UHGV virus genome: UHGV-0293664 | DNA: 64,000 bases | Origin: a virus | Strand: one strand, 5' to 3' | Shown: piece by piece, positions 1 to 64,000 of the stretch | Layout: the number at the start of each line of letters is the position of its first letter | Position numbering within the stretch: position 1 is the stretch's first letter | Notes under the pieces: generated by a model | Seen by the model: the letters and a program-made list of their open reading frames with translations, nothing else | Told to the model about the DNA's origin: nothing | Databases searched by the model: none | Made by a program: the position numbers and the translations under genes

Positions 1-396
1 GTGTATAAAGATGGGAACATATTTCTTATTAAAACTTACGGTCACTCAGTAACAGCTAATGAGCCAATCGCCCTCGGGCCTACTGGTAACGACGATTTTT
101 TGAAGACGGTTGGGTGGGAGCCAAACAGAGACATAGCCAGAGCCGGGGATAAAATATCTGTCAATGATGAATTGAAAGTGGTAACAGCTCCAGTGCGTAG
201 CGATGGTGTTGGGTCTGCTGTTATAGGTATATCTCCAAGACTTAGAAAACCTATTGCCGCAGGGGACACCATGAAGATAATAACTCAATCTCCGAAGGGT
301 AGGTTTCATATCAGAGATATTTATAAAATTAAGCAAAAAGTCGATGCTATGCAAAAAGGTGATAATATAGTTATCAACTTCTTTGAGGATTTTTAA
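1..396 (+). CDS. Tail-module protein, probably truncated at window edge
   Basis: ORF in frame from position 1; stop TAA 394-396 two nt before next tail gene; no motif recognised. Confidence 0.45.
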   Translation: MYKDGNIFLIKTYGHSVTANEPIALGPTGNDDFLKTVGWEPNRDIARAGDKISVNDELKVVTAPVRSDGVGSAVIGISPRLRKPIAAGDTMKIITQSPKGRFHIRDIYKIKQKVDAMQKGDNIVINFFEDF

Positions 397-397
397 G

Positions 398-949
398 ATG
401 ATCAGAGCGCCATTAGATAATTTATTTCTTGAAAAGCTGGAGCTTGATGGTGTTGAGATCTTAATTGCTGCAAAGCTGGAGCTACCGACAGGAACTGTCA
501 GGGTGTGCTCAGGCACTGGTGTTGTAGTAATTGAGGGGCAACATTTTATAGGGATAGGGGGATCAGCAACATTAACTGCTGTGTCTGAGAAAGATGCCAC
601 CAACTTCGGATCTGTGGTAGCAACATTAAACGGGTTTGATCCTAAGTATGTGGGTGATCTGCTGAAGACAGAGTATTCTGGTTGTCGTGCCACGTTGTAC
701 ATTACCGCTATGGAGAATGGTCTGCCTGTCACAACCAATGGCTTGTTTGACGGTCTTATAACAGATATGGCTATTCAGACAGGAGAGAATAGTGCTTTGT
801 CCATATCCATCTCTTCCATCTTCAACAGCTGGTTAAGAGGTTTTCCTTATCGGTACACTGAGGAAAGCCACAGCTCAAGAAACGATAACGACAGATTTTT
901 TAAATATGTGGATCAGGTGGCGAGCCGCCCGATCATTTGGGAGGTTTAA
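398..949 (+). CDS. Minor tail protein (tail-tip assembly module)
   Basis: ATG 398 just after upstream stop; stop overlaps next start (TAATG 947-951); sits upstream of gpJ-like gene. Confidence 0.55.
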   Translation: MIRAPLDNLFLEKLELDGVEILIAAKLELPTGTVRVCSGTGVVVIEGQHFIGIGGSATLTAVSEKDATNFGSVVATLNGFDPKYVGDLLKTEYSGCRATLYITAMENGLPVTTNGLFDGLITDMAIQTGENSALSISISSIFNSWLRGFPYRYTEESHSSRNDNDRFFKYVDQVASRPIIWEV

Positions 950-1374
950 TGAGCACACATCCTCGTTTAGTGGACTGGCAAGAAAGATTGTGGAAAGTGT
1001 TTGACGAAGAGGCCACCATACCTTTTGAATGGGGATTCCACGATTGTTGCACCTTTGCGGCTAAGTGTGTTGATGCCCAATACGGAACAGATTTTCTTTC
1101 TAACTTCGAAGGAACGTATAAAACAGAGTTGGAAAGCAAGAGATGGTGCATGCTTCATTTCAAAACCACACACCTGCCCACTATTTTTGATTTCTTTATG
1201 ACTCGGCTGGACACTCCTAAACAGGTTCAGCGTGGCGATATTGTTATCTTCAAAGGTCTGAACGGCCTCACAGCTGGTGTGTTCTGGAACAACCAGATTT
1301 GGGCGAAAGGTGATAAAGGGGTCTTTATGTTCGACATGAAAGATTCTATCGTTGTTGATGTCTGGAGGTATTAA
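949..1374 (+). CDS. Tail assembly protein, possibly NlpC/P60-like peptidase (gpK/gpI position)
   Basis: ATG 949; FEWGFHDCCTF Cys motif; stop overlaps start of gpJ-like gene. Confidence 0.45.
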   Translation: MSTHPRLVDWQERLWKVFDEEATIPFEWGFHDCCTFAAKCVDAQYGTDFLSNFEGTYKTELESKRWCMLHFKTTHLPTIFDFFMTRLDTPKQVQRGDIVIFKGLNGLTAGVFWNNQIWAKGDKGVFMFDMKDSIVVDVWRY

Positions 1375-4300
1375 TGCCAATTGCAATGATTGATAACATC
1401 GTTGCTTCTGCAAGATCTTCAAGTTATGACTGGAACGCATCCAAGGCAGCTCTGGCTGACAGCCTGAACACTGTTACCACCAGAACTCTGGATAAGATTT
1501 TTGAGGGCAACAAATCTTACAGAAGTCAGCAAGATAGACAAAAGCTTCTCAGATCTTCTGCTGCACCCTGCTCTGTAGTGTATGGGAAGACACGCACATC
1601 CGGATTGCTTGCGTTTTTGGAGCAGGACAGAGACAGAACCCTCCATTGTGCTATTGTTCTTGCCAATCATCCTCTAGAAGGTATAGAAGACATACTCATC
1701 GACGGTAATCCTATTTCCTCGTATGGAGATCTGGTATCGTGGGAGCTACATAACGACAGAAAAACATCTGATCCTTTCATGGGTACACACTGCCCATCAT
1801 GGTCACCTGACATGATAGGTAGAGGGATCAGTTGGCTACGTGCCAGCTTCAGGTTTGACCCTAACAAGTTTCCTTTTGGGTTGCCAAACGTTACACTCGT
1901 TAAGGTTGGTAAAAAATGCTATGATCCTCGCATCAGTAAAGAGGTGTATACCAATAACGCGGCCTTGGTGATTCTAGACTATTTAAGAACGTACCTTAAA
2001 TGTCCTGACGAAACCATCAACTGGGAGTCCTTCAAGGAGGCTGCTAACATATGCGACGAGGCGGTAAAAAACGCAGACGGAACCAGTGAGCGCCGATACA
2101 CCATTAATGGCGAGTTTGACATGGACGAGGCTCCGGCAAGCATTATGGCAGAAATGCTGAAAGCTTGTGGCGCAGATCTCAGCTATGTAGCTGGTAAGTA
2201 TGGTTTGCTGGTTGGTGCATACTATGGCCCGGCAACAATGACGCTGAGTGAGGATTGTGTCTGTGGTGAGGTTAAGATCTATCCGGAAGCCTCGTTTGAC
2301 AAAAGATCCAACACAATAACTGGCAGATTCACCAGTCCGACCAAAGGGTATTCTGAAACAGATTTTCCATCAGTGTTTGTCCCAGAGTGGATAGAGAAGG
2401 ATGGAGAAAGAAAGATAATCGATATAGACTACCGCTTTGTTACCAGCCCTTATCAAGCTCAGCGTGTTTCTGCAATATTTTTAAGACGTGCTAGAGCTGG
2501 CAGGATTATTGAAGTCACCTGCAATATGCGAGGTTTTAAATTTAAACCTGGCCGTTACGTTACAATGAATCTCCCAAGTATTGGTATAGTGGGCCAAGAA
2601 ATGAGGGTTCTTGAGTGGGAGTTCACCAAAAAGGGCGGTGTCAAGGTAAAACTTCGTCAAGATGCTAAAGAGTGGAATGATGCCACAGGGCAACTTCCGG
2701 ATTCTGGCGATGTAGATATTCCGATATCCCCATCCGGTGTAGCTCAACCGCAAAACTTCAGATACTCCGTCCTCCAAGCTGGGGAAATAACTCACGGTGT
2801 TCTGGCTTGGGACAACGTTGGGACTTACGCTCAAAATATTGTGCAGGTAAGAAAGAACGGAGAGATTGTTTGGACAGCACAGACAGTTGAGCAGTTTGTC
2901 CGAGTAGAAGGCTTGACCAAAGGGTCATACACAGCAACCGTGGTTGCAACATCCTATAAAGGTGGTGTATCTCCAGAAGCGTACTGCGAGTTTAACATTC
3001 AGGCACCTGAAGCTCCGGTTTCTGTAGAGGTTAAGCAGGGATATTTCGCTATCACCTTGATTCCGCATAGTAGGGATTTAGCAAGCGTAAGCACCCAGTA
3101 TGACTTTTGGACATCTGGTATGACAAGGTTGCCAGACACCAGTGATGCTACCGTTACTTCAAAAGCCACCCGTATGGGTGTTGGTTCAACTTGGACGTCT
3201 GAAGGTCTCCAGAACGATAAGGTTTATTATTGGTATATTCGAACCACAAACGCTTTTGGTAGCTCTCAGTTTGTAGAATGCGCTGCACGCTGCTATACCT
3301 CTATTGAGGATTTGATGCCTCAGATAGATGCTGAATTCAAAAAGACAGAAACTTATAAAGAGTTGATGAGCACTTTGGATTCCTCTATTGAAGAGGTTGA
3401 AAATCGTGTCACAGAACTTAACAGGTACATGGATGGTAGGGTAGATGAAGCGTTCCAACAACTTGGGGACAGAATAGGTGCGGTAGTTACAGAAACAACT
3501 CAGAAGTTTGAAGATGTCAATGGTAACATTACAGCGCTGGATAGGAAACTTGTTGCTGCACAGAACAAATTCACCAACGATCTGAACACTGAAAGTGGCA
3601 GACTGGCATCTCTGATCGAGACAACCAATAAAGCAACTACTGATCTTCTGAACAAAAAGACAGAGGCTTTAGATGAGAAATTGGTTGCCGCCAAAGGTGA
3701 GCTGGTAGAGCAGATAGAGGGAGTTGAGAGCGGGTATTTAGCCGGAGATAAAACTCTGGATGGTAAGATCAATACTCAGAGAACAGAACTTGACGCAAGC
3801 ATCTTGAGCACTAACCAGGCAACTGTGGATCTTTTGAACAGGACATCTGAAACTCTGGATCAAAAGATCAGTCAGACAAACGCGACGGTATCTAAAAACT
3901 ATACCACCCTGGATGGCAAGATAACCACCGCAAAAACTGACCTCAACACCTTGATTGCCAATACCAACAAGGCCACCACTGACTTGTTGAATCAGAAAAC
4001 ATCTGCACTGTCAGAGCAGATAACTTCTGCACGTGGGGAGATTTCTACCAACAAGCAGGCGATTGATGCTTTGGATGGAAAACTGACTTCCACAAAAACA
4101 GCGCTGGATGCTACAATTTCCGATACCAACAAAGCCACTGTGGACCTTATCAACGGCACAGCGTCAGCTATTCGTCAAGAACTTGCTGTTGCTAAGCAGG
4201 AGATCATTGATGATGTTGGGGATGTGTCCGAGATCAGGGCTGCAGTAGCTACAACATCTAAGGCTGTAACCGACTTGGAGGGTAAAGTAAATGCTCAGTG

Positions 4301-5213
4301 GGGTACAAAAATACAGGTGGACTCCGCAGGGAATAAATATGTTGCAGGTATCCAGTTGGGGATGGAAGGGTCTGGGGGCCAAGTTCAATCCTACTTCATG
4401 GTTAGCGCAAACAATTTTGCGGTATACAACCCCGGCAATGGAACAGCAACCCTTGCTTTCGCAATCAAGAACAACCAAGCGTTCTTGAAAGACGCTTTTA
4501 TAGAGAATGGCACGATCTCTTCTGCCAAGATCGCACAAGAAATTTCGTCAAACAACTACGATGGCAACGGGTACCATAAATACGGTTGGTATATTAACAA
4601 GAACGGGCACGCCCAATTTATGGATGTGTGGGTGAAAGGCAACATCAACGCCAGTTCTGGTAACTTCACAGGGGCAGTTAACGCCACTAGTGGTACCTTC
4701 CGTGGGGATGTTTATGCCAACAATGGTAGCTTTAGGGGCACCATAGATGCAACCGGAGGTACCTTCCGTGGGCGTGTAGAAGCTTCTGTTATCCGCGCTA
4801 ACCAGTTCGAAGGTGCAATTGTTGCACACAGGACTTACGGAGATTGTGCTCCAGTATATAACTCCCGGCAAAGGGTTTGCCGTTGGAGGTGGAGATATGT
4901 GGACAACGTGCAAGGCCAAGGTAAAAACGTAACATTCTTCTTTAAACTGAACGGTACTCGTGCCAACTCTCAACTAAATGCGTGGATAGCTGGTCACCAA
5001 CTACTTGCTGGCAAGAAGTACGGAAACGATAACGATGGCATGTGTGCAGTTGGGATAACAGGTCTAGGTGAACAAACTATAGACATTATTATCGAGATTT
5101 ACACACCATGGTCAACAGGGAACGTGACAGGCATTACAATATCTTGTCCTACAGTCGTTGTAAGTCGTTCTAACTCAAGTTTCCAAGGTCCTTGGAATGA
5201 GTCTCACGACTAA
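1374..5213 (+). CDS. Central tail fibre / host-specificity protein (lambda gpJ-like) with inserted coiled-coil repeat segment
   Basis: 1279 aa; GYFAITLIPH, YYWYIRTTNAFGSSQFVE and YVAGIQLGMEG segments align to lambda J from memory; periodic TTDLLN/ATVDLLN repeats. Confidence 0.85.
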   Translation: MPIAMIDNIVASARSSSYDWNASKAALADSLNTVTTRTLDKIFEGNKSYRSQQDRQKLLRSSAAPCSVVYGKTRTSGLLAFLEQDRDRTLHCAIVLANHPLEGIEDILIDGNPISSYGDLVSWELHNDRKTSDPFMGTHCPSWSPDMIGRGISWLRASFRFDPNKFPFGLPNVTLVKVGKKCYDPRISKEVYTNNAALVILDYLRTYLKCPDETINWESFKEAANICDEAVKNADGTSERRYTINGEFDMDEAPASIMAEMLKACGADLSYVAGKYGLLVGAYYGPATMTLSEDCVCGEVKIYPEASFDKRSNTITGRFTSPTKGYSETDFPSVFVPEWIEKDGERKIIDIDYRFVTSPYQAQRVSAIFLRRARAGRIIEVTCNMRGFKFKPGRYVTMNLPSIGIVGQEMRVLEWEFTKKGGVKVKLRQDAKEWNDATGQLPDSGDVDIPISPSGVAQPQNFRYSVLQAGEITHGVLAWDNVGTYAQNIVQVRKNGEIVWTAQTVEQFVRVEGLTKGSYTATVVATSYKGGVSPEAYCEFNIQAPEAPVSVEVKQGYFAITLIPHSRDLASVSTQYDFWTSGMTRLPDTSDATVTSKATRMGVGSTWTSEGLQNDKVYYWYIRTTNAFGSSQFVECAARCYTSIEDLMPQIDAEFKKTETYKELMSTLDSSIEEVENRVTELNRYMDGRVDEAFQQLGDRIGAVVTETTQKFEDVNGNITALDRKLVAAQNKFTNDLNTESGRLASLIETTNKATTDLLNKKTEALDEKLVAAKGELVEQIEGVESGYLAGDKTLDGKINTQRTELDASILSTNQATVDLLNRTSETLDQKISQTNATVSKNYTTLDGKITTAKTDLNTLIANTNKATTDLLNQKTSALSEQITSARGEISTNKQAIDALDGKLTSTKTALDATISDTNKATVDLINGTASAIRQELAVAKQEIIDDVGDVSEIRAAVATTSKAVTDLEGKVNAQWGTKIQVDSAGNKYVAGIQLGMEGSGGQVQSYFMVSANNFAVYNPGNGTATLAFAIKNNQAFLKDAFIENGTISSAKIAQEISSNNYDGNGYHKYGWYINKNGHAQFMDVWVKGNINASSGNFTGAVNATSGTFRGDVYANNGSFRGTIDATGGTFRGRVEASVIRANQFEGAIVAHRTYGDCAPVYNSRQRVCRWRWRYVDNVQGQGKNVTFFFKLNGTRANSQLNAWIAGHQLLAGKKYGNDNDGMCAVGITGLGEQTIDIIIEIYTPWSTGNVTGITISCPTVVVSRSNSSFQGPWNESHD

Positions 5214-5217
5214 CAGT

Positions 5218-5246
5218 AAAGCCCCGCTTCGGCGGGGTTTATTTTT
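5218..5246 (+). terminator. Rho-independent terminator
   Basis: CCCCGC-TTCG-GCGGGG hairpin followed by T-run. Confidence 0.8.
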
Positions 5247-5255
5247 ATGCTCAGA

Positions 5256-5284
5256 TTGACTATTGTTACAAAATTTGGTAAAAT
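5256..5284 (+). promoter_or_regulatory. sigma70-like promoter
   Basis: TTGACT, 17-nt spacer, TAAAAT. Confidence 0.55.
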
Positions 5285-5317
5285 ACCTTGTAGAGATTTT
5301 CATACCGGAGGAGTGAC

Positions 5318-6808
5318 GTGGCTAAGTATGGATTGACAGAGGCTGGTTTCGTTATACCAACCCTAAATGACCTAATCGTTGAAACTAAGCAAAGCCTGAT
5401 CCGTGCTTTTGGCGAAAACTTCAACGTACAGAGTAACTCCGTTGCAGATAAGCTGACCACTATCTTCAACGAGCGAGAGTATCAACTTATTCTTATGGCA
5501 GCATCTGTATACGCATCACAGACGCTGTATGGGGCAGAAGGTATTTACCTGGATGAGCTTCTTGGAAGACAAGGTATTTACCGAAGAGGCCGTTCTAAAT
5601 CATCAGGTACCTGCCAGTTGACAATCAACACAACTGTGCCGTACAATATGATTTACGATTCCAAAACTTACACACTGGACAGTGGGAACTTTGTTCTTAG
5701 CAATGACGTGCAGGTAGCGGGAAATCTTATTGCTCATAGGATAAACGCTCCAGATCTAAGAATTGGGAAATACAACTTTCAAATTACCAACCAGACAGAT
5801 GGAAGTATCAAAACAAAAAGTCTGGTTTTAACAGATAAGGCTCTGGACTCTTCTGATCTGCCAAGCTTTTACGGAGAGATTAAGCAGTTCATTGTCGATA
5901 ATACAACCCTGTTGAACGACGATTTGATTCAGATCGATATGTTGACAGGAACGTTGTGGATAGGGTACAATTCGAATCTTGATCAAGTTGGACTTAATAG
6001 TAGAGTAGATTTCAGGGTATCCCCGATTGTAGGGGAAAGAACTATTACCCTGGATGTTATCGCTAACGAGGCTGGTGAGCTGTCAAGAGAGGCAGAAACC
6101 GTGACAACAATGTCGCCTACTCCCAGCGGATTTATCAAACTCACCAACCGAGAAAGATTCAATGAGGGTAGGGATGTTGAGAAAGACTCAGAGTATCGCT
6201 TAAGAGCTTCCAGCACAAAACAGTTAACATCTAAGGCTACCCGTCCTGCAATCCTTAGCGCTGTAAGCGAGGTGAAAGGTGTTGAGAAAGTGAGAGTGTT
6301 CTCCAACAACACCGATAAAACTGATGCTAAAGGTATACCTCCTTACAAGTTCCAAGTGGTTGTGTTTGGTGGTGCAACGGAAGACATTTGCCAAGCACTT
6401 TACCAAACTATAGCCTGCACGAACAGGACTTATGGTAATATTTTCTACGATGTCACTACATCTGACGGTCAAACTGAAAGAATTTATTACTCCAAGGCAA
6501 ATACCTACCGCCTAGATGTAAGAATTACCTACTCCGGTGCTGCGCTTTCCACAACCGAAAAAGATGCCATTACAGAGGCCCTTTTGCATGTTGTTAACGG
6601 ACTAGATGTTGCAGATACGTTGTACAATATCCAATTGGTCGGTGCTGCATCTGCTGCTGTGTCGATAGGCAGATTTAATAGACTGGTAATTCAAGTTAAA
6701 CCAGTAGGAGCTTCTGATGAAGCTTACACTACAAACGATATTGTTGCGAACATGACCGAGGTGTTTGACCTCGACGAAAGTAATATAACTTTCCAACAAA
6801 CTATTTAA
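5318..6808 (+). CDS. Tail/baseplate structural protein
   Basis: 496 aa; GTG start with GGAGGAG RBS; located in tail module. Confidence 0.5.
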   Translation: MAKYGLTEAGFVIPTLNDLIVETKQSLIRAFGENFNVQSNSVADKLTTIFNEREYQLILMAASVYASQTLYGAEGIYLDELLGRQGIYRRGRSKSSGTCQLTINTTVPYNMIYDSKTYTLDSGNFVLSNDVQVAGNLIAHRINAPDLRIGKYNFQITNQTDGSIKTKSLVLTDKALDSSDLPSFYGEIKQFIVDNTTLLNDDLIQIDMLTGTLWIGYNSNLDQVGLNSRVDFRVSPIVGERTITLDVIANEAGELSREAETVTTMSPTPSGFIKLTNRERFNEGRDVEKDSEYRLRASSTKQLTSKATRPAILSAVSEVKGVEKVRVFSNNTDKTDAKGIPPYKFQVVVFGGATEDICQALYQTIACTNRTYGNIFYDVTTSDGQTERIYYSKANTYRLDVRITYSGAALSTTEKDAITEALLHVVNGLDVADTLYNIQLVGAASAAVSIGRFNRLVIQVKPVGASDEAYTTNDIVANMTEVFDLDESNITFQQTI

Positions 6809-6819
6809 GGCGGCGAGAT

Positions 6820-7506
6820 ATGGCAGAGATTAAGTCGGATGTTAACCACATCCACACTCTGCCAGATTTTGTTCAGGGAGGTCTTGACTACCTGCCTGGA
6901 GATTTTCTGGCTGAGAAGGTTAATTTAGTCACATTCTTAACCGTGTACCTTAAAAGGTTGGAGGATGTTGATAAGATGCTGGTAGGTTTGGCTGAAGGAA
7001 GATTGCTTAACAATGCCAGCGGAAGATACCTTGACGAGGTTGGTAATCAACTTGGTATTCTTAGGAATGGACTTTCAGATGCTGATTTTCGTGCCACACT
7101 AATTATTCAGCAGGCCGCAGCATCAAGGGGCGGGACTCGCGAAGATGTCATCTCCACCTTGCGACAATTGTTCGGAAGAGACAATTTCGATACGTGGAAA
7201 GGAGACAACTTCCGGTTTGACATAAATATTAGAAAAACTTGCTTTGACATATTGCAGTCTATCGATCAGATCTTAGATATGCTACCATTGCCTTGTCATT
7301 TGCGTCTTACAGAATCGCAAGGGCAAGCTTTTGGTTTTGAAGGGGACTCTACAGCTCTTGGCTTCGGATCAGTGTGGGAAGAAAACCAATTCGGAGTTGG
7401 TGGGCTGGCTACTTTGCTGTATGTTCCTGACGTAAGACCTGATTGGGACACCACAACCATTTATTGTGAAAGTATTACAGTAAACGCAACTAGACAGGAG
7501 GGTTAA
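6820..7506 (+). CDS. Tail/baseplate structural protein
   Basis: 228 aa; RBS present; stop/start coupled to next gene. Confidence 0.5.
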   Translation: MAEIKSDVNHIHTLPDFVQGGLDYLPGDFLAEKVNLVTFLTVYLKRLEDVDKMLVGLAEGRLLNNASGRYLDEVGNQLGILRNGLSDADFRATLIIQQAAASRGGTREDVISTLRQLFGRDNFDTWKGDNFRFDINIRKTCFDILQSIDQILDMLPLPCHLRLTESQGQAFGFEGDSTALGFGSVWEENQFGVGGLATLLYVPDVRPDWDTTTIYCESITVNATRQEG

Positions 7507-9578
7507 TGGCAACAGCTGTTTTTAAACCTTACCGTGATTACTCTACAATGGCTGCACAGTTTCATTACCGCACAGTTCAGGATACTGCCGTTCCTGGTAG
7601 GGATTATGATCATGTTGAGGGCGATGTAACTATCCCAGTCGGGGCAACCAGTATTGAGATTCCGGTGGAAATTGTTGACAAATTGCCCAACAGATTGCCA
7701 AGAAGCTTCTTTATGGAGTTTTCATCAAAATCTCAAGGGGTGATGATTGGGACACAAAGGGCGAAATGTACAATAGTTTCAGATGAGAATCTTGACAGGA
7801 TATCTTGGGATACTGTCGAGGAGAGAATGTTCCACCCAAGATATTGGGTTACAAATACTCAGCAGACTGAAAGTACCTGTATTGTTGCAGATAACAACTG
7901 TTGTATTAACCGTTTAGTGTCAAGAACATATGGAGGTGTGGCTGGGTGCATTTGGGAAACAGTTGACAAGTATGACCATTTCGGTATTGGGTTTGATGAT
8001 CACTATGAGATGAGAAACACCAAGCTTTGGTTCAGAATGTCAATAACCAACGCCAGCAACTTCTCCACTCCTGAAAAGATGATTATGACTGTAGACCTTG
8101 TTGATGGCACAATCATCTATGTTCCTTTAGCTCAATATGCTGTCAGCATCTCAGAGGATAAGAATGTTGCAGAAATTCATATTGATTTTGAGGACTGCGT
8201 CGGGATGGACCAGAACAACAACATGATGGGTGTTGATCCTCGGCAGGTGAGAAGGATTTTAATACCGCTCATGCCTAAAGACTGGGTAAGTAATAGCACA
8301 GACCCGAGAACGGAAAATGTAGAGTGTGAGTTGCGCCTAGATTTGCTTCAGCCAGACACAGGCTGGAAAATGATGCAACTTAACAATATTCAGGTGAGAG
8401 AGCACGACGTTGGGATCTGCACCGCATATGACGATATGTGGAACGTATCTCCTTTAAGGGTGTTGAACAATATCAAGCGTCTGGGCTATACCGGAACCAT
8501 AAACCATTATGTTGGTATGAGTCATTATTATGACTACACATGGTCAGGAACCCAATGGTCTATAAACAGAACAGGAGCGCTAAACGCTGCAGCTTATAAA
8601 TGGCATGATGATTTTATGTACAATGCCAAACGACATAACTTCGACGTTATGCAATCTGTAAGTTTTGAGCTTTTCAGCGATGCCTGCCCGTTGGAATGGA
8701 CCCAAAGAGACTGGAACGATAACTATGCTAAAACAGGCTATACGCCTTGTAGTTACCTCCTATCTCCAACCATTGAAGAGGGTATGAATTTCCTTACTGC
8801 AGTATTTAAGAATTTTGCATCAGCCGCTATGAGAAACAATCTGCCAGTGATTATGCAGATTGGTGAACCGTGGTGGTGGTTCAATACCGATACTCGTAAG
8901 CCTTGTATTTATGACTACCCTACAAAACAGGCGTTTTATGATGAGACTGGTGAATATGCACTAGACATTGGGACTATTGACGATCCTAAAACTGGCGGTG
9001 TTTATGACAAGTATGTAGCATTTTGTCGTGGTAAGCTTGGCGCTCGTATTGCGGCTATTTCAAAGGCAATAAAGGCACACGCTGCATCAGCTCAGATGAC
9101 AGCTCTGCTGTTTTTCCCAACCATTATGGAAACCGAGCTTACGCAAAAGCTGAACCTTGCTGACCAATATAAAAAAGAAGCAGGTGCTCTTGATTTCTTC
9201 TGCACTGAGTGCTACGATTGGGTGATGCAGGGAGGTATTGAAAAGGCAAAAGAGTCTGTAAACATACCTATCGTTAAGTTAGGTTGGCAACCGTCTGAAA
9301 TACAATACCTTGCAGGGTTCGTTCCTAGCAAAGAGCTTGCTCCGGTATATGGCTACGACCCAACCAGGAATTACCAAGAATTTTTATGGAGATGTATCTG
9401 CGGAAACATGGCAACCATAGAGTATAGATACCCTGAGGTAAAACAGTATGTGTGGGCATACCCGCAAGTAATGTCTGACAGCATCACTGTTACCGCTAGG
9501 GATTCTACCGTGCTTCATATAGGGCAGGTTGCTCTGAAAGGGTATGTAGAAGATGTTGTCCCGCCAGACTTCTCATAA
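7506..9578 (+). CDS. Tail/baseplate structural protein
   Basis: 690 aa; ATGA-type coupling with upstream gene. Confidence 0.5.
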   Translation: MATAVFKPYRDYSTMAAQFHYRTVQDTAVPGRDYDHVEGDVTIPVGATSIEIPVEIVDKLPNRLPRSFFMEFSSKSQGVMIGTQRAKCTIVSDENLDRISWDTVEERMFHPRYWVTNTQQTESTCIVADNNCCINRLVSRTYGGVAGCIWETVDKYDHFGIGFDDHYEMRNTKLWFRMSITNASNFSTPEKMIMTVDLVDGTIIYVPLAQYAVSISEDKNVAEIHIDFEDCVGMDQNNNMMGVDPRQVRRILIPLMPKDWVSNSTDPRTENVECELRLDLLQPDTGWKMMQLNNIQVREHDVGICTAYDDMWNVSPLRVLNNIKRLGYTGTINHYVGMSHYYDYTWSGTQWSINRTGALNAAAYKWHDDFMYNAKRHNFDVMQSVSFELFSDACPLEWTQRDWNDNYAKTGYTPCSYLLSPTIEEGMNFLTAVFKNFASAAMRNNLPVIMQIGEPWWWFNTDTRKPCIYDYPTKQAFYDETGEYALDIGTIDDPKTGGVYDKYVAFCRGKLGARIAAISKAIKAHAASAQMTALLFFPTIMETELTQKLNLADQYKKEAGALDFFCTECYDWVMQGGIEKAKESVNIPIVKLGWQPSEIQYLAGFVPSKELAPVYGYDPTRNYQEFLWRCICGNMATIEYRYPEVKQYVWAYPQVMSDSITVTARDSTVLHIGQVALKGYVEDVVPPDFS

Positions 9579-9590
9579 TCAGGAGATAAA

Positions 9591-10631
9591 ATGTCAAAAC
9601 CTAGTTTTCCATTAGAGATTTGGGCAGAGGAGGATCAGGTTCTGCCTAACACCCACAGACAGAACAGGCTACGCCCGATTGATGATTTGTGGAGAAAAGG
9701 TTGGGATCTTGGTCAAAAGCCATCCTGTGAAGAACTTAACTATATTTTCAATATGCTCGGGACTTGGGCAAAATACATTGCTGACGAGCAGATCCCCGCT
9801 CAAGAAGGCCGCTATCTGGTACGTGATAATAACTTGAGTGATCTTTTAAACATCCCTGTTGCCCGTAGAAACCTTGGAATTATTACTAAGGAAGAGGCAG
9901 ACGCCAGGTATGTAAAAGTTACAGGTGATACAATGACAGGCCCATTGGGTTTGCAACGTATCAACTTTAAAGCTGCCGAGACAGATAAGGCTTGGATAGA
10001 GACAACTATTGGCCCAGATAAGACAACTCTTGACTTTGGGTTAAGTGATAATATTGGGGCGTTCGATGATGGTGGCACATCTACAGTGGATGCGTTCCGT
10101 TGGAGATTCCAGCCAACTCAGCCGGACATTAATCCAGAGTTCACTTTAATGTACCTGAACGCAATCACGGCTAATCGTGCGTTGTTGAAAGTGGTGGGCA
10201 ATGTTGAAGTTGTTGATAACATGCGGTGTAATAACCTCACCATTAGTAGCACAGCAACATTCACTAACTGCAATGTAGCCAGTCAGTTGACAGCTGGGTC
10301 AGTATATGTCAATGGCGGTGCAAGTTGTGATAGTATGGTTGTAAGAAGCCAGCATTGTGTTGTCGGTAACAGAAATGTGGTGCGCTCTGTGAATGGAGTG
10401 ACGGCTAACGGCAACGGCGATGTAACGATCACCATCCCACAGACAGGTGTACAGGATATCAGAATCGGTGCAAGACTTGTTGATGGCGTTTCTGAATCTC
10501 CAATCCGCAACGGATACGTTGTCACAGGTTGGCATTTTGGTGACAAAAAAGAGATGCGTGGTTCAACTTACTGGGCAGGACCTTTACAAAAACTTGTAAA
10601 TGGTCAATGGATCACTGTTAATTATGCATAG
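9591..10631 (+). CDS. Tail fibre / receptor-binding protein, paralog A
   Basis: 346 aa; N-term MSKPSFPLEIWA and C-term KLVNGQWITVNYA shared with 11646..12689. Confidence 0.65.
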   Translation: MSKPSFPLEIWAEEDQVLPNTHRQNRLRPIDDLWRKGWDLGQKPSCEELNYIFNMLGTWAKYIADEQIPAQEGRYLVRDNNLSDLLNIPVARRNLGIITKEEADARYVKVTGDTMTGPLGLQRINFKAAETDKAWIETTIGPDKTTLDFGLSDNIGAFDDGGTSTVDAFRWRFQPTQPDINPEFTLMYLNAITANRALLKVVGNVEVVDNMRCNNLTISSTATFTNCNVASQLTAGSVYVNGGASCDSMVVRSQHCVVGNRNVVRSVNGVTANGNGDVTITIPQTGVQDIRIGARLVDGVSESPIRNGYVVTGWHFGDKKEMRGSTYWAGPLQKLVNGQWITVNYA

Positions 10632-10645
10632 ATCGGAGGACTAGC

Positions 10646-11230
10646 ATGAAAATACTTCAAGAGTTTAAACTTTACCAACCGGGATCTGGCGAATACCACG
10701 CCAACAAGGAAACCAAGGAGCTGACCCCTCAAGAGGTTGAGGACTACACCGCATACACTGGGTATTTTTTACGTAATGATGATGGCGATTGGTATGTGCA
10801 GTCACGAACATTACGACAAGAAAATCCGGGTTGTATCTTCCTACTTGTTGACGAGAAAGGAATTCTTAAGACATCTACAGAAGAACCTGATGCCTTATGG
10901 CCTGCTCCAGGTCTTCGTGTGGTTATCGCCAAAAAAGAAGAGGTACCAGAAAACATTATGCTTCACCACGACGCTTTGCGTTTAGTTGGTGATGAATTTG
11001 TCACAGATAATGAATTCTTTGTTCAACAGGCAGAGGGTGTCATAGAGACAGAACTTGCTTGGGCTACTGCTAGACTTGGTGCCTATCAAGACATGATTGA
11101 CCTTGAATATGATCTTACTGATGACCAGAAACGTAACATCAGAGATTTGAAAATGTACAGGGTAAAACTTCTTGAAATAGATACATCTAAAGCCCCTGAC
11201 ATTTTCTTCCCGGAGCGACCTACCCTCTAA
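10646..11230 (+). CDS. Hypothetical protein, possible fibre accessory/chaperone
   Basis: 194 aa; RBS GGAGGA; between the two fibre paralogs. Confidence 0.45.
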   Translation: MKILQEFKLYQPGSGEYHANKETKELTPQEVEDYTAYTGYFLRNDDGDWYVQSRTLRQENPGCIFLLVDEKGILKTSTEEPDALWPAPGLRVVIAKKEEVPENIMLHHDALRLVGDEFVTDNEFFVQQAEGVIETELAWATARLGAYQDMIDLEYDLTDDQKRNIRDLKMYRVKLLEIDTSKAPDIFFPERPTL

Positions 11231-11241
11231 GAGGAGGTGTT

Positions 11242-11556
11242 GTGGAGTTGGATTTGGCGGCATTGTACGGTATCTGTATGGGTACCGTTGTCCCGATCTG
11301 TGTATGGGCTTTCAACCAGTGGCACACCAAATGGAAAGGCATTTCCCAGAGGTTGGATGAACTGGAGAAAGACCTCATCTTAGTGAAAAATAGTATGGTT
11401 ACAAAAGATAGACTTGATTCCGTTATCGAGACCCGGTTAAGCAAGCTAGAGGCCGATATTAACGACCTTAAGCAGGATGTCAGGACAGATGTCTCCGGCA
11501 TCCGAGCTGATGTACAAAAGATTTTGCACATGCTCGTAGAGCATAGTAAAAGGTAA
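11242..11556 (+). CDS. Small membrane-anchored coiled-coil protein
   Basis: 104 aa; GTG start; N-terminal hydrophobic helix then heptad-like region. Confidence 0.45.
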   Translation: MELDLAALYGICMGTVVPICVWAFNQWHTKWKGISQRLDELEKDLILVKNSMVTKDRLDSVIETRLSKLEADINDLKQDVRTDVSGIRADVQKILHMLVEHSKR

Positions 11557-11564
11557 ACAAAGGT

Positions 11565-11600
11565 CAGAACGGAAAGGACTCCGTTCTTGCATTTTGTTCT
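11565..11600 (+). terminator. Rho-independent terminator
   Basis: CAGAACGG...CCGTTCTT stem followed by T-rich tract. Confidence 0.6.
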
Positions 11601-11645
11601 CTAAAGTGTTAAAATAGTCCTAAGGAATTTTCTCAGGAGAACGCG

Positions 11646-12689
11646 ATGACTAAACCAGTTATCCCTCTTGATATTTGGGCCAATCAGGATGTTGTGCTTG
11701 AAAATACGGGAGAGTTGAATAAATCTCAACCAAAAAAAGAAGAGAGATTGAAAGGTTGGGATATGACACAAAGAATGGCATGTGAAGTTGTTAACTTTGA
11801 ACTTCACATGCTTTCTGCGTGGTTGAAGCATTTAACAGAAGATGTTGTCCCAGGATGGGATAATAGATTCTTAAGGGTCACTAATAACCTAGCAGACGTT
11901 CCAGACAAAGCTGCTGCACGTCAAGTTCTCAATGTATACTCACCTGAAGAAATGGACGATCTATATGTTGACAAGTCTGGAGACATAATGACTCAGACTC
12001 AAACTTTAGGTCTTCAAAGAATCGAGTTTGCATCTGCGTCAACAGACAGTGCGGCAATATACACCACCATAACTCCAGACAAGACGACGATGGATTTCTG
12101 GATTATGGACAACATCGGTGGTGCTGACGGCACAGACCTTGATGATCCTTCTCACCAAATAGACGGGTTCCGTTGGAGATTTCAACCTTCTGGTGGGCAG
12201 CCTGTGTTTTCGGCTATGAAGCTCAATGCTATAACTGCCAACCGTGCAAGACTGGCTATCCAAGGAAATCTTGAATGTAACGATGCAAAAAGTTCCTCTG
12301 CAAATGCCAATGCGGTCACGATACCAAGAGCCACTGTTAACGGACAACAATCCTGCGGAAGCGCTCAAATAGGTGGAAGAGTTGATTGTAACGATGAAAC
12401 CGTTAGGGGCCAATATGCAACCGTTGGTGGAAGAAACGTGGTCCGCAGGGTAAATGGTAACAGCGCAGACGGTAGTGGTAACCTTACTATCCCTATGCCT
12501 AGCAGAGGGGTTGATGATGTAAGGATAGCGAACCGTTTCAAAACCACCTACAGAGAGTCAAGAGTCTACCCTGGACATGTGATGTGCTCTGGTAACTACG
12601 CCTATAAACACCCTTATCAAGGTGATTACTGGACAGGTGCTATCCAAAAACTTGTAAATGGTCAATGGATCACTATATCTTATGCTTAA
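11646..12689 (+). CDS. Tail fibre / receptor-binding protein, paralog B
   Basis: 347 aa; N-term MTKPVIPLDIWA and C-term KLVNGQWITISYA shared with 9591..10631. Confidence 0.65.
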   Translation: MTKPVIPLDIWANQDVVLENTGELNKSQPKKEERLKGWDMTQRMACEVVNFELHMLSAWLKHLTEDVVPGWDNRFLRVTNNLADVPDKAAARQVLNVYSPEEMDDLYVDKSGDIMTQTQTLGLQRIEFASASTDSAAIYTTITPDKTTMDFWIMDNIGGADGTDLDDPSHQIDGFRWRFQPSGGQPVFSAMKLNAITANRARLAIQGNLECNDAKSSSANANAVTIPRATVNGQQSCGSAQIGGRVDCNDETVRGQYATVGGRNVVRRVNGNSADGSGNLTIPMPSRGVDDVRIANRFKTTYRESRVYPGHVMCSGNYAYKHPYQGDYWTGAIQKLVNGQWITISYA

Positions 12690-12700
12690 AAAGAGGGTAA

Positions 12701-12967
12701 ATGAAACTAACTCAGTTTTTATGGGGACTGGTTGCGGCATCTGATGACCCTACGAAAGTGTCCCAATCTAAGCTATGGTCGAACATAGGTATGGCGGTGA
12801 TGACTGGGGTGTTTATTCATATGGGGTATAATGATACGCTTCCTGAATGGTATGCGTGGATATACGCGCCTTCAGTAGCTTGCCCCCAGCTTATTAGCAA
12901 ATTCATCTCGCTCCGGTGGGGTTGCCAGCACCCTGACCACGTTAAAAACGAAGAGCAAAAAGCTTAA
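12701..12967 (+). CDS. Small membrane protein
   Basis: 88 aa; two or three hydrophobic segments; RBS AAGAGGG. Confidence 0.45.
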   Translation: MKLTQFLWGLVAASDDPTKVSQSKLWSNIGMAVMTGVFIHMGYNDTLPEWYAWIYAPSVACPQLISKFISLRWGCQHPDHVKNEEQKA

Positions 12968-12976
12968 GGAGAAATC

Positions 12977-14722
12977 ATGGCGCAAGACATGACAAGCTTT
13001 GAGCAGGCGGTAGATCAAGTAATTGTTGATTCTGAACGTTTGCACCTGATTGTCAACGGTAACGCTGTGGATGAAGTTGTCGTAGAGGATGGGACCACCA
13101 TCCCTACGGTACGAAAAGCCATGCTTGACACCCTTTATTTTAAAACGCCACCGATCCCTTGGGCGTATGGTGCATCCACAACAGTTTTTAACCAGCTGTA
13201 CGAGTTTAAGGGGGACACAGGCCCTCAGTGGTGGTACGCTCCCGCAGCATCAAAATCTAACCCGGTTAGAATGCCAGCAGATCCTTCACAATCTCCAAAC
13301 TGGAGATTATATACAGATTCTGCAGTAATGGCAAAATACTACGCAAAACTTAACAGTCCGAGGTTCGAAGGTGACCCGCGAGTACCGACACCTCCAATGG
13401 ACGACAAATCCGAGTCTATAGCAAACACAGAGTTTGTTGTTGACTACGTGGATAGCATATTTGAAGCCATGGAGGGGATGAAAGTTACTGTAGGGTCTTT
13501 GGTGGTAAAAGGTCTTACAGAACTTGCTAACACCATAGTTGGTGGCACACTCACCCTACATGGGCCTGTTAATGGAGCAGATTCTACTGCACGCTTCAGG
13601 AACCTAATCCTCACGGCAAACACTTCTACACTTACTTTTGCGTGGAGCGATCCTAAGCATGCAGACTGGAGAAGTACAGAGCTGCAGCCTCATGAAGTGT
13701 CCACCCACAGGATTATAGCTGACACTATAACTTCTGGGAAACCAGTGGCTAATAATAACGATGTGCATTTTGATGGTCTAGGTAATAACTTTTTTGACTA
13801 CGTGTACATTCGTGGTAATGCCATGAAGGCAGCAACCGAACCGACATTGCAGGTAGATGGAACCACCAGGGTTAAGAACCTTGAGGTGACAGGTACTGTT
13901 ACAGGAATAACCTACTCTGTCGATGGCACCATGATCTACCCTAGCTATATTGAAAGCACGGGGGACGCATTAATAAATGGTGATTTAGAAGTTGGCGGAT
14001 CTGTAGTTATTCGAGGTACAGCCTCTATCCAAAACATAGCTCTGAATACCTTAAGAGTCAATGAGCGTGCAACTTTTGAAGGAGAAGGGCTTGCAGCCAA
14101 TAAAGGTACAATTACCGAGCTGACCACCACCACTCTAACTGCAACAACTGCAAACTCTGAAAACTGCAACGTTACCAGAAACTTGCAGGTAAATGGGGAT
14201 GTTAGTTTAAACGCAGCAGGTACTGGCACCACCTACCTGCACAACCTTGAAATATCCGGCACAGTGACTGGGTGGCTGCCAGACTTCTCTAATGTCAACT
14301 TTGTTTGTAATGGCATTAACTCTAGCGGTAAGATAACCACCTCTCAAGGAATTGAAGCTGGTAAAACCATTACTGCCCCTACTTTCCACGCAGGGAAGGT
14401 AGATTTTGATTTAGAGGAGGTTGACGCGTCCAGTGGGACATGGACACCTAACGGGCAGGCCAGTATGTATGTTGTCCACGCGAAAGGGGATTTTACAATA
14501 GGACAGTGGCCTGGGACATCAGCGGAAGATAAACCTTATCCATTCACTGCAGTTATCTATGTAATTCAGGATGCTGTAGGTCACAACGTGACTTTGCACG
14601 ATAAGTATGCCATCCTGTCGGCAACACCTGTTATTAACAACAAGGCTAACAGTGTTACCTTGCTGCAATTAACGTATTGTGGTGTTGGTGATATTGTAGA
14701 CGTAGTAATTGCACAACGTTAA
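12977..14722 (+). CDS. Tail fibre or tailspike protein
   Basis: 581 aa; Thr/Gly/Asn-rich repetitive beta-type sequence. Confidence 0.55.
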   Translation: MAQDMTSFEQAVDQVIVDSERLHLIVNGNAVDEVVVEDGTTIPTVRKAMLDTLYFKTPPIPWAYGASTTVFNQLYEFKGDTGPQWWYAPAASKSNPVRMPADPSQSPNWRLYTDSAVMAKYYAKLNSPRFEGDPRVPTPPMDDKSESIANTEFVVDYVDSIFEAMEGMKVTVGSLVVKGLTELANTIVGGTLTLHGPVNGADSTARFRNLILTANTSTLTFAWSDPKHADWRSTELQPHEVSTHRIIADTITSGKPVANNNDVHFDGLGNNFFDYVYIRGNAMKAATEPTLQVDGTTRVKNLEVTGTVTGITYSVDGTMIYPSYIESTGDALINGDLEVGGSVVIRGTASIQNIALNTLRVNERATFEGEGLAANKGTITELTTTTLTATTANSENCNVTRNLQVNGDVSLNAAGTGTTYLHNLEISGTVTGWLPDFSNVNFVCNGINSSGKITTSQGIEAGKTITAPTFHAGKVDFDLEEVDASSGTWTPNGQASMYVVHAKGDFTIGQWPGTSAEDKPYPFTAVIYVIQDAVGHNVTLHDKYAILSATPVINNKANSVTLLQLTYCGVGDIVDVVIAQR

Positions 14723-14729
14723 TATATCT

Positions 14730-14757
14730 AACCGCTCCTGACGGGGCGGTTTTCTTA
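14730..14757 (+). terminator. Rho-independent terminator
   Basis: ACCGCTCC-TGAC-GGGGCGGT hairpin followed by TTTTCTT. Confidence 0.75.
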
Positions 14758-14770
14758 TCTGGAGAACACA

Positions 14771-17700
14771 ATGCTTCCAATCCCTTTGCTAAAACTTGGT
14801 CGTCATTTCCTCGATAAGAGGGGTGGAATTAAGGAACTTGCTGTTCTGTCATACCCAATAGACAACAGTGATGGCACAAGCACTACAGTATCCTATGTAA
14901 ATAGTTTAGCTATACTTTTTGATGATGGTCAACTCAATATCACGGGCTATAACAGGTTCGGAGAGTGCCGCACTGGGGGTCTTGACACGATAAACTACCC
15001 CAACGAGGCTGCCTGGAACGTTGATCATGTGTGGAGAGCAGACCGTGCGTTTGTGATCCGAACTTTTGATAACCAGTTTTTCTACATCGGCTGCACTGCA
15101 GGGCTTATTGGGTCTGATGCTGCAGGCGGTAATGATGTTTGTGTAAGAGAGTGGACACCTCTTCCTGAACAGATCGTTAAAGGGTTGCACCTTGACACCC
15201 ACCCAGAGCGCCTTATTGAAGTAATGGGCGGTATTAACAACACTATCTGGGTTATTGCAGAGGCAGAAGGCACTGGCATACTTAACCTGTATGGATCTGG
15301 TAACAACACCTACGGATCTTTGCATGTAGATAAAAATCAGCATGCAACCCCTGTAAAGATCGGTGAGACATCGGAAAATCCTGAAACAGGCCCTTGGAAA
15401 AACCCAAGCATCAACTGCGAGGTGCATGACAACTCTGTTATTTTCGGTGGTCCTAGAGGTTTCTGGATTGCTGGATACGACTTTCTGAGAAATAACAGTA
15501 GAAACGATCTTGTTTGGCCTCCTGTGCAGATTACTCGTAACGATTTGAGGGGCATTCCTGCAGATGAGGAGTGGAAAGGGTTTATGTGTGGTCCTAACGG
15601 GGCAATAATTGCCACACAGAGGATGCATAGACCCGATGACCAGCAGCTTGTTAACGTATTCTACGGGCAAGACGTTTGGGGAGATGACACATGGCGTTCC
15701 TTAAATATCACCTACACCCATGAGGTAATAATGGCTCGTGGGTACGGCACAAGTGGCATTTTCTTCAATAATGGCACTAAGCAGTATCGTGGATTCTCTC
15801 GCAACTTGTGTAATGATATTGGCGCACAATCTGCAAACAATAGCCCTAGGGCCAATTTTATCCACTATCAAGCTCTTGCTACAGCTAAATATGTTGAGCA
15901 ACGCCTGCCAGTTAGCTGGACAGAGAGTGTTTATTTCCAAGGCATCCACAGGGAAGGTTTCTTAGGAACCTTTACTGTTGTTAATGGTAAACTTTGGTGG
16001 TCAGGCATCCCAAGGGGGAGTTTTGCAGGCTCTAACAACCTGTTTGGCGGCAGACTTAATAGTCAGGGGTTCACAGAGGTTCCTGAGAATTGGTATAAAA
16101 ATGTCCCAGTAGACAGTTGGGATGTTGATGATATTTTCGACGTTAACGGTGTTAGCAGCGTTAGCAATATTTACATTGGTGACACGGTCAAGATGAAATT
16201 GAAGCCTCAGCCAGAAGGGGCTACGTTCATTATTGACAAGATTGAACTGGTAAATGCTGCAGGCACGGTTGTTACAGATGCAAATTACCAATTCTCCACC
16301 AACTGGAACCACGGCGGGGCCAATGAAGTTGTTGTTACCCAGTATAACAGAAATGTTAACAGACGTGGCCTGTACTCTGTAAAAATAACTTATCATGACA
16401 AGCATGGCACAGGCAGAACCCATACGACAAGGACTTTGAACTGGAACACCATAGTTCCTGCGTATCCGTCTAACGGCAAGTGGCATACCGTTGGTAGAAA
16501 CAAGCAGTTCCATGTTAACGATACTGTATACTTTGGGCTGAATGGTACTCAGCCTGCAGTAGAAGGTGATACATCATATATGGTCCGACTCCACAGAATG
16601 GATGCTGGATCAGTCACTTACGATGTTACCCAAGAGATTTATGATCAGAGAAGAAATACCTACAACAACTTGGTGCAGACACAGGCCGTATGGGAGTTCA
16701 ACCCTAACGGCAGAGGTGGTAAAATGTTGCAGGTTAACGAGCAAAACGGAACGTCGTTAACTGTCCACAAACACCCAGACCCTTGGCCTGATCCTGGAAA
16801 ACCTCACCCAGGCGCTCGTACGCTGAAAATTGTCAGCCATGATGTAGGATATTTCGGAATACGCTGGGAAGCTACAGTAAGGTATGCCGACGGGACAACA
16901 AACAACATAGGGATTACACTTGGTGGCACCAGTGAAGATAACTCGCTGAAAATTGCCTACACTCCTAGAGGTATATCTATTGACAATATGGATGTTGTTC
17001 GCAATGGTTACGGCGATGTGAATGTCAAAGTTACTCTTGGCGAACATCTTGGTGGGGAAAGGATCATCATGTATGCTTTTGATCATGACCCGCGTACCAA
17101 CGGAACTTATGCAAATCAGGCATGGAGTTACCTGATAAATGCACCTGGGCCGAATACTAAAGAGTTCTACTACGGCATGAAGCGAGATGTGTGCAAGAAA
17201 ACAGGAACACATGACTGGATTGCTATCTGCGTTAAAGATGAGCGCACAGCTTGGGATGAGCCTGTTAACAGATGGTTCATAGGTATTCCTACCAGAAGTG
17301 ATAAGTATGTCGCAGAATATATTGTATGCATGGGCGGTACCAACCTGAACATGTGTTGGAACGAGGATGCAAACAAATACTCTGATTATGACTATATGAG
17401 GGACTACTCTTGTAATCAGTGGTTTAACCAATCAACAGGATACCCTCCACGTCAGGCGAGAGTAAACCCTGCAATCTTCACAGATACGCAGGTTTTCTTG
17501 ACAAAACAGGCCAACAAGGTTCAGACCTTCAAGAATAAATACGATCCTAACAAGTGGTTCTACAACTGTTACGGCGCATTTTTCTGGGGACCTGGTGAGT
17601 TACCTGGTGGAGGATCTTGCTTGAATGAGGCAACTTACGCCAGTGACTACATCATGGGGCAGGTCAAGAAGTATAAGATAATCCCCGGTCCTGAGACTCT

Positions 17701-20398
17701 GGGCAATGCCGTTGACCCTTATATCATCATGACTGCACTGAGATCAAACATGGACGGGACATCCATGTCTATGCAAATTCCGGTAACAAACGGGTACAAA
17801 CGTGTTGTGATGATCATTAAGTGCGACTTAATAGGTAAACAAGTTCTTGCAGAAAACGGGACATCCACACATCCTTTTGAGATTGCTCTGCACTATCAGT
17901 TTGCTGACTCGCCTTTTGCAGGTGATAAGAGAATATCTGATACAGATGCACAGCGTTGTAAGAAAGTATTGTTGGGTGCAGGTTGGTGGTGGTATGAGTT
18001 TGATTTAACAGACAAATTCACCGACACGTCTAAAGTTGTAACAGGACTTCGTCTAGACCTTGGCGAGAACATGCACAAAGCTGTTTGTGATGGCACCTAT
18101 GGTGACCCTACAATATACCTAAAATATATTTCTTTTGAGCATCCGGAAGATGTTGTCTACGGTCCAAAACTGAGATTGTTTGGCAGTTGGATTGCAAAAG
18201 ATAGGGTAGGCATGGGTAAGAAGGTGAGAGGGTTCTTGGTTGATGCAGGAACAGAAGACATGCTGGTTAATGCAGTATGGCCTGAATTACCTGGGACTCA
18301 GTGGAACAACTCAGCCAAATCTATAAACTGGTTTAACATCCACAGGGCTATGTGGACCACTAACTGCTACTTGTGGAGAGAGCTTAACGATCAGGCTTTT
18401 GGCTTCAGTGATGGCAGGAGGATGGCGATCATTTGCTGGACAACGCTGCAAAGATGCTATGACCATGACTACGAGATTGGTGGTAGGGCATGGAAAAATA
18501 TCAGGGACAGAATCATAACCAATTTTGCAGACGACAACGGTGGTGGAGCACATAACTTTGGCACAAGCCGACTTATCCATTTGAATGGATCCTCGGCCTA
18601 CAAGAAAGAAGGTTACTCAGGGTCCATGATCGAGTGGGGTCTGGTGAAAGATGCTCGCGTATTGATGGGCCAGCAACTTGCTGCCGCAATAGGCCCAAGC
18701 GCAGTGCAGTCGGTTAAACCAGCGTGGTTCGATATCCCATTGTGGTCACCAGGAACACCGGGAACTGCTGCAATCAACCCTACCACTGGGGATCTAGAAA
18801 TATCCTGGGAGGACTTGAAGCAGGTCGGTGGTTGGGATAAAACGGGGTATCAGGTCCAGTGGTGGAGGGCTGATGGATCTTTAGCCTCTGATGAGTTTGT
18901 TAAGGACAATTTCTACACCATGTCCTCTGCAAAAGCACAGCAATTATTTGGTCAGGCCACTCCGTCAACGATCACCATGTCTATGTGCTGTAAAGACAAC
19001 AGGACTGGAGCTTTGGGGCCAAGGGTTGCTAAGGTTTTCTCAGGTATTAAATGGAATCTCCCTGTTCAAAGTGTTTCATGGAAGCAAATAGGTGATAACA
19101 AGCTGCTGGTTACCCCTGCCTGTCAGTTCAACGCAACTCTTAACGTTGATCCTGCTGTTGCGGCAAACTCAGCTAAAGCTTCTGACTTCTCTGTGTCTAA
19201 CACTGCTATGGCAGATGTGAGGAAGATTGACACACTGAACGCCAGAATTACCTGTAAAAACACTTATGGCACATTCCAAATCATCAACAACTTCACAGAT
19301 GCTGATTCTAAGGTAGTAAGGACAGCAAGCCAGACTCTGAGTTTAGGGACTCTGGCCTATGCGGCCCTGATCACCGAACAGTCGGCAACACTCCAAGGAG
19401 GCGGTGTAGGCAAGTCCATTGCAACACCTGTGTGGAAGCCGAATGAGTGGGTTGTGTTTGATTTGACTGTGGACTTCTCCAGTGATAATAACTGGACATG
19501 GGTAAGGAATTGTTTGTCACAGTTGATGGGCGGTCCAAGCTCCATTAGCGATAGTCACGACTCTACTGACCCGAGCGTGTTCCAGGTGGGTAAAACTCAC
19601 CCAGAGACTGGAGAAACGTTGCCTGACAGGAAGTATGCTTTGGTTTGCATCTCTTACGGGAAGGCAGATGTCACCTTCTCAGGGACACACACTTATAACG
19701 GAACCTACAACTTCTCAAGGAAGTATAGTCTCAAAGCAGGGAACATTGTAGACGAGGTTGGTGTGCTGTATAATCCAGGTAACGGCATAGGGATTGTGGG
19801 TGGTCAACTGCAGATGCAGGAACCTTCTATTACACCTTCCAACGTATCCGGGATTAGAAAGACTTGGGAAAGTAGTAATACCAACATTGCAACAGTGGAT
19901 GCCACCACAGGACTGGTAACATTTAAAGCCACTGGGAATGTCACCATAAAGTTTGTAGTTACAGATGATGCAGGCCGCAAAACGTCTTCAACATCATTCA
20001 CTGTCAAACAGATGGCACCTCAGTGGTTTATTTGGGAAGGAAATCCTCTTGACGGGGCTTACCCTAGACCTGCAGGAACGTCTAATATGAGGGTCTTTAC
20101 CGGTCCGGTCATGAACAATCCGACCACAACCACCAACCCTACATTTTTTGGTGCTTACATACCTGAAATCATTGGCCTACCAAGGAACCAGATACAACTG
20201 CTTTTCGGAGCAGGTGTTGATGGTCTAGCCACCTTTGGGTACAGTGACAACATTGATGCAGCCAGAAGCTCGGGTTGGATTGGATTTAAGTTCCAGTGGA
20301 ACCCTGGTGGTAGAACATTAGGTCTTGCAAGCATAGGTGTTATGCTACCTGGTAACCAGCAATACCATCTCGAAGCTTATACAAACTTCCCTAGTTAA
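14771..20398 (+). CDS. Giant tail fibre / adhesin-like structural protein with Ig-like domain
   Basis: 1875 aa; Trp/Asn/Gly-rich; Big_2-like segment near residue 1700 (TGLVTFKATGNVTIKFVVTDDAGRK). Confidence 0.6.
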   Translation: MLPIPLLKLGRHFLDKRGGIKELAVLSYPIDNSDGTSTTVSYVNSLAILFDDGQLNITGYNRFGECRTGGLDTINYPNEAAWNVDHVWRADRAFVIRTFDNQFFYIGCTAGLIGSDAAGGNDVCVREWTPLPEQIVKGLHLDTHPERLIEVMGGINNTIWVIAEAEGTGILNLYGSGNNTYGSLHVDKNQHATPVKIGETSENPETGPWKNPSINCEVHDNSVIFGGPRGFWIAGYDFLRNNSRNDLVWPPVQITRNDLRGIPADEEWKGFMCGPNGAIIATQRMHRPDDQQLVNVFYGQDVWGDDTWRSLNITYTHEVIMARGYGTSGIFFNNGTKQYRGFSRNLCNDIGAQSANNSPRANFIHYQALATAKYVEQRLPVSWTESVYFQGIHREGFLGTFTVVNGKLWWSGIPRGSFAGSNNLFGGRLNSQGFTEVPENWYKNVPVDSWDVDDIFDVNGVSSVSNIYIGDTVKMKLKPQPEGATFIIDKIELVNAAGTVVTDANYQFSTNWNHGGANEVVVTQYNRNVNRRGLYSVKITYHDKHGTGRTHTTRTLNWNTIVPAYPSNGKWHTVGRNKQFHVNDTVYFGLNGTQPAVEGDTSYMVRLHRMDAGSVTYDVTQEIYDQRRNTYNNLVQTQAVWEFNPNGRGGKMLQVNEQNGTSLTVHKHPDPWPDPGKPHPGARTLKIVSHDVGYFGIRWEATVRYADGTTNNIGITLGGTSEDNSLKIAYTPRGISIDNMDVVRNGYGDVNVKVTLGEHLGGERIIMYAFDHDPRTNGTYANQAWSYLINAPGPNTKEFYYGMKRDVCKKTGTHDWIAICVKDERTAWDEPVNRWFIGIPTRSDKYVAEYIVCMGGTNLNMCWNEDANKYSDYDYMRDYSCNQWFNQSTGYPPRQARVNPAIFTDTQVFLTKQANKVQTFKNKYDPNKWFYNCYGAFFWGPGELPGGGSCLNEATYASDYIMGQVKKYKIIPGPETLGNAVDPYIIMTALRSNMDGTSMSMQIPVTNGYKRVVMIIKCDLIGKQVLAENGTSTHPFEIALHYQFADSPFAGDKRISDTDAQRCKKVLLGAGWWWYEFDLTDKFTDTSKVVTGLRLDLGENMHKAVCDGTYGDPTIYLKYISFEHPEDVVYGPKLRLFGSWIAKDRVGMGKKVRGFLVDAGTEDMLVNAVWPELPGTQWNNSAKSINWFNIHRAMWTTNCYLWRELNDQAFGFSDGRRMAIICWTTLQRCYDHDYEIGGRAWKNIRDRIITNFADDNGGGAHNFGTSRLIHLNGSSAYKKEGYSGSMIEWGLVKDARVLMGQQLAAAIGPSAVQSVKPAWFDIPLWSPGTPGTAAINPTTGDLEISWEDLKQVGGWDKTGYQVQWWRADGSLASDEFVKDNFYTMSSAKAQQLFGQATPSTITMSMCCKDNRTGALGPRVAKVFSGIKWNLPVQSVSWKQIGDNKLLVTPACQFNATLNVDPAVAANSAKASDFSVSNTAMADVRKIDTLNARITCKNTYGTFQIINNFTDADSKVVRTASQTLSLGTLAYAALITEQSATLQGGGVGKSIATPVWKPNEWVVFDLTVDFSSDNNWTWVRNCLSQLMGGPSSISDSHDSTDPSVFQVGKTHPETGETLPDRKYALVCISYGKADVTFSGTHTYNGTYNFSRKYSLKAGNIVDEVGVLYNPGNGIGIVGGQLQMQEPSITPSNVSGIRKTWESSNTNIATVDATTGLVTFKATGNVTIKFVVTDDAGRKTSSTSFTVKQMAPQWFIWEGNPLDGAYPRPAGTSNMRVFTGPVMNNPTTTTNPTFFGAYIPEIIGLPRNQIQLLFGAGVDGLATFGYSDNIDAARSSGWIGFKFQWNPGGRTLGLASIGVMLPGNQQYHLEAYTNFPS

Positions 20399-20410
20399 CA
20401 AGAGGAAAAT

Positions 20411-20440
20411 AAAAAGGGGCCGTTTGGCCCCTTTCTTTTT
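20411..20440. terminator. Bidirectional rho-independent terminator between convergent operons
   Basis: A-run, GGGGCC-GTTT-GGCCCC hairpin, T-run. Confidence 0.8.
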
Positions 20441-20444
20441 ATAA

Positions 20445-20645
20445 TTAGTAATATTCCCAACACGACCCATCTTCAGACGGCTGGACACGCTTACCTTCAT
20501 GATCGACATAGGTGTAACCACAGCCTTCACAGATAACAGGTGCCGCATAACCTTCCTTCCACTGCTTCTCCGTGATCAATCCTTTCAGATCTCCGCAGTC
20601 ACGACCAAACAACTCTTCAGAACAGTCTTTACAAAAATCAGCCAT
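20445..20645 (-). CDS. Small zinc-ribbon-like protein
   Basis: 66 aa; CxxC...C...CxxC pattern. Confidence 0.45.
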   Translation of the reverse strand: MADFCKDCSEELFGRDCGDLKGLITEKQWKEGYAAPVICEGCGYTYVDHEGKRVQPSEDGSCWEYY

Positions 20646-20714
20646 CTCTATCAGTCTCCATATTTAACCAATCTGTATTACATATTGCCGAAGAAACAGT
20701 ATTTCATTTCATCA

Positions 20715-20933
20715 TTACAGATCTCCAACAACTTCCCAAATACCCCAGTGAGCATCCATATCCTTGATAAAGTATCTTTCTCCACGGTTTGTCCACACAC
20801 CTATCCCAACTTTACCATCTATCCCATTGTATACATCTGCCTCATACTCTTTGCCCGGTGTAAAGTGTACACCCATCATAAGGGCTGTTATTCCGTTAGG
20901 ATTTTTAAATTTAACAAATTTTACTTTGCTCAT
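20715..20933 (-). CDS. Small hypothetical protein
   Basis: 72 aa; shares IKDxDxxWG-type motif with small proteins near the polymerase gene. Confidence 0.45.
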   Translation of the reverse strand: MSKVKFVKFKNPNGITALMMGVHFTPGKEYEADVYNGIDGKVGIGVWTNRGERYFIKDMDAHWGIWEVVGDL

Positions 20934-20934
20934 A

Positions 20935-21264
20935 TTACTTAATCCTTGCAGTTACAGTAGCGCTATACCCCATGTAGTTATGAGACATAAAGAATGTAAG
21001 CCCTTTAAGTTCAGGATTCTTTCTAAGAAATCGTTTCAATTTTCGAATGCAATTAACACCATGATCATAGTTTGAGAAATTAAATTTAATACCCTGCTCT
21101 ATCATAGTGCACACTTCTTCATGGGTATGCCATTGTCTATCGTGGTCACAAAACCAGTAACCAATACTTTCTTTTTCTTGGATATGCAACCCCCAAAATA
21201 CTTTATGCATTGGATATTTTGGTTTTCTACCATGATAATGTAGTTTAATATTCACATGTGCCAT
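20935..21264 (-). CDS. Hypothetical protein
   Basis: 109 aa; His/Cys-rich; 1-nt gap to downstream gene. Confidence 0.45.
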   Translation of the reverse strand: MAHVNIKLHYHGRKPKYPMHKVFWGLHIQEKESIGYWFCDHDRQWHTHEEVCTMIEQGIKFNFSNYDHGVNCIRKLKRFLRKNPELKGLTFFMSHNYMGYSATVTARIK

Positions 21265-21434
21265 TTTTTTGTTACTCCGTTCTGTATCTGTGATAATGAG
21301 AATAGCAAACTGGAGTGTGTGCTGTCAACAACATTTTTTAAGCGTTTTGGGGAAGTTTTTTGAAAGGTGGGTGTAATCACAAGAGGGGGTAGAGTTATTG
21401 AAGGCACAGGCCTCGTTTGAGGCCTTAAAACAGA

Positions 21435-21815
21435 TTATGATGCTTTGACGTAGCGCTCTGACAAAGCTGGGAAGCCAAAAGCAGCACCTACACTGCCGTA
21501 CGCTATCCACCATTGAAGTTCATCGTGACACCATTTTCCGATCAGAAAGGTGCTGGGGTAGCGGGTCAATATTTTGGCATAAGCTTTAGGGTCTGCATCC
21601 TCTGGGATAATGATGCTTGGAACATCTTTGTTATGACCACAGCAGCAGTTTAGAGTTTTCAATCCTGCCGCCCATAGACTCATGATAGGCTTAGCCATGC
21701 ACTTATCAAGGCACACACGTTTTTTGCCGTCTCGAAGTTTTTTAGGCACATCAACGATAACATTTGGATGCTTGGCACCTTTCACTTTCCAATTATAGGA
21801 TTTACACTTGCACAT
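21435..21815 (-). CDS. Cys-rich hypothetical protein
   Basis: 126 aa; CxC...C...CCCGH cluster; GGAG RBS 9 nt upstream. Confidence 0.45.
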   Translation of the reverse strand: MCKCKSYNWKVKGAKHPNVIVDVPKKLRDGKKRVCLDKCMAKPIMSLWAAGLKTLNCCCGHNKDVPSIIIPEDADPKAYAKILTRYPSTFLIGKWCHDELQWWIAYGSVGAAFGFPALSERYVKAS

Positions 21816-21941
21816 TTAATCAGTCTCCGTCTAGAAAGCTCTGTAACTAAAATGATGCACAAAACTACCTAGCAATGCAATCTTATGCCTGCGGTGAGTT
21901 AAGTGCGCTACAGGGACTCCTGTTGCGTTTTAAGGCATATT

Positions 21942-22112
21942 TTACTTAAAGTCTTTATCACCTGCCACGATTGCATGAATCCACTCATTGTGATGCTTAA
22001 TAGCGGTGAGATGTAACATGATGTAGTGATCGTCATTGCCAAACATGGTATGATAGGCTTTGGCAGCATTTTGATATAACTTCCACATCAGGTAATAATA
22101 TCTTCGCCTCAT
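21942..22112 (-). CDS. Small hypothetical protein
   Basis: 56 aa ORF below track cutoff; ATG with GGAG about 10 nt upstream. Confidence 0.3.
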   Translation of the reverse strand: MRRRYYYLMWKLYQNAAKAYHTMFGNDDHYIMLHLTAIKHHNEWIHAIVAGDKDFK

Positions 22113-22117
22113 GGCTC

Positions 22118-22582
22118 TTACTCCGGTTCAGGATCTGGGTAATCTTCAATAATAAAGGGCCATCCGTTCCGCTTAGCCTCAGACTTATACTCGATCTCCT
22201 TCATTGCAAACTCTAACTGATTCTTAGCCGGAATACATGCCGGAGAATCATCAATCCAGATATCTGGGTAGATATCAAACTGCGCCAGATAGGCTGCCTT
22301 CTGAACACCCCCAGTATAAAACACACCAACATCAAGCTCCTTGCGCCAATACTCAATGTCTACATTGTCTTGAGTAATGAATCGGGAAGTCACAAGGTAG
22401 ACTGTCCACCCCTCCTTCTTCAGATCCCTGATCAGGCGGGAGAAGATGAAAGGGCTCGCATTAAACGTTCCATCAAAGTCAATGGCAATGATGTGCGTGC
22501 CGTGGCGAGTCTCATATGGATTGCTCGTGGTAAGATTGCTGTAGTTAAAAGGAACTTCTTCCCCGCAGTAGCTGTAGTCCAT
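22118..22582 (-). CDS. HAD-family phosphatase (5'-nucleotidase-like)
   Basis: IIAIDFDGTF motif I (DxDxT); start ATG 22582 preferred over in-frame GTG 22588. Confidence 0.6.
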   Translation of the reverse strand: MDYSYCGEEVPFNYSNLTTSNPYETRHGTHIIAIDFDGTFNASPFIFSRLIRDLKKEGWTVYLVTSRFITQDNVDIEYWRKELDVGVFYTGGVQKAAYLAQFDIYPDIWIDDSPACIPAKNQLEFAMKEIEYKSEAKRNGWPFIIEDYPDPEPE

Positions 22583-22584
22583 AT

Positions 22585-22860
22585 TCACACCTTCTCGTTG
22601 ATAAATTTACGGGCGGTTTGGTGAGTTGTTTCTGCTGTCTTCAGAATGATGTTAATTTTATTGTCAAGATCATTCATCTCTGCAGTTAATTCAGGAATCT
22701 CTCCGGCGTGCATAGTGAAATCATACATAGACATGCCCAGAATCTCATTGATGCGGCGGTTGCATTCTGCAGCACGCTGGTTCATTTTCCAAGCTAACAC
22801 CAAAGCCTCCTGCGTAGCCTCTAGTGCAAAATCTAATACGTCGGCCTCTTCTTTCGTCAT
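22585..22860 (-). CDS. Hypothetical helical protein
   Basis: 91 aa; ATG start. Confidence 0.45.
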   Translation of the reverse strand: MTKEEADVLDFALEATQEALVLAWKMNQRAAECNRRINEILGMSMYDFTMHAGEIPELTAEMNDLDNKINIILKTAETTHQTARKFINEKV

Positions 22861-22917
22861 GTCAGTCTCTCCTGTTGTATTGTTGGTAGGTGTATGAATA
22901 CCTTATAACTCACCTTT

Positions 22918-23484
22918 TTATTCAAACTGCAATAGTAAATCCACCACCGCGCTAGGTCTGTCAACAAATTCCCCTGGTCCACATGCCCATAAAGGGTATC
23001 CGTCTACATACCGCCAAATCCAACCTGCAGTGTGGAGTTCGAGCAGGGCAGTACCGTCCTTACTGTCAACCACTCTTTCCCACAGTGTCGGGCAGCGAAG
23101 CTTGAGGATCGGATCCCCTCCCTTATACCCGTCCATGTAGATACCCATTGCAAAGTTCAGCATCATCTTTTTGTGCACCGATCTCTTACTGAGAGTGCTC
23201 ATCACTTCCTCTTTGTGAATGTTTGTAAGCTTCTCCTTGGCTATCCGCAGATCGTTGCAACCATTGTTCAGCAAATCTTCTAGACACCTGATCCGAAGGT
23301 CGTGAATGTCTTTGTCGTGTACCGTTGGCACAGGGTCGTAGCGGTATAGCACTGTTGATACAAGGTTGCTCGGGTGTGGGTCTGACAGCAACCCATAACC
23401 CCAATACTCTTCTGTATCTGAAAGGACAAGACACCCAATGTCTCTGTCAAGCTTTCCTGTGTTGTAAGCCACATTGACCGCCAT
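22918..23484 (-). CDS. Hypothetical protein
   Basis: 188 aa; ATG start. Confidence 0.45.
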   Translation of the reverse strand: MAVNVAYNTGKLDRDIGCLVLSDTEEYWGYGLLSDPHPSNLVSTVLYRYDPVPTVHDKDIHDLRIRCLEDLLNNGCNDLRIAKEKLTNIHKEEVMSTLSKRSVHKKMMLNFAMGIYMDGYKGGDPILKLRCPTLWERVVDSKDGTALLELHTAGWIWRYVDGYPLWACGPGEFVDRPSAVVDLLLQFE

Positions 23485-23486
23485 GA

Positions 23487-23732
23487 CTATAGCTCCACTA
23501 GCAAAGTGCTTTCAAAGTGCCGTTCATGCAGACCGTTGTAAGGGACCACCTCCACAACGCCATCACGAACATATGGGGTCATCATAGTGGTATAATCTCC
23601 AAACGGGTTGGTATTGTCACTAACCACAACCACCTTCTGCCCTTCCTTGGCAGAGTGCCAAATAGATCTGCACTTCATCAGGTGTTCGAGAGCTCCAGGT
23701 AAAATTTTGTTACGTTCTTTACGGGTCTTCAT
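23487..23732 (-). CDS. Hypothetical protein
   Basis: 81 aa; 2-nt gap to downstream gene. Confidence 0.45.
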   Translation of the reverse strand: MKTRKERNKILPGALEHLMKCRSIWHSAKEGQKVVVVSDNTNPFGDYTTMMTPYVRDGVVEVVPYNGLHERHFESTLLVEL

Positions 23733-24178
23733 AACAGGTATAGCTCCTTATGAAAGTGATCTTTTAATTTCTCACTGAGAAACTTCTTGATACCTTCCTC
23801 TAAAGTGTTTTCGATGTAGTCCAGCTTAACTGCTTCGATAGACATATCATAGATCGCCAGCTCTAAGCTGTCAAGTCCCATCATAGCATGAACCATAAGA
23901 TTTTCATCTTCAGATACATTCAGGGGACTTCCTATAACATCTGGAGGCAGAATAGTTTCCCAATTATTCTGGGTGGTAGTTCTCCCCCCCTCTGCTTTAC
24001 GGCGCAGTTCGAATGTGTTCTTAGTATAGAACACTTCATAAGAAACGATACGACTGTCGCTCTCATAATAAACGAAGTTCAGGTAGGAGCCTAGCCGCAG
24101 TCGGCAAACTTCCACCCCAAACCATTGTTTCTTATAAGAATTCAGGCTAATGCTGTCGCATTCACGTTTGCTCAACAC
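23729..24178 (-). CDS. Hypothetical protein
   Basis: 149 aa; GTG start with AGGAGA RBS. Confidence 0.45.
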   Translation of the reverse strand: MLSKRECDSISLNSYKKQWFGVEVCRLRLGSYLNFVYYESDSRIVSYEVFYTKNTFELRRKAEGGRTTTQNNWETILPPDVIGSPLNVSEDENLMVHAMMGLDSLELAIYDMSIEAVKLDYIENTLEEGIKKFLSEKLKDHFHKELYLL

Positions 24179-24194
24179 GGCTCTCTCCTTTTTG

Positions 24195-24428
24195 TTAATC
24201 TTCGTAAATCAGGATTTCTGCTTTAGGTTTTCGTGCTTTCAGATCCAGCTCTATCCAATGCACCATGGCTGTTTCAAGAAAAACAGCCTGGATGCATCCG
24301 TCCTCAGCGTGCCCTACCAACATAACAAGATCTTCACCTTCGTCATCTGCATCACGAACATACAGAATCTCTCCAGATTCAAAGTCTTTCACAACCTGAT
24401 TGCTGGATAATTTACGAATTTTTGCCAT
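24195..24428 (-). CDS. Small protein, tandem paralog 4 (most divergent)
   Basis: 77 aa; last of four head-to-tail small genes. Confidence 0.5.
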   Translation of the reverse strand: MAKIRKLSSNQVVKDFESGEILYVRDADDEGEDLVMLVGHAEDGCIQAVFLETAMVHWIELDLKARKPKAEILIYED

Positions 24429-24429
24429 A

Positions 24430-24693
24430 TCAGAAACCCTCTAAAAAGCTCTTGTAGAAAACAATCTCAGTGTCCACACCAGTCACAATCTTGTCGTTCC
24501 TGATTTCATCGGTAAGATAGGTGTCAAAACGCAGAACCTGTGTGGTGTTGTCACACATCCACTCAGCTGTGACCATTGCGAAAATCTTAGCATCTTCATT
24601 ATCCGGTGTAAATGTTACCACCTCACCGCATTTAAACTTTTCGATAGGTTGAGTGTTAGCTTTCGGCTCTGCGATAGTGATTTTTGTGGTCAT
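24430..24693 (-). CDS. Small protein, tandem paralog 3
   Basis: 87 aa; CGEVV and FD motifs shared with neighbours; start overlaps upstream stop. Confidence 0.5.
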   Translation of the reverse strand: MTTKITIAEPKANTQPIEKFKCGEVVTFTPDNEDAKIFAMVTAEWMCDNTTQVLRFDTYLTDEIRNDKIVTGVDTEIVFYKSFLEGF

Positions 24694-24956
24694 TATTCTC
24701 CTCCTTGTTTTGAATAGCTTGTCTCTCCAAGGATGGTAATTTTGGTATCAAGCTCTGTAACTTTCATGTTTGGTGGCAGATCGTACAACTCCTTATTTTC
24801 TAAATCGAACCCCCACACACAATGTTCTCCTGTTTTGACAATCATAACTATGTTTTGAATGCCGTCTCCGTCGCAACTTACCACGGTCCCACACGGAAAA
24901 CTATCTGCACGCTTTTTGTTCTTCACCTTAGAATTGAATACAATGCTAGTAGCCAT
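24693..24956 (-). CDS. Small protein, tandem paralog 2
   Basis: 87 aa; MAT...K.KK...GTVV...WGFDL...VTELD...ILGE shared with paralog 1. Confidence 0.55.
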   Translation of the reverse strand: MATSIVFNSKVKNKKRADSFPCGTVVSCDGDGIQNIVMIVKTGEHCVWGFDLENKELYDLPPNMKVTELDTKITILGETSYSKQGGE

Positions 24957-25219
24957 TATTGTTCCTCCACCATAACTTCGCCAAGAATTTCTATGCAGGC
25001 ATCCATTTCTGTAACAACCAAGGTGTGAGGTAGTTCTGCAAACACCTTTCTGAACAGGTCAAATACCCCAACATATATGTTTGCAGGATGTGATTTTACA
25101 ACAAGTGCTGTATTCACATCCCCAAGTTCATCAACAAACATCACCACAGTGCCTGGAGCTACTGAAGACAGATACTTCTTAGTTTTACGGTTTGATGCAA
25201 ATTTTAACTCTGTTGCCAT
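24956..25219 (-). CDS. Small protein, tandem paralog 1
   Basis: 87 aa; AAGGAGG RBS; same length and motifs as paralog 2. Confidence 0.55.
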   Translation of the reverse strand: MATELKFASNRKTKKYLSSVAPGTVVMFVDELGDVNTALVVKSHPANIYVGVFDLFRKVFAELPHTLVVTEMDACIEILGEVMVEEQ

Positions 25220-25234
25220 AAATAATCTCCTCCT

Positions 25235-26716
25235 TTATTTAGCGTACTCGATTAATTCCACAGTTTTCCCAAAGCTCGGGATATAATTTTTATTATACCC
25301 CTCGGTGAGAACCCATAAAGTATCGTACTTTTTCCACTTGTTGTCAACAGCCTTTTGTTCAAAGTTATGCTCAAAGTATAGGTCGGTCAGGACGATGACA
25401 TCTTTTGCATTCGGTATATTGGCATCCAGATACTCGAACACGCAAGCAGCTGTTGTGCCCCATGTTGAGTGGACCTCATAGTTGATCATCTCATCTATGT
25501 TACCGCGAGTGTATACTTTAACCTCTCCAACCTCAGTTGACCAACAGAACATTGTAACCTTAAACTCTTTATACAGATTGCACAATCCGGTGATTTCATT
25601 GAACATTTTCTTTAAAGTTCTTTGAGAGATCGAGCCAGAAACGTCTAAAGCCACCACAATATCTATGGTGTTTTCCGGATTACGACCAGGAACAATAACG
25701 TGCTGGTTCTTGTTTATAGCCCCAACTTTTCGCATTGTGCTGGTCAAAGACCCAGATCGGCGACCAGGTTTTCTGTAGGTCAGTTCAGCCTTTCGTTTAG
25801 ACAACATGCGTTGCTTAATGATATCTATATAGTTGATTACAGGCTTGCCTCTGTTCTTGACAAACTCACGCACCGCCTCAGGGCAACGACCTCCGGAAGC
25901 TTGCATTGCTGCCTCCAGCATGTCACCAGAATCCTGCATGGCCTGATCTTTATCAGATTGGCTGATTACAGGTTGTGGCCGATCATACCCCATAGCCTTC
26001 CCAAGATCATCGCTGGTGCCACCGTTCCCGCTCATGTGATCATCGGTTTGTCGCTTATCTCCTTGGGAGTTATCACCTTTACCGCTCTTACTTTTACCGT
26101 TATTTTGATCTCTTTGCCTATCAAGAACTGCATAGACGTTCTCAGCAATCCATCCATGAAACTTCATGTCGCAGTAGCAGCTGGCTAAGAAACCAAAAGG
26201 CTTACCTTTTACGAACGTAGTGCTTTTCCCCTTCGGGAAGAAAACACAAGGGGGCTTGCTAAAGTCAACCACAAGACCTGTGTTGATAACGTGATCACAA
26301 GCAATATTGAACAGTTCCGGCTCAAAGCTTTTGCCACGGACCAGGTGATCACAGATAATATGCCCCACCTCATGTGACAGAAGGAAAGCCACCTCTTTCA
26401 CAGATTTGGGGGAATAGAAAACTTCAGCCATCTCAAACTGCTCTCCAGTTAGAGAGGCCTTGAGAATAGCCTTGCGTTCATCAGCCAACCCCATAATGAA
26501 CTCAGGACTGTAATAGATGCGTTTATGGTCGGTTGCCATGGTGGAGCACCATGTGTGGTTTTCTACGAACTGTAACCCTGACAGCAGTGTGCCATAAAAC
26601 GGCAGCTTTTCAAGGAGATACATACGTGCAGCCTGTAACATTCTCAGGGCATCATCTTTCTGTGAGGCAATGATTTCTGAACTTCTGCTATCCATTAAAA
26701 CTCCAGAAGGGGCCAT
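25235..26716 (-). CDS. vWA-domain protein with N-terminal zinc-metallopeptidase motif
   Basis: 493 aa; HEVGH (HExxH) and VVALDVSGSIS (MIDAS DxSxS). Confidence 0.7.
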   Translation of the reverse strand: MAPSGVLMDSRSSEIIASQKDDALRMLQAARMYLLEKLPFYGTLLSGLQFVENHTWCSTMATDHKRIYYSPEFIMGLADERKAILKASLTGEQFEMAEVFYSPKSVKEVAFLLSHEVGHIICDHLVRGKSFEPELFNIACDHVINTGLVVDFSKPPCVFFPKGKSTTFVKGKPFGFLASCYCDMKFHGWIAENVYAVLDRQRDQNNGKSKSGKGDNSQGDKRQTDDHMSGNGGTSDDLGKAMGYDRPQPVISQSDKDQAMQDSGDMLEAAMQASGGRCPEAVREFVKNRGKPVINYIDIIKQRMLSKRKAELTYRKPGRRSGSLTSTMRKVGAINKNQHVIVPGRNPENTIDIVVALDVSGSISQRTLKKMFNEITGLCNLYKEFKVTMFCWSTEVGEVKVYTRGNIDEMINYEVHSTWGTTAACVFEYLDANIPNAKDVIVLTDLYFEHNFEQKAVDNKWKKYDTLWVLTEGYNKNYIPSFGKTVELIEYAK

Positions 26717-26728
26717 TGGCCCCTGTTA

Positions 26729-27718
26729 TTATTTAACGTGTTTGAAAATACCTGCCAACTCGGTCATTGTCATGCGGGTGGTCTTCATAAGATCTGTCAT
26801 AGCTTTCTCCATAATTGGGGATACTACCATAAAGTTTCCTTTAGTGAAACCTTTATTCCAGTCGGTCACCAACAGTGGTTTAAGTCCAGCTCCGAGACGT
26901 TCACCAGTTAAAGCACAACATTTTCGAATGTATGTGCTCTTAAACTGGCTGAATGACAGATCCACTTTCATACCTGCATCGTAGAACGTCTGGCAATAGA
27001 AAGTGTAAGCTTTGGCAATCTCAACATCGTCAGGCAGTGCAGGAACCTCTTCTGTAAGCTCTTCTTCGACCCCTTGAGGCTCTTTTTCCTCTTCGTAAGC
27101 CTGTTGCGTCATCTCTTCAATCTCCTCTACTACAGGCTCGTTTACAATGTCAGAAATGTGCTTGTTGGCTCCACGATTAGCCATGAAGTTTTTAAAATCC
27201 TGCATTGGTGACATATCTTCCTCCCATTCTTCGTCAAAGAGTGCCAGTTTATCCTCTTCCGTTCCATATTGCAAGATGAAATCTTCAAAAGTGTAATCAC
27301 CTTTCAATTTCTCCATACGCTCTTCGCTCAGGTGGAGCATCATCTGCTGGACAATTTTTCGATCAGTTTTGTCTTTAATCAAGACTGCGGTCTTTTTATC
27401 TACCAGACAGTCCTTTAGAGAGTTGCATCTCAACCCTACCACACAACAGTTATCAACCGCATAAGGGCCTTCATCATCTATCCGCTCTAGAGATGGGTAG
27501 AAAGGATTTCCCAGTCCGTTTTCATCCGTGTGCATGTCGAAAGGTATAAGGGTATAGTCGCATACTCCATCTCCTAAAAGTTTTTTACCAAATAGGAGAT
27601 ATTCTTCCCATGACAGGTTGAACTCTATATCTCGTTTCCGTGCATTATTCTGTTTGCGTCTGTATTTTTTGAGCAAGCGCTCTAACTCTTCTGGTGTATA
27701 ATATTTTTCAAGATTCAT
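26729..27718 (-). CDS. Putative HNH-like (endonuclease VII-type) nuclease with acidic linker
   Basis: FNLSWEEYLLF...C...ERIDDEGPYAVDNCCVV module, weaker second copy; ATG 27718 preferred over in-frame TTG 27784. Confidence 0.4.
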   Translation of the reverse strand: MNLEKYYTPEELERLLKKYRRKQNNARKRDIEFNLSWEEYLLFGKKLLGDGVCDYTLIPFDMHTDENGLGNPFYPSLERIDDEGPYAVDNCCVVGLRCNSLKDCLVDKKTAVLIKDKTDRKIVQQMMLHLSEERMEKLKGDYTFEDFILQYGTEEDKLALFDEEWEEDMSPMQDFKNFMANRGANKHISDIVNEPVVEEIEEMTQQAYEEEKEPQGVEEELTEEVPALPDDVEIAKAYTFYCQTFYDAGMKVDLSFSQFKSTYIRKCCALTGERLGAGLKPLLVTDWNKGFTKGNFMVVSPIMEKAMTDLMKTTRMTMTELAGIFKHVK

Positions 27719-27749
27719 GAGTTGTCTCTTGTGCTCTGTGGGTGGAGAA

Positions 27750-27778
27750 ATCTTACCAAGGGCCTGGGAAGATGTCAA
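27750..27778 (-). promoter_or_regulatory. sigma70-like promoter for leftward operon
   Basis: On minus strand TTGACA, 17-nt spacer, TAAGAT. Confidence 0.5.
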
Positions 27779-27791
27779 CCTCAAAAACGTG

Positions 27792-27820
27792 TTGACTTTA
27801 CTCTAAATCCTCGATATAGT
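27792..27820 (+). promoter_or_regulatory. sigma70-like promoter for rightward operon
   Basis: TTGACT, 17-nt spacer, TATAGT. Confidence 0.6.
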
Positions 27821-27860
27821 GCACCCATTCGAAAGAAAACTAGCATAGGAGTACTTATTC

Positions 27861-28760
27861 ATGGCAAATCTTAACAGTTTTAGCACCAGGTGGCAACAGG
27901 ATATAACAACCAATCTTTCAGCTGGAGATATCCTTTCTGCAATTTACGAGGCTTTGGATGATAAAGCTACTTCAAGATCGGTTTGTACTAATCCGCTAAT
28001 TCCTATAGTGATGAAGGTAATTGAGCGGAGGTTGGTATCCGGGTCTGATAAGTGGACATACCTTGATAATGGAGGGCATACTTACTCCAACGGATATGTT
28101 GATATAAAAGTGGAATACGCAGTATCATACCGCCGGAGCGGTTCTGTAACTTTCAACTTCTCTGGAGGTTTTCGATCTCTGGCTACTTCACCTTTTGTTT
28201 CCTCAGAGGAGAAGTATGAGCTGCCATTTCTTTGGATGATGGCTAACGCGACAGGAAAAACCCCCGTTAGCATCCGAGTAAAATACAACTACAACGGATC
28301 TAGTAAGATCTATGCCGAAAGTGCCTCAGCAAGTTTTTATTTTGTGATGGGGGATGGAATCCTCAAACATATAAAGATGTGCGATATGCATGATGTTATA
28401 AATGAAGTGACTGATAAGAATGTTCTAGTGAAAGACCTCAATAATTTTTATACACCTGGAGACTATTACGTCAACCGCCCACTGTGCATCTTTAATGCCG
28501 CACACCCTTTAGGTGAGTATTTGATCGCCAATAGCGATATTGCCAATAACCGCTTCGAGGTAGCAAGAGTACAGAATGAGGTATTGACATCTTGCAAGAG
28601 CGGTGATAAGTTTACCGAAGAAGAGATGGGTGTTTTAGAAATGATGGGATATAAGTGTAGCCTTTGGGTAGATGAGGTGTTTAATGACTGCATCTATGGA
28701 CAGGATATTTACCCGTTAAAGAAGTATACTGATTCCAGTTTAATTTACGCGGAGATTTGA
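27861..28760 (+). CDS. Hypothetical protein
   Basis: 299 aa; AGGAG RBS. Confidence 0.55.
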   Translation: MANLNSFSTRWQQDITTNLSAGDILSAIYEALDDKATSRSVCTNPLIPIVMKVIERRLVSGSDKWTYLDNGGHTYSNGYVDIKVEYAVSYRRSGSVTFNFSGGFRSLATSPFVSSEEKYELPFLWMMANATGKTPVSIRVKYNYNGSSKIYAESASASFYFVMGDGILKHIKMCDMHDVINEVTDKNVLVKDLNNFYTPGDYYVNRPLCIFNAAHPLGEYLIANSDIANNRFEVARVQNEVLTSCKSGDKFTEEEMGVLEMMGYKCSLWVDEVFNDCIYGQDIYPLKKYTDSSLIYAEI

Positions 28761-28762
28761 CT

Positions 28763-29035
28763 ATGATGAAGTCATGTGGTAGTGTATATTATGTTGGTGA
28801 GAATGTTCAGGCAGACAGCGTGTGGAAATCCATTAAGTCTACCACCGACGATGCCTTCTTGAGCGGGTTATGTTTTCCCAGCCCTGGGGACACTCTCCCT
28901 TACCCTGGAGATTTTGTTGTCAACAAGATGGACGGTTATACCGTGTGCCTGATGGTTGAAAAAATCTTTTTAGACACTAGACACAATCACCGTCTTGTGT
29001 TAAAATTTCAAGAATGTAAAATGACAATTGCCTAA
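28763..29035 (+). CDS. Small hypothetical protein
   Basis: 90 aa; ATG 28763 preferred over track TTG 28757. Confidence 0.45.
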   Translation: MMKSCGSVYYVGENVQADSVWKSIKSTTDDAFLSGLCFPSPGDTLPYPGDFVVNKMDGYTVCLMVEKIFLDTRHNHRLVLKFQECKMTIA

Positions 29036-29048
29036 GGAGGCCTTGCCT

Positions 29049-29405
29049 ATGTCTAAAGTTACGTATCGTGCAGCTATTTACTGCAATGAACACCCAATCA
29101 ATAATGATGGTCACTGCCTTTTTAAAGAAAATCAGTTGGGCTGTATTGTCCTCCCTGATGAAGGGAAAGGTTATCTGATTGCATTGACAGGGTTTGAGCC
29201 TGAAGCTTTGGAAGCCAATCTGGACTACCTGGTAGAAGAGGGTGCTGCAGACCTGGTTGCCAATGGCCTCTCCATAAACCTTGACGAAGTGGAGCGCTTC
29301 ATGGGCAATTACCGTGTAGTGCGTGAGTTTACTATCGAGGTGGAAACTCCAGAGTGGGGTAGCCCTGAAACTAATACCGAAGAAAAAGAAGAGGAGGTAG
29401 AATAA
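29049..29405 (+). CDS. Small acidic protein
   Basis: 118 aa; ATG 29049 with AAGGAGG RBS; Glu-rich C-terminus. Confidence 0.5.
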   Translation: MSKVTYRAAIYCNEHPINNDGHCLFKENQLGCIVLPDEGKGYLIALTGFEPEALEANLDYLVEEGAADLVANGLSINLDEVERFMGNYRVVREFTIEVETPEWGSPETNTEEKEEEVE

Positions 29406-29662
29406 TGAAAGTGCAGATTTTGACTAATGCCGAGAAGATGTTTATTGAAGATACACCTTTTGAAGCTGGTGAGCTACAGTTCGTTTATTTTGTTGACTTA
29501 GATAAGGTGTTCCCTGCACTGAATCTGGGTCTGGATGAAGTTCCTCATAAGGTTTTGTGCCAAGTTGTTCGTGCTTTAGCGGCAGATGGGGAGTTCCACA
29601 CTCTTGAAGATATCCAGACCTACGGGTATCTTGAACTACAACGAGAAGAAGAGGTGGATTGA
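29405..29662 (+). CDS. Small acidic protein
   Basis: 85 aa; TAATG overlap with upstream gene. Confidence 0.5.
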   Translation: MKVQILTNAEKMFIEDTPFEAGELQFVYFVDLDKVFPALNLGLDEVPHKVLCQVVRALAADGEFHTLEDIQTYGYLELQREEEVD

Positions 29663-29664
29663 TA

Positions 29665-30045
29665 ATGGCCCGATGGAAGACAACGGTTGACCTGCATGAT
29701 CAGTGGTTAGGACGCATCACTGAAGACGGGAAACTAGTAGAGTGGGACAATAAACATGTCAGCGAGTTGGCAAGTATTGTGGCTGGCAAGTTACGCTCCA
29801 AGTTCCCTGAACAACTGGATCCTGATAATTCAAAGTTCGATCCTGAGTTGGAGGATGTTGTATACTACTTCGATACCGTGGATGACTACGATGCGTGGTT
29901 TGCAGCACGGGAGCTTTACCCACAAGGCTCCGCTATGCGTCAGATGGAAGAAGATTATCCTCCGTGCGAGCAATTCAATAGCGCAATGACTTGCCTCTAT
30001 GATTGGGCAGATAAGAACCTTGTCTGGATCCGGACTGCATTCTAG
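29665..30045 (+). CDS. Small acidic protein
   Basis: 127 aa; ATG 29665 with GAGGTGG RBS. Confidence 0.5.
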   Translation: MARWKTTVDLHDQWLGRITEDGKLVEWDNKHVSELASIVAGKLRSKFPEQLDPDNSKFDPELEDVVYYFDTVDDYDAWFAARELYPQGSAMRQMEEDYPPCEQFNSAMTCLYDWADKNLVWIRTAF

Positions 30046-30051
30046 CAGGCT

Positions 30052-30354
30052 GTGGCAAGGATGCCACTTAAAAGAGTAATAAGCATGTTATACCAGAAAC
30101 ACAAACTTTGTGCAGAAAAAGAGTTAAATTTTGACAAAGTTATCCACAGATATTGTTATGGGAAAACCGGAAGACAACTAAGAAGGTGTACCCCAACATT
30201 CTTTCACCCCAGTAGACGGCTAAGTCCTGAAGAAGCAACAGCAGAAAGGGTTGCATACAACTGGGAAGTTGTGTACGATATTGACAGATCCGATGTGGCA
30301 TCTGTTTTGGAAAACTTTGAAAACACTTACACACAAGTAGAGGACTTTTACTAA
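30052..30354 (+). CDS. Hypothetical protein
   Basis: 100 aa; start uncertain (GTG 30052 or ATG 30061); stop overlaps AAA gene start. Confidence 0.4.
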   Translation: MARMPLKRVISMLYQKHKLCAEKELNFDKVIHRYCYGKTGRQLRRCTPTFFHPSRRLSPEEATAERVAYNWEVVYDIDRSDVASVLENFENTYTQVEDFY

Positions 30355-31538
30355 TGTCAAGAAACGTATTTGAAAGTGGTCAAATCACTGTCCGTGAGTT
30401 GCCAGCTATCATTCAGTTTGCCCAGCGTCATAACCGATCTGTCCTGATTTTAGGACCAATGGGCGTGGGGAAGAGCCAGGTGATGAAGCAGATTGCCGAT
30501 AATATGTTCGGTGAGCGAGATGACAACCTGGTTGACGTGCGACTGTCAGATAAAGATCCTGCCGACTTATCTGGGCTACCTATCCCTGTAGAAGCGGATG
30601 GAACTACACGTACAGTGTTTGCAATTCCAGAATTCTGGCCTGCAGATCCAGACTGGAGCGGGATTATCTTTCTGGATGAGCTTACTCATGCAGATAACTA
30701 TCTACAAAAGGTTGCAATGCAGATTATGCTCGACCACAAGTGCGGCACCTATGCATTCCCTAAAGGCTCTGTTTTTGTGGCTGCGGGTAACCGTTCTACA
30801 GATGGTGCGGTTCTTTCGGCGCTCGAAGCCCCTCTGGCTAACCGTTTTATCATTGTAGAAGTTACAAGCAATGCAGAGGTGTTTATTGAGGACTACGCAT
30901 TCCTTAATGGGGTGCATTCCTCTGTAATTGGGTATCTGAAAAGAGTTCCATCAGCTATCGATAATTATGAGGCTATGGCTGAGATTAATTGTCCATCTTT
31001 TGCCACACCGCGATCTTGGGTTGCTGCATCTGACATCTTGCACGATTTTGACAGCGGTATTATTTCTGACGCTATGGCCCGTGTTCTTCTGCAAGGTGCT
31101 ATTGGTCACACTGCAGCGGTAGAGATCTGGACCTACCACACCAAGAAACGCAACTTACCGGAAATCGGTCGGATTATGGCAGGGGGTTGCAAAGAATACG
31201 TAGGTCCTAAACAGCCAGACATTTTGTGGATTCTTGGATCTGAAGGTTGTATCGCTATTCGTAATATGATGGAAAATGCAAGTATCTCCGACGAAGATCT
31301 TGTCAGCTGCGTGGCAAACTTCCTCGATTTCCTTTGGGAAAACTTCAAAGACGAGAACCGAGATTTTGTATTCTCAGTCTTTATGGCGATGATGAAACCT
31401 AATGCCTTAGGAAATGCCTTGCTTATCGGTAAAGGGCGTGACAAGATTGTTGCTCAGCTGATCAAAGCATACCCAAACCTGATGAAGATTGTAAAAGAGT
31501 TTGGTGAAGAGTTTAGCGCCATTTTGGCTAAAGCTTAA
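30354..31538 (+). CDS. AAA+ ATPase, MoxR/CobS-like
   Basis: Walker A LILGPMGVGKSQ, Walker B IIFLDELTHA. Confidence 0.7.
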   Translation: MSRNVFESGQITVRELPAIIQFAQRHNRSVLILGPMGVGKSQVMKQIADNMFGERDDNLVDVRLSDKDPADLSGLPIPVEADGTTRTVFAIPEFWPADPDWSGIIFLDELTHADNYLQKVAMQIMLDHKCGTYAFPKGSVFVAAGNRSTDGAVLSALEAPLANRFIIVEVTSNAEVFIEDYAFLNGVHSSVIGYLKRVPSAIDNYEAMAEINCPSFATPRSWVAASDILHDFDSGIISDAMARVLLQGAIGHTAAVEIWTYHTKKRNLPEIGRIMAGGCKEYVGPKQPDILWILGSEGCIAIRNMMENASISDEDLVSCVANFLDFLWENFKDENRDFVFSVFMAMMKPNALGNALLIGKGRDKIVAQLIKAYPNLMKIVKEFGEEFSAILAKA

Positions 31539-31547
31539 GGGGGTTGT

Positions 31548-31928
31548 ATGGCTAAAGTAGGTAAGCGGGGAAACTACCTGGTGGTATTGACCGAGGAGCC
31601 AGAGAAGGAGTACGAATGCAGCTCCACTTGCGTGATCGATATCCGAGAAAAAGATGTAGATGAAATCTGGTTTGAAATATTAGACGCTTGCGACAGCAGT
31701 GATTATTTCTTCATCTATGTCAACGATAAGGCTGGGTTCTTCCATGACGACGGAGAGTTGCCGTATGAAATCTATGAACTTGTAGAGGCTTGCCATCGCG
31801 GAGATGCGGAGTTGTTTGGCCTACGGCTGAAAAGCGGTAAATTCTTCTATCAAGATGAGTGCATGAATCTTCATAACTTTGTAGAGGGAACTTGCAACGA
31901 TGGAGAGATTTTGGCACACTACGATTAA
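31548..31928 (+). CDS. Small acidic protein
   Basis: 126 aa; Asp/Glu-rich. Confidence 0.5.
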   Translation: MAKVGKRGNYLVVLTEEPEKEYECSSTCVIDIREKDVDEIWFEILDACDSSDYFFIYVNDKAGFFHDDGELPYEIYELVEACHRGDAELFGLRLKSGKFFYQDECMNLHNFVEGTCNDGEILAHYD

Positions 31929-31937
31929 TTTCTAAGA

Positions 31938-31965
31938 CACCCCGCTTCGGCGGGGATTTTCTATT
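31938..31965 (+). terminator. Rho-independent terminator
   Basis: CCCCGC-TTCG-GCGGGG hairpin then T-rich tract; same hairpin as at 5218. Confidence 0.7.
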
Positions 31966-31975
31966 TGGAGTTATT

Positions 31976-32476
31976 GTGAAAATTAAGATCTTTGCTATTA
32001 TTTTGAGCGCATTTTTATCGCTGCCTGTTGTTGCAGCACCAAAACAAAAAGTATATCATACTTGCAAGCCCTCAGATACTAAGGAAAACATTCTGGCATG
32101 CAATATCTACAGGGAAGCTAGAGGGGATGGCACGATGGGTATGCTGGCATCTGGGTTTGCCACACTAAACAGGAAATCTCACCCCAAATACCCAGACACT
32201 ATAAGAAAGATCGTCTACCAACCTAACCAGTTTTCGTGGACAAACCACGGCAAAACTTTTAAGGTGACAGAAAAAGATTCATGGGATCACGCTAAAAGTC
32301 TTGCAAAGATGCTTCTAAAGGTCTATAATAACAACCATGTTGCATACATGGCTATGGATATAACAGGTGGAGCAACACACTACCATACAACCAAAGTACG
32401 ACCGAAATGGGCAAAAAAGATGCAGAGGACAGCTCAATTCGGGAACCATATCTACTACAAGGAGCGCAATAAATGA
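31976..32476 (+). CDS. Secreted cell-wall hydrolase, SleB-like
   Basis: GTG start after GGAG; signal-peptide-like N-terminus; YREARGDG...NR...YQPNQFSW motif. Confidence 0.55.
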   Translation: MKIKIFAIILSAFLSLPVVAAPKQKVYHTCKPSDTKENILACNIYREARGDGTMGMLASGFATLNRKSHPKYPDTIRKIVYQPNQFSWTNHGKTFKVTEKDSWDHAKSLAKMLLKVYNNNHVAYMAMDITGGATHYHTTKVRPKWAKKMQRTAQFGNHIYYKERNK

Positions 32477-34455
32477 TCGTAAACAGTAATGAAACTAAAG
32501 CGGTACTGACCGGGAATATGGAGGTCACCAGGGGCTCAATTTCTCTGAACAAAGAGACTTTTGGGCTAATCATTAAAGGGATTTACGAAGATAAGGTGCT
32601 GGCAAGCTGCCGTGAACCAATCTTCAATGCTGTGGACTCCCATGTTGAGTCTGGACGGGGTGATGTACCGATCATCATTCACTCTCCTACAGACCTTGAA
32701 CCATACTTCTTTGTGCAGGACGTTGGATTGGGCATGTCAGAAGAGATGGTCCGTAACACTTTCATGAACCTCGGGGAGTCAACCAAGCGCAACAGCAACG
32801 CCCTGGTTGGCAATAAAGGTGTTGGTTCAAAGGCCCCGTTCAGCATGGTGGACACTTTCGATGTGATCAGTGTGCACAATGGGGTTGAAAGCACATATCT
32901 ATTGTTCTTGGATCAGGGTATCCCAAACGTTACCAAGATCCGCGAGCGGAAGACCGAAGAGCACAATGGGGTAAAAGTTCAGTTCCATGTTAAGAAAGAG
33001 CATGTTCTGAAATATCGCACTGCTATTGCGTCATGCCTACGCTATGCAAAGTTTCCGTTTACCGTTACCGACCCTATGACCAGTAAGATGCTGGAAGGTG
33101 ACAAGGTTGAGGCGCAGTATCACTACGAGAAGGATGGTTGGAAAATGACCATCCTGAAAGGTTATACCAGCTCTGATGAGAGCCGTGTGGTGATGGGACA
33201 CCAACCTTACCGCTCTAAGTTCCTGGAAACATTGACAGACTACCCTGCAATCTGTGTGGAGATCCCTATCGGGGATTGCAATATTAACCCTGGGCGCGAA
33301 TGGACCATAGAGGGTCACGACGATGGTGGATTCCAAGAGCGTCTGGAGGCTTTTGTCAAAGAGGGTATCCGTCTTCGTGGGGCAGAAGTTGTTGCGGAAT
33401 TGGAAACAGCAAAAACATCCTCAGAAGCACGCGAAATGATGAAGAACAGCGGAGTGTTCGGGCACATCTTCGGTAAGAATTTTATGTGGGAACGATGGGA
33501 AGAGACAGGCCTAGGAAATTTGGGGGACTGTGAGATCTTCGCTGGCGGCTTAAATAAAGGCCGCATAGGTTACGCTTGTTACGGAAAGGTAGAATTCTTA
33601 CGGGGAGTCTATTTAGTATTTAACGACGGAGACGGCAAATATAACCGAAATAAGTGTAACTACTTAAGCGAGATCACCGGACGCAACGTTTTCTATTGCC
33701 GGAACACGGATCTGGTGAAAGAGTTTAAAGAGGCGGCACACCATCCGTTCTTTGCAGATACGATCAAATTGTTATCAGAGCTCCCTCGCCGACCTGCGAA
33801 GAAAGGTGAAACAAAAACTCATTATGAGCCAGGCTATTGGGTTAAAAAACTTGAGGATGATGGTTACTTCCGTCGTGAGCGTATTACTAAGGCAGAGTTC
33901 AAGAAGATTAAGCACTGCATTCCTTATGAGGGCGATATCCAACGTGGAAGTTGTTGGCTGGGACAGCTGAGTAACATCTACCAGCAAAATTATGACCGTG
34001 TGCGTGCGGCACTCCAAATTCCTGAAGGTGAAGATCTGTACTTGGTATCAGAATCTCGTCTGCTTTGGACTGATCCTGATTGCCAGTATGTTACAGAGAA
34101 GAGTGTGGAACATTTGTTGAAAGAGGATGCTTGGAAATTCTTACTGACTCGCGCAGCAAATGAAACCTCATATGACAGCCTGTATAGACAATTAGGGAAA
34201 ATTATCCCCATGCAAGATTTTGGAAATTATCGGCCACATTTCCACAAGTGGGAAGGTAACACCGCGTGGAAGCACAGTGAGCTAAATCATCGTGCCAAAA
34301 TCTTAATCGCCAACCGAGTTAAGTGCGGGAAGGCCTATATTGCAAGATTGGAAAAGAAATATCCACTTTTGAAGCATGTGGGCTTGAAATATTGGGACAC
34401 TCCTGCTATGATTGAATACCGTGAACTGATTGATACAAAGAATAACACCAACTAA
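32473..34455 (+). CDS. rIIA: rIIA-like protein with GHKL ATPase domain
   Basis: REPIFNAVDSH resembles T4 rIIA RELITNMIDAH; DVGLGM and GNKGVGSKA G-boxes. Confidence 0.6.
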   Translation: MIVNSNETKAVLTGNMEVTRGSISLNKETFGLIIKGIYEDKVLASCREPIFNAVDSHVESGRGDVPIIIHSPTDLEPYFFVQDVGLGMSEEMVRNTFMNLGESTKRNSNALVGNKGVGSKAPFSMVDTFDVISVHNGVESTYLLFLDQGIPNVTKIRERKTEEHNGVKVQFHVKKEHVLKYRTAIASCLRYAKFPFTVTDPMTSKMLEGDKVEAQYHYEKDGWKMTILKGYTSSDESRVVMGHQPYRSKFLETLTDYPAICVEIPIGDCNINPGREWTIEGHDDGGFQERLEAFVKEGIRLRGAEVVAELETAKTSSEAREMMKNSGVFGHIFGKNFMWERWEETGLGNLGDCEIFAGGLNKGRIGYACYGKVEFLRGVYLVFNDGDGKYNRNKCNYLSEITGRNVFYCRNTDLVKEFKEAAHHPFFADTIKLLSELPRRPAKKGETKTHYEPGYWVKKLEDDGYFRRERITKAEFKKIKHCIPYEGDIQRGSCWLGQLSNIYQQNYDRVRAALQIPEGEDLYLVSESRLLWTDPDCQYVTEKSVEHLLKEDAWKFLLTRAANETSYDSLYRQLGKIIPMQDFGNYRPHFHKWEGNTAWKHSELNHRAKILIANRVKCGKAYIARLEKKYPLLKHVGLKYWDTPAMIEYRELIDTKNNTN

Positions 34456-34465
34456 GGAGACCAAG

Positions 34466-35671
34466 ATGATTTTCATCTACGAACATTTCAAAACTCGTAA
34501 AGAAGCACGTGACCGCCGTGCAGAACTTGAGAAGAAGGGTTTCACATGTGCCATTGAGAAAGGTGATACAACCTGGACACTAGCAGTTGGTGCCCCAGAG
34601 CTGTTCGATCCTGACCGTGACAGCGTCTGCTACACCCGTGAGGATTTTGAAACCCGTGAAGAGGCCCGTTTATTTCGATATGGGCTGGAAGATAACGGTA
34701 AGTACGCCATGATCTTAGACTTAGGCGAAGGTTCCGTTAAACGTTGGGGCGTGGTATACCCACTGTGTGTTGTTCACGGTGTGGGGTTCACTGGTGTAGC
34801 AATCAAGTCAGAAGAACCTTTAGTAGAAGTCAAAGATCCGGTGCTGGAGGTGGTGAGCAGTGTGTCTCAGCAACAGACTCGAAGCATCGAGCCTTTGGTA
34901 GTTATTTGCGGAGAACTCCTCCAGATCACCTGCAACGAAGGCATTTTTGAAATTCGCCGCAGTGAAAGTGAGGAAGTTTACCAGAAAGTCTTTGACCATA
35001 TCTCTGTTCAGGAATATGACGAGGCAATTGGTGAAATCCTTGTCTGGCTGGAACGCAAGAATGAGTTCACCACACTTGCAGACAACTTGATCATGAAAGA
35101 TGGCAAGCTCTACTACTACGGCGTAGAGATGCGATCCACTATTGCAAAGAAAATTGAGAAAGACTATGCAGACGGAACATTGGATGACCGCTATGTGAAA
35201 TTCCTCGTTCGACTGCTACGCAATCCATCTGCAAAATCTGTAAACATGCTCTACGATTTTATGCAGGCCAATGATATTCAGATTGCAGAAGATGGTCGAA
35301 TCATTTGCTACAAAGGCGTTCAGTTTAACGGCAGCAAGTGGGTGGATTGGCACAGTGGTAAAGTCCCACAATACCAAGGTGCTTTTGTATCCATGCCTCG
35401 TAACTTTGTAGAGGATGATCCTGAAGCTGCGTGCTCCTATGGCTTACACTGCGCCAGCAAAGAGTATGCAAAGAGCTACGGCACTGTAATGACTGTTATG
35501 GTTGACCCTGCAGATGTGGTTAGTGTGCCATACCAACACAATAGCGCTAAGTGCCGTGCATGCCGCTATGAGATTGTGGTAGCTCCGGAAGCACGCAAGG
35601 ACGGCGACCCGATTGAATACGTGGTTGACCGAGACGGTAACACTATCGACATTCTTTACGAGGAGGCGTAA
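34466..35671 (+). CDS. Putative rIIB-like protein
   Basis: 401 aa directly downstream of rIIA-like gene; call is positional only. Confidence 0.35.
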   Translation: MIFIYEHFKTRKEARDRRAELEKKGFTCAIEKGDTTWTLAVGAPELFDPDRDSVCYTREDFETREEARLFRYGLEDNGKYAMILDLGEGSVKRWGVVYPLCVVHGVGFTGVAIKSEEPLVEVKDPVLEVVSSVSQQQTRSIEPLVVICGELLQITCNEGIFEIRRSESEEVYQKVFDHISVQEYDEAIGEILVWLERKNEFTTLADNLIMKDGKLYYYGVEMRSTIAKKIEKDYADGTLDDRYVKFLVRLLRNPSAKSVNMLYDFMQANDIQIAEDGRIICYKGVQFNGSKWVDWHSGKVPQYQGAFVSMPRNFVEDDPEAACSYGLHCASKEYAKSYGTVMTVMVDPADVVSVPYQHNSAKCRACRYEIVVAPEARKDGDPIEYVVDRDGNTIDILYEEA

Positions 35672-37041
35672 TGGAAAAAGGGCAGTATGATGTAGGCACA
35701 GATGCTGCCCTTGTTGCAATCATGAGCGGTGAGAATGTCTTCGTTTCAGGACCCGCAGGTTGTGGGAAGACGTACCTCATCAACATGATCCAGTCAATGT
35801 ATGGAGACTCTTGCATAACGGTTGCCCCGACAGGGGTAGCCGCTTTAAACGTTAATGGAGCAACAGCACACCGAACCTTCGATCTTGCAGCAGGTGTGAG
35901 CATGGAGTCAGACTGGACCGCAATAAGGGCAAAAACAGCAAAGCCTTTGAAAAGCAAGGCATTTACCATCCTAATTATCGATGAAATCTCTATGATCCGT
36001 GCTGATAAGTTTATAGAGATGGATAGGAAACTCCGCTTCCTTCGAAAAAATGACAAACCTTTCGGAGGCATACAGGTCATATTGTTTGGCGATTTTTACC
36101 AGGCACCTCCTGTTGTCTCTTCTATGGAGAAGGAGGCCTACTTCAACTTCTACCACACAGACCTATGTTGCTATACCGAATCTTGGAAAGAGCTTGACCT
36201 TCACAACATAGCCCTAATAGACCAGTTCCGACAGGAGTCTATTCGATTTGCCACAATGCTCAACTGTGTTCGTGAGGGTCGTCGCATAAAAGAGGTTGTA
36301 GCAGAACTTAATGCTCGCTGTTACAAAGGCGGTGTACCAACAGACGCTCTCACAATTTGCGCCACCAACAAACAAGCAGAGGAAGTGAACAGAAGGTTCT
36401 ATGATGCCATCAACGCCCCAGAGAAGGTATACACTGGTGAAATGAAGGGTAAGTTTCCCTCCACCCTGCCAGTGGAGCAGGAGATGAAGTTGAAAATTGG
36501 CATGAAAGTTATGATAACCGCCAACGATGTTGACCCGACGCACAAAGTACCTTATTATGTTAACGGAACACGTGCCACAATTGTTAAATTTAAGAACAAG
36601 GCGGTGGTGGTAGAGCTTGAAGATGGAACACAGGTTGACATAGAGCAGAGGTTGTGGGAGAATAACGAGTATAAGCCATCTCAGAGATACAACATTGCAG
36701 AAAGGAAGATGGAGAAGTTTATAGAGAGGGTAGTGATTGGGTCATACAAGCAACTTCCTCTGAAATCTGGGTACGCCGTAACATCTCATAAAAGTCAAGG
36801 ACTTACGTTAGATTGTTACAACCTAGACCTTGGAAAGAACGGAGCTTTCTCTCCTGGTATGACGTATGTTGCTTTGAGTAGAGTTAAGACAATACAAGGA
36901 ATAAACTTGTTGCGTCCACTAAGAGAGGTTGACATTATTGTTGACCCGCGAGTCGTAGAGTTTTACAATACAACATTCCCTGACTTAGACAAAATTGTCA
37001 GGAAAGATTTTGAAACCAGAGCAGAAGAGGGGGACGTATGA
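35671..37041 (+). CDS. Pif1/RecD/Dda-like SF1 DNA helicase
   Basis: Walker A GPAGCGKTY; ILIIDEISM; TSHKSQGLT; ALSRV motifs. Confidence 0.75.
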   Translation: MEKGQYDVGTDAALVAIMSGENVFVSGPAGCGKTYLINMIQSMYGDSCITVAPTGVAALNVNGATAHRTFDLAAGVSMESDWTAIRAKTAKPLKSKAFTILIIDEISMIRADKFIEMDRKLRFLRKNDKPFGGIQVILFGDFYQAPPVVSSMEKEAYFNFYHTDLCCYTESWKELDLHNIALIDQFRQESIRFATMLNCVREGRRIKEVVAELNARCYKGGVPTDALTICATNKQAEEVNRRFYDAINAPEKVYTGEMKGKFPSTLPVEQEMKLKIGMKVMITANDVDPTHKVPYYVNGTRATIVKFKNKAVVVELEDGTQVDIEQRLWENNEYKPSQRYNIAERKMEKFIERVVIGSYKQLPLKSGYAVTSHKSQGLTLDCYNLDLGKNGAFSPGMTYVALSRVKTIQGINLLRPLREVDIIVDPRVVEFYNTTFPDLDKIVRKDFETRAEEGDV

Positions 37042-37379
37042 GTTTGTGGAGAAATATCGTTAACTACGTGTGTGGCAATCCAACCCCTGAAGAGAAGGAT
37101 GTTGTGATTCACGATTTTACTAAAAGATCTCGTGAAAAAGATCTACTGCTAACAAAGGTGACTGATAAAGATCCCGCAGTAGGGGACTGGGCAGGTTTTG
37201 CATTTACATCGGACAAATACACCTTTAACAAAGGTGACTACCTTGTTGTGGATTTTAACGAAGACATTGAGGGTGCTGAACCTTACTATCAGACCCTTAT
37301 TGTTGCAGGGTGTGTTGATCTCTCTGCAGGTATGCACAGTTTGATTCTTTTTGAGCTTGACTCTGAAGACCTTGAGTAG
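37038..37379 (+). CDS. Hypothetical protein
   Basis: 113 aa; ATGA-type overlap with helicase stop. Confidence 0.5.
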   Translation: MSLWRNIVNYVCGNPTPEEKDVVIHDFTKRSREKDLLLTKVTDKDPAVGDWAGFAFTSDKYTFNKGDYLVVDFNEDIEGAEPYYQTLIVAGCVDLSAGMHSLILFELDSEDLE

Positions 37380-37395
37380 TAAGATGTGAGTCTAA

Positions 37396-37413
37396 AGGGG
37401 AGGCACTCCTCCC
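37396..37413 (+). promoter_or_regulatory. Leader or attenuator hairpin
   Basis: GGGGAGG-CACT-CCTCCCC followed by ACAAAAA, no T-run. Confidence 0.35.
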
Positions 37414-37439
37414 CACAAAAACTAAGGAAGCACTAAACG

Positions 37440-37742
37440 ATGAAACGTTATAAACCATACACTTTTGAAATCGATTTCGAACTTGACGATATGTTTACTG
37501 TGGAGGCTCAGGCAGTTGTCCAGTTGCCAGACCCGGAGTGCCGTGATTCTGATGTTGACTATTACGGATTTAGACAAATTACCGATGTGCATGTTTACCA
37601 CAACGGTGAAGAGGTGGACTTCTACAAATTGCCAAACGATATGCGCCACTCAATTTACAAACGTGCAGCCCGTGAACTAGATTCCTATCTGGATGCAGCG
37701 ACGACAGCAGCTGCATTTGCCGAAGAAGTGGGAGGTTTCTGA
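37440..37742 (+). CDS. Small acidic protein
   Basis: 100 aa; Asp/Glu-rich. Confidence 0.5.
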   Translation: MKRYKPYTFEIDFELDDMFTVEAQAVVQLPDPECRDSDVDYYGFRQITDVHVYHNGEEVDFYKLPNDMRHSIYKRAARELDSYLDAATTAAAFAEEVGGF

Positions 37743-38137
37743 TGATTACAGGTGTGAAGATTATCCAATACCACTTAACTAAATTGGAAGATGCTGAAAA
37801 AGAGCTTGCAGAAGTTCTGAACAGTGGATATACTTTGCTATCATGCGCCTGCTCAGACACCTACGCTGTGTGGACACTTACCCGGAAGGAAGAGCCTGCA
37901 TGGATCTTGGTGCCAAACCCTAAGATTATTAGTGAGGTGGATGACTACCCCCAGGACGGCCTGCCAGAAGGCTGGGAAGTATGGGAAGGTGGTGAAAACC
38001 CTGCACCAGGTAAGTGGGTAAAATACAAACTACGTAGTGGTGCACAGTACGCTGACTACTCTGATGACCTAGACTGGAGTCATTCTTCACCAGGATCATC
38101 TGCAAGTTCATATGATATCGTTGCTTTTCAGGAATAA
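37742..38137 (+). CDS. Hypothetical protein
   Basis: 131 aa; ATGA overlap with upstream gene. Confidence 0.5.
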   Translation: MITGVKIIQYHLTKLEDAEKELAEVLNSGYTLLSCACSDTYAVWTLTRKEEPAWILVPNPKIISEVDDYPQDGLPEGWEVWEGGENPAPGKWVKYKLRSGAQYADYSDDLDWSHSSPGSSASSYDIVAFQE

Positions 38138-38149
38138 GGAGAGAGCGCT

Positions 38150-38632
38150 ATGTCAGATTTTATGTGGAAAGTAGGCTATGCCACTCCTGAAATGTGTGAG
38201 GCTTGCTTTGTGAAAATAGGCCGCGAGGATATCGACAAAGTGATCCTTAAGTTTCGTGATGTAGCTGTGATCGGCAACCGAGTGCTTAAGCACTTAAAGA
38301 ATCTGAAGCTAACCAAAAAGAAGTTCTTCGGACTTTTCGAAGAGAAAGTTGATGCTTGGACCCATTGCATTCAGGAAGCGAAATCTCACTACAGTGCTAT
38401 CGTTACTCCAGAACGGGTAGCTAAGATGGAAGGATTCATCAACAGCACAGAATTTGAGTGTCTGAAAGCTGCACTCGATAGTTATCCGAAATGCCTCAAG
38501 CACTTGGACAAGTATGTAGAAAAGGATGGGGAAATGTATCTCACCCTAGACGCATATTATGAGATGCAAGAAATTTTAAATTTAGATTTGACATTGGTAT
38601 CCACCGAGTATACAATAGGTATCCGGGTTTAA
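38150..38632 (+). CDS. Hypothetical protein
   Basis: 160 aa; AAGGAGAGAG RBS. Confidence 0.5.
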   Translation: MSDFMWKVGYATPEMCEACFVKIGREDIDKVILKFRDVAVIGNRVLKHLKNLKLTKKKFFGLFEEKVDAWTHCIQEAKSHYSAIVTPERVAKMEGFINSTEFECLKAALDSYPKCLKHLDKYVEKDGEMYLTLDAYYEMQEILNLDLTLVSTEYTIGIRV

Positions 38633-38637
38633 CACTA

Positions 38638-38666
38638 GGCCCTGCCCGAAAGGGTGGGGCTTTTTG
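38638..38666 (+). terminator. Rho-independent terminator
   Basis: CCCTGCCC-GAAA-GGGTGGGG hairpin then TTTTT; duplicated at 49350. Confidence 0.75.
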
Positions 38667-38683
38667 CATTAGGAGACAGCAAA

Positions 38684-39295
38684 TTGAAATTTATATACAA
38701 AGAACACTACCACAAAGGTGTTGTGTGGAGTCTATTTGACGGGTCTGGTGGTGCAGTCATTGACTGGGCAAAAGCTGGGTACCTGTGCCTGTGCTTTAAT
38801 GCAGAAGGTGCTGATCACGGCAGTTATGCAGAGGTGATCACCGATCATCCCAACATTCACTATGTTGATTATTGGATTGACCCATGGTTCCCTCAGGAAA
38901 CTTTTTGCATGTACCCAGCTCCAGACTTTATTCTTGCATTTCCTCCGTGCACGCATTTAGCGGTGTCAGGTGCTGCACATTTTAAGAAAAAGCTGGCTAA
39001 GGACCCCCTGATCCAAATTAATGCTGTAAAGGATGCTCGGGTTGCGGAAGAGCTGGGAGAGATTTACGATTGCCCGTGGCATGTAGAGAATCCTGTGGGT
39101 GTTATGTCCACACTGTGGCGCAAACCTGTCCCGCAAATAGTTGACGTGGTTAGCGGGTATTCCATGCAACACGCCAAGCTGGGTGGAAAGAGTGCAAGAA
39201 CGAAGATGATTCGAAGCCTCACACCACGTGGCTGGGCAAAAGCCGTATTCTTAGCAAACGAGCCTGTAGTAAGGAGCAGAATTAATGGGAAGTAA
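38684..39295 (+). CDS. Small C5-cytosine methyltransferase-like protein
   Basis: TTG start after AGGAGA; motif I LFDGSGG, motif IV-like FPPCT, motif VI-like HVENP; about 203 aa, no obvious target-recognition domain. Confidence 0.5.
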   Translation: MKFIYKEHYHKGVVWSLFDGSGGAVIDWAKAGYLCLCFNAEGADHGSYAEVITDHPNIHYVDYWIDPWFPQETFCMYPAPDFILAFPPCTHLAVSGAAHFKKKLAKDPLIQINAVKDARVAEELGEIYDCPWHVENPVGVMSTLWRKPVPQIVDVVSGYSMQHAKLGGKSARTKMIRSLTPRGWAKAVFLANEPVVRSRINGK

Positions 39296-41363
39296 ATTTA
39301 TGGCATCTGCATACAACCGTTTCGGCGAGCCAAACCCGAAAGCAACTAAGTATAAAAGTGGGGGAAGTGTGAAACGAGACTATCGTGATGAAAAAGAAGT
39401 TGAAACTGTAGAGACTGTTTTAGAAAATACTAAAATTGTCCCTGTCCCACAACAGAATATCGGTCTGATGGCTGCACAATATTTTGGTGTGCGATCAGCA
39501 TTGTCCCAAGAAGACGGTGTGACAGTCACTGCAACATATTTCCCATATTACGACCGCTACGGAAATCTGTCCGGTTTCAAAAAGCGTGACTGGACTATTC
39601 CTAAAGAGCAAAGGGGCCATTTCTCCGTTGTTGGCATCGTAAAGGCCAACTCCCAGATGTTTGGTCAAAAGCTGTGTGCATCTTCCAACAACCGTAAGCA
39701 GATCAACGTTTGTGAGGGAGAAGGTGATGTTATTGCAGCATGGCAGGCTGCATATCAGATACAAGTAAAAGGGATTCTCACCAATGCTAAAGCCCCGGCA
39801 AAGGTGAAGCAGTGGGCTAAAGAGGTCCAGGACGGGATCGATGCAGTTATCAACGGCGGTGATCTGGCAGGAAAACCCTGCCTGCCTTTTGTTGGAATTA
39901 ACTGTGGATGTGCAAACGCAGTAGATACTTTTGCAAACAATGAGAAGTTTATCCGTAGCTATGGAACAGTTGTGCTGGCAATGGATAACGATGCAGCTAA
40001 CGAGGTAGAGAAGCAAAAACACGTCATTAAAGGTGTTGAGGCCACGCACAATATCGCAGCATTTTTAATGGCTGATAACGTTTACCACGTAGAATACCCT
40101 GGTGAAGTAAACGACCCTGACGGTGTAAAAGATATCCGAGACATGCTGAAGGCTAAAAAGCTGGAAGATATTGTCAACATGTTCCGGCATCCTGTTAAAT
40201 ATGTGCCTGATGCTGTGTCGGATTTAGAAGACTTCTCTATCGAGTCTTTGCGGAAAAAGACTTCCAACGGGGTAGATATCAGTGCAGAGTTCCCAAAACT
40301 GCAAAAAATGCTAAAAGGCTTGCACAAAGGGACACTTGTAATGCTTACAGGTCCATCAGGCGGCGGTAAAACAACCGTGGCTAAAAAACTGGAACACTGT
40401 ATTGCAAGATACCTAATGGACCCGACATGCCAGAAGGCTGATGACTATGAAGAGGATGATCGTCTATGTATGATCCATCTTGAGGAGGACCCAGAGGAAG
40501 CAATTAACTCCTTGTATGCAAACCAGTTAGGGTTTGATGTTAAAGAGTTTGTTGAAGATCCTAGCCAGTTTTTAACTGATCAAGAACACGCAGAGATTCA
40601 CCAATCATGGGCAAAAGCTGGAAAAATCAAAGTGTTCAAACATTTCGGATCTATTCCGGTGGACGAGTTGATTACCAAGCTTAAGCAAATGGTTTGCCTG
40701 TACCATTGCCGTTATATTGTGCTGGATCACCTGTCCATGGTAATTTCAGGGCTTAATGTTAAGGATGAGCGAAAAGAACTGGACATGGCTATGACTCAGC
40801 TGGCTGCGTTTTGTAAGCAGTTTAACGTGTTTATCTTGGTGATCGCTCACCTCAAACGTACAGAGATTGTGCCTCCTAAGGACAAGGATGGTAACCCGTT
40901 ACCTTTCTGGTATCCTGTGCGAAAAGAGAATTTGCGAGGATCGGCGGGGCTTGAACAGTTGAGTTGGGTAGTCATAGGTGTCGAGGCCGAAGAAATGGTG
41001 GATCGTTCTCGTGGACGTGTCCGTCTGGTAGGTCTTAAAAACCGTCCAGCAAAAACTCTAGGTATTGCTGACACTTTGGTTATGGACCCGCACACAGGTA
41101 AGTTCCATGATGCCAGTAATTGGTACTGGGACAAAGAAATGCAAATGTTTACAGACGGAGAAGGTGGGGAGGTTGTTTGGAGACCTCAGGCTATGTTTGA
41201 GGATCAGGAGCATGCAGTTGTAGAAACACCTATGGGCAAGGTTGTGGCTGATAAGGTTGTAACTCCTACTGTTAAGTCTGTTGACACGCAGGAAGACCTC
41301 CAGTACGATGATCCATCCTCTGACCCGGTCCCCGGTTTTGAGGATGATGAAACGCCTTTTTAA
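39285..41363 (+). CDS. Primase-helicase (TOPRIM plus DnaB-like)
   Basis: CEGEGD and AMDNDAANE TOPRIM-like; Walker A GPSGGGKTT; acidic C-terminus EDDETPF. Confidence 0.75.
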   Translation: MGSKFMASAYNRFGEPNPKATKYKSGGSVKRDYRDEKEVETVETVLENTKIVPVPQQNIGLMAAQYFGVRSALSQEDGVTVTATYFPYYDRYGNLSGFKKRDWTIPKEQRGHFSVVGIVKANSQMFGQKLCASSNNRKQINVCEGEGDVIAAWQAAYQIQVKGILTNAKAPAKVKQWAKEVQDGIDAVINGGDLAGKPCLPFVGINCGCANAVDTFANNEKFIRSYGTVVLAMDNDAANEVEKQKHVIKGVEATHNIAAFLMADNVYHVEYPGEVNDPDGVKDIRDMLKAKKLEDIVNMFRHPVKYVPDAVSDLEDFSIESLRKKTSNGVDISAEFPKLQKMLKGLHKGTLVMLTGPSGGGKTTVAKKLEHCIARYLMDPTCQKADDYEEDDRLCMIHLEEDPEEAINSLYANQLGFDVKEFVEDPSQFLTDQEHAEIHQSWAKAGKIKVFKHFGSIPVDELITKLKQMVCLYHCRYIVLDHLSMVISGLNVKDERKELDMAMTQLAAFCKQFNVFILVIAHLKRTEIVPPKDKDGNPLPFWYPVRKENLRGSAGLEQLSWVVIGVEAEEMVDRSRGRVRLVGLKNRPAKTLGIADTLVMDPHTGKFHDASNWYWDKEMQMFTDGEGGEVVWRPQAMFEDQEHAVVETPMGKVVADKVVTPTVKSVDTQEDLQYDDPSSDPVPGFEDDETPF

Positions 41364-41378
41364 TGTTTAACAAAGAGT

Positions 41379-41403
41379 GGGAGGGGTAGTACAACCGCCT
41401 CCC
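41379..41403 (+). promoter_or_regulatory. Hairpin, possible weak terminator or leader structure
   Basis: GGGAGG...CCTCCC stem followed by CTTT. Confidence 0.3.
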
Positions 41404-41421
41404 CTTTAAGGAGAACACTTC

Positions 41422-42156
41422 ATGAACGAGTTCAGAGATCACTGTGTAGCCAATCACTTGTGGTCAGAGATATTGGAGTATGACGGTCAAAATCTTTTTT
41501 GGAAGATAGACATTCTGGCAGGTAGCGGTGTAGGATATGTTAAAACTTCAGCAGGCTCTAGAGCTGACAAGGGGCAAGATGCTGATGGCAGGCCTGTGGT
41601 CAGTCTAGGAAAGCATTGCACTAAAGGTGCCCACGTCATAATTTGGGAAATGTTTAACGGTCCTGTACCGGAAGGGTATGAGGTTGACCACATCAAGGAG
41701 ATAAGAGAAACAGGTGGTGTGGCTGATAACAGTATTCAAAATTTGCAACTGCTCGAGCCTACAGATAACAAAAAGAAAAGTTGCAAGATACCTCGTAGTA
41801 ACAACAAGTCTGGTAGGGTCGGGGTGCACTATTCTGAAGAAAGAGAGGCATGGATAGCTCAAGGCACAGATTCTGCAGGTGAAAGAGTCTGGCTAGGCCA
41901 GTACAGAACTTTTGAAGAGGCAGAGTGGGCAAGAAAGTTCTTCGAAGATAATGGTTTTTCGCACAAGAGTGGAAGAGCCGTGCAGTATAATAACACCAGC
42001 GGTTGCTCAGGGGTGAATTGGGATAAAACCCATGAAAGATGGGTAGCCAGAATTTATGTAGATGGTAAAAGGAAATGCCTTGGGTATTTCAAGAACAGAG
42101 AAGATGCAATAGCTGCAAGAAAGAGTGCTGAGAAGAAACAGGAGGAGACAGTATGA
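41422..42156 (+). CDS. HNH homing endonuclease with AP2 DNA-binding domains
   Basis: EVDHIKEIRETGGVADNSIQNLQLL HNH motif; two AP2-like repeats; inserted between primase-helicase and polymerase. Confidence 0.7.
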   Translation: MNEFRDHCVANHLWSEILEYDGQNLFWKIDILAGSGVGYVKTSAGSRADKGQDADGRPVVSLGKHCTKGAHVIIWEMFNGPVPEGYEVDHIKEIRETGGVADNSIQNLQLLEPTDNKKKSCKIPRSNNKSGRVGVHYSEEREAWIAQGTDSAGERVWLGQYRTFEEAEWARKFFEDNGFSHKSGRAVQYNNTSGCSGVNWDKTHERWVARIYVDGKRKCLGYFKNREDAIAARKSAEKKQEETV

Positions 42157-44930
42157 GTAATTGGTGCTTCGACTTGGAGGCCTCCGGGCTTTTGGAAGAC
42201 CCAGATCTTTATTATCACTGCGGTCTGTTTAAAGAGCTGAATAAGAACCGTTTTATGCTGTTCCTTCCTCTAAATGACCGCACACACTACTCCGAGGAGG
42301 ATATAGAGAAGGCTAAGAACTTTATTCTGGCAAAGAAAACTCTTTATAAAGATTTTGAAGTTCGCATAGCAGATTTTTCGGAGTTGGAAGGTTGGCTTAC
42401 AGGCAATTCCGACTGGTCACCAACAGCTTTGAACTGCCATAACTGCTACAGTTATGACTTTATGCTAATGGAAAGATTGTCCGGTATTCATTTTGATATG
42501 TTCCGTGATCCTAAATGCATGGGGACTATCAACGACCACCAGGTTAACCTGTTTGATACGTTGGCGATGAGCCGAATCTTGTGGCCTGATCGCCCTTTAC
42601 CAAAAGGTTGTCCGGACTCTGTATTCAACCCGGTTACTAAGAAAATGCAGCCTGTTGGTCCTCACGGCCTTATGGCATGGGGCTACGCCCTTGGTAACCA
42701 GAAAGTTCAAATTGATGACTGGCGTGATCTTCCGTTGTGGAAGTATGTGGATCGTGTATTCGAGGACGTTATCATCCAAGAGCTGCTCTGGAAAGAGCTG
42801 GTAGCGGAATCAAAAGGTGTATTCTACGGCAAATCTGACATGCAGAACTTTATGTACGATCCTGCCAAAGAGAAGCCGAAAGGGTTCAAGAAGATCACCT
42901 GGAAGAACGCATTACGCCGAGGCATGCTGCAGCACTTCCTGATGGAGCTGCAGGCCCGTCAGGGTGTGTATTTCGACATAGATGGAGCTATTGCTTTACG
43001 TGACCGTTGCGATGCGTGGATGAAAGAGATCGCTGATCGTGTTGAACCTCAACTTCCTTTAAAAGAGTTGTCAATGTCTCAGCGGCCCAAGTTCCCTGAA
43101 AAGCCGTTTAACCAAGATGGGACAATCTCCAATAATGGTTGGAAATGGTTAAAAGATAAGCTTGGCTATCCTGTGGACATGAGCGCTTTAGAGTTCAAAG
43201 CCCCGCCTAAGCGAGCATTTACCTCCACAGGGGATGTCAGTAAGATGGGGATAAAGTGGTGTGAAGAGATGGGCTGCAAAGACCCAGATAAGATGGCTGA
43301 TTTCTTGAGAGGCTATATTAAGGGCACCTCCACACCACAACCTTTACCTAAAGAGCTAATGGATCAGGCAATAAGTGATCTACAGCAGAAGCGAATGCCG
43401 GACTGCAAGATACCTATGAAAATCAGCAATCAGGACGACATTAAGAGATACCTGATCAGTGCTGGTTGGCTTCCGACAATGTGGAGAACTAAGGATGTAA
43501 CTAAAGACAGCAAGAAGAAAGCTCTACCTGATGCAGATGTTGATGCACGAGTGTATGCATATATGGACGAGCTTTTAGAGTCAGAGTATTGTGACCTAAT
43601 TATCAACTTCTGGAACAAAACTGATGCTAAGTTCCAGACAACCGTGCACAAGTTCCGAAGCTTTCCTAACTCTGAAAGGATTAAAAAGGAAGTATTCGGG
43701 AAAATACGTAGAAAAGCTAGGACACTTATTACTTCTCCGCAGCTGAAAGATACGTTTGGACACCTATGCCCGAATCTTGAAAAATTGAACGGGGAGATGG
43801 CTAAAGATATCGTCTTGTGGTTATCATTGCGAAACCGCAGATCGGTCCTTGATCCAATCAAGGAGGATAAGGTTGATACTGGTCTTCTTAATCACCCACG
43901 TTTGAAGATTGACCATAAGCTTCCGGCTAAAAGCTCTGGATTAACAAACACTTCCAGACAGAAACACAGTATTTGTGCAAACATGCCTAAACCATCTCCT
44001 AAAGTGGTTATGGGTAAAGAGATGCGCAGTCTGTGGGGTGTTCCTCCAGGATACTTTGAGATCGGTATTGACGGGTCCAACTTAGAGCAGCTTATCGGGG
44101 CTTGGGGTGCCTTTGAGTTCGACAACGGCTTGTATTATGATGTTGTAAGTAACGGGGACGCACACCAAAACAATGCTGAGGCATATACAAAAGTAGCAGG
44201 CAGAGAGGTGTCTCGTAACGACGGTAAACCTATCACGTATGGGGTTATGTATGGGGCACAAAAAGACAAAGTTGCAGACATGCTGGATATCTCCCCAGAG
44301 TTGGGACAAAGGGTAATCGATGCACTTTGGGATGCCAACCCCGGTCTTAAGGGGCGTAAAGAAGATCTGGAGAAATTCTGGGAAGCAACGGGTAAGAAGT
44401 TTATCTACTCTTTTGATGGTCATGCTATCTGGACCCGATCTAAACACTCTTTACTTAATGCATACCAACAGAATGGTGGTGCATCGTTGTGTGACTTAGT
44501 TGGGATACTCATGCACCACCAAATGGTGAAGCGCGGGTGGTACGATGAAGGTGTTCGTCGTATTATTTATTACCATGACGAATATCAGCTTCAAGTCCCT
44601 GACACACCTAAGTATAAGACTGTGTACACCTTCGACACAATTGAAGAACTGGAAGCATTTAAGGCAGAGCAGGAGGCCAAACTTCATGTGTTCGACGGTC
44701 ATAAGTACAAAAAGGCACGCAAGGATGAGGACGGAAACGAAGTGGTTGACAGAGACGGAAACACGGTGTACGATCCTATCCTGAACGATGACGGAAAGCT
44801 TGAACTTATCTGGAGCCCTGTGGGTGAAATGGTGGTGCATTGCTTCTGGCAAGCTTCTAAAATGATGGGAGTCCCGTTCCAGATCACAGGTGAATACTTG
44901 TGCGGTCGTAATTGGGGTGATTGTCACTAA
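42153..44930 (+). CDS. Family A DNA polymerase with 3'-5' exonuclease domain
   Basis: Exo I FDLEASG; K...YGVMYG motif B-like; YYHDE motif C-like. Confidence 0.8.
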   Translation: MSNWCFDLEASGLLEDPDLYYHCGLFKELNKNRFMLFLPLNDRTHYSEEDIEKAKNFILAKKTLYKDFEVRIADFSELEGWLTGNSDWSPTALNCHNCYSYDFMLMERLSGIHFDMFRDPKCMGTINDHQVNLFDTLAMSRILWPDRPLPKGCPDSVFNPVTKKMQPVGPHGLMAWGYALGNQKVQIDDWRDLPLWKYVDRVFEDVIIQELLWKELVAESKGVFYGKSDMQNFMYDPAKEKPKGFKKITWKNALRRGMLQHFLMELQARQGVYFDIDGAIALRDRCDAWMKEIADRVEPQLPLKELSMSQRPKFPEKPFNQDGTISNNGWKWLKDKLGYPVDMSALEFKAPPKRAFTSTGDVSKMGIKWCEEMGCKDPDKMADFLRGYIKGTSTPQPLPKELMDQAISDLQQKRMPDCKIPMKISNQDDIKRYLISAGWLPTMWRTKDVTKDSKKKALPDADVDARVYAYMDELLESEYCDLIINFWNKTDAKFQTTVHKFRSFPNSERIKKEVFGKIRRKARTLITSPQLKDTFGHLCPNLEKLNGEMAKDIVLWLSLRNRRSVLDPIKEDKVDTGLLNHPRLKIDHKLPAKSSGLTNTSRQKHSICANMPKPSPKVVMGKEMRSLWGVPPGYFEIGIDGSNLEQLIGAWGAFEFDNGLYYDVVSNGDAHQNNAEAYTKVAGREVSRNDGKPITYGVMYGAQKDKVADMLDISPELGQRVIDALWDANPGLKGRKEDLEKFWEATGKKFIYSFDGHAIWTRSKHSLLNAYQQNGGASLCDLVGILMHHQMVKRGWYDEGVRRIIYYHDEYQLQVPDTPKYKTVYTFDTIEELEAFKAEQEAKLHVFDGHKYKKARKDEDGNEVVDRDGNTVYDPILNDDGKLELIWSPVGEMVVHCFWQASKMMGVPFQITGEYLCGRNWGDCH

Positions 44931-44946
44931 TGTAAACTATCAACAC

Positions 44947-45264
44947 ATGGAAGTGTTGTTGAGCAAAGAGGAGACTTTTATGGTAGTAGAACCAACAAAA
45001 ACATTTACATCCATGACTATTCCTGTTATTATGCAGGTGGAGTGTGTTCAGGTATCTCAAGTGTGGCCTGGCACCAAAATCCCGACAGGGCCTGATTTCT
45101 TTCAGGTTGGCAAAGTGTACAATGTCTGGAAGGCACCAGATTGTTACCCTTTCATCAAAGATGACCGTGGGATGCTGTGGTATCTTGGAAATGATTTGAC
45201 ACTGCACCTTGGGAATGCTATTATTGCAGTATTCAGACTTAACAAGAAGGAGACTGATCAATGA
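44947..45264 (+). CDS. Small protein, dispersed paralog family
   Basis: 105 aa from ATG 44947; IKDDRGMLWYL motif. Confidence 0.5.
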   Translation: MEVLLSKEETFMVVEPTKTFTSMTIPVIMQVECVQVSQVWPGTKIPTGPDFFQVGKVYNVWKAPDCYPFIKDDRGMLWYLGNDLTLHLGNAIIAVFRLNKKETDQ

Positions 45265-45488
45265 CGACTTTGGTTAAAGCTACCTTTGTAGAAGAAAAGA
45301 TGACAGACCTGTCATTCTTTAAAGAAGGAAAGACCTACGAGGTTTATTACGATAAAGCTCGTGCAAATAAAATGATTAAAGACGAGGAAGGGGTTGCCTG
45401 GCTTATCTCCCATCTGGCAAACGGTGAGTATCATATCTACGGAACCACCCTGCTTGCCAAGTTTGTAGCTGTTGAAGAGGACCTATGA
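45261..45488 (+). CDS. Small protein, dispersed paralog family
   Basis: 75 aa; ATGA overlap; IKDEEGVAWLI motif. Confidence 0.5.
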   Translation: MTTLVKATFVEEKMTDLSFFKEGKTYEVYYDKARANKMIKDEEGVAWLISHLANGEYHIYGTTLLAKFVAVEEDL

Positions 45489-45679
45489 AAGTAAAGTATC
45501 TGGCTGAGGGTATGAGTAGGTATTTCACCCTTGGTGAAGAATATTGGCCATTTACAAGCAACGGCGATGTCTACGTGAAAGATAATTTCGGCACGCCATG
45601 GTTTTTGCACTCTAACGGGTTAGGGTATTCTATTTATCGCAGTGCAATGAGCGACACAACCCTTGCAGAGTTTGTATAG
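45485..45679 (+). CDS. Small protein, dispersed paralog family
   Basis: 64 aa; ATGA overlap; VKDNFGTPWFL motif. Confidence 0.5.
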   Translation: MKVKYLAEGMSRYFTLGEEYWPFTSNGDVYVKDNFGTPWFLHSNGLGYSIYRSAMSDTTLAEFV

Positions 45680-45689
45680 AGGAGGTAGA

Positions 45690-46061
45690 ATGTTAGTAAA
45701 AGGTACTCACACAGTCAAACAGCGTATTGAAGTTGAGATTGATGATTGTGAGCTGAAGCATATTCTACGGTCATGCTCCAACGTTTTGCTCCTTGGTATT
45801 CTCCAGGAGCGAGCGGAGAACGAGTTCTTAAATGCATTGGCAGGCCGCCCTGGTGACTTCTGTGTGCGTAAGCGTGGTGACAACAAGTCATGGCTGTGGG
45901 AGATAGACGCAGAATGGGATTACCACAAAAATGAGGGTATAGATGAGCCTATTCGTGAATTGACAGACAAAGAGATTCAGATGTACAATGAAGTTTGTCA
46001 TTGGGCAAGACGTCAACAAATTTACCTCGACCCTGTGTGGATGATTGAAAATAGCCATTGA
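45690..46061 (+). CDS. Hypothetical protein
   Basis: 123 aa from ATG 45690 with GAGGAGG RBS. Confidence 0.5.
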   Translation: MLVKGTHTVKQRIEVEIDDCELKHILRSCSNVLLLGILQERAENEFLNALAGRPGDFCVRKRGDNKSWLWEIDAEWDYHKNEGIDEPIRELTDKEIQMYNEVCHWARRQQIYLDPVWMIENSH

Positions 46062-46086
46062 CAAGAAGTAAGATTAGATATAAGAT
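46058..46086 (+). promoter_or_regulatory. sigma70-like promoter
   Basis: TTGACA, 17-nt spacer, TAAGAT. Confidence 0.5.
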
Positions 46087-46137
46087 GCTTCACACAAACA
46101 GAGCGTTGATTTTTAAATAACTAAGGAGACTGCCAAG

Positions 46138-46392
46138 ATGAAAATTACTTTGAAGCCAGAATGCGTTGCAAATGACCGAGCTTTTAAAGATTGCACAGTC
46201 GGTGCAATTTATGAAGCGGAGTTTTGTGAGAACCCTCTGGTAAAAGCCCTTCTGGAAGAAGGGGCCCCTTTATCACAAGAAGAGATTGATGAGCTGGAAA
46301 ACTCAGCACAGTGCCTTACCTTTAAAGATGACGAAGGAGATTCTGTCTGGTGCACTGTTAATGAAGTAGTTTTTGTAAAACCTGAACATTAA
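46138..46392 (+). CDS. Small acidic protein
   Basis: 84 aa; AAGGAGA RBS; FKDDEGDSVWC motif. Confidence 0.5.
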   Translation: MKITLKPECVANDRAFKDCTVGAIYEAEFCENPLVKALLEEGAPLSQEEIDELENSAQCLTFKDDEGDSVWCTVNEVVFVKPEH

Positions 46393-46395
46393 TAC

Positions 46396-46424
46396 TTGAC
46401 AACAGTGATGGGGCCTAATATAAT
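46396..46424 (+). promoter_or_regulatory. Consensus sigma70 promoter
   Basis: TTGACA, 17-nt spacer, TATAAT; -10 flanked by GGGCC/GGCCC inverted repeat. Confidence 0.6.
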
Positions 46425-46455
46425 GGCCCTATCGAAACGAAAGGGGACCACAGCA

Positions 46456-46716
46456 ATGACCAAACAATATCAACGAATTAAAGCCAAGGTTAAGCCAGAC
46501 TATCTGGAAAAGGACTCTGCTTTTCGGGACTGCACAGCCGACAAAGTTTACACAGGGGCTGTCCTGTTGAACGATAAACTTGAAGTAGATGTGCTGGGTA
46601 AAGAGGCCGTTATCGAGGATGACAACGGTGACTGTGTTTTCTGCACCACACGGGAGCTAGAAGTCTTAGAATACTTCGGTGAAATCTTCAACTCCTTAGA
46701 CGACGAGGAAGCGTGA
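46456..46716 (+). CDS. Small acidic protein
   Basis: 86 aa from ATG 46456; track ORF start lies inside the promoter; IEDDNGDCVFC motif. Confidence 0.5.
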   Translation: MTKQYQRIKAKVKPDYLEKDSAFRDCTADKVYTGAVLLNDKLEVDVLGKEAVIEDDNGDCVFCTTRELEVLEYFGEIFNSLDDEEA

Positions 46717-47105
46717 TGAAAAATATTTGGGATATTGATATCTTTGAAGCCTCTAAGCTTGACGGTGCTGATGGAGTGATTATGGTGTCTGACGGCAAGG
46801 CAACACTAACTTCCGGAGATATCATCTATGCCTTGGACGAGCTGGCGCTTCTGAAATCTACCGGTAACACTTTGGAGGAGCGTCTTCAAGGCTTCGCTTT
46901 CAAAGAAGGTACAAATACCGCCATGATGTGCACCACACGGACAGTTCAGGTTGGTAACGGTGTCTATATGATCATTGCGGTGTGTCCTAAATTCAGCAAC
47001 GTCAACAAAGATGATGCTGACGCTGTCAACGATGTGGTTGTTCTCTTCGTGGGTGACGCTATGGCAGATCTGATGAATGCAGGAGAAGCAGCAAATGAAG
47101 ACTGA
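46713..47105 (+). CDS. Hypothetical protein
   Basis: 130 aa; ATGA overlap. Confidence 0.5.
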   Translation: MMKNIWDIDIFEASKLDGADGVIMVSDGKATLTSGDIIYALDELALLKSTGNTLEERLQGFAFKEGTNTAMMCTTRTVQVGNGVYMIIAVCPKFSNVNKDDADAVNDVVVLFVGDAMADLMNAGEAANED

Positions 47106-47397
47106 AAACATCACCCCCGCAGGGTTCTTAAAAGTATACCGTGAACTGCTATATACTACAGAGGACAGCGTTCTAGAGTATCCAGAATATCTTTTGCTGT
47201 ATAAGTATCTGCAGGAGGCTGGTGAAAATCTGCCAGTTAGTGCAGAAGGTGGTCCGAACTGGATATACAGCGCATGGAGAAAGGTTGACATTCTCCCAGA
47301 CCCAGGTAAAGATATGGTAGTTTGGCAGCTTATCAACAACATCGGGATTCCAATCTTTGATGAAGCTGTTAAAATCTATTTTGAACTTGACGATTAA
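47095..47397 (+). CDS. Hypothetical protein
   Basis: 100 aa from ATG 47095 with GGAGAAG RBS. Confidence 0.45.
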   Translation: MKTENITPAGFLKVYRELLYTTEDSVLEYPEYLLLYKYLQEAGENLPVSAEGGPNWIYSAWRKVDILPDPGKDMVVWQLINNIGIPIFDEAVKIYFELDD

Positions 47398-47414
47398 TAT
47401 CAGGAGACCTTAAG

Positions 47415-47660
47415 ATGACTGAAGTAGTTGCTCGCGCAGGACAGAAAGTACGTTGTGTTGAAGTAGGTTTTGGTGGCAAAGGGTGTCAAAACTTGACTCA
47501 AGGTAAGGAATACGCTGTTATTTCTGGTGGTGGCGACGAAAGTATTGTGTTCGAGGGCCACATCCTGGATGCTGAAAACTTTGAAATCTTTGACGACGAT
47601 GGGGATCCGATCACCTGCCTGCTGGACGGGAATTGGGGAACTTTTGAAGTGATTGGCTAA
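47415..47660 (+). CDS. Small protein, dispersed paralog family
   Basis: 81 aa; AGGAGA RBS; FDDDGDPITCL motif. Confidence 0.5.
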   Translation: MTEVVARAGQKVRCVEVGFGGKGCQNLTQGKEYAVISGGGDESIVFEGHILDAENFEIFDDDGDPITCLLDGNWGTFEVIG

Positions 47661-47743
47661 CAAATACCTATTGTAATTTGCAGAAGGGGATGCTAAAATA
47701 GTGTCTCCTTTTATGTTGTTCAAATAAAATCGGAGATTCCATA

Positions 47744-48109
47744 ATGGAACAAATGAACGATCAAACGTCGGTTGCGATGAACGAGCAAGAACAACCTCAA
47801 GAATTTTTCTTAGGGTTAAGTAAAGATCAAGTGTCTCTTCTGCTAGTGCTTTCTTCTTTCATGGGAAGACTTCAGGAGCTTACACAACAGCCAGAGGCTG
47901 AACAATTATTCCAGGCTCTGCGTGAAGAAGAAAAATATCGTCGTTTGGACTATGCCTTAGGTTGGGTAGCTCAACAACGAGATATGCTGATGGCCCTCTC
48001 TGGGACCACAAGTTTTGCAATGGGCCTGTTGGCTCAAGTTCAGGACAAATTAATTCAAGCAGGGTTTGCACACACGGCAAACACTAACGAAGAACAAGGA
48101 GACAAATAA
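47744..48109 (+). CDS. Hypothetical protein
   Basis: 121 aa; stop overlaps SSB-like start. Confidence 0.5.
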   Translation: MEQMNDQTSVAMNEQEQPQEFFLGLSKDQVSLLLVLSSFMGRLQELTQQPEAEQLFQALREEEKYRRLDYALGWVAQQRDMLMALSGTTSFAMGLLAQVQDKLIQAGFAHTANTNEEQGDK

Positions 48110-49335
48110 TGAGCGTTATTCAACAATTCGCTAACCCGATGAATCCGCGTGAAACTGTTTTACTGGCTCACGGCATGATTAAACGTGTCAGCATCAAGCC
48201 TATCAAGGGTGCTGATCCTACAACAGGTATTAAAACCACTGTGTGGCAAGGTAAGAAAATTGAATCCAGCCACACCATCTCTTTACTGATTTCTGAACTG
48301 GATTCCTCTGATAACCTGCTTCAAGGTGGTGAAGAAGTTTGGATCAGTATGGGTGATAAGCTGCTTAAACCTGGTCATCAAGACTCTGTCTCTGTTAAAA
48401 TTGATGACAAGTGGGAAACCGTAACGCCGGGATGGATCGTAAATATCCCTTTGAAGGCAAACGAGCATAAAGGTAAGACCTATTACAAAGGCTCACTGGC
48501 TAAGATGGTCAAGCTGGGTGCAGGAGAGGCTCCAGCAGCGACTCAGCAGCAAAAACAGCAACAAGGTGCACAATCACAAGGCCAGAAGCAGAAACCTCAG
48601 CAGAATGCCAATCAGGACGTTTTACGCATCTATGGTGATGTGACTCAGATTGTTGGCAACGTGGTTACTGTTAATGACCACAAGATTGGCGAAGGTGCTA
48701 TGGTTGTCACTGATGAGCAGCTTAAAGACCTGGTGGTAGGTGGTCGTGTTGCAGCCATTGTTGACAAAGACACCGGAAACATTATCAGTGGTTTCAAAGC
48801 CTACCCACCTAAGGAAGAGAACGGCACTCAAGGCTCTGGTGGCAAGCGTAAATCCTCTTACGACCCTATCGGTGTGGAAACGGGGCATAGCATCAATGCG
48901 TTGCAGATCATCCTGGATCGCGGGTTTAAGGTAGACGACCCACTGGGCGTGGCTAAAACACTGCACGTAGTCACCATTGAGCTTAAGAAAGAGTATGCTC
49001 AAGCCACCAACCGAACTGAAGATGAAGTAGGTGCCAGTGTCGGTAATGCGGTGTTGAACGCTTGTCGCCGTATTGACAAGAAAACGAAAGTTGATGATTT
49101 TGCAGCGGCAATTACTGCAGAAGCAAAAGATGTCTTGACTAATCTGGCTGAGCCGTTGTACGATTGGATCAAGAACGGTGCTGGGTCAACTGACCATCAA
49201 GAACCTCAGGCTGCCAAACAGGAAGCAGCTCCACAGCAAAACACTGTAGACGCTCCTCCTGTAAATGATGAGGAAGATGACCCAATGGATCAGAATCCAG
49301 CACAGTACGCCTTTGATGATGACATCCCTTTTTAA
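48109..49335 (+). CDS. Single-stranded DNA-binding protein-like
   Basis: 408 aa; Gln-rich linker; C-terminal DDDIPF matches the E. coli SSB tail tip. Confidence 0.55.
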   Translation: MSVIQQFANPMNPRETVLLAHGMIKRVSIKPIKGADPTTGIKTTVWQGKKIESSHTISLLISELDSSDNLLQGGEEVWISMGDKLLKPGHQDSVSVKIDDKWETVTPGWIVNIPLKANEHKGKTYYKGSLAKMVKLGAGEAPAATQQQKQQQGAQSQGQKQKPQQNANQDVLRIYGDVTQIVGNVVTVNDHKIGEGAMVVTDEQLKDLVVGGRVAAIVDKDTGNIISGFKAYPPKEENGTQGSGGKRKSSYDPIGVETGHSINALQIILDRGFKVDDPLGVAKTLHVVTIELKKEYAQATNRTEDEVGASVGNAVLNACRRIDKKTKVDDFAAAITAEAKDVLTNLAEPLYDWIKNGAGSTDHQEPQAAKQEAAPQQNTVDAPPVNDEEDDPMDQNPAQYAFDDDIPF

Positions 49336-49349
49336 CAATTAGTTAACAT

Positions 49350-49378
49350 AGCCCTGCCCGAAAGGGTGGGGCATTTTT
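49350..49378 (+). terminator. Rho-independent terminator
   Basis: CCCTGCCC-GAAA-GGGTGGGG hairpin then T-run; same as 38638. Confidence 0.75.
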
Positions 49379-49397
49379 GTACAAGGAGATCTGAAAA

Positions 49398-49814
49398 ATG
49401 ACATTAGAAGATATCATTGTTAAACCTGAGAACTATGACCAATACAACCTGTCAACTCAATCTGTAGACCTCGGATGCGCCACAGTCAGTGCATGGCTGG
49501 TTAACGGAAAAGAGCTTGACGAGTGCCTGGAAGCACACATGTCGGTGAATAAATTTCTTGATGAAAATACCCACTGGCTAGAGGGTGCAGGAGTATATGC
49601 TTCATGGTTGGAGAGTATGGGATTCGACTACCAATCTGAAGAGGGGTGGTGGAGCTATTTAGCTATCTGCCCAGAGACGCTGCAATGCTTCATGAAATAC
49701 TCTGAAGATTTGGAGTACCGGGCGGTGGTTGATAGTGCTATTGCCCGTTATAGCCGTAAACCTTTTTCCCACGACATTAAAACTGTGGAAGAATTTGTTG
49801 AAGTTTTCTGTTGA
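49398..49814 (+). CDS. Hypothetical protein
   Basis: 138 aa; AAGGAGA RBS. Confidence 0.5.
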   Translation: MTLEDIIVKPENYDQYNLSTQSVDLGCATVSAWLVNGKELDECLEAHMSVNKFLDENTHWLEGAGVYASWLESMGFDYQSEEGWWSYLAICPETLQCFMKYSEDLEYRAVVDSAIARYSRKPFSHDIKTVEEFVEVFC

Positions 49815-49910
49815 CACAGGTTGAAAGGCGTGCAATTATAACTTCATATAACGGGAGGACGCGATGAACGAAGAAAACTGGGATGTATAACTAACAGGAG
49901 GCCACTGCCC

Positions 49911-50108
49911 ATGATTTATCGAATCCGTGTAAGAGAAGATGCACCAGGCTGTTACTTTGACTGGCGTGGGTGGTGGTTTCTCCACCCGATGGATGGACTC
50001 ACAGATAGAATGCTGGATGCTGCCCTTTATACAGATACCGACATAGAATATAATCTCTATCTGAAGGACGGTATAGATAACGGTCTATTTGAAGCAATTC
50101 CTGTGTAA
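49911..50108 (+). CDS. Small hypothetical protein
   Basis: 65 aa; AGGAGG RBS. Confidence 0.45.
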   Translation: MIYRIRVREDAPGCYFDWRGWWFLHPMDGLTDRMLDAALYTDTDIEYNLYLKDGIDNGLFEAIPV

Positions 50109-50176
50109 GAGACTGTGATAGCCATGTTTTATGATCTTCCTGTAGCACCACCACCTGTTGAACCCGGAGAACTAAG

Positions 50177-50602
50177 ATGACCTATGAAATGCCAAAACTG
50201 ATTCGTGACGATGCCCAAAACGCCCACACCTTTATCATGGGCAAACGCATGGATATTATTTGTCATAAAGATTTCTGGGAAGGAAGTTACTTCACAGAGT
50301 ATTTTGGTAAACTGGACAATGGTCTGCTGATCCAGTTCTACACCGATGCGGAAAACAACATTCACTGGGAGTTCGAAACTGAAGATATCCATAAACTTTT
50401 CACCTTCCTCGGTATTAAGGTTGAGGCCAAGTTTGAAGAAGGTGAGTGCGACGATTGTGGATTCTATGAGGTAACAGATTTCTATCTCCCGAGTGGTGAG
50501 AACCTTTACTATGAAAGCCACTTCGGTAACTCCAATATGCCACAGTGCTGGACTGAGTTTTTTGAAATTGCGGAAGAGGAGCTGGCATACCGTGATTATT
50601 GA
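50177..50602 (+). CDS. Hypothetical protein
   Basis: 141 aa; GGAG RBS. Confidence 0.5.
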   Translation: MTYEMPKLIRDDAQNAHTFIMGKRMDIICHKDFWEGSYFTEYFGKLDNGLLIQFYTDAENNIHWEFETEDIHKLFTFLGIKVEAKFEEGECDDCGFYEVTDFYLPSGENLYYESHFGNSNMPQCWTEFFEIAEEELAYRDY

Positions 50603-51050
50603 TACTGTAGAGGGGGATTTAATCTCCCTTTTTAAGAGCGGTGCTGGTCACCTGATCCACGGTTGCAACTGCTTCCACACAATGGGCAAGGGGATAGCAA
50701 AACAGATCGCCCGTGAGTTCCCTCAAGCACTGGCAGCTGACAAAGAGACCAGACATGGTTGCCTAAGTAAACTGGGCGCGTTCTCAAGATGGGAGCACTT
50801 ATCTCCGATAGGTATTGTCTACGGAATAAATCTGTATACTCAGTTCTACCCAGGGCCTAATGCTGAATATTTCTCAATCCTGAAAGGCTTTGAGCGAGTC
50901 AATGAGGTATTCGAGGGATCGACTTTACCATTCTACATCCCTAAGATCGGGTGCGGCATAGGCGGTTTGAAGTGGGAACACGTAGAGGACGTTATTAACC
51001 TTGCCACTTTCGACATAGATATTGTCGTGGTGGAGTACAAAAAGTGTTGA
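50592..51050 (+). CDS. Macro-domain (ADP-ribose binding/processing) protein
   Basis: GTG start after GAGGAG; GAGHLIHGCNCFHTMGKGIAKQI and IGCGIGG resemble macro-domain glycine-rich motifs. Confidence 0.5.
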   Translation: MIIDTVEGDLISLFKSGAGHLIHGCNCFHTMGKGIAKQIAREFPQALAADKETRHGCLSKLGAFSRWEHLSPIGIVYGINLYTQFYPGPNAEYFSILKGFERVNEVFEGSTLPFYIPKIGCGIGGLKWEHVEDVINLATFDIDIVVVEYKKC

Positions 51051-51075
51051 CGACAATCTTCTGAGGTGATATAGT
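51047..51075 (+). promoter_or_regulatory. sigma70-like promoter
   Basis: TTGACG, 17-nt spacer, TATAGT. Confidence 0.55.
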
Positions 51076-51104
51076 TTCCACAACAACTAAGAGAGGAGAG
51101 CACT

Positions 51105-51275
51105 GTGGAGACTAAAATCTTAATTCTTGCTGTGGTAGATACAACCGAAGGAGCTATATTCGAATCTGCAGGAGGGTATTTCTACCTACCATACGGAAAA
51201 AGAACTTCCGAGCCAAGTAAAGATTCAATCCTCAAAGTGTTCCCGTGTGCTTTCTGGCTGGAGATTTTGGTATAA
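51105..51275 (+). CDS. Small hypothetical protein
   Basis: 56 aa ORF below track cutoff; GTG start after AAGAGAGGAGAG. Confidence 0.3.
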   Translation: METKILILAVVDTTEGAIFESAGGYFYLPYGKRTSEPSKDSILKVFPCAFWLEILV

Positions 51276-51301
51276 GATTGCAGAGGATTTGGGAGAGAAT
51301 T

Positions 51302-51496
51302 ATGAGAAACAAGAAAGAACTTTACTCTGGTGAGTGGATCAACGATCAACAGGTGGGAGAGGTAACCTGCTTCCGATGTTTTACCAGGTACAATCTTAAA
51401 ACTGCACCAAAAAGTGTTCCAAAGACTGACGGTTATTACATAAAAGAACCTCATTGCCCAAAATGTAAATGCCGATTGTACTGGAGCAATCTGTAA
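51302..51496 (+). CDS. Small zinc-ribbon protein
   Basis: 64 aa; CFRC...CPKCKC pattern; GGAG RBS. Confidence 0.45.
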   Translation: MRNKKELYSGEWINDQQVGEVTCFRCFTRYNLKTAPKSVPKTDGYYIKEPHCPKCKCRLYWSNL

Positions 51497-51500
51497 GAGG

Positions 51501-51529
51501 TTGACATCTGAAAACTGCAGTGTATAATA
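51501..51529 (+). promoter_or_regulatory. Consensus sigma70 promoter
   Basis: TTGACA, 17-nt spacer, TATAAT. Confidence 0.6.
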
Positions 51530-51762
51530 TACGCATAAACTAACAGAGAGCGATGTATTATGGTAATTTTTAACCGGGATGGTATCATAGTTAGACAGCA
51601 CCCGTTCCTTGAATACTATCAAATTGAGCAATGGTGCTACGGGGATTGCAGTCACTCCTATGGACAAAGTTGGGGGGTATCGCACAGTTTTTGAATCAAC
51701 AGATCTTGACAAAGTAAGACAGAAAGTTTTAGAACTTCTTAACAACAAGTGAGTATCGTGCC

Positions 51763-52095
51763 ATGGTAACATTGGAAAGACGTAAAGCTATCGCCGCCAC
51801 ACTGGCAGACATCTTTTGGGATTGCAACTTAAAAGATACCCGAAATTGTGGCGCATCTGTAGATGTATTATTCCCACGGCCCACCATTGTTGCAATGGGC
51901 AACCTGCTCGATGTGGTATATGGAGCATGGGACAAGGAAGGTGGATTCTATATCTGGCAACCTGACTACGGGACCTGGAAAGAGGTTAGTGGTTCTGCGG
52001 ACTTCACTCCTGCAGAGGCTAAAATGGATGGCTGGAAAATCTATGTCGGTAACGACATGGAACTGAAAGGCGAAATTGTTTACTGGTTACCTTAA
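51763..52095 (+). CDS. Hypothetical protein
   Basis: 110 aa; weak RBS. Confidence 0.45.
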   Translation: MVTLERRKAIAATLADIFWDCNLKDTRNCGASVDVLFPRPTIVAMGNLLDVVYGAWDKEGGFYIWQPDYGTWKEVSGSADFTPAEAKMDGWKIYVGNDMELKGEIVYWLP

Positions 52096-52115
52096 GAAAG
52101 TGCAGGAGATAAAGT

Positions 52116-52361
52116 ATGAACAAAGGGTGGACATTTGTAGACGGCGTTAAAAACATGCCTCTAGGAAAGTATATTGTAGCCATGGCAGATGAGAATGGCA
52201 AGGTGGATTTCGGAGTTTGCGAGGTTGTTCTTGCAGGATCTGGTGACTATGCTCACAAAACTGGGATAATTAACGGTCATTTCTACTTTGATTACAACCC
52301 TGTTGTGGCGTATATGGCTATGCCAGAGTTAGAGCTCCCAAAGGAGGGTGCAGATGTTTAA
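52116..52361 (+). CDS. Small protein, dispersed paralog family
   Basis: 81 aa; CAGGAGA RBS; ADENGKVDFGVC motif. Confidence 0.5.
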   Translation: MNKGWTFVDGVKNMPLGKYIVAMADENGKVDFGVCEVVLAGSGDYAHKTGIINGHFYFDYNPVVAYMAMPELELPKEGADV

Positions 52362-52551
52362 GCTTAAATCTGCATGGAACATCGCTGTGGGGGACGAGAT
52401 CCGTATCCCAGGTGGAAAGACCATTATGAAGATATCTCGTATCGAGTACGAAGGTGATCGTGTATTTCATATCTTTGCAGAAGATGGTCGAGAAATTTAT
52501 ATACAGGCAGGCTCTCACATCTATATCTGTAAGAAAGGGGACGACAAATGA
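52354..52551 (+). CDS. Small hypothetical protein
   Basis: 65 aa from ATG 52354 with AAGGAGGG RBS. Confidence 0.45.
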   Translation: MFKLKSAWNIAVGDEIRIPGGKTIMKISRIEYEGDRVFHIFAEDGREIYIQAGSHIYICKKGDDK

Positions 52552-52880
52552 CAGAGATCATCGTTTCAACTGCAGGGTATGTATTCCTGACAATCATTGC
52601 GTTGGCTATTCTGGTGGCGGTGTATGGATTTGTTATCCTGCCTATTCTTGAGACATTTAGTTTGTGTCGGTGTTGGAGAAAAGCTTACGGACCACAACCG
52701 TGGAAAGACTGGTTCCATTTGGTGCGTATAGCGTTCTCTTATGCCTATGACCACTCTAGCAGTGCATGCGTAACTGGGTACCATGCCTACAACTGGAACT
52801 GGGAAGGGCTGGGGAGATGGACTGTTACAAAAACTATACCCTTACGGTTGTACAAAGGAAAGAACACACTGGGAGCCTGA
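52548..52880 (+). CDS. Small membrane protein
   Basis: 110 aa; two N-terminal hydrophobic helices; ATGA overlap. Confidence 0.5.
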   Translation: MTEIIVSTAGYVFLTIIALAILVAVYGFVILPILETFSLCRCWRKAYGPQPWKDWFHLVRIAFSYAYDHSSSACVTGYHAYNWNWEGLGRWTVTKTIPLRLYKGKNTLGA

Positions 52881-52909
52881 TATTTTAAGTTATCAGGTTG
52901 CCAGAGATC

Positions 52910-52945
52910 AGGAGGATTTCTAAAATGGATTTCCTCCTTTTGATA
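52910..52945 (+). terminator. Possible terminator at operon end
   Basis: AGGAGGA...TCCTCCT stem with 15-nt loop then TTTTG. Confidence 0.35.
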
Positions 52946-53191
52946 TTTTACCTGCCAGGATATTTTAAAATCCTTAGAAAATCAGAAAATGGATCGAAAA
53001 CTAAAATGGATTTTTCAGGGCAGGCACGACGAGATGAACCACTCATCCTGTCGTTTGCACCATATTCCAGACCACCATTACAGATTTCCCGCACATGCTT
53101 ACATCCTTCTACTGGAACTTCCTCCGCTTGCCCTTGACCTTTTATGGTAATAATCCAACCACTATCTTGAAGTTGCGATGCAGCTTTTCAG

Positions 53192-53354
53192 GTACTCGAT
53201 CTGTTTTTCGTTTCAAAGATTGAATTTTCTGAAAATTTTTCTCGATAAATTTCTCAGTACTCGATCTGTTTTTCGTTTTCTGAATCGGATTTTCTGGAAA
53301 TCGTTCCGGCTCTCGACCTGAAATTTTTGGGGACGAAATCGATTTTTCGTTTTC
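53192..53354. repeat. Iteron-like direct repeats, three copies
   Basis: Repeat unit TCGATYTKTTTTTCGTTTTC at 53192-53214, 53257-53280 and 53334-53354 in AT-rich non-coding DNA. Confidence 0.7.
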
Positions 53355-53481
53355 AGAAATGGATTTTTAAAATTTCTATATGGGAATATTTTATGGGATA
53401 CTGTTTTATAGGAAATTGTTACGGAGGGTAATTAGCGTGCTAATTAAATTTATGAAATGCGAGGAGTTCTCATTTAGAATT

Positions 53482-53500
53482 TTGAATGATAATCATTCTC
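53482..53500. promoter_or_regulatory. Fur-box-like palindrome A
   Basis: TTGAATGATAATCATTCTC matches 15 of 19 positions of the E. coli Fur consensus; contains perfect palindrome GAATGAT-A-ATCATTC. Confidence 0.4.
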
Positions 53501-53514
53501 GTTTGCAGAATAAC

Positions 53515-53538
53515 GGGCACCCCCGGTGATTGTCTCCC
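53515..53538. repeat. GC-rich conserved element, copy 1
   Basis: GGGCACCCCCGGTGATTGTCTCCC; related copies at 53655 and, inverted, 62331. Confidence 0.6.
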
Positions 53539-53617
53539 GGCCCCTGTTGCCCCGGCTTGTTATTATAGTATCACACAGGACAAAGAAAGCAAGGACTTTT
53601 TGCATAAATTTTTAGAC

Positions 53618-53636
53618 GATAATGATAATCGTTCTC
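53618..53636. promoter_or_regulatory. Fur-box-like palindrome B
   Basis: GATAATGATAATCGTTCTC matches 17 of 19 positions of the Fur consensus. Confidence 0.5.
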
Positions 53637-53654
53637 ATTTCATGCAGCGCCCAT

Positions 53655-53692
53655 CCCCGGTGGTTGTCTCCCCCGTCACCGGTGCCTGCCGT
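53655..53692. repeat. GC-rich conserved element, copy 2
   Basis: CCCCGGTGGTTGTCTCCCCCGTCACCGGTGCCTGCCGT; reverse complement of 62331-62378 is near-identical. Confidence 0.6.
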
Positions 53693-53844
53693 CCTTTCGA
53701 TATGTATATTGTGCCACCTGGCGGGGCCGCTGTCAACACTTTTCAAAAAATTTTTCTAACCTGATGCGCTAACCGTTGCAACCTGGCGGGGCCAGCCTGG
53801 CAGGTCCGCGTTATAAAGTAAACAGCTACGGAAGAGGTACAAAA

Positions 53845-53994
53845 ATGAAAGGTAATGCTACTCGCCTGGAAAATGTAGTAATTGATGATACGGAAGCTAT
53901 CGCCCTGGTCGAGAAGGTTGAAACGGAAGCGCGGGAACATAAAGAAGAGTACGAAAAAATGGTAGTTAACCTGGCGGGGGCGATTCTATCATAA
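53845..53994 (+). CDS. Small hypothetical protein
   Basis: 49 aa from ATG 53845 with GAAGAGG RBS; first gene after the non-coding island. Confidence 0.4.
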   Translation: MKGNATRLENVVIDDTEAIALVEKVETEAREHKEEYEKMVVNLAGAILS

Positions 53995-54013
53995 AAATAA
54001 TTTAAAATAATCG

Positions 54014-54042
54014 TTGACAGCTCGGACAGCTATTGTTATTCT
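54014..54042 (+). promoter_or_regulatory. sigma70-like promoter
   Basis: TTGACA, 17-nt spacer, TATTCT. Confidence 0.5.
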
Positions 54043-54094
54043 TATCCTCGCAAGGTGAACAACACCACACCAATTAACAGAGAGGATAAAAATC

Positions 54095-54292
54095 ATGAAC
54101 GCCTACGGAATTAAAGTACGTCGCAACACCCGCCAGGTGGTCACCGATCAAATGGTTTGCCGGGTGGATGTAACCATCAACAACGGGCAAGGCCTTTATA
54201 AATTTCGTCGCGGTCATAGCTATACCCTGCAGCAGCTTAATCGTTGCGCCCTGACAAAAGGTCAGATCAACCACTGGTTTAATAAAAAATAA
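54095..54292 (+). CDS. Small basic protein
   Basis: 65 aa; GAGAGGA RBS. Confidence 0.5.
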   Translation: MNAYGIKVRRNTRQVVTDQMVCRVDVTINNGQGLYKFRRGHSYTLQQLNRCALTKGQINHWFNKK

Positions 54293-54295
54293 ATA

Positions 54296-54324
54296 TTGAC
54301 ATGTAGTCTGAAACAAAATATACT
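54296..54324 (+). promoter_or_regulatory. sigma70-like promoter
   Basis: TTGACA, 17-nt spacer, TATACT. Confidence 0.6.
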
Positions 54325-54356
54325 GAAAGCACAAAAGACACTAAGAGGATAAAATC

Positions 54357-54755
54357 ATGAAAACCACAACCTTTAATTTTGACAATGCTAACTTCTCTTT
54401 TTCTGATGTTAAAAGCTGCCGCCGTGATCGCGGATTCTACAAGGCCTATAATCTGGTTGTCTTGGACGATGATAATAATTTGCACGAAGTAGCGGAGATC
54501 CGGTACTATGCCGCCGCCAGCGGTAACACTCACTACTGTGTATTTTGGATTCACGACAACAAGAACAATAAGTACGGTTATACTGGCGGCAAGGCGAGCG
54601 GTCACGGTTATGATAAAGCCAACGCTGCACTTGAAAGCGCATTAAGTGCCATGGGAATCACTGCCGACGGCTGGATCTATGAAGAAGAGTTTTTGGCGGC
54701 ACTTGCTAACCGCTTGGGCTATAAAAAGCACATTGTAACGTGCGCCCACGAATAA
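54357..54755 (+). CDS. Hypothetical protein
   Basis: 132 aa; AAGAGGA RBS. Confidence 0.55.
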   Translation: MKTTTFNFDNANFSFSDVKSCRRDRGFYKAYNLVVLDDDNNLHEVAEIRYYAAASGNTHYCVFWIHDNKNNKYGYTGGKASGHGYDKANAALESALSAMGITADGWIYEEEFLAALANRLGYKKHIVTCAHE

Positions 54756-54768
54756 AAAAAAAAAATTA

Positions 54769-54796
54769 TTGACACGCTGCAAAATTAAAGTAAACT
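54769..54796 (+). promoter_or_regulatory. sigma70-like promoter
   Basis: TTGACA, 16-nt spacer, TAAACT; followed by GGCGGGAATATTTCCCGCC leader palindrome. Confidence 0.5.
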
Positions 54797-54844
54797 AGAC
54801 ACAAAAGGCGGGAATATTTCCCGCCAACACAAAGGAAAAAGATC

Positions 54845-55249
54845 ATGAATAAGAACGTACGCCGCATCATGAACGAGTTGGCAAACGATGAAAAAATTAT
54901 TGACATGCATTTGATCAACATTTGCCGCCGTTGTGTAACATATAACAACCGCGCCGCAAAAGCGCGTGAGATGAACGCAAAAGGTACCTTAAAGCCATTC
55001 CAGGTGGTGGTAAAGGCCATTAAAGATGTAACTAATACGGCAAACCAGGTACAGGGGAACACCAACGAGAGTACCAATATTGATCCGTCTTACGTAATGA
55101 AACGGATCCGGACTTGCAAGAATAAAGAGCAGGTGTATAACGTCATAGATTGGCTGGACTCCCTGGGTGATGTGGTTTACAATAGGTTTTCTGCAGCTAT
55201 CGAGATCCAGCTTGACAGATTAGACGGGAAAGTACTAAAAACTTATTGA
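54845..55249 (+). CDS. Hypothetical protein
   Basis: 134 aa; AAGGAAAAAG RBS. Confidence 0.55.
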   Translation: MNKNVRRIMNELANDEKIIDMHLINICRRCVTYNNRAAKAREMNAKGTLKPFQVVVKAIKDVTNTANQVQGNTNESTNIDPSYVMKRIRTCKNKEQVYNVIDWLDSLGDVVYNRFSAAIEIQLDRLDGKVLKTY

Positions 55250-55252
55250 GTT

Positions 55253-55297
55253 TATTTTTAGATGGCCTTGACTTCAGGGCCATCAATAAAGTAAACT
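55253..55297 (+). promoter_or_regulatory. Promoter with -35 inside palindromic operator, copy 1
   Basis: GATGGCC-TTGACT-N-GGCCATC then TAAACT; near-identical copies at 55875 and 59620. Confidence 0.6.
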
Positions 55298-55329
55298 AAC
55301 CACAATTGAGCGGAAAAGGAGGCTTAAAG

Positions 55330-55449
55330 ATGAGCACTACACGCCAGCACACAAAGGTAACTATTATCGTTTGCATCATTGGTTACATCCTGGCGCAAAT
55401 GTTGATGAGTAGCGCCAACAGTTTTGCAAAATTTTTCTTAAATTTTTAA
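55330..55449 (+). CDS. Small hydrophobic peptide
   Basis: 39 aa ORF below track cutoff; AAAGGAGG RBS; one predicted transmembrane helix. Confidence 0.4.
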   Translation: MSTTRQHTKVTIIVCIIGYILAQMLMSSANSFAKFFLNF

Positions 55450-55478
55450 TTGACAAGCTAACCCAAATCGGTATACTT
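55450..55478 (+). promoter_or_regulatory. sigma70-like promoter
   Basis: TTGACA, 16-17-nt spacer, TATACT; followed by GGGAAAACTTCCC leader palindrome. Confidence 0.55.
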
Positions 55479-55528
55479 AAACACGTAAACGGGAAAACTT
55501 CCCAAAACACACAAAAGGAGAAAACACC

Positions 55529-55870
55529 ATGACTACTATGACCGCCGAAGAAAAAGCCCTGCAGATCGCCGCTCTGAAAAAACAGATCGCAGACCTTGAG
55601 AATAAGATCGATAACTTTGAAATCGACGAGGACAAGTACGACGAAAACTATGATGAATGGCTAGACGAGGTTTATGGCGAAATTATGATCGGAAACATTT
55701 CTTTTCTTCCGTCGCGTATCCTCAAGGAGTTAGATCCTATCGCTTACCGCTGCGGATTTAGCGACTACATCGACAGCCTGGATATTGAGGACGATGAAGA
55801 GTACCAAGAATTGCAGACAGAGATTGAAGAAGTGAAAGAAGAGCTTTCAAAGCTGGAAGAAAACGAGTAA
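55529..55870 (+). CDS. Strongly acidic coiled-coil protein, candidate DNA mimic
   Basis: 113 aa; runs of Asp/Glu (IDEDKYDENYDEWLDE, DIEDDEEYQELQTEIEE). Confidence 0.55.
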   Translation: MTTMTAEEKALQIAALKKQIADLENKIDNFEIDEDKYDENYDEWLDEVYGEIMIGNISFLPSRILKELDPIAYRCGFSDYIDSLDIEDDEEYQELQTEIEEVKEELSKLEENE

Positions 55871-55874
55871 AATT

Positions 55875-55919
55875 TATTTTTAGATGGCCTTGACTCCAGG
55901 GCCATCAATAAAGTAAACT
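55875..55919 (+). promoter_or_regulatory. Promoter with -35 inside palindromic operator, copy 2
   Basis: Near-identical to 55253-55297. Confidence 0.6.
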
Positions 55920-55960
55920 TTATACTGTTAACACTGAACTACTGCAAAGGAGTTAAAACC

Positions 55961-56206
55961 ATGGCAGCACTAATCACCAAGTATTATGCCCCTACTAACA
56001 CCAAAAGCGCCCGTATCATGGTAAAAGGCTTCGGACGTAAAAAGGTTTACACCTGGGATTATGCCTTAGATACGGAAGACAACTACACCAACGCGATGAC
56101 CGATTTTATTAATGAGCTGAACACGCGGATCTTGACAAATTATAAAATTACCGATATTGCCTATATAGGGGAAGGCGGGATCTGTTTTGTCGGTATCGTC
56201 AAATAA
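55961..56206 (+). CDS. Small hypothetical protein
   Basis: 81 aa; AAGGAG RBS. Confidence 0.5.
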   Translation: MAALITKYYAPTNTKSARIMVKGFGRKKVYTWDYALDTEDNYTNAMTDFINELNTRILTNYKITDIAYIGEGGICFVGIVK

Positions 56207-56281
56207 ACTATTTTTTCGGTGGTCCTGGCTGCAGGGCCATCTATAAAGATAATTTATTAACACCGTGAAAGGAGAAAGTAC

Positions 56282-56635
56282 ATGATCAGCGGGGCTAGTT
56301 TTATTATTGGCGCTATTGCTACGGCTTTAATTGTAAACAAGATCCAATCTAAAAACGAAAAAGATAGCAACGCGCTCACAGAATACCCATTTTGGGTATT
56401 CAACGACAACGAAGACTACATAATCAAGTACAAGAATGAGAAGGGCGACCAGGTAACACCGCGACCGATCCCGGCTTACAAAATGCAAGAAACACTATAC
56501 CGCCTAAAGGCTGGAGGCGCAAAAATCGTAGACTTTTGGGGATATGATTGCAAGGATCAGGAGGTTATAAAACGGCGTATCCGGGCGATTCAGGCAAATA
56601 TCGAGATCAGTAAGGGGGGAAGTTATGAAAATTAA
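56282..56635 (+). CDS. Small membrane-anchored protein
   Basis: 117 aa; N-terminal hydrophobic helix; AAAGGAGAAAG RBS. Confidence 0.5.
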   Translation: MISGASFIIGAIATALIVNKIQSKNEKDSNALTEYPFWVFNDNEDYIIKYKNEKGDQVTPRPIPAYKMQETLYRLKAGGAKIVDFWGYDCKDQEVIKRRIRAIQANIEISKGGSYEN

Positions 56636-56822
56636 TTTCGAAAAAATTGTAAAGCGCCCCCACGATTCCGAAGAGCTGCCGGAACGCCGCCAGCGCAACA
56701 ATAAACTGAATAAACCGAAAAGATTTGGGAAGATCTGGCGGAATCATTATGATCGTAAACTGCCTGGCCTACTCTTGGAACGTGAACGACAGGCGGAACG
56801 ATACCGCCACAAAGGCAAATAA
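56625..56822 (+). CDS. Small basic protein
   Basis: 65 aa; Arg/Lys-rich; overlaps upstream gene by 11 nt. Confidence 0.45.
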   Translation: MKINFEKIVKRPHDSEELPERRQRNNKLNKPKRFGKIWRNHYDRKLPGLLLERERQAERYRHKGK

Positions 56823-56828
56823 CAACCA

Positions 56829-56858
56829 ACGCCCCGCCATTGTGCGGGGCTTTTTATT
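56829..56858 (+). terminator. Rho-independent terminator
   Basis: CCCCGC...GCGGGG hairpin then TTTTTATTT. Confidence 0.75.
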
Positions 56859-57002
56859 TCTATCCTACGAATAGCGCCCCTGGTTGGTCCCACAAACGCC
56901 ACAAAAGCCCCTACCTATGCAATCCCCTTTCTTAGTCTGAAAACATCGCCCAGGGCCGTTTTATGGTGTTAAAAATAGCATTGACAGTGATTTTATTTAA
57001 AG

Positions 57003-57031
57003 CTTGACACCTTGGAATAGCCCAGATATAC
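57003..57031 (+). promoter_or_regulatory. sigma70-like promoter
   Basis: TTGACA, 17-nt spacer, TATACT. Confidence 0.6.
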
Positions 57032-57067
57032 TAACCACATCAAAGCAAGAAGGAAGGAGTAAACGCC

Positions 57068-57328
57068 ATGCGTAAATTAAAAAATTTTGATAAAGTCGAT
57101 ATTGTCCTGAATAATTTTTACTACTGCAATAATAAAGCCGTTTGGTGGCGTGATAGTTCCACCGATAAAGTTAAAGCGCGCTTTCTCCAGGGGCACTGGC
57201 AAGGCCGCCCAGTGATTAAGATCCTGGGGCAATCGGTAGCGTTTAAAAATTGCCGCCGTGTTGATGACGTTGAAGAGATTCTAAACATTTTACGCCACAA
57301 TAATTTAAAAAATAGTGTTGACAAGTAA
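57068..57328 (+). CDS. Small hypothetical protein
   Basis: 86 aa; AGGAAGGAG RBS. Confidence 0.5.
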   Translation: MRKLKNFDKVDIVLNNFYYCNNKAVWWRDSSTDKVKARFLQGHWQGRPVIKILGQSVAFKNCRRVDDVEEILNILRHNNLKNSVDK

Positions 57329-57346
57329 ATCTTGATAAGTATACTT
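57318..57346 (+). promoter_or_regulatory. sigma70-like promoter
   Basis: TTGACA, 17-nt spacer, ATACTT; followed by GGCGGGAAAACTTCCCGCC leader palindrome. Confidence 0.55.
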
Positions 57347-57402
57347 AAACACACAGGCGGGAAAACTTCCCGCCACTAACAAAGAAAATAGGAGAAAATA
57401 TC

Positions 57403-58026
57403 ATGACCACCGTTAACATTACCGCAGGTTACAATTTATCTTTCGACGTGCTGACCGACGAACAAAAAGAAAAAGCTATTGAAATGGTCCGCGAAAGAGA
57501 AGAACACAGCGGAGAGGATTTTTTCGCAGAAAGTGTAATTGAATATTATAAAGAACAAGTTTTTCCAGAGTACGGCCTTGAAGATACCGAAGTACATTGG
57601 TCCGGATTTTGGTGTCAAGGCGATGGCGCGTCAATTAGTGCTGAAAATGTAGACTTAGAAAAATTCTTGCGTAAAGTAAAGGCCCTGACCAAGTTCCGAT
57701 CAATTCGTCACTTGTTCGGCACAATGCACGATGGCGAGTTATCAGCCAGTATTGAACGCGACAAGTACAGCCATTACAGCCATGAAAACACTGTAAACGG
57801 ATACATTGATACCACCTGGATAAATCTGACCGCCAAACAAGAAAACAAAGTGGAAGACCTGGAAGAGCTGATCACCGAGACGGCACGGGAGCTATCCCGT
57901 AAGGTTTACGTAGACCTGGAGGAGGCCTATCTAGAACAGTTCACTACCGAAAACCTGATCGATCTTATTAAGGCTAATGATTGGCGGTTTGATGTAGATG
58001 AACATGGCGAGATGACTTTTTCATAA
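57403..58026 (+). CDS. Acidic protein, candidate anti-restriction or DNA-mimic protein
   Basis: 207 aa; Asp/Glu-rich throughout; no confident family assignment. Confidence 0.55.
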   Translation: MTTVNITAGYNLSFDVLTDEQKEKAIEMVREREEHSGEDFFAESVIEYYKEQVFPEYGLEDTEVHWSGFWCQGDGASISAENVDLEKFLRKVKALTKFRSIRHLFGTMHDGELSASIERDKYSHYSHENTVNGYIDTTWINLTAKQENKVEDLEELITETARELSRKVYVDLEEAYLEQFTTENLIDLIKANDWRFDVDEHGEMTFS

Positions 58027-58034
58027 ATAAAGTG

Positions 58035-58062
58035 TTGCAATAACCTAAAAACCTGCTATATT
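58035..58062 (+). promoter_or_regulatory. sigma70-like promoter
   Basis: TTGCAA, 16-nt spacer, TATATT; followed by GGGGCAAGACGTTTGCCCC hairpin. Confidence 0.45.
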
Positions 58063-58115
58063 AAAACTCAAGGGGCAAGACGTTTGCCCCCACACAAAAC
58101 AAAGAGGAAAACATC

Positions 58116-58496
58116 ATGAAAAACACTACTAAAGCTATTGACACCGTTATGTTTAACCTGGTTACCTTTCGCGAGGATATGAAAGATCTTCCGCGTGAAA
58201 CAGTGTGCGACCATATCGAAAACTATCGCAAACTAATCAAAAAGTTGCCTTTAAAACGTGATCAGTATGCGGCTAACGCCATGCTTAATGCCATGATCAA
58301 AAAGATGATCCAGTGTGATTTAACTCTGGCCTATGATTATGCAGGTGGTCGTTTTGCAGTATACAATCAGCCCGTGCCTGGTATGAGCACCACAGAAGAA
58401 TTGCACGCGTTAAATCTAAAACAAGACGTGTGGGATAGCATGCCTCGCGTGGTGGTATGGGTAGAAAGCGGGAAGATTTACGGCGATAATTTTTAA
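58116..58496 (+). CDS. Hypothetical protein
   Basis: 126 aa; AAGAGGAAAAC RBS. Confidence 0.55.
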   Translation: MKNTTKAIDTVMFNLVTFREDMKDLPRETVCDHIENYRKLIKKLPLKRDQYAANAMLNAMIKKMIQCDLTLAYDYAGGRFAVYNQPVPGMSTTEELHALNLKQDVWDSMPRVVVWVESGKIYGDNF

Positions 58497-58504
58497 TCAG
58501 ATAA

Positions 58505-58538
58505 CAGGCGGCGGCATATTTGCCGCCGCCTTATTGTT
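58505..58538 (+). terminator. Rho-independent terminator
   Basis: GGCGGCGGCA-TATT-TGCCGCCGCC hairpin then T-rich tract. Confidence 0.75.
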
Positions 58539-58566
58539 AAACAGAACTGCAAAAGAGGTACATAGA

Positions 58567-58938
58567 ATGGAATTTATTATTTTGGCTGTATTGGTTGCCT
58601 TGTTTAACGCCTGGATTGCTGGCAAGATGGGCAGATCCGCCTTTTTATGGTTTATTATATCTATTTTCCTGGGGGTGGTTGCAACTATTGTATTGGTTAT
58701 CCTTGCAATTGTTGACAAGGGGAATAATAGAAAGGGTAAAGTATTTTCAGACCTGTACGACGCTCAAACGTTTGTCAACGCATATTATAGTGATCTTCCA
58801 GTCTCCCTACGCTGCAGCCTGGCACAACAAGTTTTCGATGAGGCTAAAACCAGAGATCAAGCCCATGAGATATGTTTAACTGAGGCGGATCGCCTATTTG
58901 AGAGGAATAGAAAATATGTGGGCCAACCGTTTAAATAA
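58567..58938 (+). CDS. Membrane protein with two transmembrane helices
   Basis: 123 aa from ATG 58567 with AGAGG RBS; two long hydrophobic segments. Confidence 0.5.
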   Translation: MEFIILAVLVALFNAWIAGKMGRSAFLWFIISIFLGVVATIVLVILAIVDKGNNRKGKVFSDLYDAQTFVNAYYSDLPVSLRCSLAQQVFDEAKTRDQAHEICLTEADRLFERNRKYVGQPFK

Positions 58939-59161
58939 TGCCACGTTAATTAATCCCTTTAGTGAAGATTTGAAGCCAGCCGCCTGGCGTGATGGATTCA
59001 ATACCGAACGCTTTATTTTCAGGCCTGATCTTGAGGAATTTTATAACAATGGATCGAACAACGACAGAGATAATTTTTCTTGTGATGTGCGTGGTGATGG
59101 TACTCCTGGGGGCCATTGTAAACCACGTCACTACTACCAGGGGGAAAGGGGGAGACGATGA
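58916..59161 (+). CDS. Small hypothetical protein
   Basis: 81 aa from ATG 58916; overlaps upstream gene end. Confidence 0.4.
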   Translation: MWANRLNNATLINPFSEDLKPAAWRDGFNTERFIFRPDLEEFYNNGSNNDRDNFSCDVRGDGTPGGHCKPRHYYQGERGRR

Positions 59162-59277
59162 CACCCAAGGATAAGCCACGCACCAATAAGGCGCGCCGTG
59201 TTATGGTGTGGCTGGAGATCATCGCCCTTGAAATATTGCTAGGCGTAGGGATGTACTTTATCGCTGTAAGTAACTAA
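59158..59277 (+). CDS. Small hydrophobic peptide
   Basis: 39 aa ORF below track cutoff; GGGGGAGA RBS; ATGA overlap; one hydrophobic helix. Confidence 0.35.
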   Translation: MTPKDKPRTNKARRVMVWLEIIALEILLGVGMYFIAVSN

Positions 59278-59279
59278 GA

Positions 59280-59315
59280 ACGGCCCCCCGATCATGGGGG
59301 CCTATCTTTAAAAAA
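59280..59315 (+). terminator. Rho-independent terminator
   Basis: GGCCCCC...GGGGGCC hairpin, then A-run and T-run. Confidence 0.65.
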
Positions 59316-59332
59316 ATTTTTCTTCCGGGGTG

Positions 59333-59361
59333 TTGCAATCCGGTCCGGAATGTGGATAATA
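59333..59361 (+). promoter_or_regulatory. sigma70-like promoter
   Basis: TTGCAA, 17-nt spacer, ATAATA; TGTGGATAA overlaps the -10. Confidence 0.45.
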
Positions 59362-59415
59362 ACAATCAACGGGGAGCTAATCCCACCACCACAAAAACCA
59401 GAAAGGAGAAACAAA

Positions 59416-59616
59416 ATGAGCAACAATATCCGCGTTATTAACTTCAAAAAAGAAGAAAAAATTGCCGTGCTGATTGACGGTCAAGAAATCTTCAAGGGCG
59501 ACTATGAAGATCATCAAACGGCGATTAGTATCACCCGCGTGATTGGTTACCATAATTTCTACCCCCAAGGTGCTGAGGCAGCAGTTAAACGAATCAAAGA
59601 GATTGTAGGCCTGTAA
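59416..59616 (+). CDS. Small hypothetical protein
   Basis: 66 aa from ATG 59416 with AAAGGAGA RBS. Confidence 0.5.
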   Translation: MSNNIRVINFKKEEKIAVLIDGQEIFKGDYEDHQTAISITRVIGYHNFYPQGAEAAVKRIKEIVGL

Positions 59617-59619
59617 AAT

Positions 59620-59666
59620 TTATTTTTAGATGGCCTTGACTCCGGGGGCCATCAATAAAGTAAATT
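59620..59666 (+). promoter_or_regulatory. Promoter with -35 inside palindromic operator, copy 3
   Basis: GATGGCC-TTGACT-N-GGCCATC then TAAATT. Confidence 0.55.
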
Positions 59667-59708
59667 TAAACCCTGTTAAAATAATCAGTGCAAAAAGGAG
59701 TAATGATC

Positions 59709-60008
59709 ATGTTTATACCCGCCAATAATCTTTATTTCTTTGATGGTCAAATCGTAGACGGCGTGGAAGTTGAGATCACCGGGTGCCCTGGTGGTCAGGC
59801 TATGACTTTTCGGAATAATGCTTTTGATGATTCTCATATCGTTATGAGAATGGAAGTTACGAAGCTGGACGACAAGAAAACACTTATTGACTATTCTGTG
59901 AAAGATCATCCAGACTACCGCATGATCCATGGCGATTTGTGCAGTGTTGACCGTGACAAGGTGGGCGGCATTGTGATCGCTATTGTGAACGATGTTTTCT
60001 CAAACTAA
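59709..60008 (+). CDS. Small hypothetical protein
   Basis: 99 aa from ATG 59709, 8 nt after AAAGGAG; ATG 59703 also possible. Confidence 0.5.
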   Translation: MFIPANNLYFFDGQIVDGVEVEITGCPGGQAMTFRNNAFDDSHIVMRMEVTKLDDKKTLIDYSVKDHPDYRMIHGDLCSVDRDKVGGIVIAIVNDVFSN

Positions 60009-60025
60009 TTTCAGCAGGTGATTTT

Positions 60026-60376
60026 ATGAAAGTCAAACTATATTACCTTAATGAGCTTAACCCCCTTGCCCAGGTCCGCGCCCTGGCTAATACCTTGATT
60101 TGTGAGAAATCTGCATATTGTGTTGAGCTTAACGCCATGCGTGAACGTCTCAAAGGGGGTTACTTCGACATCCATGCTGCAATCAACGGCCTGAATATGG
60201 AATTTATACGCTTACGTAACAGCCGCCGGAATCTGGCAAGAATGGAACAAGATCCGGCCCACCTTCGTAAGCTGGTTATTGAAAATCATCTGATGTTTAA
60301 TGCCGAGGGTGATTATTACCATTTTCACCGCAAACGCTGGTACCGTGGCGGCAATACAGGCAAGAATGCAAAATAA
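60026..60376 (+). CDS. Hypothetical protein
   Basis: 116 aa; weak RBS. Confidence 0.45.
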   Translation: MKVKLYYLNELNPLAQVRALANTLICEKSAYCVELNAMRERLKGGYFDIHAAINGLNMEFIRLRNSRRNLARMEQDPAHLRKLVIENHLMFNAEGDYYHFHRKRWYRGGNTGKNAK

Positions 60377-60411
60377 GGCCCCAGGCAGGGCCTGCAGCGA
60401 TATAATCACAT

Positions 60412-60445
60412 AAAGGCTATGCGGTTGCATGGCCTTTATTATTTT
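60412..60445 (+). terminator. Rho-independent terminator
   Basis: AAAGGCTATGC...GCATGGCCTTT stem then ATTATTTT. Confidence 0.6.
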
Positions 60446-60493
60446 AGCGTTACAGCGACCCCCAAGGCGCTTAAAAAAATTTTAAAGAAGTAC

Positions 60494-60522
60494 TTGCATC
60501 AAGCCCTACAATATGGATAATA
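60494..60522 (+). promoter_or_regulatory. sigma70-like promoter
   Basis: TTGCAT, 17-nt spacer, ATAATA. Confidence 0.45.
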
Positions 60523-60577
60523 GGACGTGTCGGGGGGCGGCCCCCAATCATTAACCGGATAGATAGGAGTTAAAACC

Positions 60578-60862
60578 ATGGCTATTGTTACCGCTGGCGA
60601 TGTAGTAGAAATGGAAGCAAAATACTTAAAAGCGGGTATGCATATCCTACGCAACGATCTTGAACTGGTCCTGACAATGGTTGACTATAACCCAGGGCAA
60701 GATTATCCAAGTGTTGACTACTTTTTTAGGTATGTTGATGAAGAATTAAAAGAGGATGAGGCTTATCAGGGCGAATTCTGTAATTTCTTTTGCTCTGATG
60801 AGGTTGTAAAAGTTATCTATCAACCTGGCGTACCTTTCCCGTTGCACGCTATCAATAAATAA
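60578..60862 (+). CDS. Small acidic protein
   Basis: 94 aa; TAGGAG RBS. Confidence 0.5.
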   Translation: MAIVTAGDVVEMEAKYLKAGMHILRNDLELVLTMVDYNPGQDYPSVDYFFRYVDEELKEDEAYQGEFCNFFCSDEVVKVIYQPGVPFPLHAINK

Positions 60863-60917
60863 ACCTGGCGGGGCCGAAAAGGCCCCCAATTATGAAAATA
60901 AAGAGAGGTAAATCATC

Positions 60918-61151
60918 ATGATGGAACAAATTAAACGCGCTGAGGCTATTAATGGCAATGTGATCTACTTTGTCAGCAAAAACGAAAAAGGCGTACCATA
61001 TGCGGCGGTAATAGTACAGCCTGACGGTGATTATTGGTTTACTGTGTACGGCGCTTATTCTTTCGGGCGTCCGGTGCATGATAGAATTTTGAAAGTAGCG
61101 AACCCCACCGGGAAGAATATCACGGCAGAAAAATTTTTTGAAAATAATTGA
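60918..61151 (+). CDS. Small hypothetical protein
   Basis: 77 aa; AGAGAGG RBS. Confidence 0.5.
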   Translation: MMEQIKRAEAINGNVIYFVSKNEKGVPYAAVIVQPDGDYWFTVYGAYSFGRPVHDRILKVANPTGKNITAEKFFENN

Positions 61152-61176
61152 CAACGTTTTAAATTAGTTTAAGATG
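61148..61176 (+). promoter_or_regulatory. sigma70-like promoter
   Basis: TTGACA then TAAGAT; shares TAAGATGTATCACGTAGGG with promoter at 61997. Confidence 0.5.
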
Positions 61177-61232
61177 TATCACGTAGGGGAGACAAGCGCC
61201 CTATTAAACGCAACAGGAAGAGGATAAACACC

Positions 61233-61472
61233 ATGAAAAGCAATAAAGGTTATAACGGTTACAAAAACAAAACTCATTGGAATGTAAGCCTTTGGATTAA
61301 TAACGATGAGTCATTGTACCGGTTGGCCCAAGGCTTTATCAACGCTAATGCTAATCGTAATGATGCGGCGCGGGATATGATGCTTTTTCTGGAGCTAACC
61401 GGACAAGATAAGACCCCGGACGGCTTCAAGTACAGCACTACGGCGATCCGTGCCGCGATGGTTGGAATGTGA
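61233..61472 (+). CDS. Small hypothetical protein
   Basis: 79 aa; GGAAGAGGA RBS. Confidence 0.5.
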   Translation: MKSNKGYNGYKNKTHWNVSLWINNDESLYRLAQGFINANANRNDAARDMMLFLELTGQDKTPDGFKYSTTAIRAAMVGM

Positions 61473-61481
61473 TAAAATAGC

Positions 61482-61509
61482 TTGACACTGTTTTTTATTC
61501 TGGTATAGT
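61482..61509 (+). promoter_or_regulatory. sigma70-like promoter
   Basis: TTGACA, 16-nt spacer, TATAGT. Confidence 0.55.
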
Positions 61510-61651
61510 TTATCACATAGGACGGCACGACAGAGTACTACGGATTCGAGGGTGTCCGGTGCGGTGAACTTGCTCGCGACCTTAAGGAAGATCCAGACCT
61601 GGAAGATCTGCCCATCACCGTAAACGGGAAAACTTACGTAAACCGTTAACC

Positions 61652-61786
61652 ATGAGAAAGATAATCATCACCTTGGGGATTGTGGCGGGATCGCTGGCGC
61701 TCTTTCCCCTTATGGTTAGATATGTGCTGATCAGTATTGTCCTGATAGTTAGTGATTTATTGGAAACGGTTGGCACCTTGTTTTAA
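61652..61786 (+). CDS. Small hydrophobic peptide
   Basis: 44 aa ORF below track cutoff; almost entirely hydrophobic; weak RBS. Confidence 0.3.
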   Translation: MRKIIITLGIVAGSLALFPLMVRYVLISIVLIVSDLLETVGTLF

Positions 61787-61798
61787 AGAGCGGTAAAA

Positions 61799-61990
61799 AT
61801 GAATATCGAACAAGTTAGAAAGGTATTGGCGGTACTGCGTTATCATAATCATAGAAAGGTCATAGACGATCCTGATTATGTCGATTCAAGCCTGGAAGGG
61901 GATACACTACAAGCCATAAGCAACATGCAAGAATTGCTAAAGCGCATGACAGAGAAAAACAGATCTGATTATATAGGTGACGAGATCTAA
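61799..61990 (+). CDS. Small hypothetical protein
   Basis: 63 aa; weak RBS. Confidence 0.4.
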   Translation: MNIEQVRKVLAVLRYHNHRKVIDDPDYVDSSLEGDTLQAISNMQELLKRMTEKNRSDYIGDEI

Positions 61991-61996
61991 AATAGC

Positions 61997-62024
61997 TTGC
62001 ACAATGTATCTGATAGTGTAAGAT
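61997..62024 (+). promoter_or_regulatory. sigma70-like promoter
   Basis: TTGCAC then TAAGAT; paralogous to promoter at 61148. Confidence 0.45.
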
Positions 62025-62074
62025 GTATCACGTAGGGCGGCAATAGTGCCGCTCACAACTGGAAGGAAAACACC

Positions 62075-62278
62075 ATGACTACAGCTAACCGCCTGATCGC
62101 CGTCCTGAACAAAGCAAAGGCTAACCGCCTGGATGTTCAAATCAAAGAGCAAGCAAATGGCGAGATCCTTGCTACGGTGTCCGATGGCGGTTATGTATCG
62201 GAATCATTTTTATCAGGGAGCTTAGATCATCTTGTTTGGAAATTAGAAATTATCGTGGAGGATATGCAGATCATCTAA
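62075..62278 (+). CDS. Small hypothetical protein
   Basis: 67 aa; GGAAGGA RBS. Confidence 0.5.
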   Translation: MTTANRLIAVLNKAKANRLDVQIKEQANGEILATVSDGGYVSESFLSGSLDHLVWKLEIIVEDMQII

Positions 62279-62283
62279 TCTTT

Positions 62284-62318
62284 ACAAAACAGGGCTTGTT
62301 TTTATCCTGTTTTTTGTT
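62284..62318 (+). terminator. Possible rho-independent terminator
   Basis: AAAACAGG...CCTGTTTT stem with long loop then TTTTTGTT. Confidence 0.4.
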
Positions 62319-62330
62319 ATACTTGTTTCA

Positions 62331-62378
62331 CGGCAGGCACCTGGCGACGGGGGGAGACAATCACCGTGGGTGCCTGTC
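62331..62378. repeat. GC-rich conserved element, copy 3 (inverted)
   Basis: Reverse complement aligns closely with 53655-53692; GGCAGGCACC...GGTGCCTGTC can form about a 10-bp stem. Confidence 0.6.
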
Positions 62379-62399
62379 ATGTAAGAACTATAAAAACCG

Positions 62400-62428
62400 T
62401 TGACATCTGCCAGGGGGTGGGGTAACAT
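62400..62428 (+). promoter_or_regulatory. sigma70-like promoter
   Basis: TTGACA, 17-nt spacer, TAACAT. Confidence 0.5.
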
Positions 62429-62482
62429 TTATCTTGAAGGGGCAAAAGTGCCCACACAACAACCAGAAGAGAGGAAAACATT

Positions 62483-62755
62483 ATGTCAAGCTGGATTAAT
62501 CAAGAAGTCGAATCACGTTTTAATGCTATTTGGGATCTCATCGAAAAAGAGGACGGAACATCAAGCCCCTACCTCAACAATTTGGAATTCCATTTTGTGG
62601 AAGCGATGAACGCAGAACATGATCACGAAGGTGGTGCGGATGAATTCGCTAAAGGATATGGCTTCAACAATGCCAACGAAATGATCGAGGCGGTTGTACT
62701 CCAGGCTGAGGAAGATTATCAATTAAAAACGCTTGAATTCTGCCGCCGTAAGTAA
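62483..62755 (+). CDS. Small acidic protein
   Basis: 90 aa; AGAGAGGAAAAC RBS. Confidence 0.5.
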   Translation: MSSWINQEVESRFNAIWDLIEKEDGTSSPYLNNLEFHFVEAMNAEHDHEGGADEFAKGYGFNNANEMIEAVVLQAEEDYQLKTLEFCRRK

Positions 62756-62817
62756 TAAGATAATGACACGGGCCAAAAGGCCCACTAAACAAAAACCACA
62801 TAAAGAGGAAAAACATC

Positions 62818-63081
62818 ATGAAACGCCTTGATCAGCTCAAATTAGTTCAATATATGGCTTATCGTGTTCTTGAAGTCCAGAAAGGTAGCAAAAAAGAGGT
62901 TTGCGAGAAAGCTTATAAGATCTTCACTCGCAAAAAAGATGACTGGATGCTACGCCAGACCAAAAAGGCTGACATCTTGGGGTACCTGGAAGAAGAGATC
63001 CGACTTGAAGAGCAAGAAGAGATCCGCCGTAGTGAGGCAGATTATCAGGCCGCTTGGGAAAACTGGATGAGCAACAAATAA
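62818..63081 (+). CDS. Small hypothetical protein
   Basis: 87 aa; AAGAGGAAAAAC RBS. Confidence 0.5.
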   Translation: MKRLDQLKLVQYMAYRVLEVQKGSKKEVCEKAYKIFTRKKDDWMLRQTKKADILGYLEEEIRLEEQEEIRRSEADYQAAWENWMSNK

Positions 63082-63100
63082 TACAACAAGGTGCACGGTC

Positions 63101-63117
63101 AGGGGCTTAAAGCCCCT
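63101..63117 (+). terminator. Hairpin, possible weak terminator
   Basis: AGGGGCT-TAA-AGCCCCT; no clear T-run; same core as 63663 hairpin. Confidence 0.35.
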
Positions 63118-63146
63118 TGATCACATAAAAATTATGCTATCCCTGG

Positions 63147-63175
63147 TTGACAGGGATCGGCAGTTTTGCTATATT
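63147..63175 (+). promoter_or_regulatory. sigma70-like promoter
   Basis: TTGACA, 17-nt spacer, TATATT. Confidence 0.6.
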
Positions 63176-63224
63176 CTTTTTTGAAGGGAAGTTGTAAGAA
63201 AATTAACTAAGAGGTAAAAACACC

Positions 63225-63644
63225 ATGAACATTAAATCTAATAATCCGGCATATAGCTTTGATAACGCTTTTTGTCACGGTCCGGCGGCGAAAGGATTCG
63301 AAATCGATGGTAAACTAATTATTGTCAATGTTGACGGGGAAGAGGTTGCAGTATATCCGGTGGCAGACGTAAAAAGCCGTTTACAATGCCGCATGGATGT
63401 TACCGCCTATCAGCTTGATCCGGTCCGCATAGTTGCCCTGGTCCTGGAGGAAGAAATTAAAGCCATGCACCATAGCAACAGGTTTATTGGTGACGCTCAG
63501 GATAATATGAAGGTGTGCCGCCATAAAGTTAATGAAGTGCTTAAAGAGTACGGCTATAAGGATTTAATGATCAAGCGTGATGAAAAATTCCGCTACCGTA
63601 ACGACCTGGCAAATCGGATTTTTGAAATATACGAATCATTATAA
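63225..63644 (+). CDS. Hypothetical protein
   Basis: 139 aa; AAGAGGTAAAAAC RBS. Confidence 0.55.
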   Translation: MNIKSNNPAYSFDNAFCHGPAAKGFEIDGKLIIVNVDGEEVAVYPVADVKSRLQCRMDVTAYQLDPVRIVALVLEEEIKAMHHSNRFIGDAQDNMKVCRHKVNEVLKEYGYKDLMIKRDEKFRYRNDLANRIFEIYESL

Positions 63645-63662
63645 TTTCTTAACTGAATTATC

Positions 63663-63690
63663 AAGGGGCTTAAAGGCCCCTTTCTTTTTG
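63663..63690 (+). terminator. Rho-independent terminator
   Basis: AAGGGGC-TTAAAG-GCCCCTT hairpin then TTTCTTTTT. Confidence 0.7.
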
Positions 63691-64000
63691 TCTGCTCTTC
63701 TCCTACCATAAACGGCCCTACCTGGCAAGTGGAATAATTGACTAGCCATCAATCCCACACACTGTACAAATATACATGGAAAATAACTATTGCATAATTT
63801 TTCATTGTGTGGTAGCAAGTCCATTTTTACCCGTTTTCTCTCCCAAAATTGCACGTAATGCCGCTATTGCACAAATTTTAACCTGATGCACATCTCCAAT
63901 ATCTTGTCAACAACTAAAAATCTTTATAAGTCATACACTTACACAGCATCGAAAGCGTGTTCTACGCGAAAAATCGAGTATAACTATAGCCGCCAGATCT

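Follow-up and report, generated by a model that had tools for sequence, protein, structure and literature searches.

Do the very short hydrophobic reading frames scattered between positions 55,330 and 61,786 of this genome encode real membrane peptides, and if so, what could these peptides do for the phage? The window, i.e. the entire 64,000 nucleotides of the UHGV virus genome UHGV-0293664 analysed here, belongs to an rV5-like (Vequintavirus) E. coli phage. The initial annotation had reported three such ORFs, and all three were recovered exactly there, on the plus strand and with ATG starts:

55330..55449 (+), ORF1, ATG start, 39 aa, MSTTRQHTKVTIIVCIIGYILAQMLMSSANSFAKFFLNF
59158..59277 (+), ORF2, ATG start, 39 aa, MTPKDKPRTNKARRVMVWLEIIALEILLGVGMYFIAVSN
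61652..61786 (+), ORF3, ATG start, 44 aa, MRKIIITLGIVAGSLALFPLMVRYVLISIVLIVSDLLETVGTLF

Full-length matches (E values from 1e-27 to 1e-31) equate ORF1 with rV5 ORF193/gp188 (phrog_16391), ORF2 with rV5 ORF181/gp176 (phrog_13629) and ORF3 with rV5 ORF170/gp165 (phrog_16005), the rV5 orthologues being 70-92% identical and alike in length, position and neighbours. Using TMHMM and Phobius, the rV5 authors called one TMD in each of the three orthologues and tabulated each as “membrane protein, 1 TMD” (Kropinski et al., 2013, Table S3), and ORF1 and ORF2 are annotated as “putative membrane protein” in phage A51.2. The ORFs are thus published and not new, and lying “below the ORF-track cutoff,” as they had been described, does not mean that they are unannotated, since annotations exist in rV5 and many relatives. 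Their families do not extend beyond rV5- and phAPEC8-like phages. Searches of Pfam, NCBIfam, PADLOC and Rfam gave no match of ORF1-3 to Imm/Sp, holins, type I toxins or their RNAs, database comparisons in general gave no family or homologue of known function, and a literature search covering any rV5-like phage found no experimental translation, localisation or phenotype for these genes. What is added here is a hidden 41-aa transmembrane (TM) ORF, a near-invariant membrane core in ORF2 and a 5'-truncated partner of ORF3. The initial annotation had passed over the earlier “1 TMD” listing, the dispensability of the genes, the lost ORF3 partner and the fourth TM peptide. The explanation that we favour, with a probability of roughly 55%, is that these are accessory membrane-peptide genes that are expressed early and remodel the envelope via intramembrane contacts.

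Coding constraint and membrane character

When both strands of the region from 54 to 63.9 kb were scanned for ATG ORFs of 25-65 aa, a comparably hydrophobic stretch was present in only eight, and only ORF1, ORF2, ORF3 and one hidden-frame ORF among them were conserved and constrained; the antisense hydrophobic ORFs of the same block showed no constraint. Conservation in relatives is extensive, with tblastn matches in 113 (ORF1), 119 (ORF2) and 164 (ORF3) deposited phage records, the last including phAPEC8-like phages at 54-75% identity. Purifying selection is confined to the ORF's own frame in each case (pN/pS of 0.24, 0.20 and 0.46 for ORF1, ORF2 and ORF3, respectively, versus 0.6-3.6 in other frames; column-shuffle test, P = 0.0005, 0.0005 and 0.002). 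Among relatives the frame is kept in ORF2 and ORF3 across 3-nt indels and in ORF1 despite a divergent N-terminus, and the other frames across the ORF3 region contain 2-10 stops.

Part of this conservation could have another origin, because the last third of ORF1 doubles as the UP element of the following promoter:

55450..55477 (+), strong sigma-70 promoter TTGACA-16-TATACT, serving the gene after ORF1; P192 in the rV5 annotation

The A/T-rich element is encoded by the final ORF1 codons and abuts the -35, so that ORF1 conservation is partly regulatory. Likewise, the 3' end of the hidden ORF overlaps the Shine-Dalgarno (SD) site and start of ORF2, and ORF3 has no SD (anti-SD duplex +0.6). Taken to its limit, this would mean that the ORFs are untranslated and kept only by overlapping regulatory DNA, such as the cassette, the UP element, a neighbour's ribosome-binding site or terminators. 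Such DNA is not expected to have 3-nt periodicity, whereas the selection seen here is frame-specific, with substitutions mostly at third positions, conservative hydrophobic replacements, in-frame indels and stops filling the other frames. For ORF1, which has a pN/pS of 0.24 versus 0.81 and 3.6 in the remaining frames, codons 1-29 alone still give 0.12. We therefore regard a purely regulatory origin as extremely improbable. Judged from these sequence comparisons, ORF1-3 are genuine protein-coding genes rather than chance ORFs; ORF1 and ORF2 are very probably real translated genes, and ORF3 is probably one in the relatives.

Each ORF encodes a segment of 17-19 residues that averages above 2 on the Kyte-Doolittle scale and sums to an energy of at most 0 on the Hessa scale, which at 0 to -0.6 is only marginal, and the charges beside the segment show a positive-inside bias. 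In ORF1, a single TM helix is predicted at residues 10-26 with the N-terminus inside. We infer from these features the membrane insertion and topology of the peptides, which are probably membrane peptides. The earlier description as single-helix hydrophobic peptides holds with regard to the hydrophobic segment in each, but the single helix is uncertain for ORF3, since this very hydrophobic peptide has two hydrophobic stretches divided by R23.

All three genes are cleanly missing from some relatives and are thus accessory: ORF1 is absent from L003 and L028, ORF3 from L013, L014 and L028, and ORF2 is a 13-codon stub in L028. By this distribution they are individually dispensable, which is compatible with a minor role, or none, under most conditions.

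Promoter cassettes and organisation of the loci

ORF1 is preceded by a repeated element (family D1) with copies at 55238, 55860, 56195 and 59606:

55238..55297 (+), hairpin-plus-promoter cassette, the first of four copies; ORF1 follows directly

In this copy the -35 TTGACT (55268-55273) lies inside the hairpin loop and the -10 TAAACT occupies 55292-55297; it scores 9/12 in the promoter scan, and its RNA hairpin has an energy of -23.6 kcal/mol (z = -7). It is kept in relatives, and copies 1 and 2 exactly flank the segment deleted in L003, as if genes were gained and lost as modules between the cassettes. ORF1 would be expressed from this cassette promoter of its own and a strong SD, AAAGGAGGC (55315..55323, +), which is positioned 6 nt before the ATG and is kept in relatives. 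The ribosome-binding sites noted earlier for the first two ORFs are indeed strong, the anti-SD duplex reaching -11.6 kcal/mol for ORF1 and -10.7 kcal/mol for ORF2, where the SD AAAGGGGGA (59145..59153, +) lies 4 nt before the ATG.

Six sigma-70 promoters matching 11 of 12 positions were found on scanning 53-64 kb; according to the rV5 authors, such promoters are spread over the whole genome. The late motif has no exact match in the block and three one-mismatch matches (59674, 61470 and 63308), none of which immediately precedes ORF1 or ORF2. Since the promoters are of the host sigma-70 type, the peptides are probably made early in infection, a timing that we infer from promoter consensus only.

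ORF2 would be the final cistron of an overlapping string:

58567..58938 (+), 123-aa protein, rV5 ORF183/gp178, phrog_13090; opens the overlapping four-ORF string
58916..59161 (+), 81-aa ORF, rV5 ORF182/gp177, phrog_12060
59049..59174 (+), hidden 41-aa single-TM ORF, MDRTTTEIIFLVMCVVMVLLGAIVNHVTTTRGKGGDDDTQG, in the +1 frame of gp177
59282..59312 (+), intrinsic terminator (-18 kcal/mol, then a T-rich tract) ending the string 123-aa gene-gp177-hidden ORF-ORF2

The N-terminal half of gp177 is constrained (pN/pS 0.33, P = 0.004), whereas its C-terminal half (59048-59137) is unconstrained in the gp177 frame (pN/pS 1.07, P = 0.89) and is cut short by a stop codon in 5 of 12 relatives. The constrained frame of this overlap is that of the hidden ORF (pN/pS 0.36, P = 0.014), the ATG and stop of which are intact in 14 of the 14 genomes examined, including the divergent L028 that is without ORF2. 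A weak SD (GAGGA) precedes it by about 10-12 nt, and its C-terminus is charged. It is found in 119 records by tblastn and has no PHROG match; when its variants were looked up, only one, from phage Gotham, was on record. On balance, the hidden ORF appears to be a real translated gene encoding a fourth TM peptide.

The ORF2 ATG overlaps the gp177 stop (ATGA), and GGGGGAGACGATG at its SD site is invariant in relatives. The peptide is predicted to be tail-anchored with a basic N-terminus (4 Lys/Arg in the 15 residues preceding the TM). Its TM core, VWLEIIALEILLGVGMYFIA, contains a GxG motif and two glutamates, E20 and E25, that never vary. Across 18 variants, residues 17-36 hardly change, while the tail varies, and the pN/pS of the TM part drops to 0.06 versus 0.20 overall (P <= 0.0005). 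The two glutamates would disfavour monomeric insertion.

Of the two larger membrane proteins proposed initially, the 123-aa protein has two clear TM helices and a C-terminal domain (~65 aa) common to a one-TM variant in a divergent relative. The other fared less well:

56282..56635 (+), 117-aa protein, rV5 ORF190, phrog_12734; weakly hydrophobic N-terminal anchor and conserved alpha/beta domain

It has no more than a borderline hydrophobic segment at the N-terminus; AF2 pLDDT is <50 for residues 1-30 and the protein was not called a membrane protein in the rV5 paper, but the segment is nevertheless retained in homologues at 61-63% identity. The gene overlaps the start of a T7 gp1.1-like gene (56625..56822).

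In BASEL genomes the 123-aa protein is labelled “putative holin,” which raises the question of whether the peptides are lysis-timing components (holin, antiholin or pinholin-like) that fill the missing holin/lysis cassette of rV5-like phages. These phages indeed lack both a classic lysis cassette and an established holin, and the charged C-terminus of the hidden ORF would suit such a role. However, the label is based on a TM-helix scan only, the rV5 authors propose gp129 instead, the lysin is gp89 and the spanins adjoin the terminase. ORF1-3, moreover, have no hydrophilic charged C-terminal tail, lie behind host-type promoters among small unknown genes and are each absent from viable relatives, making a function in lysis highly unlikely.

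ORF3 has lost its upstream neighbour in the window:

61482..61509 (+), sigma-70 promoter TTGACA-16-TATAGT with extended -10, now upstream of the partner remnant and ORF3
61521..61649 (+), 5'-truncated remnant of the ORF3 partner without start codon; rV5 ORF171/gp166, phrog_9845 (94-aa secreted protein)

In relatives the ORF3 start overlaps the partner stop (ATGA) or follows 2 nt later, the partner is coupled to ORF3 in every relative carrying ORF3, and in L022-L026 it is full-length with a signal-peptide-like N-terminus. ORF3 would thus normally be made by translational coupling to this secreted protein. In the window the remnant aligns to profile positions 53-94 of 94, the locus has a ~660 nt gap relative to FFH2, and a TM gene of 34-46 aa (rV5 ORF173) is also deleted. 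As read from the DNA, the coupling partner is lost in this genome; with no SD and no translated cistron ahead of it, ORF3 may be poorly expressed here.

Possible functions of the peptides

That small conserved membrane-peptide genes sit in a promoter-dense accessory block, where exclusion and host-takeover functions are expected, is supported by these findings. According to the explanation that we favour, ORF1-3 and probably the hidden ORF would yield peptides of 39-44 residues that insert in the host inner membrane with the basic N-terminus in the cytoplasm. Each may act within the bilayer by sequence-specific helix-helix contacts, either self-associating or binding a membrane protein of the host or the phage, the clearest case being ORF2 with its invariant core containing E20, E25 and GxG. 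The purpose would be early envelope remodelling, most plausibly the exclusion of superinfecting phages or the neutralisation of a membrane-located host function. A role specifically in superinfection exclusion or envelope takeover is a tentative proposal, and any such role, together with the target of the peptides, is speculative.

An invariant TM core could also point to a specific intramembrane partner among host defences, in which case the peptides would silence membrane-embedded effectors or sensors, e.g. the TM effectors of CBASS, Pycsar, retron and Zorya-type systems. Counter-defence genes typically lie in accessory blocks and are present or absent in a patchy, cassette-mediated manner, and the genes here match the accessory-gene logic described by Silas et al. 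Homology to known anti-defence proteins is nevertheless lacking, PADLOC gave a single match, a weak PycTM-like one in the TM region of the 123-aa protein (E = 0.009), and Vequintavirinae stand out in the BASEL data for their sensitivity to restriction-modification systems, effective protection not being seen. We consider counter-defence quite unlikely.

Host shutoff is a further option, with toxin-like peptides that would form oligomers in the inner membrane, dissipate the proton-motive force and halt host physiology, like TisB, DinQ and Hok. Size and hydrophobicity of the peptides fit, and the acidic residues within the apolar ORF2 helix and its small-residue GxG face resemble the pore-forming TisB and DinQ. 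Early products of BASEL phages have been argued to be toxic, including Vequintavirus sensitivity phenotypes (PNAS 2026), which would favour this option. On the other hand, Pfam and NCBIfam gave no toxin-family match and Rfam no antisense or sRNA family, the strong SDs and constitutive-type promoters without evident control are unlike type I toxin loci, early depolarisation would harm the phage's own energy-dependent replication, and the genes are individually dispensable. Host shutoff is therefore unlikely to be their function.

Comparison with known systems

The closest counterparts, rV5 ORF193, ORF181 and ORF170, are essentially the same genes, the window differing by the truncated ORF3 partner and the ORF173 deletion. 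In T4, small accessory genes are separated by repeated elements, the PeSL cassettes, that combine a stem-loop with an early promoter (PMC2839356, PMC4122927). The cassettes described here parallel them, likewise recurring among small accessory genes and having copies at the ends of indels, but belong to another phage family, differ in sequence and carry the -35 in the hairpin loop; as the hairpin has no U-tract behind it, it is doubtful whether it acts as a terminator. The hidden ORF in the +1 frame of gp177 recalls lambda Rz/Rz1, where the coding sequence of a second small envelope protein is likewise embedded in another gene, in the +1 frame. A spanin pair formed by the two was rejected, since there is no lipobox, gp177 is without TM and the rV5 spanins lie beside the terminase.

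Type I toxins (Hok, TisB, DinQ, Ldr, Ibs and ShoB) are also hydrophobic inner-membrane peptides of 20-50 aa, but the ORFs here are ordinary cistrons in phage operons behind strong SDs. T4 Imm and Sp are small early envelope proteins expressed from host-type promoters, Imm being located in the membrane and Sp acting in the periplasm. The layout of ORF3 and its secreted partner is similar, although Imm and Sp have roughly double the length of the peptides and share no sequence similarity with them (no Imm_superinfect match in the Pfam scan). The E5 protein of bovine papillomavirus (a 44-aa TM oncoprotein), AcrZ and MgrB are very short single-helix proteins making sequence-specific intramembrane contacts that involve polar or acidic helix residues. 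As an analogy of mechanism only, with no homology, the invariant E20/E25/GxG core of ORF2 fits this pattern.

Conservation of three genes for short, predicted membrane peptides

ORF1-3 lie on the + strand within a block of many short genes, together with two larger proteins for which a membrane location had also been proposed:

55330..55449, + strand: ORF1, 39 aa
59158..59277, + strand: ORF2, 39 aa
61652..61786, + strand: ORF3, 44 aa
56282..56635: 117-aa protein (rV5 ORF190)
58567..58938: 123-aa protein (rV5 ORF183/gp178)

All three short ORFs were found at these positions with an ATG start, and each contains a hydrophobic stretch of 17-19 residues with a mean Kyte-Doolittle value above 2 and a summed Hessa-scale energy of 0 or below. 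This agrees with the initial annotation of single-helix hydrophobic peptides, although it is less certain that ORF3 forms just one helix. The ribosome-binding sites ascribed to ORF1 and ORF2 are borne out by Shine-Dalgarno (SD) sequences before both ATGs, AAAGGAGGC ending 6 nt upstream for ORF1 and AAAGGGGGA 4 nt upstream for ORF2, whose ATG overlaps the stop codon of the preceding ORF (ATGA); no SD is present at the start of ORF3. Of the larger proteins, the one of 123 aa clearly contains two TM helices. Membrane status is less sure for the 117-aa protein, in which the only hydrophobic segment, at the N-terminus, is borderline, though kept in homologues of 61-63% identity.

The region from 54 to 62.5 kb was matched by 286-314 records (megablast and blastn against 50,697 phage records), the best being Escherichia phages slur16, FFH2 and rV5 and the BASEL Vequintavirus isolates, with 92-94% identity over at least 95% of the query. 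About 20 “Campylobacter phage” records (MG0656xx, stated host Campylobacter jejuni) are 92-93% identical to the block over 92-94% of the query, and are probably mislabelled or contaminant rV5-like sequences. ORF1-3 are already known: they entered GenBank with the rV5 genome and were published in 2013 as hypothetical membrane proteins. By synteny they correspond to rV5 gp188/ORF193, gp176/ORF181 and gp165/ORF170, respectively, which were listed, like ORF173, as “membrane protein, 1 TMD”, with “1-2 TMD” for ORF183, the 123-aa protein (Kropinski et al., 2013, Table S3). ORF1 and ORF2 are annotated as “putative membrane protein” in phage A51.2, while one or another of the three is unannotated in many phage records. 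They match PHROGs 16391, 13629 and 16005 (E = 1.1e-31, 8.7e-31 and 9.9e-27; profile positions 1-39, 1-39 and 1-44), all of which carry the label “unknown function”.

Since hydrophobic ORFs this small are no rarity in a six-frame translation, the conservation of ORF1-3 was tested. In tblastn searches of all phage records, full-length ORF1 was recovered from 113 and ORF2 from 119. ORF3 was recovered from 164, among which are phAPEC8-like phages with 54-75% identity. The loci fetched for comparison came from 12 Vequintavirus genomes, four phAPEC8-type genomes and one more divergent rV5-like contig (L028); an IMG/VR scan anchored on a 207-aa neighbour returned only two close loci. Conservation in relatives, the lack of which the initial annotation had named, along with a lack of detected translation, as grounds for refuting its proposal, was found for ORF1-3, which are intact wherever present among these loci. 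The frame is kept through 3-nt indels in ORF2 and ORF3 and through a divergent N-terminus in ORF1, and the pN/pS values in the own frame (Nei-Gojobori) are 0.24, 0.20 and 0.46 for ORF1, ORF2 and ORF3, compared with 0.6-3.6 in the other two frames and 0.04-0.16 for neighbouring accepted genes. When alignment columns were shuffled, which keeps phylogeny and composition and destroys codon structure, P values of 0.0005, 0.0005 and 0.002 were obtained. For codons 1-29 of ORF1 alone, leaving out the part that belongs to a promoter UP element, pN/pS is 0.12. On the two strands of 54-63.9 kb, a comparably hydrophobic stretch was found in no more than eight ORFs of 25-65 aa that start with ATG. The antisense ones among them show no constraint (for example pN/pS 1.62, P = 0.97), in contrast to ORF1-3. 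Judged by this comparative record, ORF1-3 are real genes.

The gp177 locus and the predicted ORF2 helix

ORF2 stands at the end of a string of overlapping cistrons, after the 123-aa two-TM protein and an 81-aa ORF; the 3' half of the latter encloses a further frame:

58916..59161: 81-aa ORF (rV5 gp177)
59049..59174, + strand: hidden 41-aa single-TM ORF in the +1 frame, MDRTTTEIIFLVMCVVMVLLGAIVNHVTTTRGKGGDDDTQG
59282-59302: terminator closing the string

The hydrophobic stretch of the hidden ORF is very strong (Hessa sum -4.8), and its ATG and stop codon are intact in 14 of the 14 genomes examined, whereas the annotated gp177 frame has a premature stop in five of 12 relatives. Over the shared bases pN/pS is 0.36 in the hidden frame (P = 0.014) versus 1.07 in the annotated frame (P = 0.89); in the 81-aa ORF, it is the N-terminal half that shows own-frame constraint (pN/pS 0.33, P = 0.004). 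The hidden ORF was found by tblastn in 119 records, the same number as ORF2. It has no PHROG match, and among ten sequences looked up, eight of them hidden-frame variants, a single hidden-frame variant was on record, from phage Gotham. The hidden ORF is probably a fourth small membrane-protein gene. A longer, 60-aa form starting at 58992 was rejected, being broken in three of 13 relatives and showing no significant constraint. The same holds for a spanin pair of gp177 and the hidden ORF, as gp177 is without a TM helix, the hidden ORF without a lipobox, and the spanins lie at another site. A programmed frameshift from the N-terminal part of gp177 into the hidden frame was judged less likely, since a slippery motif is absent and the hidden ORF starts from a conserved ATG of its own.

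A comparison of 18 ORF2 variants shows little or no change in residues 17-36 (VWLEIIALEILLGVGMYFIA), among them E20, E25 and G29-x-G31, and pN/pS is 0.06 for this part; the variable positions are in the basic tail at the N-terminus and in the final two residues. A generic anchor would tolerate exchanges between Leu, Ile and Val, as ORF3 does, so that the near-invariant core points to sequence-specific packing of the predicted helix, either against a partner helix or within an oligomer. In the divergent contig L028, all that is left of ORF2 is a 13-codon stub (MMSKGKPSHQKRS, then a stop), while the hidden ORF is intact. There, a 94-aa version (L028 6001-6285) with one, different TM helix takes the place of the 123-aa protein; the two proteins have a well-conserved 65-aa C-terminal helical domain in common and unrelated membrane anchors, which looks like an anchor swap.

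The locus may be dual-coding, such that the overprinted and almost never annotated TM peptide is selected there and kept more deeply than ORF2. Together with the 123-aa protein and ORF2, with its two invariant glutamates, the peptide would form an intramembrane module that recognises a host membrane target by sequence-specific helix-helix contacts, as a viral “TM-peptide inhibitor” similar to papillomavirus E5. We regard this proposal as tentative and, taken as a whole, rather unlikely.

ORF3 and its truncated partner

In all relatives that carry ORF3, it starts 2 nt past the stop codon of a 94-aa gene (rV5 ORF171, phrog_9845) or overlaps it (ATGA). The N-terminus of the 94-aa protein resembles a signal peptide (MKKMIAVVALVVGINAPTLA, then NE) and the protein has no Pfam or PDB match; the arrangement is typical of a coupled pair, here predicted to comprise a secreted protein and a membrane peptide. 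In the window, about 660 nt are missing from this region (61470-61650) compared with phage FFH2, a deletion that also took out two genes that relatives have, a TM gene of 34 aa and one of 71 aa. What is left of the partner is as follows:

61482-61509: promoter now preceding the partner remnant
61521..61649: partner remnant, the last 42 codons only, without a start codon

The first 52 codons are gone, and the remnant matches positions 53-94 of the 94-position phrog_9845 profile. ORF3 itself is intact, with the same sequence as in phage HeinrichReichert, where the full partner is kept. As ORF3 is left with neither an SD nor a coupling partner, its expression in the window phage is doubtful. A 16-nt motif, GTAAACGGGAAAACTT, which occurs near both ORF1 and ORF3, was considered as a shared regulatory element and rejected: it forms a 5'-UTR hairpin at 55485, but the copy at 61620 lies within the reading frame of the truncated partner (ending ITVNGKTYVNR, then the stop).

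Cassettes, functional readings and comparison with known systems

ORF1 is flanked by a 60-nt cassette and the next strong promoter. Four copies of the cassette, an extended hairpin with an embedded promoter, are present:

55238-55297: first copy, directly upstream of ORF1
55860-55919: second copy
56195-56254: third copy
59606-59665: fourth copy

The hairpins have folding energies of -20 to -24 kcal/mol (-23.6 kcal/mol, z = -7, for the copy before ORF1), with TTGACT in the loop and TAAACT in the 3' arm, spaced by 18 nt, making up a 9/12 promoter. In the IMG/VR locus L003, ORF1 and the next, 113-aa gene are deleted exactly between cassette copies 1 and 2. In the block as a whole, a promoter scan gave six sites with 11 of 12 positions of TTGACA-N16/17-TATAAT, as well as several intrinsic terminators, and the rV5 authors assigned the block to transcription unit “10-1-238-164”, with annotated sigma-70 promoters.

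Other repeated elements were observed in the region. About 10 nt past strong early promoters, the predicted transcripts begin with a short GC hairpin, (C)GGGAA-N3-4-TTCCC(G) (55491-55503, 57356-57374 and 54807-54825), which may act as an mRNA-stabilising stem-loop; promoter and 5'-UTR form a repeated 66-nt unit, with copies at 55450 and 57318 that are 74% identical. A 24-nt direct repeat, TAGT(T/G)TAAGATGTATCACGTAGGG, occurs at 61165-61188 and 62014-62037 (96% identity), both copies being intergenic and adjoining promoter-like sites. The stretch 52900-53800 has no convincing gene, and carries three copies of a repeat of about 50 nt (53192, 53257 and 53331), a second repeat pair (53485 and 53621) and a hairpin with a long 16-bp stem (53323-53360). 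It is annotated as “repeat_region” in some relatives and may be an origin or regulatory region.

Homology offers no clue to function. None of the peptides had a significant match in Pfam, NCBIfam or PADLOC, and Rfam had none over 52-64 kb. Searches with ORF3 and the 123-aa and 117-aa proteins gave only six to seven clusters each, nearly all rV5-like, and an exhaustive phmmer search of the 123-aa protein against 1.84 billion representatives gave seven matches and no informative family, the matches of the large protein searches staying among rV5- and phAPEC8-like sequences. An AF2 model of the domain of the 117-aa protein had no informative fold neighbour, and no expression or functional data for the ORF1-3 genes were found in the literature.

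A role in lysis timing would be in line with the small size and the predicted TM domain of ORF1-3, which holins share. A charged hydrophilic C-terminal tail is, however, missing: ORF2 ends two residues past its TM helix, and ORF1 and ORF3 end in hydrophobic residues, the net charge there being +1 and 0; charged C-terminal parts are seen only in the hidden ORF and the 123-aa protein. Instead of late expression and linkage to endolysin and spanin genes, consensus sigma-70 promoters and small genes of unknown function are found around ORF1-3, with no lysis-enzyme family among the scanned neighbours, and each of the three is cleanly absent from some relatives (ORF1 from L003 and L028; ORF3 from MiataMamis, JLBYU08 and L028, where the next gene directly follows the stop codon of the partner), whereas a holin, being needed for lysis, would be expected throughout the phage group. 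By C-terminal charge, context and dispensability, ORF1-3 do not fit the holins. The 123-aa protein is labelled “putative holin” in BASEL on the basis of a TM-helix screen, which conflicts with the assignments of the rV5 authors, who named gp89 as lysin, proposed gp129 as holin and placed the spanins beside the terminase. A depolarising toxin is a second rival for peptides of this kind, but type I toxin families (Hok, Ldr, Ibs, ShoB, TisB, DinQ and others) gave no Pfam or NCBIfam match at E <= 0.1-1, and, with regard to an antisense or sRNA antitoxin, no Rfam family overlaps ORF1-3 at E <= 1, though a novel antisense RNA may exist. On family and RNA tests, ORF1-3 do not fit the type I toxins. 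ORF1-3 have host-type promoters and predicted TM helices and may be early envelope proteins, as those of the T4 Imm/Sp exclusion type are; homology to Imm (PF14373) or Sp was not detected by Pfam.

On the best-supported account, which is a generic one, ORF1-3 would be early, dispensable inner-membrane peptides that are shuffled with the cassettes and work through contacts with proteins inside the membrane. Their likeliest purpose would be to exclude superinfecting phages or to take over the envelope or the host, with a probability of about 0.3, and a counter-defence role is a further rival. Small early membrane proteins without an assigned function are numerous in large lytic phages, of which ORF1-3 are typical, and at face value the finding is ordinary. 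Modestly new are the quantitative proof of selection, the hidden TM ORF, the di-glutamate helix of ORF2, the truncation of the ORF3 partner and the PeSL-like cassettes. The comparison provides clean evidence that ORFs of 39-44 aa skipped by many annotation pipelines are real, selected genes, and that a further TM peptide can hide in an overlapping frame and go unrecorded in most of the annotated genomes in which it occurs. With an invariant di-glutamate helix, ORF2 is a tractable candidate for how a phage uses a bare transmembrane helix on the host envelope. Since rV5-like phages are common candidates for therapy and biocontrol, superinfection exclusion by such peptides would bear on the design of phage cocktails.

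The cassettes differ from a terminator-type stem-loop: a U-tract does not follow the hairpin on either strand and a T-run precedes it, so that they are not canonical terminators. They resemble instead the promoter-early stem-loops (PeSL) of T4, in that a repeated stem-loop with an early promoter lies between accessory genes and indels are bounded by its copies. PeSL cassettes mediate modular shuffling in T4-type phages (PMC2839356, PMC4122927), and the PeSL-like cassettes would explain the patchy distribution of the genes described here.

Follow-up and report, generated by a model that had tools for sequence, protein, structure and literature searches.

A GC-rich element at 62331-62378 of the 64,000-nt stretch of virus genome UHGV-0293664 analysed here (the window) raises the question of what kind of signal recurs within one phage genome in both orientations. 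The original prediction, made from the letters alone, described three copies and proposed a mobile or protein-bound DNA element or a structured RNA rather than chance similarity. The answer reached below is that the element is previously undescribed and is best read, on the available sequence comparisons, as a promoter-proximal transcribed leader signal.

When positions 61500-64000 were compared with phage records, 215 matches were obtained, nearly all to Vequintavirus (rV5-like E. coli myophages) at 93-97% identity, and the source of the window is accordingly identified by similarity as an rV5-like coliphage. From about 53.8 kb to the window end lies a row of small early genes on the + strand. 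Each has a strong sigma-70 promoter, and most of the predicted transcripts start with a GC-rich 5' hairpin. Several of these early promoters (54769-54830, 55450-55510, 57318-57380, 58035-58090 and 62400-62460) form repeat families with A/T-rich tracts upstream, spacers that are often GC-rich (for example CTGCCAGG), and a transcript 5' end made up of a GC-rich hairpin followed by ACACAA. Just past the window's right end, rV5 has about 2.6 kb without annotated genes (104013-106618) between the convergent ORF163 and ORF164; the assemblies of several relatives begin within the equivalent of this gene-free region, which may mark physical genome ends or a repeat. More than 12 GenBank records of the MG0656xx series (loci L137-L141 and L144), labelled 'Campylobacter phage' and UNVERIFIED, are ordinary rV5-like Vequintavirus genomes. 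The rV5 paper describes sigma-70 promoters only, and the replication origin could not be placed (PMC3606486). A literature search found no transcriptome of rV5-like phages and no paper on the GC-rich element or its adjoining Fur boxes. Apart from predicted sigma-70 promoters, regulation is essentially uncharted in these phages, which are widely used in E. coli O157 biocontrol and in phage therapy.

A family profile built from 22 members was searched across the 64-kb window and identified only three sites, at E = 6e-14, 7e-13 and 5e-5; these are copies A, B and C, the match to copy C being 62328-62380 on the + strand (E = 7e-13). Based on profile match and alignment, copy A (53506-53560) and copy B (53646-53691) have the window minus strand as their sense strand. 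Copy C, a GC-rich leader that spans 62329-62383 and contains 62331-62378, has the G-rich window + strand as its sense strand and is inverted relative to the other two. Against copy B (53650-53691), the reverse complement of 62331-62378 aligns with 36 identities in 42 columns and two 1-nt gaps; with copy A it shares 23 of 25 contiguous bases, past which the similarity continues with gaps. With at most one mismatch, the core CCGGTGATTGTCTCCCC has three sites (53523-53539 +, 53657-53673 + and 62351-62367 -), compared with 0.13 matches expected from shuffles, and none of 100 shuffles reached three. The profile and core searches thus agree with the original prediction on three copies, one of them inverted, and the shuffled core counts and profile E-values place the similarity beyond chance, as had been proposed. 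The element had also been called near-identical to copy B; the similarity is real, and the wording is generous because the identity is about 86-90% and limited to about 30-42 nt. A look-alike of a minimal element, CGTAGGGGAGACAAGCGCCCTATTA, lies at 61175-61200 in the leader of gene 61233 and could fold into a small hairpin whose loop contains GAGACAAGCG; the family profile gives it no significant score.

Among about 130 Vequintavirus genomes, the element occurs at no more than three places each. In the genomes that were fetched, copies A, B and C occupy constant syntenic sites; C lies on the strand opposite to A and B, at a distance of about 7.4-9.6 kb. Copy C is conserved in about 116 Vequintavirus records and has a diverged form in Phapecoctavirus. 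Phapecoctavirus 536P1 has its A-like copy at 2741-2796 (-) and its C-like copy at 12043-12082 (+), separated by 9.3 kb and inverted as in the window, and in phage anhysbys the C-like unit lies between gp106 and gp107, with an A-like copy in the same inverted geometry. The C-like copy comes after a terminator and a TATACT box in both phages. The segment 62287-62366, which comprises the terminator, -10, left arm and box of copy C, matches many Phapecoctavirus and some Cronobacter and Salmonella phages, and by these comparisons copy C predates the genus.

This distribution bears directly on the proposal of a mobile element. Copies in two orientations and a possible hairpin are features that a MITE-like or REP-like miniature element would have. 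However, the mobile-element reading is rejected because the copies number no more than three per genome and are always syntenic, in over 100 genomes of two subfamilies. Neither terminal inverted repeats nor target duplications were found, no empty sites were seen in the sampled records, and BLAST searches of 5,426 E. coli genomes returned no copy, a result that also led us to reject a host origin. A miniature mobile element is the least credible of the explanations considered here, and the element is most likely the start of a non-coding transcript.

Within the element, the box RAGAYAAWCACC is invariant in all copies and is usually followed directly by GGGG. In copy C it reads GAGACAATCACC (62354-62365, +), a sequence that is constant in every sampled Vequintavirus C copy while the flanking arms vary. 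The box reads AAGATAATCACC in the Phapecoctavirus C-like unit and holds two additional bases in the 4MG clade (GAGTACAAAACACC). To compare the surroundings of the box, 26 copies and orthologues were aligned on the G-rich strand. In this alignment, -10-like AT-rich hexamers (TATAAT, TATACT, TATTCT, TATATT, GATAAT and TATTAT) share one column block. The distance from the -10 hexamer to the box GAGACAAWCACC is 22-29 nt, reaching 37 nt in copy B, and always runs along the G-rich strand; at this distance, the box would occupy about +15 to +35 of the transcript. On the G-rich strand, 21 of 30 copies and orthologues have a promoter that matches at 9/12 or better in the expected place, compared with 4.9% of random 60-nt windows and 1 of 30 on the opposite strand. 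For copy A, the alignment places the -10 TATAAT at 53567-53562 (-). The copy B promoter (TTGACA-17-CACAAT, 53708-53736, -) scores 10/12 and resembles other early promoters of the window in its upstream TG and A/T-rich, UP-like region. All three copies therefore have a predicted layout in common, namely a promoter followed by a G-rich leader that carries the box in this early interval. The inversion of copy C follows from the same layout, since its promoter would fire rightward with the early genes and those of A and B leftward.

Other identities for the element were considered and set aside. Short ORFs that cover the copies (GTG or CTG starts, 4-19 codons) have no start, frame or stop conserved among relatives, and the annotated ORF198 of rV5 merely covers copies A and B. 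In a by-eye comparison, neither a G-quadruplex, a sigma-70-dependent pause, sigma-54, sigma-E, Chi nor KOPS fits the invariant positions, and the same comparison of alignments gave no fit for DnaA, IHF or CRISPR-repeat mimicry. The neighbouring proteins offered no functional clue.

The setting of copy C is compact. A weak terminator-like hairpin (ACAGG...CCTGT followed by T6, 62289-62316, +) ends the upstream gene; it has a 5-bp stem and a 12-nt loop and is not called by the terminator scan. The predicted copy C promoter (TTGTTT-16-TATACT, 62296-62323, +, 8/12) has its -35 inside the loop of this terminator and its -10 right past the T-run, with a predicted start near 62330. In rV5, the orthologous terminator is clearly called with 11 pairs (10608-10581) and overlaps the promoter TTGCAA-16-TATACT (10598-10571), which has an upstream TG, scores 9/12 and is called by the scan inside the terminator. 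The corresponding promoter of LL12-type genomes is TTGACT-17-TATTCT. On the other side of copy C, the next early promoter (TTGACA-17-TAACAT, 62400-62428, +, 10/12) is the equivalent of rV5 P168 and serves the gene starting at 62483. The original placement of copy C between a terminator and a promoter is therefore sound for the promoter, and its terminator is weak and uncalled in the window and clear in rV5. Between these features, folding predicts a hairpin with CAGGCACC as its 5' arm (62334-62341) and GGTGCCTG as its 3' arm (62369-62376), both on the + strand. This 8-bp stem is extendable to 13 pairs with one mismatch, in keeping with the stem of about 10 bp described originally, and the box lies in the unpaired loop. 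The fold has an MFE of -26 kcal/mol, with z = -3.1 for the + strand and z = -4.8 for the - strand. No U-run that would make the hairpin an intrinsic terminator follows it on either strand (tails CAUGUAAG, +, and GAAACAAG, -), and the scan calls no terminator at the element. The best description of copy C is a transcribed leader, bearing the invariant box, within a composite terminator-promoter cassette.

The hairpin of copy C is not a general property of the family. Folding is better than in shuffles only for copy C, for the Certrevirus orthologues (z = -3.2 and -3.7) and for locus L047 (z = -5.7). Copy A (z of about +1), copy B (z = -1.8), and the copies of Seunavirus, Mydovirus, Phapecoctavirus and an unrelated 46.8-kb contig described below fold no better than shuffles. 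RNAalifold gave no consensus structure across the family, and in a manual two-tier structure 70.3% of cells were paired versus 69.5% in shuffles, with no covariation above shuffles. The box is unpaired in nearly all predicted folds, and the G-U pairs of a putative outer stem are compatible only with the G-rich strand as RNA. Because the folds are limited to particular lineages and show no covariation, the conserved entity is the box and its position rather than a helix. The structured RNA of the original prediction thus has partial support, from the folds of copy C and the Certrevirus orthologues, and none from those of A, B and most other lineages.

Comparison with known RNAs gave no family assignment. 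The window has no Rfam match at gathering score, and at E-value thresholds none was credible in the window and six related loci. Pairing with the host sRNA CpxQ was rejected since its complementarity, computed with the K-12 sequence, is no better than in shuffled controls. The RfaH ops element, GGCGGTAGnnTG, acts on the non-template strand of the leader. This ops/JUMPStart sequence is absent from the window copies, which read GGCAACAG (A) and GGCAGGCA (B and C) instead. Among relatives, GGCGGTAG is present only in the leaders of L031 (near 2795) and L162 (near 1042), and GGCAGTAG in copy A of rV5 and FV3. We take GGCGGTAG to be the first 8 bases of the ops element, in a context that resembles JUMPStart.

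Copies A and B lie within a non-coding stretch of about 650 bp (53190-53830). This stretch opens with three iteron-like direct repeats of 50-65 nt (53192-53380), each with an internal palindrome (CGAAA..TTTCG), which could be a replication origin; CR8 and CB7 have comparable repeats (GGGTCTCGATCG...) at the same place. With an 800-bp query, BLAST found 53456-53540 to be the only part conserved past the genus, at 80-90% identity in Certrevirus, Seunavirus, Mydovirus and Phapecoctavirus. Within this block, a Fur-box-like site is accompanied by copy A's left half. Copy A, which has orthologues in five genera, is the ancestral copy. The Fur-box-like site that adjoins copy A (TTGAATGATAATCATTCTC, 53482-53500, +) has 4 mismatches to the consensus, and the one that adjoins copy B (GATAATGATAATCGTTCTC, 53618-53636, +) has 2, with 0.01 matches expected by chance. 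These are the window's two best matches to the Fur consensus. The arrangement expected of a Fur-repressed operator, a near match to the 19-bp Fur box that overlaps a promoter, is present at copies A and B as predicted sites. All 15 lineages compared, which represent five genera, have a Fur-like site at a fixed offset of -43 from the core, or 41 nt in a single lineage. Several of these lineages have additional Fur-like sites upstream, and none is present at copy C. No leftward gene follows copies A and B, which would leave their transcripts antisense or non-coding.

Several further features adjoin the element in this region. One to four Fur-box-like palindromes of the AATGAGAATCATTCTCATT type adjoin it in five genera of strictly virulent phages (the window and loci L003, L004, L005, L126-L129 and L145-L152). 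A second element of about 100 nt (ACGCCACCCCACGGCGAAAAGGCGGGGCTAACG...GATCGCCGGTAG) with its own leftward promoter is found in L146-L150, L152, L004, L005 and L003; read on the G-rich strand, it lies in the 100-200 nt upstream of the promoter of the first element. It is conserved in Seunavirus, Mydovirus, Certrevirus and Phapecoctavirus, was not seen in the window and has no Rfam match. In several genera (L146, L004 and L003), a tandem GTAAA-N5-GTAAA, presumably a match to the CpxR-box consensus, precedes the promoter's -35 by about 10-20 nt; it is not present in the window.

The box is also found outside this phage group. A first IMG/VR pattern with 14 specified bases gave mostly chance matches, and a gapped pattern of Fur box plus core returned 10 loci. 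A scan for GGAGACAANCACCGGGG returned 23 loci, about half of which are chance matches within GC-rich coding DNA. Among these 23, contig IMGVR_UViG_3300027123_000194 (46.8 kb, from an uncultivated phage) matches no catalogued phage at the DNA level; it has at least 4 exact 17-nt boxes, pointing both ways, over about 7 kb. Its boxes (L098 and L158) read GGAGACAA[T/A]CACCGGGG. Each lies 22-23 nt past an extended -10 (TGnTATAAT), with a terminator before and a T-run after. About 80 nt past the box, a second promoter and a gene follow in three of the four copies and a terminator follows in the fourth; none of the copies has a Fur box. As predicted from its sequence, this layout has the same logic as copy C: terminator, promoter 1, box, promoter 2, gene. 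Additional instances of the box layout are present in L026, a 168-kb contig, and in L047, where a promoter is followed by an 8-bp stem (CCCCGGTG/CACCGGGG) with GGAGACAAT in the loop. That an unrelated phage uses the box too implies a common partner, perhaps a host factor, which is open to direct fishing.

The copies and their places are observed, as are the alignment of their promoters, the conservation in two subfamilies and the use of the box by an unrelated phage; the function of the box is inferred. In the explanation that is ranked first, and that we hold with slightly less than even confidence, the box acts via the nascent leader RNA behind early promoters. Copy C would make up the first stretch of the transcript, about +1 to +55, from a sigma-70 early-type promoter situated inside the preceding terminator, such that terminator, promoter and leader form one composite cassette in the early-gene region. 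The box would be recognised in the nascent leader RNA by a partner acting in trans, which could be a protein or a complementary RNA; in copy C, the loop of a 5'-terminal hairpin would display it. Likely effects would be marking or stabilising of the transcript, or altered elongation by RNA polymerase, as at nut or put sites. Counting against this explanation, the copy C promoter scores only 8/12, stable folds are confined to the lineages given above with neither a consensus structure nor covariation above shuffles, copies A and B lead into no leftward gene, and an invariant, non-palindromic box equally fits a DNA-binding site. In that case, a sequence-specific protein of the phage or host bound at +15 to +35 would block or modulate this subset of early promoters. 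Such a DNA operator is consistent with the conserved part being a 12-17 nt sequence rather than a helix, with an invariant box between flanking arms that have diverged by about 30%, and with the Fur-box-like palindromes, other likely protein sites, that adjoin A and B. The variable distance of 22-37 nt between -10 and box argues against it, since helical phasing is not kept, as do the two additional bases in the box of the 4MG clade; moreover, the box has no palindromic symmetry, and the analysis identified no candidate for the binding protein. An operator is ranked below the RNA leader, and we consider it unlikely.

The Fur-like sites allow a different arrangement, in which a Fur-repressed rightward promoter at copy A, and perhaps at B, would oppose the leftward one and couple the genes at 62483-63644 to host iron status. 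At copy A, this rightward promoter (TTGAAT-18-CAGAAT) would be overlapped by the Fur box, and its C-rich transcript would be able to pair with the A leader in cis and, at 26 of 29 nt, with the C leader in trans. The constant offset of the Fur-like box in all lineages and the conservation of 53456-53540 past the genus fit such an antisense pair, as does the 90% complementarity that a repeat search gave for 53510-53538 (A) and 62352-62380 (C), a length of 29 nt. In 8 of 10 genomes, A and C also have the same left-arm variant, CACC or CAGG. However, two of the 10 genomes are discordant (Fisher p of about 0.08 before phylogenetic correction), and the agreement is confounded by descent. The central box base differs between A and C in one genome (L130 and L043), and the Phapecoctavirus A and C boxes differ at several positions and do not track each other. 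Trans-compensatory covariation of A and C was therefore rejected as not significant, which weakens the pairing. The rightward promoter is weak, at 8/12 and with a spacer of 18 nt, and Fur boxes are lacking at C and in the unrelated phage; an iron-responsive antisense pair is judged distinctly improbable. Slightly less probable again is a recombination linker, a PeSL-like terminator-promoter kept for module exchange whose box would itself have no function. The 67-codon gene 62075-62278 lies in an indel (61978-62283) whose right edge, 62283, is the start of the cassette. On the other side, 90% homology to some Phapecoctavirus genomes (62230-62366) stops at 62366, the exact end of the box. The cassette thus has mosaic junctions on both sides, and PeSLs are composite terminator-promoter motifs at indel boundaries (PMC4122927, PMC2839356). 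The gene is absent from many near relatives, for example phage nom, and about 90% identical in several Phapecoctavirus, and has therefore been exchanged horizontally as a cassette. Such a linker leaves unexplained the same 17-nt box in an unrelated phage without a catalogued DNA match, and a box that stays invariant while the homology flanks diverge. A replication-origin primer is very improbable. There, a G-rich RNA would hybridise to its template as an R-loop next to iterons and AT-rich DNA, as in T4 oriF and oriG or ColE1 RNA II. Copies A and B do point into the iteron-like repeats at 53192-53380, which have counterparts in CR8 and CB7, and the rV5 origin has not been placed. However, promoters and genes rather than iterons come after copy C and the four copies of the 46.8-kb contig, G-tract patterns are not conserved, and no replication initiator is recognisable nearby.

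Beyond the leader reading itself, a broader proposal, which we regard as doubtful, is that RAGAYAAWCACC(GGGG) is an undescribed leader signal shared by unrelated phages of Gram-negative hosts, either nut- or put-like or the seed of a shared sRNA, with an ancestral copy wired to Fur. If this proposal is true, the signal at about +15 to +35 behind dedicated early promoters would be read by RNA polymerase or a cofactor, or, in its sRNA-seed version, would define a phage small-RNA family aimed at a conserved host target. The ancestral copy of Vequintavirinae and Phapecoctavirus would be wired to host Fur boxes, and strictly virulent phages would therefore sense host iron status in their early control region. 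What is gained is a precisely defined, mutable box, together with predictions of where transcription starts, which 5'-end mapping could check. Also gained is a non-coding control region that is conserved and combines iterons, Fur-box-like sites and convergent promoters; it could show how a virulent phage reads host physiology.

The closest comparison for the cassette itself is PeSL (promoter-early stem-loop), the composite terminator-promoter cassettes of T4-type phages (PMC2839356, PMC4122927). Like copy C, these consist of a terminator stem-loop fused to a sigma-70 early promoter among small, variable early ORFs, and lie at indel or mosaic junctions, here the indel 61978-62283 and the homology end at 62366. 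PeSLs occur as many dispersed copies in T4-type phages, whereas the present element has 2-3 copies per genome in Vequintavirus. Past the -10 it has an additional leader, about 50 nt long, in which the invariant box lies; one of its copies is located in a conserved non-coding control region with Fur-box-like sites, and its box is shared with unrelated phages. At copy A, the predicted promoters recall a different system. The pR and pL promoters of coliphage 186 form a face-to-face switch with a cis-antisense overlap, and the leftward and rightward predicted promoters at copy A would likewise converge about 45-50 bp apart with the element as the overlap. Unlike in 186, convergence would be limited to A and perhaps B, does not extend to C or the unrelated phage, and involves a weak, putative rightward promoter. 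OmrA and OmrB are sibling small RNAs with a conserved 5' seed. The element resembles them in having several copies with their own promoters, divergent flanks and an invariant 12-17 nt near the 5' end, and one copy of the 46.8-kb contig ends in a terminator as a stand-alone sRNA would. In contrast to OmrA and OmrB, most copies, C among them, run into the next promoter and gene without an intervening terminator, and no target was identified. Finally, lambda nutL and nutR and HK022 putL and putR are promoter-proximal leader signals that act on the transcribing polymerase; the element matches them only in its promoter-proximal position and its opposite orientations. Unlike these sites, the element has no similarity to boxA or boxB and no consistently conserved hairpin, no N-like protein was found, and copies A and B have no downstream operon in their own direction. 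As with nut and put, the element would be a short, conserved early-leader signal present in one to few copies, in opposite orientations with opposed promoters.
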